A stretch of DNA of 64,000 nucleotides from the NCBI GenBank assembly GCA_002104945.1, contig MCFH01000060.1, positions 248,001 through 312,000 of the forward strand. Direction: 5' to 3'. A program made the translations under genes and the position numbers. The notes beneath the pieces were generated by a model, which saw only the letters and a program-made list of their open reading frames with translations, ran no database searches and was not told the origin of the DNA. Position 1 is the first letter of the stretch. The number at the start of each line of letters is the position of its first letter. The DNA is from Piromyces finnis finn. Taxonomy: Eukaryota > Fungi > Neocallimastigomycota. Shown here one piece after another: positions 1-64,000 of this stretch.

Positions 1-579
1 TTCTTTTTTTTCCTTCTTCTTCTTCTTCCACTTTTTTTTTTTTTTTAAATTGTTTGGTTTTTTTTTCCAAAAAACTTTCAACTAAAAAAAAAAAAACGGA
101 AAAAAGGTGGAAATTTTTAAATTAAAAAACAAAATAATAATTAAAATTTTAAATTAATTTTTTTTGTATGCGGAATAATTTTTTTAAAAAAAAAAAAAAA
201 GAAATGGAAAAAGTAGTAAAATGTTAATAAAAAAAAACAAAAAAATTGTTTTTTTGTTTTTAATAATAGAAAATGTTATAAAACTTTTATTATACACCAA
301 AAAAAGTTTTTATTTTTCTAAAAAAAAAAAAAAAGTTAAACATTTAAATAAATTATATTTTTTATTTGTAATTGAAATGAATATTAGATTAGGAATACAA
401 ATCAACTAGTTACTTTATTTTATTATAAAATTATGGTTTATAACTTTACAAATTATAGAAATAATTGTAAAAATAAAAATAATTACAATAAAAATAAACC
501 ATTTTTTATACTTTTTATAAAACTTATATTAATAATTTAAAATTATATTTTACAAATAATACTAGTTAATTTTATGTAT

Positions 580-1530
580 CTATGGATTAATATCTTATTA
601 ATTAAAAAAACATATAAATAGAAATAGTTTTGAAAGATGAATAGATAGATCCGTTTAAATTTCTTTTTAATAATAAATAAGGTTTACTAAGAATATTTGA
701 TTTTAATAGTTCTATGGATGTTTTACATGGATAATAATAAAGAATAAAAATGAGGATTTATATATTACACATAATGGATTGTATTGTTTAACAAATGCTC
801 ATCTACCCGCAATTAATACTTTATTTATCTGATGTTTTTGATTCATGTGTAAATTTTTTAAGTTATCATCCAACAGAAACTGTTATGATGCATTTAAAAA
901 ATGATGCCGTACCAAAAAATTTTGAAAAAAAAAAAAAGTGATAATTATAAAACAATAATGGAAAAAGTTGAAAACTGTATTAGTAAATATAAAGATTATT
1001 TTTATATTGATAATTTTATGCCAAAACTTGGTGATGTTAGAGGTAAAATTGGTATTCTTACACGTGAATAATATTTGGGACTTAAAATGCCAGTAAAAGA
1101 TATGGTGTGCATGACATGTTTATAATAATAAACAGAAAGATAATGATTATTGTCTTGTATATAAATCATTTAATTATTTAGTTTATAGGAATTAACACTA
1201 ATAAATATGAATCTTTAGAATGTAATTATATGATTCAAGATGCTTATAATTTAGATAGTCCTGAAAAATGGGATCTTATATATATATTTCATTAACAAAT
1301 AACTTACATTCTACTTGTGAAGTAAAAAAATCCAATCTTAGTTTAAATTTCATGAATGTAACGAGAATGGATCTTGATAATGGGTTTTGGAATGCTGTTG
1401 GAGATTTCTTTTTTTTGATACTGATATAGAAGAATCGGCAAATTATATAAATATTAGGTTTCATGTGAAATTGTATAAATAAAAGAATAATTAGTAATAA
1501 TTATTTCATATGGATTGATTTCATGAAAAA
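580..1530 (+). pseudogene. Decayed bacterial-type PI-PLC X-domain (PLC-like phosphodiesterase) gene
   Basis: Manual translation gives fragments broken by stops and frameshifts: EDLYITHNGLYCLT (~752), YLSDVFDSCVNFLSYHPTETVMMHLKND (~825-905), YFYIDNFMPKLGDVRGKIGILTRE* (961-1071), MIQDAYNLDSPEKW (~1230) and NLSLNFMNV (~1335). They occur in the order and style of PI-PLC X-box motifs (HPxETV, PxLGxVRGKI, xQDxY). Boundaries are approximate. Confidence 0.65.
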
Positions 1531-1671
1531 AAATATTTATTTAAGGAATAATAATGAATTCTATAATTATATTCTATTTTATTTTATTCTATTTTATTAT
1601 ATTACATTTAAAAGTCTTAAAAAAAATATAGCAAAAGATGAAGATAACTTTTGTTTTATAACAATTAATAT

Positions 1672-4425
1672 TCATAAAATTCTTCTTCTTATGGTTTTAA
1701 TTATATTTTTGGATAACCTTTTTTTTTTAGAAAGGTTTTTGGGTTTTTTATCGCTTATTTTTAGAATGGATTTTATTTTTTTCAATACTTTTTTTATTAG
1801 AGTTTCTTTTTTATTTGTATCTTGACTTTTAGTAATAGCATAATTTGAAGAATTTTTAGTATTAAGAGTGTTATTTATATCATTATCATTATTTTCATCA
1901 TAGATAGATATAATATATTCATCCCTATTGATAGTATTTTCTGGTTTATCCATTTTGTTAGATTGATTGTTATTATACGATATGATATTGGTTTTGGTTT
2001 TATTTGCTTTCTTTTCATTGCCAACAACAACAACAACAACGTCATCATCATCAACATTATCAATAATAACGTTGTCATTATGACTATTTTTATTATTATC
2101 ATTATTATTGTAACTATTCGATAGGGATATGTTTATTTTCTTATTAGTACCAACATTACTATCAATTTGGTGAAGATGTTGATTTGATTCTACTGATTTT
2201 ATGGCCAATGATTTTTCACCTTCTTCAGTAATATATTTACTATGATCCTCTTCTTTTCTAGTATCGTCAATATTATCATCCATTTCAATAATATGAATAT
2301 TGGACTCTATAGTTTCTTCTTCCTTTAAGCTGCCTTCTTCATCAGTAATAGATTCAGCATTATTAATGGTATCAATGATTTCAATGATTTCACATCTTAC
2401 ATCATAGTTATCATTACATAGCTTTATACTATCTTCAATATTCTTTTTATGCTTTTCATATTCCTCCTTACTTGCATTATAGTTATAGTTCACAAAATTA
2501 ATTTCTGAGGAGCACAGATCTATTATATAATTTTTATAATCTGTTATTATTTTATTAACCTTTTCTTTTTGGAAAAGGATTCTTTGAAGGACTAAAAGAT
2601 CTATACCCAAATGATTAGGGTATAAATCCTTTTCCTCTTTAAGATCATTAAATTTAATTAATTCCAAATGTTGCATAATTTTCTTTTGACAGGCTTCATT
2701 GTTACTAAGATTCCCAACGATTAATTCAGTGATAGCATCATTTAAATTTTGTATATTTTTCGAAATATGTTGATCGATAATTCTTTCAGTTTTAAATTTT
2801 TTTCTAATTCCAATAGCAAGCTCTTGAAGACTGGACATAGATTTTATTCTATCCTTTTCGATCATTTCATCACTATCAAACATTTTCAAATTTGATTTAA
2901 TACTGTTTTCTTCAGTATTTAATAATTTTATATTTTCTTTTTTAATATCTCTTATAACTCTTCCTTTGTAAATATCCACTGTTAAAATACCATTTTCATC
3001 GATATATAGGTTAATAAAAATATTAATTATACAAGAGCTAGGCTCTTTGATGGGAAATGAATTTATACTATTTAGTAAACTTCCTTCATATATGGAATAG
3101 GATAAGAACATTGATTTGTTTTGTGGATTATAATCTACAGTAAAATGTTTATTATTTTCCGTTGGGATGGTAGAGTTACGTTTAATAATTGTACTTTTAT
3201 ATCCATTTTTAGTTTTTACACTTAAAGAATAAGGAATAATTTCAGATAGGGTAAAATTTTGTAAGCTATCCAAGGCATTTCCAGAAAGAATGGCTGCTTG
3301 TATTGTGGCTCCATTAACAACGGCTTCATCTAAATTAACTGTTTTATTTATTGGTTTTCCATTAAAATAGGATGATATTATTTCTTGAATTATCGGAATA
3401 CGAGTTGAACCACCTACAATAACAAGTTCATCAACATCACTTGTTTTTAATCCGGAGTCCTTAACAACCCGATCAAGTATTTCTTTAATTCTATCAAATA
3501 ATGAAGCATTCAGTTCTTTAAATTCGCTACGAGTTATTTTTTTTGAAAAATCAAAAGGTTCTTCTTGAAATAAATCTTCAACATTAATAATAGTGTCTTT
3601 AAATGATGTAAGATTACATTTAGCCTTTTCACATGCATTTCTTAATTTAAGTAATGATTTTCGATTAGTAGAAATATCAATTTGATATTCTCTTTTGATT
3701 TCTCCAATGAGATAACCAACAAGGTTATTTGTCAGATCTTCACCACCCAAGTGAGTGTCACCTCCGGTTGCCATGACTTTAAAAGAGCTACCATTTTGAA
3801 TATCTATGATAGAAACATCAAATGTTCCACCCCCAAGATCAGCAATTAATATTTTTTGATTTTTAGTATTATTGTTAAGAACATAATTTATGGCAGCAGC
3901 AGTAGGTTCATTAATAATTCTTAAAACATTTAAACCAGCCAATTTTCCAGCATCTAAAGTTGCTCTCCTTTGAGAATCGTTGAAATTAGCAGGAACAGAG
4001 ATAACAGCATCAGTTATAGTTTTATTTAAATAATCTTCGACAATACTTTTTATTTTTGAAATAAGCATAACATATATTTCATCTGGAGTAAGTAACATTT
4101 CTTCATTTTTATAATTTATTTTAAAATAAGGTTTTCCATTTTCTTCAGTGACGTTGAAAGTTAAATAGTTTAATTTATTTTGAATTTCTTCAAATGAACG
4201 TCCTATAAATCTTTTAACTCCATAAATAGTATTTTCAGGTTTTATTCTTGCTTTATCAAAAGCTTCTTTACCAAATAATCGTACATTTTCACAAAACGAT
4301 ACGTAGGATGGCATTGAACGGTTAAAATATATTTCAATAACTTCTACATGATTATTTTCCCAAATACCAACACGGATTTCAGTAGTTCCAAAATCAATCC
4401 CAATAACAAAGTTTTTTTTTGTCAT
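1672..4425 (-). CDS. Hsp70-family protein, 917 aa, intronless. Intact ATPase domain, divergent substrate-binding region, long low-complexity C-terminal tail, no EEVD.
   Basis: ORF motifs GIDFGTT, TDAVISVPANFNDSQRRAT, LRIINEPTAAA, DLGGGTFDVS, GDTHLGGED, VGGSTRIP and DEAVVNGA. Confidence 0.93.
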   Translation of the reverse strand: MTKKNFVIGIDFGTTEIRVGIWENNHVEVIEIYFNRSMPSYVSFCENVRLFGKEAFDKARIKPENTIYGVKRFIGRSFEEIQNKLNYLTFNVTEENGKPYFKINYKNEEMLLTPDEIYVMLISKIKSIVEDYLNKTITDAVISVPANFNDSQRRATLDAGKLAGLNVLRIINEPTAAAINYVLNNNTKNQKILIADLGGGTFDVSIIDIQNGSSFKVMATGGDTHLGGEDLTNNLVGYLIGEIKREYQIDISTNRKSLLKLRNACEKAKCNLTSFKDTIINVEDLFQEEPFDFSKKITRSEFKELNASLFDRIKEILDRVVKDSGLKTSDVDELVIVGGSTRIPIIQEIISSYFNGKPINKTVNLDEAVVNGATIQAAILSGNALDSLQNFTLSEIIPYSLSVKTKNGYKSTIIKRNSTIPTENNKHFTVDYNPQNKSMFLSYSIYEGSLLNSINSFPIKEPSSCIINIFINLYIDENGILTVDIYKGRVIRDIKKENIKLLNTEENSIKSNLKMFDSDEMIEKDRIKSMSSLQELAIGIRKKFKTERIIDQHISKNIQNLNDAITELIVGNLSNNEACQKKIMQHLELIKFNDLKEEKDLYPNHLGIDLLVLQRILFQKEKVNKIITDYKNYIIDLCSSEINFVNYNYNASKEEYEKHKKNIEDSIKLCNDNYDVRCEIIEIIDTINNAESITDEEGSLKEEETIESNIHIIEMDDNIDDTRKEEDHSKYITEEGEKSLAIKSVESNQHLHQIDSNVGTNKKINISLSNSYNNNDNNKNSHNDNVIIDNVDDDDVVVVVVGNEKKANKTKTNIISYNNNQSNKMDKPENTINRDEYIISIYDENNDNDINNTLNTKNSSNYAITKSQDTNKKETLIKKVLKKIKSILKISDKKPKNLSKKKRLSKNIIKTIRRRIL

Positions 4426-5261
4426 ACTATATATTTATTTTTTTAATAATATTTAATTATACTTTGTGTTTTAAAGGCTATTATTATAAAGATTGTTTAA
4501 ATTTGAAATTAAATTTGAAAAAAAAAAAAAAAGAAAACTTTTATTTTATATAAAACCATTTATTAATATTTTTAAAAATGTCTAGTTTTTTAATATTTAT
4601 TTAATCTTCCAATAAAAATTAAAAAATCAAATTAAAAAAAAAATTAATTATAAAAATGGATATACCTTTTTTTTTTTTTTATCAAAACTTAGTCAACGGT
4701 TTTTAATGTCTTTTTTTATTAAATAAAAAAGAAAATATAAATTTGATATATACATTGGATATATTAGACAAAAAAGTATTTATTAAAGTGTGTGTTTTAT
4801 GTTGTACTAATAGTACAATATTAACTGTTTATTTACTTATTTTTTATTAAACAGAAAAAACTATTTCGAAAAAAAGAAACTTTCTTAATTAAAATTATTG
4901 TATTTAAAAAAATAAAATTTAATTGGACACAAAGGAAGAAGTACACCTTCAAATTTTAATTTTATTATTTTATTTTATGCAAAAAAAAAAAAAGTAAAAT
5001 ATAAATGATGATTTCACTCGTAATTCTTCTTTAAAAATAATAGAGTTTATGATTAAAAGAATAAAAAAATAATAATATTGATTATTATATGAATAAAAAA
5101 AATTGTTTTAATAATTATGGTTTAACGATTTATCTTTACATTATATAAATATATTATATTTCTTTATAATAATGAAAAATGATTTTAAAATATATATAAT
5201 ATAGTTATAACAAATATAGTTTTTAATAATATATCTTTTTTATACAAATATTTTTATTTAT

Positions 5262-5780
5262 TTACCAACCACCAAAACCACCGGGTCCTCTATTATTATA
5301 TTTCATTTGATTTTGAGGATTTCCATAAATATTTTGTGGTGGTAATGGAGTTTGTTGGTAAATATTTTGACCATAGATATTTGGATTAGGTTGATTGGAA
5401 TAGTTAATTTGGGAAGTCTTTTGCTTCTTAACCTTCTTCTTTTTCTTTAATTGTTTACGAAGCAACCAAACAACAGCTCCACCAATTAAAAGTTTCTTAC
5501 CGATACCACGTTCACCGGTAGCAGGTTCAATTAAACCTCTATTTTGAGCTTCTTCAGTGGTTAAGATAGTACCATCTTCATCTTCAATATAATCCCCATC
5601 ATCATCCGTAATATATTCATATTCACTTTCATCATCCGCACCATTATAATTGTTATAAGTATTATAGGTATTGTTGAAACCACCTGGTTGTGGCATTTGA
5701 TAACCTCCTTGTGGCATTTGGTAACCTCCATATGGTGGTTGTGGTGGGAATCCACCTTCTGGTTGTGGCATTTGGTACAT
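5262..5780 (-). CDS. Orphan Pro/Gly/Gln-rich protein with acidic EYEY core, Gly-rich hydrophobic helix and polybasic patch (paralogue of 7570-8190)
   Basis: The 172-aa ORF shares a near-identical ~70-aa core (EYEYITDDDGDYIEDEDG...QNRGLxEPATGERGIGKKLLIGGAV...LRKQLKKKKKVKKQK) with the neighbour, with many synonymous differences. Confidence 0.8.
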   Translation of the reverse strand: MYQMPQPEGGFPPQPPYGGYQMPQGGYQMPQPGGFNNTYNTYNNYNGADDESEYEYITDDDGDYIEDEDGTILTTEEAQNRGLIEPATGERGIGKKLLIGGAVVWLLRKQLKKKKKVKKQKTSQINYSNQPNPNIYGQNIYQQTPLPPQNIYGNPQNQMKYNNRGPGGFGGW

Positions 5781-6349
5781 GATTATTTTTTTTTATATTG
5801 TTTATTTAACTTGTTTGAAAAAAAGAAGAAAGAAATATTTAAAGCAAATTATACTTTTTATAAAAAAAAACTAATGATTAATGAATTAATGGCTATTTTA
5901 ATTTTAATATTTTAATCGTTATTTAATATTAGTTCCTCTCCAAAAAAAAAAAAATTGACTCTATTTATAGTAAAAAAAAGGTGAAACCATCCTTTATTAA
6001 AAAAAAATTAAAAATTACCAATAATAATAATTATTTTTTTTTTAATTCATATGAATATTTTTTTAAAAAATAAAAAAAAAAAAAAGAAATGTGTGTAATT
6101 ACTAAAAATAATATTAAATAATATTAAATAATCATTATTATTAAATATTAATACTATTCCTATTTCGATTATTCTAATTATTAAATATTAATCTTTTTTC
6201 TTATTATTATATTAAAAATAAAATGGTAATAATAATAAATCAATTTATATTATTAATTATTTAATTATTAAAAATACCAGTTTTAATATTCTCTATGTTT
6301 TAATATTATATTATAGTGAACCATTTTTTATTAATGAAAACTATTATTA

Positions 6350-6760
<411 letters not shown>

Positions 6761-7569
6761 TAACTTTAATATTCTTGTCTTTTGTTCTTTATTTTAAAAT
6801 ATTTTATTTTAAATTGTTACTGCCGAGGTTCCGTTTTTTTTAGCCGTCAATAAAAGAATTTTCTATAGAACATAGAACAAAAAAAATTATGGCTTGACTC
6901 TCCTAAAATTTTTCTTTTGACAGCTTAAAAAAAAAGGTTTTGACAGATTTTAAAAAAGAAAGTATTACCACCATTAAAGAGAATATTATTTTAATAGTAA
7001 AAAGGAATTATTACTACTTTTTTCTTTATTATATCTAACAAAAAAAAACATTTTTTACAAATACTTTATAATTTTTAATCCTTCTTTTTCTCTTGAATAA
7101 ACTTTTATTATTTTTTCATTATCCTCTTTTTTTTTTTTTTTTTTTTTAAATAGTTTAATCCAAGGCATACTATTAAAGATATAATCATGAACTATCACAA
7201 ACTATTATTAATAAAATATTATTTATAAAAAGAATATGAAACATACCCTTTTTTCAAAAAAAAATAATATTTTTTGATGAATAATTAAAAAAAACACATA
7301 AAAGAAATAAAATATAATAAAATCTTTTTATATATAATCTTGATAATACTTATATATATTACTTTTATAATTATTACTTTTTTTATTTTATATTATTTTT
7401 TTTTTTTTTTTTTGTTTTGTTTTGGATTTTTTTTTACAAATAGTTTAAAAAAATTTTATTGGTATAGTTATTATTAATAATAATAATTAAATCTTGTTTT
7501 TTTTTTGTTTTCTTTCAACTGTTGTAAAAAAAAAAAAAAAAACCTTGATATAAAATACTTAGTAAAAAT

Positions 7570-8190
7570 TTACCAACGTGGTGGTGGTGGACCACCATAT
7601 CCATTAAATGGACCACCAAAACCACCTGGAGCTGGAGCACCTCTATTATATTGTGGTGGTGCACCATAAAGATTTTGTTGTTGATAACCTCCTCCTTGTT
7701 GACCATAAATATTTTGACCATATATATTTGGTTGTTGTGGTTGTTGTGGTTGTTGTTGGTAGGTTGTTGTTTGATTTTGTTTTTGCTTCTTAACCTTCTT
7801 CTTTTTCTTTAATTGTTTACGAAGCATCCAAACTCCACCAATAACGGCTCCACCAATTAAAAGTTTCTTACCAATACCACGTTCACCGGTAGCTGGTTCA
7901 ACTAAACCTCTATTTTGAGCTTCTTGAATAGTTAAAATGGAACCATCTTCATCTTCAATGTAATCTCCATCATCATCAGTGATATATTCATATTCACTAT
8001 CATCACCATTATTTGGTGGTGGAGCACCATAACTATTATTGTAACCACCATTAAAACCTCCATTAAAACCTCCTGGTGGTGGTGGACCTGGTGGTGGGTA
8101 ACCACCGCCATAGCCGCCTCCATAGCCGCCTCCAAAACCTTGTGGTGGTGGATAACCACCTCCTCCTCCTGGGAATGGCATTTGATACAT
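7570..8190 (-). CDS. Orphan Pro/Gly/Gln-rich protein (paralogue of 5262-5780)
   Basis: 206-aa ORF with the same start (MYQMP), same core and same terminal Trp as the neighbour. GC-enriched coding island in AT-rich flanks. Confidence 0.8.
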   Translation of the reverse strand: MYQMPFPGGGGGYPPPQGFGGGYGGGYGGGYPPPGPPPPGGFNGGFNGGYNNSYGAPPPNNGDDSEYEYITDDDGDYIEDEDGSILTIQEAQNRGLVEPATGERGIGKKLLIGGAVIGGVWMLRKQLKKKKKVKKQKQNQTTTYQQQPQQPQQPNIYGQNIYGQQGGGYQQQNLYGAPPQYNRGAPAPGGFGGPFNGYGGPPPPRW

Positions 8191-10394
8191 TTTTTATTTA
8201 ATTAGTTGTTGTTAAACTTTTTTTATATATAAAGAATTAATATTTATTAATAAAAAAATTAAACAATAATAATAAAATTTTTTTAAAAAAAAAAGAGTAA
8301 AAAAAAAAGTATTTTTATATCTTTTTTTTAATTTGTCATTAATTTGTAATAGAATGAACAAATAATTTTTTTTTCTTTACTTTACTAGTAATCAAAGTTA
8401 TTCTAATTCCTTCTTAAAATAAAATATATATATAATAATAATAATGTATATATAATGTATGTTTTATTTTGGGAAGGAATTTAATTGATGATGATATACT
8501 ATAGGATATTCTATAGGAATAAGACTTTTTTTTATTTATTTTTAGAAACAATTTATTTTTTATTAAAACAGAAAGTTCACTTTATTCGAAAACTCATCAT
8601 AAGACAAGATAACAAATTAAATTATAAATAATATATTCCAATAATGGATTTATTTATATATATTAGTTGTTAAATAATATTTTAAAAAAAGCAACAACAA
8701 CTCCCTCTCCTTCAAAATACAAAATTAAGTCCCTATTAATTACAATAAAGCTTAAAAAAAATATTATCCATAAATATTTATAAATGCTCTATTCAAAAAA
8801 GTACACTACTAACAAAAAAAAAAAATTAGACTATTTCAATACATAACAATAAATCCAGATTAATGACCTTTTTTTTTAAATAATGTATTGAAATAAAATA
8901 AAATAAAAAACCATAAATAAAATATTTTAAAAAAAAAAATAGGTACTAATTTATATATCAAATCATTTCAGTTATTTCTAGTCTAACAACTACGCATTAA
9001 TAAATAAAACATTTTATTACATTTTTACATTTCATTTTAAACCCAAAATTCAATTTTAATTTTTTATTATTATTCATTTTAGAGGAACCTTTTTTTTTAA
9101 AAAAAAAAAAATATAGAGAATAACCAAAATAACCAAAAGAGAGAAAAAAAAAGATTAATTCTTACTTATATACATTTTTTTTTAATTAGTTTTTTTCTTA
9201 TTAATTATTTACTATTAATCTATTTTTAATAATTAACAAAAACATCATTCATTATTCTTAACCACTTTATAGTTAATTTAAAATGCTTTTTAATTGTTTT
9301 GTTTTTGTTTGTGTTTGTTTAATAATTGCATATTTATCAAAATTAAAAAATTAATTAATACCAAATATTTTTATTATTATTATTATTATTTATTATTATT
9401 ATTAATTCACCTTCTCTTTATTAATTTTACTATTATTTATTAATATTTATTAATCACTATAATTATACTTTTCATATTTTAGCTCTATTTTAGTCTAGAT
9501 TTTAAAACCATTATAAATTTCATCTCAACCTTATTCTATGAATAGCATAATTAATAAAATTCTAAAAGAATCACAGGGCCACATTAAAAACAAAACTCTA
9601 ATAATTTTATAATTTTTAATTATATAAAGTTTATTTCATAACTTTTCTTCTCCCTTTTTTTTTTCATTCTTTCATTCATGAATGAATGACTTTTTCAATT
9701 GAATCTTTATAAAAAAATTAGTATTAAACTACACATGTTATTTTGAATTATTCTTATTATTTAATAAATGTCTATACGGCTATACTTTAATTCTAATTAT
9801 CTTATTTTTTTTTATTATTTAACATACTCTTTATAAACTTTTTTTTTTTAAAGCATTAAAGTAGGTTAATTTTGATAATTTAAATAAAATAAATTAATTA
9901 TGAGTCAAAATAACAAAACCAAAATATTAATATTTTTTCTTTTTTATAATTATATTATATAAAAAAAGATATAAATGAACATTAATACTATGAATCCTTT
10001 ATTTCAATAATTAATAGGATTTATATATTTATATATATGTATATATATATATATTTAAAAAAAAAGACAAATTTTACTATTAATAAAGGTCACATTAAAC
10101 TTTTAAATTATTTATAGTATAGATTTATCTTCATCATATGCATATGTTTATATTTAATATATCATTAATTAAAAAAAATAAAAAACATCCTTCATTGCAT
10201 ATATTCATTAATGTTTAATTATTAAAATATTATTATTTAACATTATTATTAATATATTTAATTTTTTAATATAACATTATAACGTATCAATTACTCTTGT
10301 TATTTATTATTATTTGTATTATTATTAATATCATAAATACTATTATTACTATCATTTACTAGTCCTACCTATTATTCCTACCATTATTCCTTCT

Positions 10395-10635
10395 ATTACT
10401 ATTACTTTGACTATTACTTTGACAATTACTATTACTATTACTATTACTTTGACTATTACTATTACTATTACTATTACTTTGACTATTACTATTACTATTA
10501 CATTACTATTACTATTACTATTACTATTACTATTACTATTACTATTACTATTACTATTACTATTACTATTACTATTACTATTATTATTACTATTACTATT
10601 ACTATTACTATTACTATTACTATTACTGTTACTAT
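10395..10635. repeat. (ACTATT)n/(ACT)n microsatellite with a 30-bp higher-order unit
   Basis: Directly visible: ttactttgac(t/a)attactattactattactatta repeated, followed by a ttacta run. Confidence 0.9.
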
Positions 10636-12689
10636 GTATTTGTATTTAGGTATTTAGGTGTTTGTTCATTTTACCTTTTTTTAATTTTTTTAATTAATTT
10701 TTTTTAATTAAAAATTGGTTTAATTAGAATCTGAAAATTTAATTAATTTTTTTTTATTAATAAACGAATTTAAAAAGTTCATTTTTTTAATAATGAAAAG
10801 TAATAAATATATAAATGTAAAACACGATAAAACACAGTAAAAATACAGTAAAAACACAGCAAGAAATACAATTAAATACAATAATGGTTGTAATCCTTTT
10901 TTTTTATTATTATTCTTCCATTTTTTTTTAATTATGATAAATTAAAATTAAAATGAATCTTTATTTTTTTCTTTCTTTCATAATATAACCGTTAAATTAC
11001 TATTTTTTATTGAAACCTCTCTTTCTTTCCTCCTTTTCCCTTTCTTTTCACTGCAGCTTTTTACAACGTTCTTATGAATTAAAAATTGTGTACATTTTTT
11101 CATTTTTTTAATTAGGACAAATTCTAAAATTAAAGTTTTGAATGTGGAAAATTTTAAATTTTTTTTTAAATTTTCTCAAGGATTAGATTATGCAATGAGG
11201 GATGAACCACCTTTTAAAAAAAGTCAACTTGATTTAAAGGCGCTTTTTTTTTTTTTAAAAAAAAATAATAATAAAATAATAAATAATTGTTATAAGAAGA
11301 AGAAGAAGAAGAGCACAACTGATTTTTTAATTTCGATACTTTTTCCTTTACTTTTCAATTGTTATTCTTCATTACGGTTGATAGGATTTTTAATTTCATC
11401 ATGGTGTTATGAAATATAGCAACAAAAAAAGTTCTTACTTATTTCACTGTTTCTCTTCCTTTTCAGCATTTAAATATAGTTTTTCATCTCTTTTTTCTTT
11501 TTTTTTTTTAAAAAAAGCTTTCTAAACGAGGATTAAAAAGCAAAAAGACACTTTTTAAACTTCATTTCCATTCTATCTTTTTATTTTCTTTCTTCACCAC
11601 ACCTTTTTACCACAAAAATTTTCATTTTCACCACCACCACGCCTGAAATTTCTACTGCCTGAATTTACCTCCTGACCAAAAGATTCGCAGGCATACAATG
11701 AATGGTTCATAAAAAAAATTTTTAATTAATTTCTGTGTGTCATTTGTTCCTTCACAAGCTAAAAAAAAGGTCAAAATTAATATATTACTCTATATATTAT
11801 AATGTAATATGAATATATGATAAATTAATTATGGTATTATATTAATTATATTGTTTAATTATAATTTAATTATTTTACCAAAAAATTAATTTATTAAATA
11901 ATAAAAATGACCTTTCATTAATTTATGGTAATAGAATATGTTCATATATTAGAATACATTATAATATATGAATAATGATGAAACTAAACTTTAAATTATA
12001 AATAACATAAATTTCAACCAATAAAATTTAAGTAAATGAATATCCATAAAAGTCATTTTTATAATCTATTAATAATCCAACATATTAACAATATATTCAT
12101 AATAACTATACAATATATTACCAATAACTATGTGATATATTCATAATATATTAACAATACTAATGTAATAAACTAAATTTAAAAAGGTTAATTAATGCAA
12201 TAATAATGACATGGCCTAAAGTGAATTATAATATAATTATATATATTGACTCAATATATTCTAATATATATAGAATTATTAATTCATAGATTATCAATTA
12301 AAAGATAAATATAAACTGCCAATATATTACAAAATAAATTAGAATATAATAGAATAAAAACGAATATATATAAAAATAAATCAAAACATATATTAAATTT
12401 AATTCTTTAGAATGATAAAGAAGAAAAAGAATTTTTTGGTAGATGAAGGAAGGGAGGAAAGGAAAGGCAAAGGTGAAAAAAAGCCTAAAAATTTCTAGTC
12501 AATAAATCAATATATTTTAAATATAATCATAATAAATATAAAATTAAATAAAAATATATTTAATAATATATTAAAAAATAATTCATACATAATAAATAAT
12601 ATATTAAATAATAAATTGAATAATATATGGAATTAGATTGTTGGCATTTTAAAAATGGTGAAATCATTCAAGTGATTAAAAAGAGTAAA

Positions 12690-12960
12690 GTGAATGAATA
12701 AATAAATAAATAAGTAAATAAATATTAATGAATGAATGAACAAATAATAAATAAGTAAATGTGTTAATAAATATTAATGAATGAATAAATAATAAATAAG
12801 TAAATGTGTTAATAAATATTAATAAATGAATGAACAAATAATAAATAAGTAAATAGGTAAATAAATATTAATGAATGAATGAACAAATAATAAGTAAATT
12901 TATAGTAATCTATAGGAATAAATATTAATGAATGAATAAATAATAAATTAAATAAATATT
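12690..12960. repeat. AT-rich minisatellite, ~45-50 bp imperfect unit
   Basis: Unit ataaatattaatgaatgaat(gaac)aaataataaataagtaaat(gtgtta) repeated about 5-6 times. Confidence 0.75.
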
Positions 12961-15660
12961 AATATTAAATATTAAATAAATAAATAATATATTATACTAT
13001 ATTATATTAAATGATAATATTATTAATAAAAATATAATTATTAATAAATATTAATAAATATTGTAAATATTATTAAATATTAAAATTAATAATTATTAAT
13101 AAATGATGATGCAATTTTTTATTTAATTTTTATGCTTTTTTTAATTTAAAAATTATTTTTCCTTTTTTTAGGCAGAACCAAAAAAAGTATTTATACACAA
13201 GAAAATCTTTTTTTTTTTTACTTACTTTTCTTAGCAAAATTATTTTTTTTCTTTTTATCAAAAGATTAAGCAACAAACAAAGCGGCTGATTTTTAATAAA
13301 TCAAACCAAAAAAAAGCTACAAAAAACAAAAGCAAAAAACAAGCAACAAAAGCAACAAACAAAGCAAAAAACAAAACAAAAAATATTTTTAAAAATTTAT
13401 AATATTAAATATTAATAACAATAAATTTAATAGTTTTAATAATAATAAATCCAAATAACAAAAAAAAACACAATACTCTTAAATAATAGTGCTATTGGAT
13501 TTTTTTTTTTTTTTTTAACAAAAATAAAAGCAAAATATATTTTAGGATAAATTAGTAATATTAGAATTTTTTATATATATTTTATATTTTTTATTTTATA
13601 GTTTTAGCATTTTTTATATATTTTATAGTATTTTTTTTACTACTTAACGACATCATAATATATTTAGTAATATAGTAAAAAAAAAAAAAAGAAAAAGACA
13701 TTTACATTTTATAGTTTTAGATCAAATAGTATGTTATCATAGTTTTTAAACTATTTCTTTAATAATATAAATATAATTTATATATATACATATCTATATT
13801 TTTTATTAAAAAAAGTAATACCATTTTAATTTATGACTTGAAAAAATAATACTTTTCTTTTTTTTATATTATATCATAGAATAAACAATATTTTTATTAA
13901 AAATTATTTTTATTTAATTTATTTATTGGGCTTATAAAATCGTAAGTGTTCTTTTTTAATATGTTTCATACTCTTTTTTTTTTTTTAAAAAAAAAAAACA
14001 ACTAATTAAAAAAATTATATTTTCATATCTTTAAAGATTTCTATTTTTTTTTATGCAAGAAATTAGACAGAAATATTTGTAATAAACCCATAACAAAAAA
14101 AAAAAAAAAACAAAAAAAAAAAAAAACTTTACAAACCAAACCAAAAAAAAAACTAAATTTTAATAATAACTATGAATAATAACAATTGTTATCCTTTGAG
14201 AAATAAAAGAAATATTTTCATATAACAGTTAACTATTCTTTCCTAATACCAAAAGCGAAATTCATTAATAATATATTTACATCATAATAATATAATACAA
14301 AAAATAATAACGTTTTAGAACATATACTCATTAATTAATTATAAAATATTATCAATAAACTCAACAACGCTATAAATAATCCAAAAAAAAAACATTGTTT
14401 TTAAAAGAAGAACACAACTTAAAAGTTATTCTCATTTTTTTATAAAGGGTTGTTTCAACCATTGAAAAATACCTATTCAATTAGGCAATTTATTCACGCT
14501 AGCAAAAGAATTTTAAATATTGCATTCGCAACTATTTATAATCTTTGTTTCTTAATAAAAGTACTTTGTGTACTACAACTACATACCTAACCTAACTACA
14601 TCATTATTCGATATACTCTTAACTTAATTCAAAACATGCATAAATTAATTCACTAATATTTTTTTAATTTTTTCATAAAAAAATTTAACGCCTTTTTTTT
14701 TGTAAAAGTATACCTACAAAAATAATACTAATTTTTATAGTAAAACCAACGTTCAAAATATAAAAAGAGAAAAAATAAATAGTATATATATATTTTTCAA
14801 TATATATATTTCTTTTAAGATAGCTATTATCTTTACATTTTTATACAACCATCAAATTAATCCTTATCAAAATTATCTAAATGATTTAACAAAAAAGATA
14901 AATTTATTATAGTTTCATTAAAGAAAATTTTATATTCCTGAAACGAAGAAAGTCATTTTCAACTACGAAAAAGTAATTTTTGAAATCGAAATCATTTAAT
15001 TGGAAAAATAACAAAAAAAAAAAAAAAAAAAAAGAGAAAAAACATTTTACACGATATATTTAAAAATCTATATACAAAAAAAAAAAAATTCTAGAAACAA
15101 TTTATTGTTTGGAAATAAAAAAAAGTTTTTAAAGGCCATCCTTTAATATCAACAAAGAATTCATTCATTGTACTATTAGATAACAAGAAAAATTATCTAC
15201 TCAACTTGTATTTTTTATTATTTGTTCACGAAAGTGTGAAACTTTTAATAAAAATATTTAGCAGAAAAATAATTTATTTCAGTTGACAAATTTGTAACTT
15301 TTAAACCCGATTGCTCGTTTAAAAATTATATTTTGATCAATTCCATATAATTTATTAATTCGAAAAAAAAAGCGACAACTCACTTTTATTATTCAAGTAT
15401 CTATTATTTTGTTTTAATTTTAAATAATTTTTTAAAATTTAAACAAATCAAAAAATAAAAAAAAATTTTTTTTGTAAATATAATCAATTTTTCAAAAAGA
15501 GAAAGTTTTTTAAAATATAATATCTTCAAGGTCAGTCCTACTGAAGAAGAAGAAAGAGATTTGTGAAGCAAAGGAAAATAAACCAAAAACCAAAAAACGA
15601 AAAAAAAAAATTGATTTATATCATAAAAACAACAAAATAAATAAAAAGACTTTATTCAAC

Positions 15661-18600
15661 ATGCCAGATAAAGATATCGATCCTGAACATTTATTAGGAA
15701 AAGTACTTCCATTCTCCGGAGGTTTAAAACTTGAAAGTATTTTAGGATATGGTTCATTTGCCACGGTATACAAAGCAGTGAACAAGGAAGGTCATGTTTT
15801 TGCCGTTAAATGGCTTAATAAAATTGGAATGACGGAAAAAGAAAAAACACTTCAAAAGGATGAAGTCATGTACATGAAAATGCTTGGTGATCATAAAAAT
15901 ATCATTCGTCTTTACGATGTCATTGAAACAAGTGAATCCCTTTTTCTAATTTTAGAGTGTTGTACCACCGATTTATACGAACTTATCACACAGTCTGAAA
16001 AGCAGTTGGAAATACCACGTGTCAAACGTTATTTTAATGAATTGTGTGATGGCGTTAGCCATTGTCACAACAATCATATCTTTCATCGTGATTTAAAGCC
16101 AGAAAATATTCTTTTATCTGAAGATGATCATTGTAAGATTTCAGATTTTGGCTTGTGTTGTTTCGATGAATGGACCAATGATTTCAACTGTGGTAGTTTA
16201 AGATACATGTCTCCTGAATGTATTGAAAATGAAGATGACTATGATGATGAAGATGACTATGAAGATGATGATGACTATGATGATTATGACGATAACTACT
16301 ATGGTGGTAGAAGAAAAAGAAAAAATGAAAGAGATGGATTAGAATGTAATTCAAAAGGTAGTGATGTCTGGGCCTTAGGAGTTATTCTTATCAATATGAT
16401 TTTTGGTCAAAATCCATGGTCATCTGCTGATATGGAAAATCCAACGTTTAACATGTTCATTTGTCAGGATTCTAATGTCCTACAGAGAAAGTTGGGTCTT
16501 TCTGATCAATTTAACCGTATTGTTAAACGTATGTTCTCCAAAAATGTCTATGATCGTTATAGTTTAGAGGAGCTTCGTGCTGAAGTTAATCGTATTGATG
16601 TCTTTGCCGATTTCAGTAAGAGAGTCAGTAATTATCTTGGTGTTGATGAAGACTTTACCAATACCTCCGATATCGTTTCTGATGAAAACAAGGAAGAGGA
16701 AGACGATGGTAGTCAATACGATAATTATGATGACTATGATGATTGGTATCAAGAAGATATTTATGATGATCAACGTGATCATGCTGTCGTTCCAGATATC
16801 GATACATTAGAATTAGAAAATGAAAATGGAGAACCAGAACCTTTTGATTATTCATTCAATTACAAGAGTAATGTTCCTGCTATTGGATCTTGGGGGGATG
16901 ACTTTGATGATGAAGACATGGCCACTGAATTAACACCAAGAGTCATGGATACTATGGAAGAAGAAGAAGAAGAAAATTATACCTCTACTTCCAACAAGAT
17001 AAAATCTTATATCAACCCATCCTATCATGATACCTCTATTCCTATGAGTTGGGAGAATCGTGATGATACCAATGATTCTACTACTATCAAAGAAAATAGA
17101 AACGAATCCATTGAATGGGAAAAGGTAGAACAACACGAGAGTAAGAACAACATGTCCATTTTTGACTATGCCTACTCCAAAGATAAAATGAATGAATGGA
17201 GAAAGGAAGATGAAGAAGATCAAACCGAAAGTGAAGAAAGTTTAACCACCCCTACCATTGAAAAAATTCATTCTTTCAGTCATAATAAGCTATTTGAAGC
17301 TGCCATAAGAAAGAATGCCAGTGGTGGAAACAAACAACATGGTCTTGTCAATAAAAAGTCGGTTCAACTTCGTTGGGAAGATCTTTTTGATTCTGATGAA
17401 GATCAAAAGAATGAAGAAACCCGTGGTATAAACGATTCTATCACATCTTCACAGAACGATGAAGAGGAACGTCCAAAGAATAGATTCCAAATTAGTGAAC
17501 AAGTTCTTCCAAGTTCATGGAATTACCAACAAGGTTTGAGTTGGGGTGATATGATGGATGATGAAGATGAAATTATTCCATCTAAACCTCAACCTGAAGT
17601 TGTCTTGGCCCAACCACCAAATAAAGCAAAACCAAAGCAAAAACCAAAGCAAATTAAAACAGCCTTTACCAAGGAAAGTAATGAAAATTTATTCAAGAAA
17701 GAAAAAGTTCCAGTATCTTCAGAAGTTTTCTCCATGACCACTCCTTCTCTTCTTACCAATGGTATGCAAAAGAAATTCAAGGAGATTACCAAAAAGAATC
17801 ATAAAGAAAAGAAATCTCAAAATTCCAAGAGTAAACGTAAGAATTCCAAGGAAGCAACAGCAACAACATCAACAGCTGTTTCAGTTGTAGTAAAAGATAA
17901 GGAAACACGTCGTCATCATAAATCAAAGAAAGAAAGTCGAGAAAAAGAAGAGGAAAGAAGTTCAGGCGCCGATGCCATCAAGATCAAATTATCAAAACAC
18001 AAGCATCACCATAACCATTCAAAAACCACATCCACCGAGAAATCGATTGGTAAAAGTAAAAAATCATCGACCAAACATAGTCATAAATCCAACAAATCAG
18101 ATAAAATTGATGCCACTTCCTACCATCCTTTATTCACGGTCGATACATTGACCGTTCCCCAAATCGGCTATTCCTCTGAAACTGTCGATGACATGTCCAG
18201 TAGTACCGCAAATGTTACCTCTGAAATGCATCGTAAGAACAAGAGTAAAAGCAAGAATAAAAATAAAAACAATAGTAAACATCATCATAAACATGATCAT
18301 AAACATAAATCTACCACTTCCTCCAAACAAAATCAACCAAAGTCCACCACTTCTCATGTCAATCCTCCACCGACATCTGTACAATTAGATTGGGAAGATT
18401 TATTTAGTAGTGATGGAGAGGAAAAGACAACCACAACCAAAACAGAATCTATCAAGATAAATAACAAAAGCTTTACCCAAGATGAGGCTATCGAAGCGGA
18501 AGATGAACTCTTTAACCTTTCTAATAATATTAAAGCCCTTGATATTGGAAATGAAAAGGTGAATCAAAATACCTCTTCTACTGTAAATAAAATGGTAGAT

Positions 18601-18663
18601 TCTGCTATTTCCGTGAGTGAAACCAATTTATCAAAAGAAATAAAAAATTTAAATTTACATTAA
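15661..18663 (+). CDS. Ser/Thr protein kinase, fungal RAN (Ran1/Pat1, Ksp1/Sks1-like) family, with long disordered C-terminal tail
   Basis: LGYGSFATVYK, AVKWL, HRDLKPENILL, DFGL, CGSLRYMSPEC and DVWALGVILINMIFGQNPW. The YMSPEC and GxNPW signatures are typical of the RAN family. Confidence 0.9.
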   Translation: MPDKDIDPEHLLGKVLPFSGGLKLESILGYGSFATVYKAVNKEGHVFAVKWLNKIGMTEKEKTLQKDEVMYMKMLGDHKNIIRLYDVIETSESLFLILECCTTDLYELITQSEKQLEIPRVKRYFNELCDGVSHCHNNHIFHRDLKPENILLSEDDHCKISDFGLCCFDEWTNDFNCGSLRYMSPECIENEDDYDDEDDYEDDDDYDDYDDNYYGGRRKRKNERDGLECNSKGSDVWALGVILINMIFGQNPWSSADMENPTFNMFICQDSNVLQRKLGLSDQFNRIVKRMFSKNVYDRYSLEELRAEVNRIDVFADFSKRVSNYLGVDEDFTNTSDIVSDENKEEEDDGSQYDNYDDYDDWYQEDIYDDQRDHAVVPDIDTLELENENGEPEPFDYSFNYKSNVPAIGSWGDDFDDEDMATELTPRVMDTMEEEEEENYTSTSNKIKSYINPSYHDTSIPMSWENRDDTNDSTTIKENRNESIEWEKVEQHESKNNMSIFDYAYSKDKMNEWRKEDEEDQTESEESLTTPTIEKIHSFSHNKLFEAAIRKNASGGNKQHGLVNKKSVQLRWEDLFDSDEDQKNEETRGINDSITSSQNDEEERPKNRFQISEQVLPSSWNYQQGLSWGDMMDDEDEIIPSKPQPEVVLAQPPNKAKPKQKPKQIKTAFTKESNENLFKKEKVPVSSEVFSMTTPSLLTNGMQKKFKEITKKNHKEKKSQNSKSKRKNSKEATATTSTAVSVVVKDKETRRHHKSKKESREKEEERSSGADAIKIKLSKHKHHHNHSKTTSTEKSIGKSKKSSTKHSHKSNKSDKIDATSYHPLFTVDTLTVPQIGYSSETVDDMSSSTANVTSEMHRKNKSKSKNKNKNNSKHHHKHDHKHKSTTSSKQNQPKSTTSHVNPPPTSVQLDWEDLFSSDGEEKTTTTKTESIKINNKSFTQDEAIEAEDELFNLSNNIKALDIGNEKVNQNTSSTVNKMVDSAISVSETNLSKEIKNLNLH

Positions 18664-19134
18664 AAATTTTATAGAATTCTTTCACATCCGTTATTCTTTT
18701 TTTCATCTCTAACATTAGATGAAATGATCCTTTTTTTTTTTTTGGTTTTATATTATAAAAAAAAAAAAAAAGATGGTAATCATGAAAAAAATTTTTATTT
18801 CAATTGAAAAAATGGTTTTTTTTTCTACAAAAAATTTTAATAGTAAAAAATAAAAAAAATGTAAAAAAAAAAAAAAAAAAATTATTAACATTCTTTAGAA
18901 AAAAAAAAATAATTTTTTTTTTTTTTTTAAATAAAACGCAATAAAACAAAATAAAAAAAAAAAAGTTTAAAAAGTAAAGGAGTGTTTCTAGGTTTAAGGT
19001 GTGAGTGTTTGTGTTTTATCAGGCGGTAAGAGTTGAATGTATGTAGGTGGTGGGTGTGGGGGTGTGATGAATTTTGTAGTAGACTATATTTATTGTTTAT
19101 TTCTAATCCATTTTAAATTAATAAAGTCTTGATA

Positions 19135-20123
<989 letters not shown>

Positions 20124-20221
20124 CTATTAACACTTTTTTTTTTTTTTAATTATTATTTTTAATTTTGTTTTTTTATTAATAAAATTTAAAAATATTTGAT
20201 ACCGTTAAAAAAAAAATAATA

Positions 20222-20324
20222 ATTATTCAAGCTTGCAAACAGGTTCAAAATGAACATCTGGGGAGGTAACAACTTCTTCGGTATTCTTAGTAGCGTCAAT
20301 CATTTTCAATCAATAACAATCTTT
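20222..20324 (-). pseudogene. Processed (intron-less) fragment of the RanBP1/YRB1 mRNA 5' end
   Basis: Minus strand reads aaagattgttattgattgaaa ATG ATT GAC GCT ACT AAG|AAT ACC GAA GAA GTT GTT ACC TCC CCA GAT GTT CAT TTT GAA CCT GTT TGC AAG CTT GAA TAA. This matches the 5' UTR, exon 1 and exon 2 of the gene at 33620, joined exactly at the splice junction. Confidence 0.9.
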
Positions 20325-20525
20325 AGAAAAAAAAAAAAAATTCATGACATGTTTAGTTGTACTTTGCTGACAAGTTGATACAAGAAATTTTTAATATTTC
20401 TTTTCTTTTAAATATATATATTCAAACATTATTATGTCATTTCGATACACGTATTAGACTTATCATCGATAATATTATAACATATTTGGACAAATGACAT
20501 TTTGGTTTACCATTGAACTATCTAA

Positions 20526-20590
20526 CTAAACAAACAAACAAACAAACAAACAAACAAACAAACAAACAAACAAACAAACAAAAAAACAAA

Positions 20591-20673
<83 letters not shown>

Positions 20674-20675
20674 AT
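20526..20675. repeat. Compound (AAAC)n-(AAAT)n microsatellite
   Basis: Directly visible. Confidence 0.95.
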
Positions 20676-20995
20676 ATATTTAAAATGTTTTTATTTTTCT
20701 TTATTTTAAGGTTAATGTAGTACAGGTCACAAAACTAGGTTGTGGTGACTTTTTTTGATATTTTAATTTTTCTTATATAAACTTGTTAATTTTTTTTTTT
20801 CTTAAAAAAACATAACAAGCAAATTAAACAATTAAATATTTTTGTAATTGTTTAATTACTCTATTTGTATTTTGTATTTTATTTTGTATTATTTGTATTT
20901 CTTTTATATTTGAAATTTGTATTATTTGTAATTTTATATTATTTTTACTTTTTTTTTTTTTTAATTTTAAAGACAGCAAAACATTTATTTTTTTT

Positions 20996-21682
20996 TTAAT
21001 AAAATAATATTAATAATAATAAAGAAGCCATTAATAAAATACTATTAACTTTAACAGTATAGGCATTGCTAGTCATAATATGTCTAGATTTACATTCATC
21101 GGACTCTAATTTAGAAATCATCAAATCTATTGCTTTAATTTCTTGGTATGAAAATTTTTCCTCCATAAATGATAAATTTTCAATAGCTCCTATTGATTCT
21201 AGATTAAAACGCTTAGCACGTTCAACTAAATCGTCAGTGCATTTTTCAGAGTAACATGTATCATCTATAGCCATTTCTCCACCAGTATGTGTTAGTACAT
21301 GTAAGGAATAAGGACATAAATTACCTTTTTCATCAAAAAAACATTTAAAAGATAAAGAATTTATGACTTGTTTAAATACAATTGGTTGAATAAATTCTTT
21401 AAACATAGAATTTTTACTACAAATAGGGAATTGTTTAGTTAAATCAGATTCATAAAAACGTTGACATTTTTCAGAATACATGTCTTCACATTTTCTTTTA
21501 TAATTGCTCAAATCAATTTTTGGCATGCATCTACCTAAATCAGAATTTTTTAATTCAATAGCACATTCTTCAGAAGCAATTTCTTCATTTTCAATAGTGG
21601 TATCATCTCTTTTGAAAATAACAGAACTGGCCAAAGAAGTAATAGTAAATAATAAAATAGTATAAAATTTAATAATATTCAT
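20996..21682 (-). CDS. Secreted Cys-rich protein with probable GPI-anchor or C-terminal membrane signal, function unknown
   Basis: 228-aa ORF with an N-terminal hydrophobic signal peptide followed by KR, about 10 Cys, and a small-residue site (SNA) before a terminal hydrophobic tail. Confidence 0.85.
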   Translation of the reverse strand: MNIIKFYTILLFTITSLASSVIFKRDDTTIENEEIASEECAIELKNSDLGRCMPKIDLSNYKRKCEDMYSEKCQRFYESDLTKQFPICSKNSMFKEFIQPIVFKQVINSLSFKCFFDEKGNLCPYSLHVLTHTGGEMAIDDTCYSEKCTDDLVERAKRFNLESIGAIENLSFMEEKFSYQEIKAIDLMISKLESDECKSRHIMTSNAYTVKVNSILLMASLLLLILFY

Positions 21683-22679
21683 TTTAATTTATTAAACTAT
21701 TTTATTATTATTATTAAAAGAAGCTACTATTATTATTAAATTATTAAATAGAATTAGTTTTATAATTATTAAATTTAGAATTTTTATTTTTTTTTTTTTT
21801 TTAATATATAGAAAAAAAAAAAAAGTTCACTAATCAAATTTTTTACCAGAAAAAAAAAAAAAAACCAATAGATGAAATATTTACCTTACCACATCCATGA
21901 GATTAAAAATAAAATTTGACCTTTTAAGCGGTATATATGATGAGCACATTTATAAAAATATAATTTTATATTGAATTAACCTTATTGTAAAAGTGTCAGT
22001 CAATAAAAAGGTATAAACTTTTTCAGTCATAAGATTATTGTTGTTAATAATTATAACATTCCCTGACTTATTGGAGTTTTTTTTTTTTTTTGAAAAAATT
22101 ATTAGTGTATTCCTTTTTTAATTTTTTATAACCAAAAAAAATAATTAAATAAAAGTTGTCTTTGATATTCATATTGTACATGTTGTATATATATTTTTTA
22201 AAATTTATTATTGTGTGCACTTTGCTTTAGTTTTGTGGTATATAATTGCTGGTAATAAGAATAATCTTGAGTATAATAAAAATTAAAAAAATTACAAAAA
22301 AGTGAAATTTTAGAAAAAATTCTGGTTAAGAGTCTGGTAAGGGTCGAATTTCTTCTGGCTAAAAAGTCTGACTAAAATCTAGGATAAATGCTAATTTTTA
22401 AAGTATTTGAAAGAATACAATTTATTATAATGAAGGTGATTTCGAGCCAGAGGATATTAAATTATTAAAAATGGAAAATAATAATTTCAAGAGATTTTTA
22501 TTACTTTAATGAAAAAGGAAAAAAAAACAATAGAAGCGCTAGAAAAAATTTTAAAAAAAAAGAATTGTTTGAAAACTATAAAAATGAAATTATAGATTTA
22601 TTATTAAGTTTTAGAGGCCAATATAAATATAATTAAAGAGTTTCAGTAATAAATAAAAATATCTATGTTTATCATAAAA

Positions 22680-23110
22680 AGGATGTAATAGAAATTATAA
22701 AATCATTAGTTGATAAAGGTATTAATATTAGAAGATTTATTGAATTTTTATTTTAAAAGTAAATATTAATGATGATACATTATTACATATTGCTTCTAAA
22801 CCATACCTATTTTAAAACACTTACGAGTATGAAAATAACAATAGAATATTTAATAAAAAAAAAAAAAAAAATAGGCACTAATGTAAATAATAAAGGTGAA
22901 ACCTGTATTGTTCATTTTTCTATTATTACACTAAAGTAATATTAATGTATACCTAATCCTCCAGAAAATCTAGGATAAATACTAATTCATCTTGTAAAAA
23001 AAAAAAAAAAAAATTGCAAACAAATAAAAAATGAAGTACTATTATGAAAGAGAAGAAATGTCTATATAAAATGTTAATTGATTATAATGCAGATATAAAA
23101 TAAACAAGAT
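22680..23110 (+). pseudogene. Decayed ankyrin-repeat gene fragment
   Basis: Fragments DVIEIIKSLVDKGINIR, NDDTLLHIASK, GTNVNNKGETC and MLIDYNADIK* lie in different frames. Confidence 0.6.
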
Positions 23111-23300
23111 GTTAGTATAGAAATAATCAAAGAATGAATGTAAGGACAACCTCACAGAAAATGATTATATTTATGATCATCAATTACACACTTTCGCTTT
23201 ATGATAATAATAAAAAATTTTTTTTTTATTTTATTTTTTTCCCTCTTCTTTAAAAATGAAAATATTTTAAATATCTACATTAATGCCTAGTATTTTATTT

Positions 23301-23348
<48 letters not shown>

Positions 23349-23579
23349 AATAATAAATGACCATTAAAAATGTATATTTGAGAAGGAGGAATAAAATAGG
23401 TGTTGCTATTTTTTAAAAAGATAATTTTTTTTTACCTTTTTTAGATAATCAATAGTTAATACTTTTTTATAAATATAAAAAAAAAAAAGAAAAAATTTAA
23501 AGATATTCAATTTTTATTAGATGAAATATTGTTTGGTATTGTAATATCCTTTTGTAGGATTAAAAAAAAAATAAACTTT

Positions 23580-26500
23580 TTAAAGTTTTCGTGATTTACT
23601 ACGGGTGATACGTGTACTTATGGCTGGTGAACTAATAAAGAAAAAATAAAGAATATATAAAAAGGTTAAATTAGATTGAAAATATATATATATATCCTAA
23701 TTAATATGAATTTTAGGTCTGTAAAGATGAAATTACCTTAAATTTTCTTTTCTTTTTCTTTTCTTGGTTTTGGTTGTGGATGTTGGTGAAGTTGGTGCAG
23801 ATACTTCTTCAGTAGAAATGTCATCTTCTTTAATTGAAAGATTTTCTGTGGTGGCATCTTCATCTTCATCCATAGCAGAAACAGTTGATGATTTATTTTT
23901 ATTATCAACATCATTATCAGTTTCAGCATTATCGGCATCATCAGTATTTCTTTCCTTTTCTTCTTCTTTAGTATCACTTTCCGTGGTATCTGTTTTATCT
24001 TCTTTTTCATTACTCTTTTCTTCATTTTCGTTATCTTCTTCTTCGTCTTCTTCTTCTTCAACAATTTCTTCTGATTTACTTACAGTTCTTGAACGACGTC
24101 CACGAGAGCTAACTGAACTTTTTTTACTTGTTTCCATATCATCAACATCTTCATTTACGGATGAAGCTTTAGATTTGGATCTTTTATGACTACCACTTTA
24201 TTATCCGATCATTTGATTAAATAAAAATATTTTAATATTTTAATATTATATTATAGATATATTGTAGATATATAGAGATTTATAAATGTATATTCAATTT
24301 AATTTTATCTTTTCTTTTTTTATAAAGACTTACGTTCTTTTTCTAGAATGTGCAAGATTCTTTTCTTTTTCATTTTTCTATATAAAATTTAATAAAGAAA
24401 AAAATTTTTTTTTTTAAAATTATTATAATTATTATTTTTTTTTTTTTTTTTAAATTTATTTTATATATAAAATAGTAAATTTTTTTTTTTTCTCGAGTTA
24501 CCTCTTTTTCAATATATTCACTTGGTATATAAAGTTGTGAAACATTCTACAGAATAGATAAAATAAAATTATTAATTTATATATTATTATTTTTTTTATT
24601 ATAAATATATTTTTTTTATTTATATTTTAATAATTCCGCTTTCCTTCTCCTCCACTCTTAGGTGTTTTAATTCTTACCTTTTCTCCTTCATCAGCAGCAA
24701 GTTTTGAATATAAACTTTTTGGGAATTTATCAAAAGTACCTGGGTAGGTTAAAAGAGCCCAATCTGCTGAAACATACTTTTCTCTAATAATATATTGAGC
24801 TAAATCACTAATTAAATAAATTTCCTAAAAAAAAAAAAAAATAGTAGATAAAAAAAGGTAAAAGAGGTGAATATCAAAATAAAAGTATATACATATATAT
24901 ATATATCATAGTCATATTTTTCTTACTCTTGAAGTTTTAGAATAAATATCTCTATAAATTTTTATTTGGGCAGCAAGATAAAAGATAAAGGAAATATTTT
25001 CTCTTGAAATAACAATATCTCCATAAAATTCTAAATATCTATATCAATATATAAATATAAATAAGTAAGTAAATAAATATATATATATAAATACTATGGA
25101 CAATATCTAAAAAATGTTGATATATATTATATATAATTTTTAAAATTATAAAAAAAAAAAAAAAAAAATGTTTTTTTGCTTTACTTGGAGAAAATATTTA
25201 AAATTTCAAATTTTTGTTCAAGCGTTATCATATCATTAAAGTAATTATTAATGTCGGAATGGTGTGCAAGAATATGAACAAAATGAAGGAATAAAGTTTC
25301 CATTAAAGCCACTGTACTTTTATTCTTTTTTAATGATTTAGTTAATCTTATGATTGAATTTTTAATGGTATCTCTAAGATCTTTTTCAGGTTCATGAGCT
25401 ACTAAAAATAATATAGGAAGATAGCGAATGTGGATTTTTCGATTATAAATAAGGAACAATAATTTTTTGGAAAAGCTTTCTCGAATTTCAGCACAGGGAT
25501 CTTGAATAATGAGAGTGAGGGATAAATAATCATTCATGGTGATCATGGTTTCAAAAACTGGATGCTTTGCTAAACTTAAAAGACATTGACCTGCTTTTAA
25601 TCTTAAATGATACCTTTGAATGATACTGTATTTACCCATTGTAGGCATTAAAATATATCAATAAATATTAAAAGTTAGTAAATATATTAATAATAAATAA
25701 AAAAATTAGTAGTAATATTATTAAATGTATGTTCATTGCTTATAATCTATAGTCAATAATCTATATTTTATAATTTATAACTTGGTGTGTCTATTTTATT
25801 ATTTTTATATATATTTATATAATTTTTAATTTTTTTTTTTTTTTTTTTACCTAGTATTATTTGTAGGTACAATTTCACCTTCATTAGTAATAAGTCGACG
25901 ACAAAGTTTAATAAAAGGTTGAGCAAGGGTATAAGCTAATTCAGGAGTATCCTTGGCAGCTACAATTCTTTTCAACATAAGTTTAAGACCAGTACATTTT
26001 ATTTTGCATTCATCGTCAACATTAGTATATTCTACCCAATCATCTTGATCTTCATCAAATGTAGAATTCTAAAAATTATTAAAAATAAAAAAAAAGAAAA
26101 ATTTTTTTTTTTTTTTATAATTTATGAATTAAAATAAGTTAGAGAAAATGTTTTTTATAGATGATATATCTTTTTCTACTAACTAATACTTTTAAATGGT
26201 GGCATTATTTTTTTTTATTATATACGTATATATATTTACCTTATTTTTAAGAAGTACATCCTTAATAATAAAAGATACTAATTTTGTACCATTATCATTT
26301 TCTTCAAATAATGCATTTGCATACTTTGCTAAAACACTAAGAGATGTTAATCTAGTGACAATATTTACTGAATCTACAGAAATCTCATCAGAAAGATTCT
26401 GTGATAATAATAATTAATTAAAAAAAAATGGATATATTAATATTAATTAAATAATTATATATTTGTAATTTTTTTTTATATATTAAAATTAATAAACTAT

Positions 26501-29500
26501 CATTTTATTATTCTCATTAATATTTTATTATTTTATTTCTTTTCTTTTTTTTTTTTTTTTTTTTTTTTGAAATACCTTTATTAATTTCTTTAAAATTTCA
26601 TCCTTATTATCTACATAAGTTAATAGGTAGGTAGAGTGCTTAGCTTGTTCTGGAGTTCCATTAACAGATATAGTATAGAGTTGTTGCGTAATATCTCTAT
26701 TTAATTGACAATCCATAATATTAATAAAAATAGTTTTAATAATAATTTAATTATTGATAATTTTTTTTTTTAATTTATTTAGGGTAAATAAATAAAAGGG
26801 CATATTTACTTGTCATCTTTTGGTAATTTATTTGGATTTAATTTTACTATTTGTGCCAAGGCTTCTAAAGTATTTGTTACTATAAAATATATAGAGTGAT
26901 ATTGAGATTAAAAATTAAAATGATTCATTACAATAAATCAATTTTATTCAATAATTACCTAAATCATTATCCTTTAGATTTGATAAAAGTTTAATATTAT
27001 CTTCATATAGTACAGGCATATTTTCAGTAATATACTATATTATGGATATTATAGAATTAAAAGAAATAGAATTCATGTTAAAAAAAAAAAAAATAATGGG
27101 TATTGAATAAAGTATAATTTTTATTTTGATAAAAAATTGAGTTTATTTAACATATTTACAGTAATTAATTTTTGAGAAGCTTGTTCTCCAATGTTTGAAA
27201 AACCTTTTGTCCATTCAGATAGATATAATTTATTTCTCCAGTAAATAAGTGGTTCTTTTATTCTTTTTATAAGAGGTGAAGTGACATCTTTATTAATAAT
27301 TAAAAGTGAAACCTTATGAAGTAAAATTTTTAATTCTTCAACCAATGGAGCTAATACAGGCCTTTTTAATATTTCTTTCTATAAAATTATATTAAATTAA
27401 AAATATAATAAATATTTTAATTAAAACATCAACGGCAGCAACAACAATTATTATTATATAAATAAAAGAATAATTTGTAAATTTACATAAGAATTTAATA
27501 TTTTTTCATAGGATAATTTTGGATTGTATGTATTTCGTATTAATTCATAACTTCTACGATCATTAAGATTGATAAATGTACGTATTTTTTCATAGGTTTT
27601 CTTTGGATCTGGGAAATGATCTAAATATAATGATAAAATAATTAGAGCATTAGTAAAAGTGATAGGGAAAATTACAATTTTATATCCTTTCGGTAGTATA
27701 TTTTATGGATATCTATCATTTTATATAATAGAATTCAATATTTTTTTTTTTTTTTTTTTACATACTGGATAAGGATTGATTAATTTGATTTAATTGTTCT
27801 TTTACTGGATCAATTTCCGATATATTATCCATAATACCACCCTATAGTGTTATTAATTGAGTAAAAGGGTTAAACCATTTGTTTATTTATTTATTATAAA
27901 GAAAATATTAGAGTGAATTAATAGGAAAAGAATTTAAATGGTTACATTGTAGGTTTCACATAGCTTTAAAAACTTTTCTATGAAGGTAGACCATCTATAT
28001 ATATATTAATATTATAATTAATAATTAAAACTATATAGTAATTTTTTTTTTTTTTTTTTTATTGAAATTATATCATCGAGTATATATAGTAAATGATAAT
28101 AAAATATATTTACGTTTTCTGACGATTTAAAAGAGATATAAATCCAAGGTAACCACGTTCATCTAACGATGATACTATATTAATAATTCTATCAACTCTA
28201 ACAGTATTATTTAATTGTTCTGGGATAAGATATTCCATAAGTAATTGTTCTACCATAACTCTGTAATTTATTGCATCCGGTTGAAATTAATAATATTGAT
28301 TAATGATATTGAATTTAATATATAAATAATAACATATAGATAATGTATATAATATATATAATATTCCAAAATAAAAAAAAATATTGATAGATTAGTTAAC
28401 CACGGAAAAAATAGTATATATTCTAGTCATTTCACATACAAAATATCTTTATCATCGGTATAAATCAATTTTAAAATAGTATTTGGAATCCATCCGAATT
28501 TTTCAAATAATGAAGTTCCTTCGTCAGTAACTCTATTATTATTATATAAATAATAATTAGATTTTTTTTTTTTATTAAAATGATTTTGAAAATACACTAT
28601 TTATTCGTGATGTTACTTTTCTTGGAATATAACGTTATAGTGCATATCATATATTCTACATAAACTTTTTGCTGCTTCTAAACGAACAATATGCTATGGA
28701 TAAACAAAATAAAAAATATAATAATACATATTATACAAATATTGAATAAAAATATTTAAAAGTCATTCTCTTTATATATTTTTCAAAAAAAAAAAAAAAA
28801 AAAATCTAAATAATACATGGGAAAAAATTCCCTACCTTTTTATCTCTACATCTTTCACCAATACAATCTTTAAATAAACTTTCACTAATATACTGTGCTG
28901 TTTTTGGTGTTAATTTACTGATAACTTTCATGGTTTCAACTCTAACTTTTTCATCTGGATCAATTGATCTTTCTTTTATAATATCTACAATTATTTAATT
29001 ATCAATATCATATTATTACAGTATTATATTATTTTAATTATTATTCATTATATATATATATTTATATTTTGATTAAATAATAAAAAATTGCTAAATAATA
29101 AATATTTAAAAATATCAATTTATTATTTTATACTTACTATTTATATCACTTGCTAATTCTCTATGATTCTCTAATATATCATAAATATAATTTATAACTT
29201 TAATTCTAATGGATGATTTTTTATCCTTTGATCTATTTGCATATTAATATAGTATTATTATTTTTCAATTTTTCAAAAGAGAAAATTTTACATTGATTTT
29301 TTTTTTTGGACAAAAAAATTTTTTGATATTATTAATTTTAAAAATTATGGTGAACTATAATATTAATTTATTAAGAGTCGATTATATTTAATAATATTAA
29401 CCTTTCAAGCCAAGCTTCCCATACTTGTGGATACATTTTCGCTAAAGATGAATTTGTATCACAAAACATTTTACCTAGAATATCTGTTGCAGTTTCTCTA

Positions 29501-30730
29501 ACAACTACATTTTCTAACTATTTTTTTAGTATTTTTTTTTGTAATAAAATCAATATTGAGTTAGAATAAGATTAAACTTTTTATTTTTTTTATATCATAG
29601 AAATCTGTTCACAGAGTAATATGATAATAGGCGAATTGATTTTATTTTTAACCAACTTACAGTAAGTTCTTCTTGTAATTGTGGAATAACACTTAATAAA
29701 ACTTCTGGAGATAAATTAAACATTAATAAAATTAAATTATGGGCTTCAATAAATTCATTGATATTTTCTTTTACTTGAGTTGATAAAATAACAGAATTAA
29801 TATACTTTTTTTTTTTTTTTTTGTAAATCATATGTTTGGAATTAATAACAAGTACGAGAAACAAAAAGAATGAATTTAGATTAGGTATTTTGAATAAATT
29901 AAAAGTATGGGGGAAACAAGCATATTGAAATTTAGATATCAGTAAAATTTTATTTTTATTATTCAAAAATTAGATTATAGATATTTATTAATTGATTTTA
30001 TGTAATAATAATTACTTGACAAACATAACGCTGTAGCTTTTCTGGTTGATTACAACATAAATTTACAGCCAAAGTTCTCGCAGCAATATTTTCATTCTTT
30101 TTAATATTTAATATAAATTCAATTATGGATTATTATATAAATATTGTATGTTTAGTTCTATTGACCATTTCTGTTTGTTGTAAAAGATAAATTATTTATT
30201 TTTTTATTTATAATCTATATATACCTGTTTATAATTATCTAAAATAATATTTATGCATTCGGTTGGTAAGTGTTCTGCTTCTTCTATAACTTGTTCTAAG
30301 ATGTCTAAAAGGCAAACATGAATATTTTTGGATTGTTCAGGTCTAATATAATTTATTTTATGGTTAGAAAAAAAAAATAAATGGAATTAAATATAATAGT
30401 TATTTATCAAAAAAAGGCATATAAATGGGTATTTTAATTATTATTTTAATAATTATTGAAAATTTAGAAATTTTAATAGTTACTGAATTGTTTGAAAGAT
30501 AGTTTTTGTAAAGTTGTTCACTAAATCATCTGTATCCTTTAATTGTGATATTAAACATAAACATTTCACATTGGCTAAACTTTCTAATAAATAAAAATAT
30601 TGTTTGAAATGTGGTCCGTTTAATACAGTAAGATTGCTTAATTGTTTGTAAAAAAATTCAAAAACATCCTATTTTACCCGAAATATTTTATTTTTAATTT
30701 AAAATAGTATAATTTTTATGTAAGTTATTT

Positions 30731-30766
<36 letters not shown>

Positions 30767-31282
30767 CCAGTATTAGACATGTTCTTTATATATATATATA
30801 CGTATTTTAATTATTACCATAATTTCATTTGTGTTAAATGGAGCTTCTGGTGCAAAAATACGAAATATATCCGCAAGACAACAGGCAGTGTAAATTTTAA
30901 TGGCTTTATAACGATTCATCATAAGAGTCGGTGATAAAAGACTATTTTTAACAGATAAAAATTTATCTTTTTCATCACTTCCTTGTTCAATATTACTAAG
31001 TTCATTGTGTAAAGCCTTTTTTTTTAAAAATAAAATTGAATTATGACATGTAAATATTATGAATGGTGAATATTAAATTTAATAGTTATATATATATAAT
31101 TATTATCATTAGCTTCATACATATATTAATATATACAATAATAAATTATTCTAATAAAAAACAGGGTCAATTACTTGTAATTTTTCTAAAATGTCTTTTA
31201 CAGAAGGATTTTTTTCGGAAAGAACTTTTTCCAATTCATTTGTTGTCTTTCTTTTTTTCTGTGTTCTCCGTTTTACTGTCAT
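23580..31282 (-). CDS. PDS5: Sister chromatid cohesion protein Pds5, multi-exon (not all internal exons mapped)
   Basis: Exon 1 MTVKRRTQ...LEKLQ|GT at 31282. Later exons: KIYTACCLADIFRIFAPEAPFN, VLLSVIPQLQEEL, VVRETATDILGKMF...VWEAWLER, RLKAGQCLLSLAK...QDPCAEIRESFSKKL and an acidic tail. The last exon SPAISTRITRSKSRKL* ends at 23580. Junctions checked are GT-AG. Confidence 0.93.
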
Positions 31283-32534
31283 TTCTGAAAAAAATTGAAT
31301 TGTATATGTATATTATATGTAATAAAAATATAGCGTAGTAATATACCGTTAATATAGGATTTATTAATATTTTAAATTTTTAATTTACAATGCTATATTA
31401 AAAATTATAAGATAATAAATTATAGAAGAAAAGAAAGAAAAAAAAAAAAATAAAAATAAATATCATACAACTTTTAAATAAAGATCTATTTTCTTTTTTA
31501 TAACTTTATAGAAATAAAATAAAAATTAAAGGGGTATACTATAAAGTTTCAAATATTTTTTATAATAAATTCTAATTATATGAAGGCAGTCAAGTGAATT
31601 TAATAGATAGTAGTAATTGAATAATAATAATAATAATAATAAAATAAGATATATTTTCTATTATAAAAGCCCTCTTTCACTGAAATCTCTTTTGATTTTC
31701 TACTTTTTTTTTTTTAAAAAAAAATAAAAATAAAAATGAAATATATATATATATATTTTCATGATATTATTCATTTTATATATCATAAAACTACTTTTTA
31801 TTTTCAATGATTAAACTAGTTGACTTTTTTTTTTTTAATAAAAAATTAAACTAACTTACTCTCTATTTTATTATAATGAATAATTTCAATAAATAAGGGA
31901 TTCTTTTTTGAAATTAAAACTAAAATTTATATAAAAATTAGGTAAAAAAAAAAAAGCTTCGCACTTTTTTCTTTTTGCTATTATTTTATTATATTTTTAT
32001 AGTAAAATTTAATTTCATATAATTTTTAAAAAGATTAAATCATTATTTAAAAAAATTATGCTCAATACTTTGGTCTATACTTCATAATATATTATTGAAT
32101 ATATTGTTAATATATGATCTAATAGAATTTTTGCAAGTTCAATTGTCCTTTTTCAATTTCAAAAAAAATGACGCCTTGGAAAAATTGATGATATCATTCA
32201 CTTTTTTTTTAAATTTAAAAAACACACCAACAAACAATCAAATAACAACAACAGCAGCATGACCTAATTTCAATTTAAATTAGGCAAAATAAAAAGTGAA
32301 ATTTAATAAATTGTCACTTTTTAAACATTTAATTATTTTTTTATAAATAATTTTATTTATTCTTTTTTTTTTATTCTTTTTTATATTATTTTCTATTTGA
32401 TATATATGCTGTTGAAAATTATATATAAATAAAATTTATATATAATTCATTTTTTAAAGATTAATATAATTTATCATTATTTTTTTTTAATACAAGGTTT
32501 GGAATTGAGAAACGTAAAAAAAGGGTTAAATAAT

Positions 32535-33620
32535 TTATTCTTTCTTTTCTTCCTTCTTTTCTTCTTCCTTCTTTTCTTCCTTTTCTAATTCAGTGTTCAT
32601 TTTTTGAGCTTCTTCAAATTGAGCCTTGAACTTGTTGGCGTTTTCACTGTTAGCGAAACGAATAGCTAAAGTTTCTTGCTTAGCTTCTTCTTCAGCGAAA
32701 TCAGCAACAACACTCCAAACCCAGGAACGGTCAGAACCAACATTAGCGTTAAGCTTCATGTCAGCAGTAATGTAGTGGTTACAGCAGAGCTTTAAGGTCT
32801 TATCACGTCTCATGATTAAACGAACCTTACCACTTTCCTTGTGCTTAAGGAACTTAACATCACCAGTACCACGTTCCTTCCATTCGTTAGTGTTCTTTTC
32901 GAATCTGAATAACTTGGCACGCCTTATTACGTGATATTCAATTGATTTATTAATTATTTATTATATATTGATGTTACAATCCATTTATAATTAATTTATT
33001 TATATATATACAATAATAGATAAATATAGAAAAAAAATTTATTATATAATGATTAATTAAAAAAAGGTCAACATAAATTTCTATTTATTGTTTATTTCTA
33101 ATCAATTTTTAAATTTTATTTGTTATAAAATTAATTACATTTTGAAGAGAACTTCTTCTTCTTCTTCTAAGGTCTTGATTTCCTTTAATTGTTCAAGCTT
33201 GCAAACTGGTTCAAAGTGAACATCTGGGGAAGCAACAACTTCTTCGGTATTCTATTGGTTATATAAATAATTTAGATTTTTTTAAAAAAAAAAATTGATT
33301 AAAATAGAATTTTTAATATTTTAATTTCATTATAAATAAATTTTTCAATTATTTTTTATTCTCTATATTACATATGAATATATAATAGAGTTATTTAAAA
33401 TAACAACTTTTTATTATTGCTATCAATTGAAGAAATAATAACAAATAGATTGGATAATTTTTTTCTTTTTAATTTTTTGAAATGAACAATTCTAATTTCA
33501 TTTTTTAAAGTCATCCTTTTTTACTTTTTACTTTCTATTCTTTGATTCTATGTGAACACACAAAGTTTTTTTTTTTTTTTTACGTTCTTATGTTTTATTT
33601 ACCTTAGTAGCGTCAGTCAT
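32535..33620 (-). CDS. YRB1: Ran-binding protein 1 (RanBD), three exons: 33620-33603, 33251-33139, 32922-32535
   Basis: Spliced protein MTDATK|[38 protein letters not shown]|[28 protein letters not shown]...[14 protein letters not shown]...GSDRSWVW...[11 protein letters not shown]. Canonical GT/AG sites, frame preserved. Confidence 0.96.
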
Positions 33621-34184
33621 TTTCAATCAATAATAATCTTTAAAAAAAATTTTTATTGCAGTAAGTAAAAAAAAAAAAAAAAAAATTTTTTTGAATTTTT
33701 TTTTTATATATATATTTACAAAAAAAATTATTTTTTTTATACAAATAATTATTCAAATATATTCTAATATATTAAATCAATATAATAATTTTAATATAAT
33801 TCATTAAAGTATTTTTTTTACAATATCCTATTATTCATATATTATTAATTAATATAATAATATAATTTAATAAATTAAAAGAAATTGAAAGAAAATTAAT
33901 AGCCAATCATTTAATCCATATTAAATAAAGAAAAATGTAGTTAAAGATTTATAATTTTTTGCCTAAATTTAGGCTAACTTATTTTGCATTGTAGTAGTAA
34001 AAGTCATACTATGAAATACGTAGTGTAATATACGTAATGTACGTAATTAATAGTTATAAAAAAACTATTTTTTAAACTTTTATAGGTAAATGTGGATGAT
34101 TCACTTTGATATTAATTATTAGAATAACTTTTGATTTACTATTAAATGCTTCATACTCTTAATTATTACTAATATATTATTTAT

Positions 34185-34450
<266 letters not shown>

Positions 34451-37216
34451 TATTACATTAATTCTTATTTCCATAGCAATTGAATTGATATTGTTGCCTT
34501 TCTAGTTAAATATACTTTAAATTATCATGGAAATATGGGATAAAATAGTTATTATGCTCATTTTGTTAATACTTATTGTTATAATATTATAGAAAATAAT
34601 ACTATTAAAAGTGAGGTAATTACTATTATTGTTTTAAACTGAGTCTCTACTTTTAATATTAAGAAAATAGGAAATTAATACAAAAAAAGGGACCATTTAA
34701 TTATTATGATTTTATTAAATAATATATATTTATAGACTTATATCTATTGGTTTTGTTTTCTAGTTAATATTAAGTATATATTAGAATATTAATACTTGTT
34801 ATATATTAATAAAATCTTTAAATATAATATTATTTATATATTTAAATTCTTTAGGTTTTCAAAATGTGTTATCCATAATATGAAATGAAAACTCTGTATA
34901 CAAAAATATATAGCAAAAAAAAAAATATTCCTTTTTTTTCTTTTAATAATACTATATAAAAACTTTTATAACTCCTAAATGATTAATATTTAGTTTTTGC
35001 TCATTAATTTTATTAATGGCATGATAATAATAAAAATAGAAAATATAAAATTTACTTTTTAAATAGATAGAAAGAACTGAATAAATAATTATTACTTGGA
35101 TTATAGTTTTAATTATAAATATTAAAAACTTGTTTTAAATGGAATAATAAACCAAAATAGTTTTTATTGTTGTATATGCAATCATGAATTAATTATTATT
35201 TATTTTACTTATAAAACTATTTTATTAAAATTTTTTTTCAAGTTATTTGTTATTAAAAAATATTTCACCATGATATATATATATATATTGAAATAACCAA
35301 TGCCGAATGTATGTTTAACATCAATGAGTTAATAAGCAGTTTTAAATTAAATTTGTTAATTATTTTATATTATTCTTTATTTGTCAAAAAAAAAAAAAAA
35401 AAAAAGTATTTAAAAGTCTTTTTTTTTTTAATATTAAAATTAATCAGAATAATTAATATTATTAATAAAAATACATTTTACTATTTTTCAATATTTATTA
35501 AAAGTTAAAATATATTATTTATACAAATTTTATTATTAATTGATTATAAATATCATATAGAAATAGAGAAATAGATATACTTGCATAAAAGAAAAAAAAG
35601 AAAAGAATGAAAACCTTTATTATTAAAACTTTTTTTTTTTTAAATATTTTAATTTGTGTAACAAAAAGATTTAAAGTTTTTTAAAAGAAATTCTTTCAAT
35701 CTTCTTCTTGTTAATAATAAAAATGCTTTTTTTTTTTTTTTTTTTAGAATGTGGATTGTGTGTATATTGGAGTTTTTTCTTTTTTTTTTATTCTTATTTG
35801 TAAAATAATCACTTTGTTTTTATTAAATGATATACTATACCATTTTTTTTTATTTATTTTAATTAGTATTATAAAAATAATAAACTAATAAACTATTTAT
35901 AATAATAATCATCAAATTGTTCTTTTTTTTTTTTTTGCACATTACATATTCATAATTTATTTTTTTATGTAATTTTATGTATACAAATTTGTCAAAATAC
36001 ATATAAATATTTGTTTTTGGATTATTAGTATTATGTTGATTTTGATATTAATAAAGAGCTATGAATGTTTAAACTTTATAATCTACAATGCTTTTATTGA
36101 TTTTATATTACCTTTATAATATATAAACCTTTTTTTTTAAGAGTATATTATATTATATTATATATTTATACATTTTTTTTTTTTTGCTTTAATGATAGTT
36201 CATTAAAAATGTTTATTTTTTTTTATAAATTAATAGAATTATCCTAAAAGTTTCTGAAAATATTTATTTCTCATCTTCTTTTTTTTTTTTTTTACTATTA
36301 CGTAAGAGTTAATGTAATGATGATGATAGCTTTTGACTATTTTCCAATGAATATATTTAATTGGAGAGGAATTCCATTTTAAAGAAATCTTATCATTTAT
36401 GTGTTTACATATTAAATGCATTAAATGTATGGTTCACCTTTTTTTACTAGAAAATAAATGAATATATAAATAAACAAACAAATAAATAAATATAAATAAA
36501 TGAATGAATGAATATATAAATAAATTTTATTATATCTTGGCAACCAATTAAAATACGGAATAATTAAATGTGGAACTGAAAATATTAAGATTGATGAGAT
36601 ATTACAATTAGTAAATAGTAATTTTTCTTTCTTTTTTCAACTTTGTCTAGGTAAAAAATGACCTTTTGAATATCATTGATAATCATTCTTTTTTTTTTTT
36701 CTTTCTTATTTTATTTTTGGTTTAAAAAAAAAAAAAAGAAAAAAATTAATTATTTTTTATCAATTTAATCAATTTTTTATTTTTTTATTTGGTTGGCGGA
36801 TCTCTAGTTAAATTAAAAATTTATGTAGAATAATTTTTTTTTTTTCTTTATTTATCTATTCTTTTCAACGTCAATAGTGTTAAGATAAAAAAAAGGTAAA
36901 AATTTTGTTAATACCTACGCAAATTGATATTATTATTTTTTTTTAAAAAAAAGCAATACCTAACAAAGTAATAGTAATAAATAAACGGTGATAAGTAATA
37001 TTTTATTTTAAAAGCTATAATTTATAATAATTATATTCAATTGCAATTTTAGATTACTTTTTTCAAGTCAACCTTCATTTCAATTATAATTTTTAAATAT
37101 TTAAACTTTTATAAAAAGTTTTAAATAAATACTTATATCTACTAGTAAATTTTAAATAATTTCATTTTTCAAATTGGAAAAAAAATATTTTAAATTTAAA
37201 AAAAAATATAAAAAAT

Positions 37217-39243
37217 ATGAAAATTTTTGAAATAGCTTTTATTTTCTTGGCAGTAGTTTCTTCTGTTACTTCTAAAAAATGTGGTAAAGATATTGGTAAA
37301 TGTTCTAATGGTCAATGTTGTAGTAAAAAGGGTTATTGCGGCTCAACTTCTGCTTATTGTGGTATTGGATGTCAATCCGAATTTGGTAGATGTGACAGTG
37401 GTAAGGTAATATCAACTGATACTAAATGTGGTAAAATGGGTAGTGTTAATTACATATGCCCAAATAGCCAATGTTGTAGTCAAAAAGGATATTGTGGTAC
37501 TACTTCTGCTTATTGTGGTGTTGGATGTCAATCTGAATTTGGTAGATGTGACAGTGGTAAGGTAGTATCAACTGATACTAAATGTGGTAGAAAGGGTAGT
37601 GTTGATTACATATGCCCAAATAGTCAATGTTGTAGTCAAAAAGGATATTGTGGTACTACTTCTGCTTATTGTGGTGTTGGATGTCAATCTGAATTTGGTA
37701 GATGTGACAGTGGTAAGGCAATATCAACTGATACTAAATGTGGTAGAAAGGGTAGTGTTGATTACATATGCCCAAATAGCCAATGTTGTAGTCAAAAAGG
37801 ATATTGTGGTACTACTTCTGCTTATTGTGGTGTTGGATGTCAATCTGAATTTGGTAAATGTAATAGTGTTAAGGTTACATCAACTGATTACACCTGTGGT
37901 AGAAAGAATAACGTTGACTATATTTGCCCAAACAGTCAATGTTGTAGTAAATATGGTTATTGTGGCACCACTTCTGACTATTGTGGTACTGGATGTCAAT
38001 CTGGATTCGGTAAATGTGAAGAACCTTCATCTTCTTCAACCTCGTTTAAATTAGCTATTATTGGTGATAGGTAATATCTTTATTGCCCTTATAACTATTA
38101 TTATATATACATTAATAAATAATATTATTGTATTAACCAATTTTTAAATGTATTGTTTTATTAAAAAAAATTAATTAATAATCAAAAAATAATGAATAGT
38201 GGTGTTACAAAGGAAGCAAAAGAAGTCATGGGACTTGCCAGTTTCAACGCTTTATTATATCTTGGAGACTATGATTATGAATGTAATCCAAATAACTATT
38301 TTACTGACATTTTAGATGTTAACCGTAAATATCAATTTATGGGTGTATTAGGTAATCATGAAGGTGCTAATGAATGTGGTGAAGAAGTAGCTAAACAATT
38401 TAAGGCAAATGTAATTAATGAAATGACCAGTAGCAAGAATAGTAATGTTAAATGTGAATTCTCTTCAACAAAATATATGTGGTCTTGTAAATACAATAAT
38501 ATGGTTTGTTTTTATTAATAAATAAATTACAAATGTTTAATATATTCAATATACACTATAATCTAATCTTAAAATATTTCTTGTATACTTCTAATTCTTT
38601 TTATATATTCTAACTCTTTTCTTTTATACACCTTTTTTTTCTTTAGAGAGTTATTGGTTTAAACCCTGGAATTGAAAATGCTGATAGTAGAAAGGATCAA
38701 CTTGCCTTTTTAAAGAAACATTTAGGTGAATCTAAAGAAGATTGGAAAATTTGTTCATGGCATTTTTATGATATGGGTTATCATACTGGTAAATATAGTG
38801 ATGAAGAAAATGGAAATATTGTTTCAAGAGATGGTGAAAGTTTTTATGATTATTGTAGAGAACAAGGTGCTATTATCTTTAGTGCTCATGATCATGTTTA
38901 TGCTAGAACTCATGTTATGTCCAATTTCAAAAGTAGAATTATTGATGAAAAGGATAAAAATTCTGATGGTAAAAATGTTGAAATTCGTAAAGGAGCTACT
39001 ATCAATATTTTAAATGGCGTTGGTGGTTGGGAAGTCTATGATGAACAAGGTGAACAAGCTAAATACCCACATTGGCAAAAGAAATATGCTAGAGGTACAA
39101 GTGCTGAAAATGCTAAAAAGTATGGAGGTGTATTTTGTGATTTCAATTACGGTGGTAATTCAAAGAAAGCTTATTGTCAAATGTTAAGAATCAATTCAGA
39201 ATCTAAAGTTTTTGATTCTTTTTACATTAATAGAAATGATTAA
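37217..39243 (+). CDS. Secreted protein: 5 x CBM18 (hevein-like chitin-binding) domains plus a purple-acid-phosphatase-type metallophosphoesterase. Exons 37217-38070, 38200-38503, 38647-39243.
   Basis: Signal peptide and five CG...C...CCS..GYCG.....CG.GCQS.FG.C repeats. After splicing the motifs GDSG, GDYDY, GNHE, SWH and AHDH appear. GT-AG introns restore the frame. Confidence 0.92.
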
Positions 39244-39964
39244 AGTTAAAATAGCATAATATATATATAAATCATTTTTTTTTAATAATGAATCATTCTT
39301 GATAAATCTATTTTATATTTTTATTCATAAATAATAATAATTTATACTATTTAAAGGAATATCTATATATTACTAAATATAAATAATGTTACAATAAAGT
39401 ATATCATAGAGTTTTATGATTATATTTAATACTATTATTTTTTATTCTTTATTTTATTTTTTTTTTCTCTCTATAATTTAATAAATTATTTAAAATTAAT
39501 AAAAAAAAAAAATAAAATTGTTTAATTTTATTGAAATTTCACATCCGAAGAGTTTTGACTAATTTTATGCTATAAATTAAATATATATATATGTGTTTAT
39601 ATAATATTTTGGTTTAAATTTTTAAAAAAAGTGGATCATCCATAAAATATATTTATAAAAATTTGAATATTTAAATTTTATTATTTTAATTGGCAATGAA
39701 GAATTATTATCGTCATATTTATTATTAATATTTTAAATATATTATAATATATTATATTTTAAATGCTTTCTTTTTTTTTTTTTTAACAAATATACAAAAA
39801 TAAAAAATCATTTATTATTAATAAATAAAAGAAAAATTAATATTAAATATTTTAATTTATTTTTAATTCTAAAAAGAATTTATGTATTTTGTATTAATAA
39901 TAGAAATTTTATAAAATTTCTATTTTTCAATTATAAAAATTTCCAAAAAAAAAAAATAAGAGGT

Positions 39965-41775
39965 TTAATAATACAAAATTGTTTGTTGGTTGTTTGGAGT
40001 TGTATTATAAATTGGAATGTTTTGATTTTCATTGTAATATTGGTTAGATTCAATGGATAATAAATTAATTTCATTACTTGGATAGGAAGAAAAAGTATTC
40101 ATTGAAGTTTCATTACTTGGAATTGTTGGAGTAAAGACATCATCATTACTTGAAACTATTGGAGTGAACATAGTTTCATTACTTGGAATTGTTGGTGTTA
40201 TGATTATTTCATCATTTGGGGTCAATGGTGATAAAGATGAATAGGAAGATGATGGAGAAAGTGAAGGTTCGGAAATTATTGGAGATAAAGAAAAAATGTT
40301 ATTATTGTTGCCGCTACTGTTAATTAATAAAAATTGATCATTATTTTCATATTGATCATCAATTTTATATTGATTAATTTCAATATTTTCATTAATATTT
40401 TTACAAATATTATCATTCGATGGAATGATTACTAATTGAGATGAAATTTCAGGAATATAAGATGAATCTTTTGGTGATATTAAATAAGTAGTTCTAGTTA
40501 AATAAGTAGTTCTAGTTTCATTATTATTGTATTTATTGCAGTTATTGTAGTTATTGCAGTTATTGTAGTTATTGCAGTTATTGCAATTATTGTTTTCATT
40601 TTGAATTTCATTTTGATTATGATGATCATATGAATTTGAATTTTTTCTTTTAATATTTATTGGTTTTAATTGGCTTTGTTTTGACTTTTTTGAATGTTCT
40701 TTAATGGTCATTTCAATTTTATTCATGATTGATTCTTCATAATGACATATATGAGAATATTTCTTGTCTTTACAAAGTTCATTCCAAATTCTAGAAACCA
40801 AAGTACTTGTAATCAAATCGACATTGTTATTCACCCTCTTAAGAATCATTCCCCATAAAAGTTTTATTTGTTGAGTAGTTTTAGCATATTTATTTAAAGA
40901 TCTGCATAAACGTTCATAATCTTGAATTATTTTGAAATTTCATATTAGTATTTATTCATTTTATTTAAATATTTATATTTATATATATTTATATTTATAT
41001 ATATATTTAATAATAAAATAATGTTTATTTAATATACATATAATATACATACTTGGTTGAATTTTAAATTCTTCAAGTTGATCAATAAGTTTTGCACAAA
41101 GTAAATAACGATAGGCTTGAGTTATATAAATTATAATATAATAAATAAAATATAATAAAATATAATAAAATATAATATTATTAATTATATAAAATATTTA
41201 ATAATTTATATATACTTTATACCATTTTATATTTTATATTTTTTATTTTTACTTACTTTGAAATATTCCATTTTGATTTTACATAATCATCAAGATTATA
41301 ACCTTGATTTAGATATTCTTTTGAATTTAAAGATTGATGGATTTCGTTAATATATCTTTTAAATTCTTCTTGCTTTAAAAGATATGCATTAAGTGGACTA
41401 AAATTTTTGAATTTCGATTATTATTCATTAATATAAAGAATATATTGATAGAATAAAAATGATAAAAATAATAATAATGATAAAAATAATAAAAATTATA
41501 TTATATATAGATATATATAGATAGAATAAAAAAATAATATAATTATGTTAGAAATAATATAATTAAATAAATAAACATTTATTTATAAATATTTATAATA
41601 TTATTAGATCTACTATAATTGATAATTGATAATTGAAATGTGATGAATAATGAATAAATAATCGTAGATGATAAATATTAAATGTTGAATGATATTAAAT
41701 GTTGAATGATGAATAATGAATAATGGATGATAATACTTATAATACTTACTTTTCTAAAGAGCAAAGATCATTCAT
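39965..41775 (-). CDS. Four-exon lineage-specific gene, copy 1 (putative HTH-like N-terminal domain, low-complexity tail)
   Basis: Inverted near-identical copy of 47005-48736. The last-exon ORF 39965-40849 is intact and upstream exons are conserved with splice sites. The 5' exon is uncertain. Confidence 0.7.
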
Positions 41776-43576
41776 TTTTGTCAAAGATAAAATGTTGGAA
41801 TTTTAAATATTATTAAAATTGAATTATATTGTTCTTTGAAGACAATGAAAACACAATGAGAACAATGTAAAATTAAAAATGATATTGTTTTCTTTCTTTT
41901 TTTTTAATTTAAATTTAGTAGGACAAAATTAAAGAAATTGAAAAATAAATTAAAGCTATTGTTTTAAAAATAAAATGAGAAAAAAAAGAGAACAATGGCT
42001 TTGTATTTATATTCTCTCCTATGCAACTTTAAGAATTATAAAAATCAAAAATTTAATATATCAAAACATTATAAAAAAGAGTTTAATAATAAAATAAAAA
42101 AAATAAAAACAAAGTTTTAAGAATAAATTAAAACAACATTTCAATTTATTTAAATTCACCTATTGGCTATTTGAAATTAAATCAAAGAAAACTTTTCATT
42201 TATTTTATATTATTTTATATTATTTAATATTTTATTTTATTGAAGAAAAAAAAGATATTTTTTATTATTTCTAAATAAAAAGTAGTCAATAAAAAATTAA
42301 TAACAAAAATTAATATAAAATTAATATATAATTTAATATAAATATATTAAATAAATAAACATTAATAAGAAGTAATCTCCGATTGCAAACAAGTATTAAA
42401 AACAAAATAACTATTTATATGCAAATATTTTATAAATATTTTATTTTTTAAGAAGATTTTTCAATTTCATTCTTATACTTCTATATCAAAATATTAATAT
42501 AATATATATTGGTCTATTGATAAAATTAATGATCATCATCATCATATATTGAATAAGAATATGAAAAATAAACAATAAATTATGATTAAATTAAAAAAAA
42601 GTATATGTATTTTAAATTTGATAGAGTTTTATAATAAGTTTTGTGTTGAAGAATGTTGTTTTATTAATTTCAATATTTTTTATCTACCATAAAAATGAAA
42701 ATATTTATATAAATCACCTTTTATAATTTATGAAATTACTATAATAATATTTTTTTAATACTATTAAAGCTATATTTTATTTACGCAAGTGAATATTATT
42801 CAATAATTAATTATTCACTAATATGACTTTATGATTATTAATGCATTTTCACCGTTATTTAATTGTAAGTTACATTGTTTATGTAAAATACTAAAGATAT
42901 ATTAATTTACATAATAATGCTTTTATATCAAAAAATTATAAAAAATCAAACATATAATTACAAGTAATATAATTAATTTAATAAATAAAAATAATTCCAT
43001 AAAATTAAAAAAATTATATGAAAAAAATAATTGGAAAATAATGAAAAATATAAAACAAAGAATACTATTAAATGTAATTCACAAAGTAAATTGAAAGGTA
43101 TGGAGGACATAGAATATGATATATGGAATTATGAATAAATAAATTGTATTACTATATTTCATAATTTATTTATACATAATTCCATATATCATATTCTAAT
43201 ACAAAAACATGCAATAGTTTAAAAGAGTAATTTATAGAAATATATTATATGTTTTTTTTTTCTTAAAAAACATAATATAATTATAAAAAAAGTATTATCT
43301 TATTCTTAAAATAATAATTATTATTACTATAAACTAAGTTATTATTATTGAATAATATCTTTTCTTTTTATCTTTATTATTATAAAAAAATTATATAATT
43401 AAATTAAATAAGATAAAATTAAAATATTTTTTCAAATATATTTAAAACTTATTTTTATTGTATTAGTATTAAAAATGAAATAATTCGATTTAGGATTAAT
43501 TTTTATTAAATACAATTAAAAAAATTATAAAATAAAAAAGATAATATATATAAAAAGTATAAAACAAAAATTAAAA

Positions 43577-43658
43577 CGTCACCTGCAGGACTCGAACCTG
43601 CGCTCCCAAAGGGAAATGGCTTAGCAGGCCACCGCGTTAACCACTCCGCCAAAGTGAC
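43577..43658 (-). tRNA. tRNA-Ser(GCT), 82 nt, long variable arm
   Basis: Reverse complement GTCACTTTGGCGGAGTGGTTAACGCGGTGGCCTGCTAAGCCATTTCCCTTTGGGAGCGCAGGTTCGAGTCCTGCAGGTGACG folds as a cloverleaf with anticodon GCT and discriminator G73. Confidence 0.97.
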
Positions 43659-44941
43659 TTCAAATTTCATATTAAATGATACGTTGTTACTATAAAAATA
43701 AGAAATAATAATAAATTATAGGTGAAATGTGAAGATATTAACTGGATTTAAAACAAATTCAGATAATATCTATAATTAATTAAACATAATAATTATAATT
43801 AAATAATTTCAATAATTATTTTAAAACACTTTTAAAAGTCACCTTTTAAATTTTGATTCAGTGAAAGGGTTATGATTTCAAAAATTTAATATCAATACAC
43901 TATAACCCTTAACCAAAAATAAGCAAGTACGAAATAAGGTGTAACTCGCCAAAAACGATCGCTACGGCTGTAAGTGCTACGGTGATGAAACTAGGTTTAT
44001 TGGAAAGCTTAGGAAGAAAGCTACAATTTGGTACAATCGCGGTCCTTCTAACTGATCATTTAAGGAAGTTATGATCATTTAAAGATTTTATTAGGTAAAT
44101 TAAAATCAATATGATATCAAGTATGGATCATAAATATTTCTTATGACTTGATGAAATTAAAAATATATCAATAGGAATTTTAGTTATATTAATTTAATTA
44201 ATGATAACGATTGTTACTAAAAATAGAACTAGACCCATTTAGGTGTAACAGTTAATACCTATAAATTAAATAATCTTAATTATTATAAAATAGGTTAACG
44301 GCAAGTTTTATTAGAAATAATTTTGAAAATAATAATTATTTAATTATAACAAATATGTTATGGTAATATCAATTAATAATGATGAATTATTAATTGAATA
44401 GTTTTTATAATTACTAATTAGGATCAACTGTTTAAATGATTAATCATATGTTTATTTTATTTTATGTCATGACAAACAAACAAACAAACAAACAAACAAA
44501 CAATCTTATTACTTATTTAATTATATTACTAATATATTACATGTAATACTTTATTCTTATTAATATCAATTTAATAATCTGAACAAAGAATATAAAAGAG
44601 AATGAATTGAATTCGATTTTAATTCTTTGTAAAGATTATAGTTATAATCTTAATTATATAGTTACTTATAATATCATTTATATTATTATTATTAAATAAA
44701 TAAAAAATTTATAAAAAGTTATTTTAAAGTAAATATAAATTTTTCATTTTTCATTTGAGTTTAAGGTGTTATTTTATAATTAAATTTAATTTCTTAAAAA
44801 ACATTTTTACTATATAATTAATAACATTCTGACCTGGCCGCATAACCAAACCCAAAAACTTAACATGAAAATAGGTTAAATTATAATAATAATTTAATTC
44901 TTACATTTAAGTAATGTAATTAAATATGTACAAGAATTTAT

Positions 44942-46098
44942 TCAATGTAATATAATTAATAATAGTATTATAGCGGAGCTTTTGTTTACTTTTATTTTTT
45001 CTAACTTATTTAGGTTTCTATTAGAGGTTTTATCATCCTCAAATAAGTTAGATATTTTATTGATAAATTCATTATAAGATAGGGATCTATCTTCATAATA
45101 AATATCACTACAAAGATCCTTTGAGTTACCGGTAGTAGCAAGCAAAGCAATTCTCTTCTTTTCTTTTTCAGAAAGAGCTAAGTCTTCTAAGATATCTTCA
45201 AGTTCCATTTTCCATCTGAAGAACTTAGTATCTTTCTTGCCAAGAGGGCTTATTTCTTTAGCCATACTAGCGGCTCTTTCAAAATTGTTTTTATTTTCAG
45301 TCATATTTAGTAAATAAATAAGATAATTATACTAAATATACTAATTAATAGGAATTATTTAAATTTTCGGCTTTCCCACGGGACGACTGAGGTTCTCCAC
45401 CACTTGATAACGGATTGGTAGTTATATTACAACTTTTTAACTACTTCTTCTGTTATCTTATATTGTTTTATCTCGACAGCTATTGTACGAGCTTTAACAA
45501 TATCTACTAGTTTTATTAATTTATTTTAAGTTATTTTATAATTTTAATAGTTTTATTATTTTAATAATATTTATATAGAATAATAACACCAGATTTATTC
45601 TATAAAATATTATTTATTATTAACACAATAATTACAAATTAGACAAGTTTAATTTCGTTTTTATATTTTCTTTTATTTATTGTTCTTACGCTCTTTTTAA
45701 CAATAATTTTTATTATATAAAAACTTATTTTTTGTCTTTTAAATATTATTATGTATTCACTAATTAATTATATTAACTATTATTAAAATTTAACTTATTA
45801 TTAGTAATCTAAGTCTTCTTATTTTCTACTAAAAAATATTATTATTCTTTATATTAAAAATTATTTTTATAATTTAACCCAATCAAATATATAAATTTAT
45901 AAAATATTTGATTTTATGTAAATTATATTTTTATAATAAACTATATAAAATTATTTAATAATTATTTTATAATAAAAATTTCTACTAATATCAAATGTAT
46001 AATATATTTATAATTATTATTTATCATAAATTTCCGTGAATTTTTACTAGAAAGTGATATAAACTAAAATATTGAATATAATCTAACCTATGTTATCA
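44942..46098 (-). mobile_element. Truncated LTR-retrotransposon relic: putative 5' LTR (45405-46098), tRNA-Ala PBS (45385-45402) and gag fragment (44942-45304)
   Basis: Candidate LTR termini TGATAAC...GTTATCA, followed after 2 nt by TGGTGGAGAACCTCAGT and a gag-like ORF (FFRWKMELEDILE...YNEFINKISNLF). No pol or second LTR is seen. Confidence 0.55.
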
Positions 46099-47004
46099 TT
46101 ACATTCATCAGCACTTTCAACTTAATTATCCTTTTTTTGTTTACAAAAGTATATAAATTCATAAAATTATTAATATTAAATTTTTATATTTAATTATTTT
46201 TCTTGAAGATTATAAATTAGTTAGTTAATAAACTAATTAGTTAATGATCAATAACATTGTACAAATTTTACATATCAATATATTTTATTAATATATTGAT
46301 TTAGATCTAGATATTTTCAAAAAAAAAAATAAAATATTTACAAAATATTTAAAATATTTGCATATAAATAGTTATTTTGTTTTTAATACTTGTTTGCAAT
46401 CGGAGATTACTTCTTATTAATGTTTATTTATTTAATATATTTATATTAAATTATATATTAATTTTATATTAAATTTTGTTATTAATTTTTTTATTGGCTT
46501 TTTATTTAGAAATAATAAAAAATATCTTTTTTTTCTTCAATAAAATAAAATATTAAATAATATAAAATAATATAAAATAAATGAAATGTTTTCTTTGATT
46601 TAATTTCAAATAGCCAATAGGTGAATTTAAATAAATTGAAATGTTGTTTTAATTTATTCTTAAAACTTTGTTTTTATTTTTTTTATTTTATTATTAAACT
46701 CTTTTTTATAATGTTTTGATATATTAAATTTTTGATTTTTATAATTCTTAAAGTTGCATAGGAGAGAATATAAATACAAAGCCATTGTTCTCTTTTTTTT
46801 CTCATTTTATTTTTAAAACAATAGCTTTAATTTATTTTTCAATTTCTTTAATTTTGTCCTACTAAATTTAAATTAAAAAAAAAGAAAGAAAACAATATCA
46901 TTTTTAATTTTACATTGTTCTCATTGTGTTTTCATTGTCTTCAAAGAACAATATAATTCAATTTTAATAATATTTAAAATTCCAACATTTTATCTTTGAC
47001 AAAA

Positions 47005-48736
47005 ATGAATGATCTTTGCTCTTTAGAAAAGTAAGTATTATAAGTATTATCATCCATTATTCATTATTCATCACATTTCAATTATCAATTATATTTAATA
47101 CTTTAGTAGATCTAATAATATTATAAATATTTATAAATAAATGTTTATTTATTTAATTATATTATTTCTAACATAATTATATTATTATTTTTATTCTATC
47201 TATATATATCTATATATAATATAATTTTTATTATTTTTATTATTTTTATCATTATTATTATTTTTATCATTTTTATTCTATCTATATATTCTTTATATTA
47301 ATGAATAATAATCGAAATTCAAAATTTTTAGTCCACTTAATGCATATCTTTTAAAGCAAGAAGAATTTAAAAGATACATTAACGATATCCATCAATCTTT
47401 AAATTCAAAAGAATATCTTAATCAAGGTTATAATCTTGATGATTATGTAAAATCAAAATGGAATATTTCAAAGTAAGTAAAAATAAAAAATATAAAATAT
47501 AAAATGGTATAAAGTATATATAAATTATTAAATATTTTAAATAATTAATAATATTATATTTTATTATATTTTATTTATTATATTATAATTTATAGAACTC
47601 AAGCCTATCGTTATTTACTTTGTGCAAAAATTATTGATCAACTTGAAGAATTTAAAATTCAACCAAGTATGTATATTATATGTATATTAAATAAACATTA
47701 TTTTATTATTAAATATATATATAAATATAAATATATATAAATATAAATATTTAAATAAAATGAATAAATACTAATATGAAATTTCAAAATAATTCAAGAT
47801 TATGAACGTTTATGCAGATCTTTAAATAAATATGCTAAAACTACTCAACAAATAAAACTTTTATGGGGAATGATTCTTAAGAGGGTGAATAACAATGTCG
47901 ATTTGATTACAAGTACTTTGGTTTCTAGAATTTGGAATGAACTTTGTAAAGACAAGAAATATTCTCATATATGTCATTATGAAGAATCAATCATGAATAA
48001 AATTGAAATGACCATTAAAGAACATTCAAAAAAGTCAAAACAAAGCCAATTAAAACCAATAAATATTAAAAGAAAAAATTCAAATTCATATGATCATCAT
48101 AATCAAAATGAAATTCAAAATGAAAACAATAATTGCAATAACTGCAATAACTACAATAACTGCAATAAATACAATAATAATGAAACTAGAACTACTTATT
48201 TAACTAGAACTACTTATTTAATATCACCAAAAGATTCATCTTATATTCATGAAATTTCATCTCAATTAGTAATCATTCCATCGAATGATAATATTTGTAA
48301 AAATATTAATGAAAATATTAAAATTAATCAATATAAAATTGATGATCAATATGAAAATAATGAACAATTTTTATTAATTAACAATAGCGGCAACAATAAT
48401 AACATTTTTTCTTTATCTCCAATAATTTCCGAACCTTCACTTTCTCCATCATCTTCCTATTCATCTTTATCACCATTGACCCCAAATGATGAAATAATCA
48501 TAACACCAACAATTCCAAGTAATGAAACTATGTTCACTCCAATAGTTTCAAGTAATGATGATGTCTTTACTCCAATAATTCCAAGTAATGAAACTTCAAT
48601 GAATACTTTTTCTTCCTATCCAAGTAATGAAATTAATTTATTATCCATTGAATCTAACCAATATTACAATGAAAATCAAAACATTCCAATTTATTATACA
48701 ACTCCAAACAATCAACAAACAATTTTGTATTATTAA
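47005..48736 (+). CDS. Four-exon lineage-specific gene, copy 2, ~391 aa. Exons 47005-47030, 47332-47472, 47596-47666, 47799-48736.
   Basis: GT-AG splicing yields MNDLCSLEN-PLNAYLLKQEEFKRY...DDYVKSKWNISK-TQAYRYLLCAKIIDQLEEFKIQPN-YERLCRSL...KLLWGMILKRV... All exon lengths preserve the frame. The first exon is the least certain. Confidence 0.75.
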
Positions 48737-50144
48737 ACATCTTATTTTTTTGGAAATTTTTATAATTGAAAAATAGAAATTTTATAAAATTACTATTATT
48801 AATACAAAAATTCTTATTAGAATTAAAAAAAAATAGAAATGTTTAATATTAATTTACTTTTAATTAATAAAAAGAAATCATTAAGAAAATAATTTATTTA
48901 AATTGTTCATAATTGTAGTAATAATAAAATGTTTAAATTAATTACAAATTATAAAAAAATGTATAAGTATATATATTACTATTATAAATTACTTATAAAT
49001 ATTTAAAAATAAATAAAATTTCATTATTATTATTAGCATTAAAGAAAAAACTTATCATTAATTACAAACAAAAAAAATAAAAAAAAAAATTAGTAATTTT
49101 ACTTTTTTCTTTTTTAACAATAATGAAAAAAAATTGTGGCTTAAATAATTAAATGTAAATCAATTAAAATACATTTAATCAAATTACGTACATTATCAAT
49201 TAAATACAATTATGTATGTATGAAAATATAAAAATGCTAAACTATTAATAATAATAACTTGATGTGATTAATAAGTATTTAGTATTTTATAATTATTTAT
49301 TATTTTTTTTCTCTTTTATTAATAATATAATATTTTAAAAATAGCTTTTTTAATATGAATTTAGCAGCAACAATATAAATGACAATTTTTATTGACCATT
49401 TTTTTAATTATATTAATTTATGAAAAAAAATCTATTTTTAGGTTAATTTTCAAATAAGAAATTTTATTGGGAAAAGTAAATATAATTAAAAAAGGAAAAT
49501 AGAAAATAATCTTTTTTTTTTTGAATTAATTATATGAAATTTTAATTTTTTATTTTTAAAAATAAATGTTTAATATTCAATAATATTAATAAAAACTTAT
49601 AATTAGAATATTTATATATTTATATAATATATTTATTACAAACTTCTACTAAAAATATAAAGTAATGAATGTTAATTAATTAATAATTAATTAAAATATA
49701 AAAATATTTTTATAAATTATCATTAAAAAAACTATTTCATTAATTTATTTATAAAAATATATCTTAATTAATAACATAAAAAAGTATATATAAAGAGTAT
49801 TTTATTTCTTTCCTTTTTTTTTTCTTCGTGCTTTTCAAATATAAAAAAGTATTTTTAAATACTAAAAAAAAAAGAAAATCACCAATTATTGTTAAGAATA
49901 ATTTATCTCATTTTTCAACTTTTTTCTTGATGATGTTTATATACCCTTTATAAATTTCATTATGAAATTTAAAATATAAAAATATACCCCTAAAAACTAC
50001 CTTGAAAAAAATTTAAGTAACTGATAAATTATTCAACTATTTTTTTAGTTAATAAAAAAAAATAAGATTTCTCAAATGTGTTATTTAGAGCTTGCTCCCC
50101 AACAATATTTTTTATATAATTCAGTAAAAATCGGAAAGTGATTT

Positions 50145-50755
50145 GGTACAAAAACAAGGCGGATTCTCTAGAAGATGAATTGACTAGCGCTTGAACCAAA
50201 TTAAATTCTTTCTCACATAGAAAAAAGATTTTAGGTACAAACTTAAGGCGGATTCAGTATCTTTTTATTGTTTGATACATATAAAAGAATAATGAATTGT
50301 CGTAGCGCTTAAACCCAAAGTCTTAATTAAAAAGAAAAATATGGTATATCAAGAGCGGATCATGTTAAGAAATATTATGATTGACTAGCGCTTGAACCAC
50401 TTTTTTTTAATAATAATAACATTATATATAATAATGGTAAATGAAAAAATTAAAGGTACAAACTCAAGAGCGGATTCAAATCAATAAATATTCATTATTT
50501 TTGATAAAAAAATAATTATTATTTAATCAATGAATTGTCGTAGCGCTTGAACCTTTAAAATATAATAAATATATTATATTTATAAAAAAAATATGAGAAA
50601 GTTTAAAAAAAGAGCGAATTAAATGTAATGTTAATTGTCTTAGCGCTTTTTGCTTTTTTATATTTTTTATTACTATGGTACAAACTCAAGAGCGGATCCA
50701 TATAGTAACAAAAATAAAAATTATTAATTATGGATTGTCGTAGCGCTTGAACCAT
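50145..50755 (+). ncRNA. Tandem array of six conserved bulged stem-loops (candidate novel structured RNA)
   Basis: Units at 50145-50197, 50234-50315, 50343-50398, 50455-50553, 50598-50656 and 50677-50753. Consensus GGT-N(4-7)-CAAG(A)GCG-GATYC-[variable]-GRATT-G(T/A)C(K)TAG-CGCTTG-A-ACC, with multiple compensatory substitutions. The structure is well supported; RNA identity and strand are inferred. Confidence 0.7.
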
Positions 50756-51154
50756 ATTGAAAAATAAATTAAATAATAAATAAAATAATAAATAAAAAAA
50801 AGTTAAAAAAAATTTTTTTTTTTTAATGTGTTGAAATTTTATTAATATTTTTTGCTGATTTTGAGATAAGTAGTTTTTTTTTTTTTTTTTTGAGTATTAT
50901 ATAAAGTTATTATAATTTGCTAAATATTAAAAATTATTATTTTTAAAACTTGTTTTTGAAACTTGTTTTTGAATAAAAAGATTACTCTTTAAACAAAAGA
51001 AAATTTTAATTTTATATCAAAAAAGAGCTTAATTTATGTTATTAAAATAAAAACAATGAAAATAAAGGAATAATATTTCATTTATATAGAGATATTTTGG
51101 TTTATTATGAAAAAAAATATTAATTTTTTATTGAATAAATATAGAAACTAAAGA

Positions 51155-51950
51155 TTTTATTAAAATTTGTTATGAATACCCAGAGTTTACCTATGGTTTC
51201 TACTGGCTATTAAAAGCAGAAAGTGGATACAAGTTGGATTATAGAACTGCAAAAGCTGCTAAATTTGTTGATCCAACTTGTCCTAACTACTACTGTCCAT
51301 GTTGCAAGAGTTGAGATCAAAGTATTAATCATTAGTTATTAGATTGACTAGCTTTTAGAGATATCTGTATTAAACATTAAAACTCCATAGTCCAACAATA
51401 AAATTTTTAGTCAACGTAATTCCAACAATCCTATCAATAATGATGAAAATATTAATATCAGTAGAGATAACAATAATATTAATAGTAATAGTAACAATAG
51501 TAACAGTACAAATAGTAATAATAATAATAGTAGTAGTAGAAGTAATAAAAAGTTTTAACAATATCAATTGCAATTCAAGGGAATAGAAAGAACTTTGCAA
51601 GTGTCAAATTCAATCGGGCATTTACGAAGGAACACCATTCTTGACGGTAACAGCGGAATTTCTAACTAAAATCATGCCTTTTGCTATTAGCCAGCAATGG
51701 TCAATGTTCAAAAGGTTTGAATCAACATCCAAGAGCGTCAATGCTGAAGAAACAGTAAGACAGGCCAAGAGGGCCGCAACCAATGGCGATCATAATTTTG
51801 TTCCATGACAAAATTTTGATCTTTGGCTCGGTGTCCCATTGGAAGTCAAATACAATTATTATACTTTAGTATAATAGTGGCTTTCTTACTTTAATTAAAA
51901 TTACTATAATACATTATACCCAATTTTTATTCATTTGTGTTTATTTAAAC
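51155..51950 (+). mobile_element. Degenerate 3' fragment of a non-LTR (LINE-like) retrotransposon, copy B
   Basis: YPEFTYGFYWLLKAESGYKLDYRTAKAAKFVDPTCPNYYCPCCKS*DQSINH*LLD*... ending in ...RAATNGDHNFVP*. Homologous to copy A, which lacks a ~170-bp segment present here. Confidence 0.65.
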
Positions 51951-52113
51951 ATATTTTTTTTATTTTTATTTTTATTTTAATTTTTATATTACATGTATTA
52001 TAATTTTAATTAAATTAATAATAAAGTTTAAAAAGATTTGATGCAGTTAAAAAAAATGGATAAATATATAAATTTAAACAAAAATAATAATAGAATACTT
52101 TTTGTTTTATACA

Positions 52114-52117
<4 letters not shown>

Positions 52118-52210
<93 letters not shown>
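52118..52210. repeat. (ATT)n microsatellite
   Basis: Directly visible. Confidence 0.95.
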
Positions 52211-52211
<1 letters not shown>

Positions 52212-52411
52212 TTTAAATATTAAGTAATTATTAAATAAAAAATTACATTATAAATAAAAACTTTCATATATACAATATTGTTTAATAAATATCTACAAAT
52301 TAATAATATATAAATTCTTAATAGACACTTTTATAATAATAAAAAATATATTTAGTATTTATATATTATATTTGAAATTTACAATAAAATGCATATTTAA
52401 TACACAATTTT

Positions 52412-54144
52412 TCATTGATTTATATAATAAATTGGAATATTTTGATTTTCATTGTAATATTGGTTAGATTCAATGGATAATAAATTAATTTCATTACTTG
52501 AATAGGAAGAAAAGGTATTCATTGAAGTTTCATTACTTGGAATTGTTGGAGTAAAGACATCATCATTACTTGAAACTATTGGAGTGAACATAGTTTCATT
52601 ACTTGGAATTGTTGGTGTTATGATTATTTCATCATTTGGGGTCAATGGTGATAAAGATGAATAGGAAGATGATGGAGAAAGTGAAGGTTCGGAAATTATT
52701 GGAGATAAAGAAAAAATGTTATTATTGTTGCTGCTACTGTTAATTAATAAAAATTGATCATTATTTTCATATTGATCATCAATTTTATATTGATTAATTT
52801 TAATATTTTCATTAATATTTTTACAAATATTATCATTCGATGGAATGATTACTAATTGAGATGAAATTTCAGGAATATAAGATGAATCTTTTGGTGATAT
52901 TAAATAAGTAGTTCTAGTTAAATAAGTAGTTCTAGTTAAATAAGTAGTTCTAGTTTCATTATTATTGTATTTATTGCAGTTATTGTATTATTGCAGTTAT
53001 TGTAGTTATTGCAGTTATTGCAATTATTGTTTTCATTTTGAATTTCATTTTGATTATGATGATCATATGAATTTGAATTTTTTCTTTTAATATTTATTGG
53101 TTTTAATTGGCTTTGTTTTGACTTTTTTGAATGTTCTTTAATGGTCATTTCAATTTTATTCATGATTGATTCTTCATAATGACATATATGAGAATATTTC
53201 TTGTCTTTACAAAGTTCATTCCAAATTCTAGAAACCAAAGTACTTGTAATCAAATCGACATTGTTATTCACCCTCTTAAGAATCATTCCCCATAAAAGTT
53301 TTATTTGTTGAGTAGTTTTAGCATATTTATTTAAAGATCTGCATAAACGTTCATAATCTTGAATTATTTTGAAATTTCATATTAGTATTTATTCATTTTA
53401 TTTAAATATTTATATTTATATATATTTATATTTATATATATATTTAATAATAAAATAATGTTTATTTAATATACATATAATATACATACTTGGTTGAATT
53501 TTAAATTTTTCAAGTTGATCAATAAGTTTTGCACAAAGTAAATAACGATAGGCTTGAGTTCTATAAATTATAATATAATAAATAAAATATAATAAAATAT
53601 AATAAAATATAATATTATTAATTATTTAAAATATTTAATAATTTATATATACTTTATACCATTTTATATTTTATATTTTTTATTTTTACTTACTTTGAAA
53701 TATTCCATTTTGATTTTACATAATCATCAAGATTGTAACCTTGATTAAGATATTCTTTTGAATTTAAAGATTGATGGATATCGTTAATGTATCTTTTAAA
53801 TTCTTCTTGCTTTAAAAGATATGCATTAAGTGGACTAAAAATTTTGAATTTCGATTATTATTCATTAATATAAAGAATATATAGATAGAATAAAAATGAT
53901 AAAAATAATAATAATGATAAAAATAATAAAAATAATAAAAATTATATTATATATAGATATATATAGATAGAATAAAAATAATAATAAAATTATGTTAGAA
54001 ATAATGTAATTAAAAAAATAAACAATATAAATCTACTAAAGTATTAAATATAATTGATAATTGATAATTGAAATGTGATGGATAATGAATAATGGATGAT
54101 AATACTTATAATACTTACTTTTCTAAAGAGCAAAGATCACTCAT
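52412..54144 (-). pseudogene. Four-exon lineage-specific gene, copy 3, frameshifted and 3'-truncated
   Basis: Near-identical to copies 1 and 2. It has a 1-bp deletion in the NNC/NNY repeat at ~52988, a third 18-bp RTTYLT unit, and homology ends at ~52425. Confidence 0.8.
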
Positions 54145-56077
54145 TTTTGTCAAAGATAAAATGTTTGAATTTTAAATATTATTAAAATTGAATTGTATTG
54201 TTCTTTGAAGACAATGTAAAATTAAAAATGTTATGAATGTATTTTGTATTGTTTACTTTCTTTTTTTTTTTAATTTAACTTTGGTATGACAAAATTACAA
54301 AATATTTACAAAATGGAAAAATTTGAAAATAAAAATTAAAGCTATTGTTTTAAAAATAAAATGAGAAAAAAAAGAGAACAATGGCTTTGTATTTATATTC
54401 TCTCCTATGCAACTTTAAGAATTATAAAAATCAAAAATTTAATATATCAAAACATTATAAAAAAGAGTTTAATAATAAAATAAAAAAAATAAAAACAAAG
54501 GTTTAAGAATAAATTAAAACAACATTTCAATTTATTTAAATTCACCTATTGGCTATTTGAAATTAAATCAAAGAAAACATTTCATTTATTTTATATTATT
54601 TTATATTATTTAATATTTTATTTTATTGAAGAAAAAAAAGATATTTTTTATTATTTCTGAATAAAAAGCCAATAAAAAAATTATAACAAAAATTAATATA
54701 TAATTAATATATAATTTAATATAAATATATTAAATAAATAAACATTAATAAGAAGTAATCTCCGATTGCAAACAAATATTAAAAATAAAATAACTATAAC
54801 CATTTATATGAAAACATTTCATGAATATTTTAATTTTTTTTTTTTTTTGGAAAATATTTTCGAATTTCATCTTCTAGACTTTTAAATCAAAATCAATATA
54901 TTAATATAATATATATTTAATAAAATTATGAATAAACTAATTATTTCACCATTCACACATTTTTATTTATTTATGGGAATTGCAATATATTATCAATATT
55001 TTCACTAATTTCTCCTTTTTCAACTTCATAGGGTTTAGAGTTATGTTGATCACTATTAAATAAACTATTTTTATTATCTCTATTATTATCATTGTTGTCA
55101 TTGCTATTATTTATATTATTATTATCAATTATTTCAATTGGCGATTTTAGTGAATATTCAAAATCATGAATTGAAAATTGATCAAGGGATTAAATAATAA
55201 TATGTATAATATGATATTTCAAAATAATTATAAAAATAGATTTTTTTTTTATTTTAAAAATAAATTTAAATGATACGGAATTTTAATAAATTTTTCAATA
55301 TTTTCACATTTTCCTCTCTAAGTATTATTAATTATTTGATATAGCATTAAATTATTTAAATAATATGCTTTTATAAAAAAATAAAATTTAGTAGTATGAT
55401 ATTCAAAAGTAATAGTTTATTATAATAAGTATTACTAATGTTTCACAATAAAAATAAAAGAAATAATTATAAAATATATATAGTAAAACAAGAATGTATA
55501 ATACTTTTTCTATATATTTTTATTGTAGAATATCAGTAAATAATATATATCTTAAATATCTTAATATATAATACTATAATTATTTTTATTTTGTATTATA
55601 AAATCAACTTTGTAATAAATTATTATGATAAAAAGATAATTATATTAATTTAAAATAAAAAATAAAAGCATATGAATTTTAATTAGTTTAATACTTAATT
55701 TAAATATTTTATTTATATTTTAATTCATTATTTAAAATTTATTCATAATTTTATTAAAATATATGTTATATTAATATATTGATTTTGATCTAGAAGTCTA
55801 GAAGTTGAAATTTAAAAATATTTTCCAAAAAAAAAAAAAAAAATTAAAATATTCATGAAATGTTTTCATATAAATGATTATAGTTATTTTGTTTTTAATA
55901 TTTATTTACAATCGGAGATTATTTCTTATTAATATTTATTTATTTAATATATTTATATTAAATTAGATATTAATTTTATATTAATTTGATTTAGGATTAA
56001 TTTTTATTAAATACAATTAAAAAAATAATAAAATAAAAAAGATAATATATATAAAAAATATAAAACAAAAATTAAAA

Positions 56078-56159
56078 CGTCACCTGCAGGACTCGAACCT
56101 GCGCTCCCAAAGGGAAATGGCTTAGCAGGCCACCGCGTTAACCACTCCGCCAAAGTGAC
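56078..56159 (-). tRNA. tRNA-Ser(GCT), identical to 43577-43658
   Basis: Same 82-nt sequence. Flanks 55988-56185 match 43487-43684. Confidence 0.97.
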
Positions 56160-57380
56160 TTCAAATTTCATATTAAATGATACGCTACTCACATAAAAAC
56201 ATAATAAAAACTAACTGAATAAACACGTGTCAAGAGTTAGAGTGGATTTAGAACTATAATTAAGTCTACTAGGTTAGGATAGGCTTAATTATATAGTAAA
56301 TAATAAATTTTTATAAATAAAAGAGTAATAAATATAGTTTTTTTAAGAAATATTTTATTTAATTTTTATAATATAAGTAAATGATAATTATTAATTTTAA
56401 ATATTGAATTTACTATATAAAAATGAGTATAATAATCTCACAAAGAACTTCTTAAAGTTGTTCTTTGTTCAACTTATTTATACTTCATTTTTAATATAAT
56501 GTTGATATTAATAAAGTATAATAATAATATAATTTAAGTTATACATGTATAATAATATAAATATAAATATTAATAAAATATAATAATAATAATAATATAA
56601 TTTTCTTTAAATATCGATATTAATAAGTTGTTAAAAATAATATTAATAATTATTTAAATGAATCTTATTTTACTAATTGGTTTGTTTAATATTAATTAAT
56701 TGTTACACTATTTATCTCCGGATAATAAATAGCTTTCCAATTAATATTTATATTAAATAAACTATTATTAGTAAAATATTATTAAATTAATATTTTAATT
56801 AATTTAACTAATAATTCAAAATTATGAAATTTCATGAAATGTCAAATTTCATGAATTGTGATTTTGACAACGCCCTTCCACTAAAATTGGATACTAGACA
56901 ATTTTTTGATAGTGGAATATCTTATATTGAATTTAAAATATTGAAATTTTAATATTTTCAAAATTTTTGAAATTTCGAAATGGTCACATGAGGATGGAGG
57001 AATGAATTTTAAATGGCCATTTCGCGAAATTTCAAAAGTTGTCAAAAATTGGTAAAAATGAAATTTTGTTATGAAATACATATATGTATTGTATGAAAAA
57101 CATGTTTTTGTAATTTTTTGTGTTGTACAACTGTTATAATTGAAATTTTGATTTTTTTGAAATTTTAAATTTCAATTTTAAAAGGTTTTTTATGTTTTTT
57201 GAAAATTTTAAAATTTAATATTGAAAATATTAATAATAATAAATTAAAAAATAAAATTTATAGTTGGAAAATAATGAATATAAAAATTTTTGAAATTTCA
57301 ATTTTTAAATCTGTGATGGGTTAAATTGAAGTAATTTTGTATTATAATAGTTTTCTCATTTTTTTTCATTCTCTTTCTCT

Positions 57381-57426
<46 letters not shown>

Positions 57427-57432
<6 letters not shown>

Positions 57433-60400
57433 ATAAGCGATATCAATAGGCTTCCTATTGTTCTTTAAATATAATAAGAAGATATTTTGGTTTCTTGGGT
57501 TATCTTCAACTTCACTAGAAGGAACCCAATTATATTGAGAACGGTATTTGTATCTAATTTTGTATTCATACCGTTTAAGTTTATAATTAGTTCGAAATCC
57601 CGCAATCTCAATGATATCTTTAATTGATTCGGGATCCTTTGCTCTTGATAAAAATCTTGAAGGAGTAGGAATAAAAGGTTCAAGTTCCGAAATATGGAAG
57701 ATTGGATGATGTTTTGGGAAAGGAGAGTTGTGTATATCTATTTTATAATTGTTATTTTCCAAAACATATAAAACTTTATAGGGTCCATATTTACAAGGAG
57801 AAAGTTTTGGAGTTTCTTCCGTAGAAAAGGATGGAGGAGCTTGAATCCAAACTTTATCGCCAACTTTAAATATAGGAGGTGACATCCTTTTCTTATCGGC
57901 ATGTTTTTTATATAAATCCTTGGCTCTAAATAAAACTTCTTTAACATAATTAAAATTATCACAAACATTTCTAATAAAATTATTATTAGTATAGGATTTG
58001 TCATAAAGAAAAACATCATCAACAGGAGGGTGGAATCCATAGTTAATAAAGAAAGGACTTTGTTTGGTAGACTCATTAATAGAATTGTTATAAACAAATT
58101 CGGCTAAGTGAATCCATTCAACCCAATCATCATGATAATAGGACTTTGAATAACAGCGGAGATATTGTTCAATAAAAGAGTTACATCTTTCAACTTGCCC
58201 GACCGTTTCATGATGATCAGTGGTAGCAATTTTAGTTTTAACTTTAAGTTCTTCCATTAAATTATTCCAAAGATCACTAGTAAATTGAGAACCACGATCA
58301 GTATAAATATCAGAAGGCAATCCATGAAGTTTAAATATATTTTTAATAAAAGCTGTAGCTGTTTGTTTAGCATCGGGTATTTTCTTAAAAGGAACTAAAT
58401 GAATCATTTTTGAAAATCTATCTACAGTAACCATTAGAACAGTATATCCTTTAGAATCAGGTAAACCACATAAAAAGTCAATTTCAACAGAACGCCATGG
58501 TCTATCAGGAGTTTCTAAAGGTTGTAAAGGACCATATTTTTTGTGTTTATTGAATTTGTTTCTAGTACAAGTTTCACAAGAATTAACAAATTCAGTTACA
58601 TCTTTATGAATTTTTGGCCACCAATAGTTTCTAGTAATTAATTCTTCAGTTCTTTTAATACCCAAATGACCAGCAGCAGGATTTTCATGGTATCGCATTA
58701 GTACTTCTAATCTTAAAGCTTCAGGAATATATATTAAATTATTATAAAGAATCATATTATTTTGAATCTTGAATTTATTCATTTTCCTAAAAGGTTTATA
58801 AAAATAACCTTGATTAGCATTATTTGGTGCAAAATATAATCTAATATCATTTGCGGTATCATCTGTTTTAGTATATTCAATAACTTTATCAATAAAATCA
58901 CTAAGAATTCCCACAAAACATGGAATATTTTTAACATTTTTTATATCTAAAATATTCTCAGGTTTAATTTGTTCATTACCAGAATTATAATCAGGTCTTC
59001 TAGAAAGACTATCAGGCTTACCATTTTTTCTTCCTTGGCGATAAATTAATTCAAAATCATATTCCTGGAAGAAGAGATGCCAACGATGTTGACGTTGATT
59101 TTGAATTTTTCCACCTAAAGTATAAAGTAAATTACGGTGGTCTGTATAAACTTTTACTTTAAATTTAGCACCTAAAAGTAGATGTCGCCAAGCCGAAAAA
59201 GCAGATTTAATAGAAAGAAGTTCTTTATCTGTAATAGAATAATTCCTTTCTGTATCATTTAAACTTCTGGAAAAATAAGCAACAGGATGTAGTTTTTTAT
59301 CATCATCATATTGAGATAAAACGGAACCTATTGCGAAATTACTGGCATCACATTCTACTATGAACGGCCTATTAGTATCAGGAAAAACTAAAACGGGAGA
59401 AGTAATTAATTTATTTTGTAATTTTACAAAAGCATCATCACATGTCTTATCCCAATGAAATTTAGCATTTTTCCTAGTTAAATTATGTAAAGGTTTGGCA
59501 ATTTTTGCAAAATTATTAACAAACCTTCTATAATAATTACAAAGACCAAGAAAGCGTTGAACATCTTTAACACATTTTGGTCTAGGCCATTCTTTAATAG
59601 CTTCGATCTTCTTTGGATCAGTAGAGATACCATTACTTGATATAGTGAAACCTAAGAATTCAACTTCATTTTTATGAAATTCACATTTTTCAAATTTTGC
59701 ATATAAGTTGTTTTGTATTAATTTATCTAAAACAGATCTTACATGGTTGATATGATCGTTGAGATTTTCTGAGAAAATTAAAATATCATCCATGTATAAA
59801 ATAACAAATTTATCCAAATATTCGCGTAATATTGAATTTATGAATGATTGGAATGTTGCTGGAGCATTTTTTAATCCATATGGCATTACTAAATATTCGT
59901 AATGGCCAAACTTTGTTCTAAAAGCGGTCTTATATTCATCACCTTCTTTTATTCTTATCAAATTATAAGCTGATCTCAAATCTAATTTAGTGAAAATTTT
60001 TGAACCCCTAACCCTTTCAATGATATCTGATATTAAAGGTAAAGGATACGAATTCCTTACTGTTACAGAGTTTAACTTTTTGTAATCAATACAAACCCTT
60101 AGTGAGCCATCTTTTTTCTTCTGGAAAACAACAGGATAACCTGCAGGAGATTCAGAGGGTCTAATAAAACCTTTTTTAAGATTTTCATTAATATATTCTT
60201 GTAAGGCTTCTTCCTCTTGTCTTGACAAAGGATAAATAGGTCCATAATGTAAAGTGGCATCATTTTCTAGGACTATTTTACAATCAGTTAAACGGTGTGG
60301 AGGTAACTTATCAGCTTTTGATTTGCTGAAAACAACAGCAAGATCTTTATATTCATTAGGGATATCATCCATGATAAGGGTTAGGTCATTTTCTTCATCA

Positions 60401-61113
60401 TCTTCAAAATTTTCGATATTTTCAGATAAAAATGAATGGATAAAATAATTGATATCACTCTTATTAGAAGACATAGAACTATTATCTTTAACTTGAAGAT
60501 TAGATTTATGAGAGAAATTAGTAGAATTATTATTAGTATTATCGGAAAATGAATAATTAAAATCTTTTTTAGAATGAGAAATTTTTAAATTTTTTGAAAA
60601 AATTTTTAAATTCTTATTATTGAAGTGTTTAAAATTATTACAATATAAATGATTATTTTTATAATTAAAATGAATCTTAAATTTCTTCATGAATTTATTT
60701 CCAAATAATAAATCCATAGGAATATGTTCTGAAACTAAGAATTTTTCTTTAAAAGATATAAAATAAAATTTGTTTTTGATAAAAATTTTTAATTGAAATT
60801 TTAAATAAACATAATCATTGATATCAGTAGTAAACCCACTAATACCTTTTATAATCAATTTGTTTTTTAATTTTCTTTTAATTAAATTATATTTTTCTAC
60901 AAATATGGTAGAAATAAAGTTGCATGAGGAACCTGAATCAAGTATTGAATTACAGGTTATTGGAGAATTGGTAATAAAATTAGAGTTGTTATTTAGAAAT
61001 TCTTTAGGAATATATGAGTTAAAGGTTAAAAATGAATTTAAATTGGGATTTTCTTTGTTCTCTAGAGATGGGAAATTATAATAAATAATTTTTGGTGTAT
61101 TATGAACATCCAT
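57427..61113 (-). CDS. Ty3/gypsy pol polyprotein (PR-RT-RNase H-IN with a chromodomain-like tail), element 1. The true N-terminus is probably reached by frameshift from gag.
   Basis: ILDSGS protease, RT LDLRSAYNL and YMDDILIF, RNase H CDASNFAIG, integrase HHCC plus DFL/TDRGSQF/GQVER, and the GPY/F motif. Uninterrupted 1228-aa ORF. Confidence 0.96.
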
Positions 61114-61136
61114 TGACGTCTTATGGTGTTCATTGT

Positions 61137-61766
61137 TTAAAAATTTTTTGAAGAAATTTTTTGAGTTTTTGTAGTGGAATAATTATTATTATTATTATTA
61201 CCACCATTGTTATTAGTTGAATAATTAGATTTTAAATTATTATTGTTATTATTATTATTGTGATATTTTTGATAATTGTTTCTATTATTATTATAATTAT
61301 TGTTATTGTTATTATAAAAAGAATTTTTTCTTCCATGGCTTTTATTATTAATTTGGTTTAACTTTTTATTTGAGACATTGTTTTGTTCAAATAAAATACA
61401 TCTTGTGAAAATAGCTTCGAGAGTAGTAGGAAAGTCATCTAATCTTTCAATATCTTCTTGATACTTAGGATGAAGACCAGTATAAAACATAAGAGTAACA
61501 GCTTCTTGATCCCAGTTAAAATATTGAATATATGATCTAAATTCTTCCATATATTCATTAATTTTTCCATATGTTTGTTTCAATTTACTTAGCTTAATCT
61601 TGGCTAATTTGCGGCTTGAAACATTTGGAAAAGCATTTTTTAATTCTACTAATAATTCAAACATAGTAGAGGGATGAGTATTTCCACTGTATCTTGTTAA
61701 ATACCAAGTTCTAGCAATTCCTCTTAATCTTGTTTTAACAAAATTAATTTTGGCTTCTTCCATCAT
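61137..61766 (-). CDS. Ty3/gypsy gag, element 1
   Basis: KINFVKTRLRGIARTW...KLKQTYGKINEYMEEFR...FYTGL retrotransposon-gag pattern, immediately upstream of pol. Confidence 0.9.
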   Translation of the reverse strand: MMEEAKINFVKTRLRGIARTWYLTRYSGNTHPSTMFELLVELKNAFPNVSSRKLAKIKLSKLKQTYGKINEYMEEFRSYIQYFNWDQEAVTLMFYTGLHPKYQEDIERLDDFPTTLEAIFTRCILFEQNNVSNKKLNQINNKSHGRKNSFYNNNNNNYNNNRNNYQKYHNNNNNNNNLKSNYSTNNNGGNNNNNNYSTTKTQKISSKNF

Positions 61767-62284
61767 ATGCTTATTAGTGTAAAGAACTAATGTTCAATAA
61801 ATAAAAACACAAATATATAAAAAGGAAAATAATAAAAGCAAATAAAAATTTTATTATTGAACACTTAACAAAATTATAACAGGTTAGTGTTTAATAATTT
61901 TATTTTTATTATAAAATTTCTTTGTTAATAAAAACTCGAATTCAAAATAATTTTTTGAGAAATTTCACTCGTATTTATATAAATGTTTTTAAAAGTAAAT
62001 TTATAAAAATTTTACAACTTAATTTTTTAAGCCAATCAGAAATTATCTTCTTTGGTAAAATTTCGTTATAAAATATTTTAATAATTAAAAAAAAGATATT
62101 AATGAGGTTTCGAACTCGAGTAGTTCAAACCAAGGTCTTAGTTACTAACCACTAAGACAGGTTACTAATTTCTATGATTCGTTACATGGTCCTCCTCCAG
62201 GATTCGGATACCAGACGAATCAACTAAATTTATTTGTTACTTTATTATAAAAGAAATAATTGAAACGAGTGAATACATTTTGAA

Positions 62285-62329
<45 letters not shown>

Positions 62330-62432
62330 TGAATATTAAATTATAAATATATTTTTTCATTTTCTATTTTCTATTTTCTATTCTCTTTTTCTCTTATCAA
62401 TTACTAATTTTTTTTTAAATTAATAACTATTA

Positions 62433-64000
62433 CTAATGTGAATTATTAAAGTTTTTAATTAGTTCATCGCAGTTTAAATTACTTTCAGGTTCCCAAGATG
62501 CTTCTGAAAGCGGATAACCTTTCCATTTTATTAGATATTGAATCTTCCCATAATGCTTTCTTTTATCAAGTATTTCTTCTACTTCGTATTCTTCTTCTTC
62601 ATTTACTATTATAGGTGGAGGTGGATCTTTGATTCTTCCAAAACTATCTTCATAATACGGTTCTAGGTTTGAAACATGAACAATTGGGTAAATCTTCAGC
62701 GATTTTGGTAATTCTAATTTATAAGTGAGATTAGAGATTTTACTAATTATCCTAAACGGGCCAAGTTTCCTAGGATTAAATTTTTTATTTCCTTTATGAA
62801 TTATCAAGGAGCTATCCAACCATACTTTGTCACCAGTCTTGAATGTCGGAGGTTCTTGTCTATACTTGTCGGCATATTTCTTTTGAACTTGGATGGCCTT
62901 CTTTAAGTTTTCTTTTAGTTTCTCCATTAGGTCTTCAAAGTCTCTTGTAAACTCTTCAGCTCTTGGAACATTCGTTTGGTCAGGAATTACCGGAGAGTAT
63001 TTTGGGTGATAACCATAATTTAGGAAGAATGGTGAGAATTTTGTTGAGTCTTGAACAGCATTATTGTAACTGAATTCTGCCAATGGAAGAAAGTTGATCC
63101 AGTTTGTTCCTTTATAATTAGAAAAGCATCTTAAATATTGTTCAACAACGGAGTTTACCCTCTCCGTTTGGCCATTGGATTGATGATGATATGGTGAAGA
63201 ATATTTAACATTGACGTCCAAAGATTGACAAATAGATTTCCAAAATTTCGAAGTGAATTGCGCGCCTCTATCGGAAATAATTTCAGAGGGGAGACCGTGA
63301 ATTTTGAAAATATAATTCAAAAAAGCAAAAGCAGTATCAGAAGCAGAAGGAATACCTTTAAAGGGAATGAGGTGGCACATTTTAGTAAGGCGGTCAACTA
63401 CAACAAGAATAGTGTTAAATCCATCCGAAGGAGGGAGGTCAGTAATGAAATCCATAGAAATAGAAGCCCAAGGATGGTCACTAATCTCAAGGGGTTGAAG
63501 TAAACCATATGGTTTATGACGAGAAGGCTTGGAGCGGCAACAAATCTCGCAAGATCGGATATAATTCTTAACATCAATAGAAATGGATGGCCACCAAAAG
63601 TCACGAGAGATCAAAGAAATAGTTTTGCGGATACCAAAATGACCGGCAGAGGGGGAATCATGACAGAGTTTCAAAACGGAGGGACGGCATTTTAAAGGGA
63701 CATAGATTCTACTATCAAAAAGAAGAAAACTATTACTAAGGGAGAATTTATTACTTTGTGGATGTGGAGCTGGGAGATTCTTATTTTCAAGAAAATTGCA
63801 AATGTCAATGTAAAAAGAGTCGTTCACATATTCAGATAATATTTCATCATTAAGAGAAGAAATGGAACAAATCAAAGCGCAGAAATTCTCAGGGCGTAAA
63901 ACCGAAAAAGGAGCATCAGAAGGAAGAGAGGAATCCATATAATCAGGTCTTCGTGAAAGCGCATCAGGTTTACCATTAGATGAACCAGAGCGGTAGAGAA
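62433..64000 (-). mobile_element. Second Ty3/gypsy chromovirus: RNase H end, integrase and canonical chromodomain (continues beyond the window)
   Basis: The frame is open from the window edge (YRSGSSNGKPDALSRRPDY). Motifs: HHCC, SMDF/SDRGAQF/GQTER, GPFRI and EYEVEEILDKR...YLIKWKGYPLSEASWEPESNL. Confidence 0.95.

Follow-up and report, generated by a model that had tools for sequence, protein, structure and literature searches.

What kind of genetic element is formed by two short half-motifs that alternate six times in very AT-rich DNA: a structured RNA, a set of DNA hairpins or a repeat without a product? The question is raised by positions 50134–50762 (plus strand) of the window, that is, the whole stretch of 64,000 nucleotides analysed here, which has a GC content of about 20% and whose protein genes are eukaryotic or fungal (Hsp70, a kinase, a chitin-binding protein, and Ty3/gypsy elements). 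Six hairpin modules, each made of two half-motifs, were found at these positions. If they belong to an RNA, it must further be asked from which strand it is made, whether it falls into a known family, and what it might do.

The array and its locus in the window

The 5′ half-motif, GGUACAAACUCAAG(A)GCGGAU, is followed after 9–65 nt by the 3′ half-motif, AUUG(A/U)C(G)UAGCGCUUGAACC, and this arrangement occurs six times in 50145–50755, exactly as had been described in a reading of the sequence alone. The same six units were recovered on the plus strand by R1, a covariance model built from relatives of the window array. The 3′ half-motif TAGCGCTTGAACC, with one mismatch at most, had five matches in the window, all of them in the array and on the plus strand; about 0.11 matches at up to two mismatches are expected from shuffled sequence. 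When the whole window was searched with R1 with the filters off, exactly six plus-strand units were obtained, and the sole further match above the E = 0.01 threshold was a 22.2-bit echo of unit 2, read on the minus strand. The default filters of cmsearch missed all the window units, and the unit scores given below come from filters-off runs. The motif is absent from the rest of the window and is thus confined to one locus, far above chance. The features of this locus are as follows, all on the plus strand.

49919–50010 (+): E0, a K-turn hairpin of C/D-box-like type whose relative position is shared by 11 loci
50064–50102 (+): Box, 39 nt, AAGAUUUCUCAAAUGUG..GCUUGCUCCCCAA, conserved in nine aligned loci, apparently single-stranded
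50134–50206 (+): unit 1, type A, 3′ bulge GACUAG, tail AACCAAA (49.7 bits)
50223–50324 (+): unit 2, type B, 3′ bulge GUCGUAG (92.9 bits)
50332–50407 (+): unit 3, short type A with a cut-down 5′ internal loop, GGUAUAUCAAG (32.0 bits)
50444–50562 (+): unit 4, type B with a long apical hairpin, orthologues in relatives (83.7 bits)
50590–50662 (+): unit 5, divergent, GAGCGAAU...AUUGUCUUAGCGC, A/U-only outer helices (20.9 bits)
50666–50762 (+): unit 6, type B, terminal, tail AACCAUA (82.8 bits)
50763–50810 (+): A-rich tract with several AATAAA signals, where the transcript probably ends and is polyadenylated

The array makes up the 3′ two-thirds of a longer conserved locus, which comprises E0, Box, the hairpins and the AATAAA signals. 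The surroundings, which had been described as otherwise featureless, must be revised in this respect, since E0 and Box precede the array. Both elements keep their fixed position in 9–11 loci despite different neighbouring genes, and no conservation was observed past the A-rich tract, 3′ of the last unit. No pairs were predicted in the consensus structure of Box from the nine aligned loci. In E0, a terminal stem encloses a C box, UGAUGA (49928–49933), an internal hairpin that covaries (AAAUUUC/GAAAUUU) and, at 50002–50005, a D-like UUGA; the alifold prediction comprised the terminal stem, with two pairs changed on both sides, and the internal hairpin.

E0 resembles a box C/D snoRNA in its terminal stem, in the adjacent C box UGAUGA (found in 10 of the 11 loci and replaced by UGACGA in L033), in the GA-containing box that precedes the 3′ strand of the stem and in its length of about 90 nt, and its C box is that of the box C/D class. 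However, the canonical D box, CUGA, was absent from the 11 loci, where UUGA (nine loci), UCGA (L014) or AUGA (L033) was found instead, with the GA retained. Moreover, C′ and D′ boxes were not recognisable in E0, its two conserved "guide" stretches are able to pair with each other, and no match was obtained with the snoRNA families of Rfam.

The locus lies in a unique centre of 3.7 kb that is flanked by the arms of an inverted repeat of about 2.3 kb (46339–48704 and 52417–54848, 97–99% identity). An N/S-rich open reading frame of 288 amino acids is intact in the left arm (47870–48736, plus strand), and the same frame is in two pieces in the right arm (52936–53286 and 52412–52645, minus strand). 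Two tRNA-Ser(GCU) genes with identical scores (43577–43658 and 56078–56159, minus strand) lie within direct repeats of 82–96% identity, 12.4–12.5 kb apart (42000–42414/54386–54797 and 43467–43698/55968–56199), and this segmental duplication is interlaced with the inverted repeat. Retroelements abound in the region, with Ty3/gypsy-type pol frames encoding reverse transcriptase, RNase H, integrase and a chromodomain at 57430–61113 and 62436–63938 (minus strand), and a small gag-like frame with a weak PNMA match at 44942–45304 (minus strand). Located 390 nt 3′ of the array, an open frame of 56 codons (51144–51311, plus strand) that ends in ...DPTCPNYYCPCCKS had no Pfam match and resembles the terminal exon of a gene for a short, cysteine-rich protein. 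A long (ATT)n microsatellite occupies 52085–52218.

Fold and conservation of the module

Relatives of the array were sought in a metagenome collection with the pattern ATTGWC(N)TAGCGCTTRAACC, which returned 41 contigs. In about 20 of these contigs, with a GC content of 17–38%, both half-motifs were paired on one strand, mostly several times. Each of the high-GC contigs held one isolated match that was devoid of the 5′ motif and scored at most 17.4 bits with R1 (L015); these were chance matches, as were 19 single matches in prokaryotic genomes (at most 20.5 bits). Among viral contigs, only one isolated single match was found, on a contig equal in length to that of L012. On one of the related contigs (L002) lies a gene for an Agd3-like deacetylase with a CBM_10 fungal dockerin, and dockerins of this kind are a distinguishing feature of anaerobic gut fungi. 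Within the collections searched, the RNA gene would be confined to genomes of the anaerobic-gut-fungus type (Neocallimastigomycota-like).

Read from the outside inwards, the module begins with helix P1 and continues with a 5′ internal loop of 7 nt, ACAAACU, which faces a single A, then P2 (CAA/UUG), a bulge of G or GA, P3 (GCG/CGC), an invariant 3′ bulge (GACUAG, 6 nt, in type A and GUCGUAG, 7 nt, in type B) and P4, in which an invariant G·U, an A-U and a U-A pair are followed by a covarying extension and a variable apex. The sequence-only reading had delimited the outer stem as GGU/ACC. This stem is present, but it is longer than proposed, with 4–6 additional covarying base pairs that run into the supposed linkers. 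In unit 3 the 5′ loop is short and variable, and ACAAACU is therefore dispensable in some modules.

The compensatory changes first noticed by eye in the window are present, namely UAA/UUA in unit 2, the A/U-only outer helices of unit 5 and the inner stems GAUUC/GAAUU, GAUCAU/AUGAUU and GAUCCAUA/UAUGGAUU. The relatives allowed the pairing to be quantified. In the MAFFT alignment A3, which contains 20 type-B units and was not fitted to R1, 97.1% of the cells paired, compared to 45–46% when the partner was slid by one column; seven pairs were changed on both sides, and the covariation score was reached by none of 500 shuffles. In the alignment of 68 units, which was fitted to R1 and thus leans towards the model, 93.4% of the modelled cells paired, compared to 42–47% with the partner column slid, and changes on both sides were found in 14 of the 21 pairs (197 cells). 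The MAFFT alignments A1 and A2, which misplace the 1-nt bulge difference between the two types, were left out of the pair counts. In a test free of any alignment, the 5′ and 3′ inner-stem strands of the same unit gave a mean uninterrupted pairing run of 6.8, as against 4.7 when the two strands came from separate units. The folding energies of single units were weak (z from +0.2 to −2.9), and the structural support thus comes from the comparison with relatives and not from thermodynamics. Neither a pseudoknot nor tertiary covariation was found in the modules.

The order of the units was constant in every sufficiently long contig: units 1 to 4, optional extra pairs, unit 5 and unit 6. The array has six modules in the window and four to nine among the relatives, through duplication of A+B pairs. 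The units are recognised in the relatives by the following traits.

Unit 1: type A, bulge GACUAG, tail AACCAAA
Unit 2: type B, bulge GUCGUAG, P2 UAA/UUA, tail CCUGA or CCUAA
Unit 3: type A, short, 5′ loop shortened and variable
Unit 4: type B, long apex, tail CCUUUAAA
Extra units: one or two added A+B pairs in some contigs (L005, L009, L039)
Unit 5: divergent, outer helices A/U-only
Unit 6: type B, tail CCAUA

In the window, the outer stem of unit 1 continues through UUUGGU/ACCAAA and GAAAG/CUUUC, and the signature of this unit was repeated in the orthologous first unit of 14 loci. Unit 2, with UUGUUUGAUACAU at its apex, has UAA/UUA in place of CAA/UUG, and the same replacement was seen in the second unit of every locus for which both strands were present, except L027 (5′ side GUAAGG). 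The orthologues of unit 3 are short without exception, with an insert of 9–21 nt and a variable J1/2. The tail of unit 4, AACCUUUAAA, pairs with UUAAAGGU. A divergent module of the unit-5 type lies at the same position in L009 (1256–1330), where the outer stem is different yet complementary, and the AACCAUA/G tail also closes the last units of L009, L005 and L039.

The apical inserts had been described as free and unrelated between units. The apex is variable, but not all the inserts are free: AUGUUUGA(A/U)ACAU was kept at the tip of unit 2 in orthologues from nine contigs, and UUUGAU at the tip of unit 4 among its orthologues. Since unit-specific signatures and tips are kept in this way, the duplication that gave rise to the array must be old and each unit separately constrained; the conservation of order and signatures across species likewise argues for non-redundant units within one RNA.

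The genes next to the array vary from locus to locus, with the Agd3-like deacetylase/dockerin gene in L002, a profilin gene in L005 and an unannotated frame of 400 amino acids on the opposite strand in L026. The array was considered as the UTR of an adjacent gene; this was ruled out because the neighbouring genes differ between loci, which indicates that the array is a gene in its own right. Three contigs showed rearrangements. L037 (1051 nt) carries two complete 5′ parts (E0, Box, and unit 1) head to head, at 411–500 (minus strand) and 663–746 (plus strand), and these form a divergent pair of array RNA genes. In L033, a satellite of AAACTTAAATTAAACTTAAAACTT-like units (800–1104) begins right after unit 4. 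On the reverse strand of L023, past unit 3, the 5′ half of unit 4 runs directly into a sequence with a resemblance, by eye, to the coding region of ribosomal protein L13e; this junction probably reflects a misassembly that produced a chimera at the repeated motif.

Strand, transcription and known classes

The modelled pairs of the R1 alignment comprise 143 G·U cells versus 12 A·C cells, and pairing falls from 93% to 82% when the opposite strand is read. The large excess of G·U over A·C and the fall in pairing on the opposite strand point to selection on the plus strand as RNA, in line with the strand preference suggested by the sequence-only reading. The AATAAA signals located 3′ of the last unit agree with this orientation. 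The asymmetry also argues against sites in duplex DNA, single-stranded DNA or cruciforms, so that the single-stranded DNA hairpin proposed there as an alternative is disfavoured. Folding of the whole locus did not discriminate between the strands (z of −3.7 for the plus and −3.9 for the minus strand).

In four RNA-type runs of the same organism, from three studies, 66–87% of the sampled words of 50000–50900 were found, the kind of run being guessed ("RNA?"), and 42% were found in a metatranscriptome. The contigs from the RNA runs were colinear with the genome over 49860–50405, with no joints and no differences; splicing of the array RNA was considered and rejected on the absence of joints. The word depth of these contigs was about 450–5600 per contig, a value that is not normalised as a measure of expression. 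A control stretch in the upstream intergenic region (48900–49590) was found in a DNA run only, and therefore carry-over of DNA fails to explain the coverage in the RNA runs. E0 and Box were both covered by RNA contigs, which started at 49920 (the start of E0), at 49896, at 49864 and upstream of 49860, and thus reach at least 55–75 nt upstream of E0; the ends of contigs are not ends of RNAs. Among the loose ends in the RNA runs, a second, differing copy of unit 1 was found for the same organism, indicating that it expresses at least two paralogues. By a rough inference, the array transcript would end near 50790, with which the word coverage of 50000–50900 in the RNA runs is consistent. The RNA gene thus measures about 0.9 kb on the plus strand, from 49864 or before to about 50790. 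Taken together, these data establish the structure of the module, its conservation, its strand and its transcription.

Conservation acting at the DNA level, or a mobile element, could be suspected for a sequence that is present in at least two copies in the organism, that has different neighbouring genes at different loci, an A-rich tail and head-to-head copies in L037, and that lies at the centre of an inverted repeat of 2.3 kb in the window. The conserved sequences would then be inverted-repeat binding or recombination sites, an origin- or centromere-like element or a transcribed SINE- or MITE-like repeat. However, the 12:1 ratio of G·U over A·C is the mark of selection on a single strand of RNA and not of selection on the DNA duplex, and the spacing of the half-sites, from 9 to 156 nt, is unsuited to a DNA-binding dimer. 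The array copies share only their structured cores; spacers and apices have diverged freely with the pairing kept, unlike recent transposon copies. Furthermore, neither terminal inverted repeats nor target-site duplications were noticed at the loci examined, a search that was not genome-wide, and the RNA coverage was specific to the locus. We thus consider an explanation at the DNA level to be most improbable.

No family was found to which the RNA could be assigned, as had been anticipated from the sequence alone. At the gathering score, Rfam 15 matched only the two tRNA-Ser genes of the window, outside the array. With E values up to 10, only weak chance matches (10–19 bits) were obtained for 49800–51000, and no consistent family for six related loci. 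ARAGORN found tRNAs in the window solely at 43577 and 56078, none being in the array; a tRNA- or acceptor-like helix, GGUACAA/UUGAACC, was rejected on this negative result and because the compensatory change in unit 2 supports CAA/UUG. None of the hairpin units contains a C box RUGAUGA or a D box CUGA, as would be expected of box C/D snoRNAs. Their internal loops are one-sided (7/1 and 0/6–7 nt) and invariant, and no ACA follows the units, which does not fit H/ACA snoRNAs. A miRNA-like cluster was not recognised either, since no arm of about 21 nt was conserved in the units: conservation lies at the base of the hairpins, and also at the tip in units 2 and 4, and the arms between base and tip vary in sequence and length among orthologues. 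Likenesses to the K-turn, loop E, the U1A site, Y RNA (UUGACUAGC), 7SK and the U3 box A were rejected, as none fits the invariant nucleotides of both types and none had an Rfam match. The module and the locus were not described in the literature searched on non-coding RNAs of anaerobic fungi. The array RNA is thus probably a new RNA family, which may have a known mode of action, as an RNP scaffold or a small-RNA precursor.

Each module could also be a new class of self-cleaving ribozyme, or an aptamer for a metabolite or ion, in which docking between the two invariant unpaired elements would create a core. Small ribozymes and aptamers generally combine invariant unpaired nucleotides with covarying stems, and the module does so too, with about 40 conserved nucleotides around short helices and a variable apical stem; its units are, moreover, in tandem. 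Nevertheless, no ribozyme or riboswitch model matched with E values up to 10, among them hammerhead, twister, twister-sister, pistol, hatchet, hairpin, HDV and VS ribozymes. The conserved 5′ loop is missing in unit 3, no covariation indicative of a pseudoknot or tertiary contact was found, and the RNA contigs, which are insensitive to partial cleavage, cross all the units examined with neither breaks nor fixed loose ends. We thus regard this explanation as very unlikely. If the modules were a new ribozyme or aptamer fold, they would be the first tandem array of such a kind in fungi.

At this point, none of the observations that had been named as speaking against a new functional RNA was made: no confident Rfam hit was obtained, no transposon terminus was noticed at the loci examined, covarying homologues are present in about 20 metagenome contigs, and the array is carried by contigs of RNA runs, the adjacent intergenic DNA being in the DNA run only. 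The proposal of a structured RNA is therefore upheld.

Possible roles and known systems

We propose, with a confidence that we put at roughly even, that the locus encodes an abundant, lineage-specific structured lncRNA of anaerobic gut fungi that acts as a multivalent RNP scaffold. In the order of the transcript, this RNA would consist of the C/D-box-like K-turn hairpin E0 at its 5′ side, the single-stranded Box, the six modules and a tail with poly(A) signals. The invariant unpaired nucleotides of the modules may be recognition sites for one protein, or for a pair of proteins specific to types A and B, so that the full-length RNA could serve as a multivalent scaffold or sponge. E0 may bind K-turn proteins of the Snu13/L7Ae type, which would protect the 5′ part or target the RNA to the nucleolus, as in snoRNA-capped polyadenylated lncRNAs. 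This proposal is based on the fixed order and signatures of the units, on the abundance of the unprocessed RNA, and on the analogy with two established systems, the snoRNA-capped polyadenylated lncRNAs and the A-repeat of Xist. We give about even odds to the idea that the array RNA serves as the RNA component of a new, abundant RNP restricted to anaerobic gut fungi.

Alternatively, the 0.9-kb RNA could be a polycistronic precursor that an endonuclease, of the RNase III type or another, would cut at the base of P1 to release a new class of small RNAs of 60–150 nt. Each unit is indeed closed by its own long covarying P1, which reaches the short unconserved spacers, the number of units varies from four to nine among relatives through duplication of A+B pairs, a C/D-like element is on the same transcript, and the architecture is like that of fungal and plant polycistronic snoRNA and miRNA clusters. 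In these clusters, too, several units with short spacers are carried by one Pol II-type transcript, and E0 has C/D features. However, their units differ in the guide or mature sequence and share the boxes only, whereas those of the array share a core of about 40 nt, vary at the apex and have no C/D or H/ACA elements and no conserved 21-nt arm, the last being expected for a miRNA-like product. Two further observations do not favour processing: X2 and X5 contigs have about the same depth over the spacers and the upstream region as over the units, suggesting that the unprocessed RNA is itself abundant, and the order of the units is fixed with their specific signatures conserved. Contigs from standard RNA-seq are, however, blind to the release of small hairpin RNAs. 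We consider a precursor to be rather unlikely. Of the functions that the sequence-only reading had listed, a scaffold (or sponge) and a precursor are thus the ones favoured, a ribozyme is the case discussed above, and recombinase sites are disfavoured.

It could also be argued that the hairpins do no more than direct 3′ processing or termination of the upstream C/D-like RNA, or stabilise it, and that E0 is the true product. The array is always preceded by E0, and the conserved motifs contain the words GUAG and CUUG, which are similar to the sites of Nrd1/Nab3 known from the terminators of yeast snoRNAs. But Nrd1 and Nab3 bind single-stranded RNA, and GUAG and CUUG lie here inside conserved helices and bulges. 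In addition, the array exceeds E0 in length, conservation and structural complexity, and its RNA is no less abundant than the E0 part, although terminator regions are normally degraded. This role for the hairpins is therefore given very little credence.

The locus provides a large non-coding RNA that is backed by covariation, abundant and multi-copy, with invariant unpaired nucleotides in four to nine modules, the identity of each being kept across species. To our knowledge, few large non-coding RNAs of eukaryotes have a structure with such backing, and hardly any have been described from early-diverging fungi. The kept identity of the modules implies a specific partner and a function worth preserving throughout the fungi of the rumen and hindgut, which are of biotechnological interest for the breakdown of lignocellulose. 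The 45-nt core offers a concrete object for tests, and R1 is ready for the annotation of gut-fungus genomes. If E0 caps or targets the RNA, the principle of the snoRNA-capped lncRNA would be extended beyond mammals.

The first of the systems that supply the analogy is that of the SPAs and sno-lncRNAs of the human Prader-Willi region. Like the gut-fungus RNA, these have a 5′ C/D-box element on a long, unspliced and probably polyadenylated non-coding RNA, the body of which holds many putative protein-binding sites, and their proposed role is to sequester or scaffold RNA-binding proteins. Unlike them, the gut-fungus RNA has contigs that extend upstream of E0, a non-canonical D box and covarying hairpins in place of short linear motifs; the lineages are unrelated and there is no sequence similarity. 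The second system is the A-repeat of Xist, in which six to nine conserved, GC-containing tandem cores are likewise set in AU-rich variable spacers of a lncRNA, and in which hairpin-forming cores are thought to recruit protein in a multivalent manner. The gut-fungus units have no sequence similarity to Xist and differ from its repeats in being split-motif hairpins of 60–170 nt with four helices and strong covariation, each of them individually distinct and orthologous across species.
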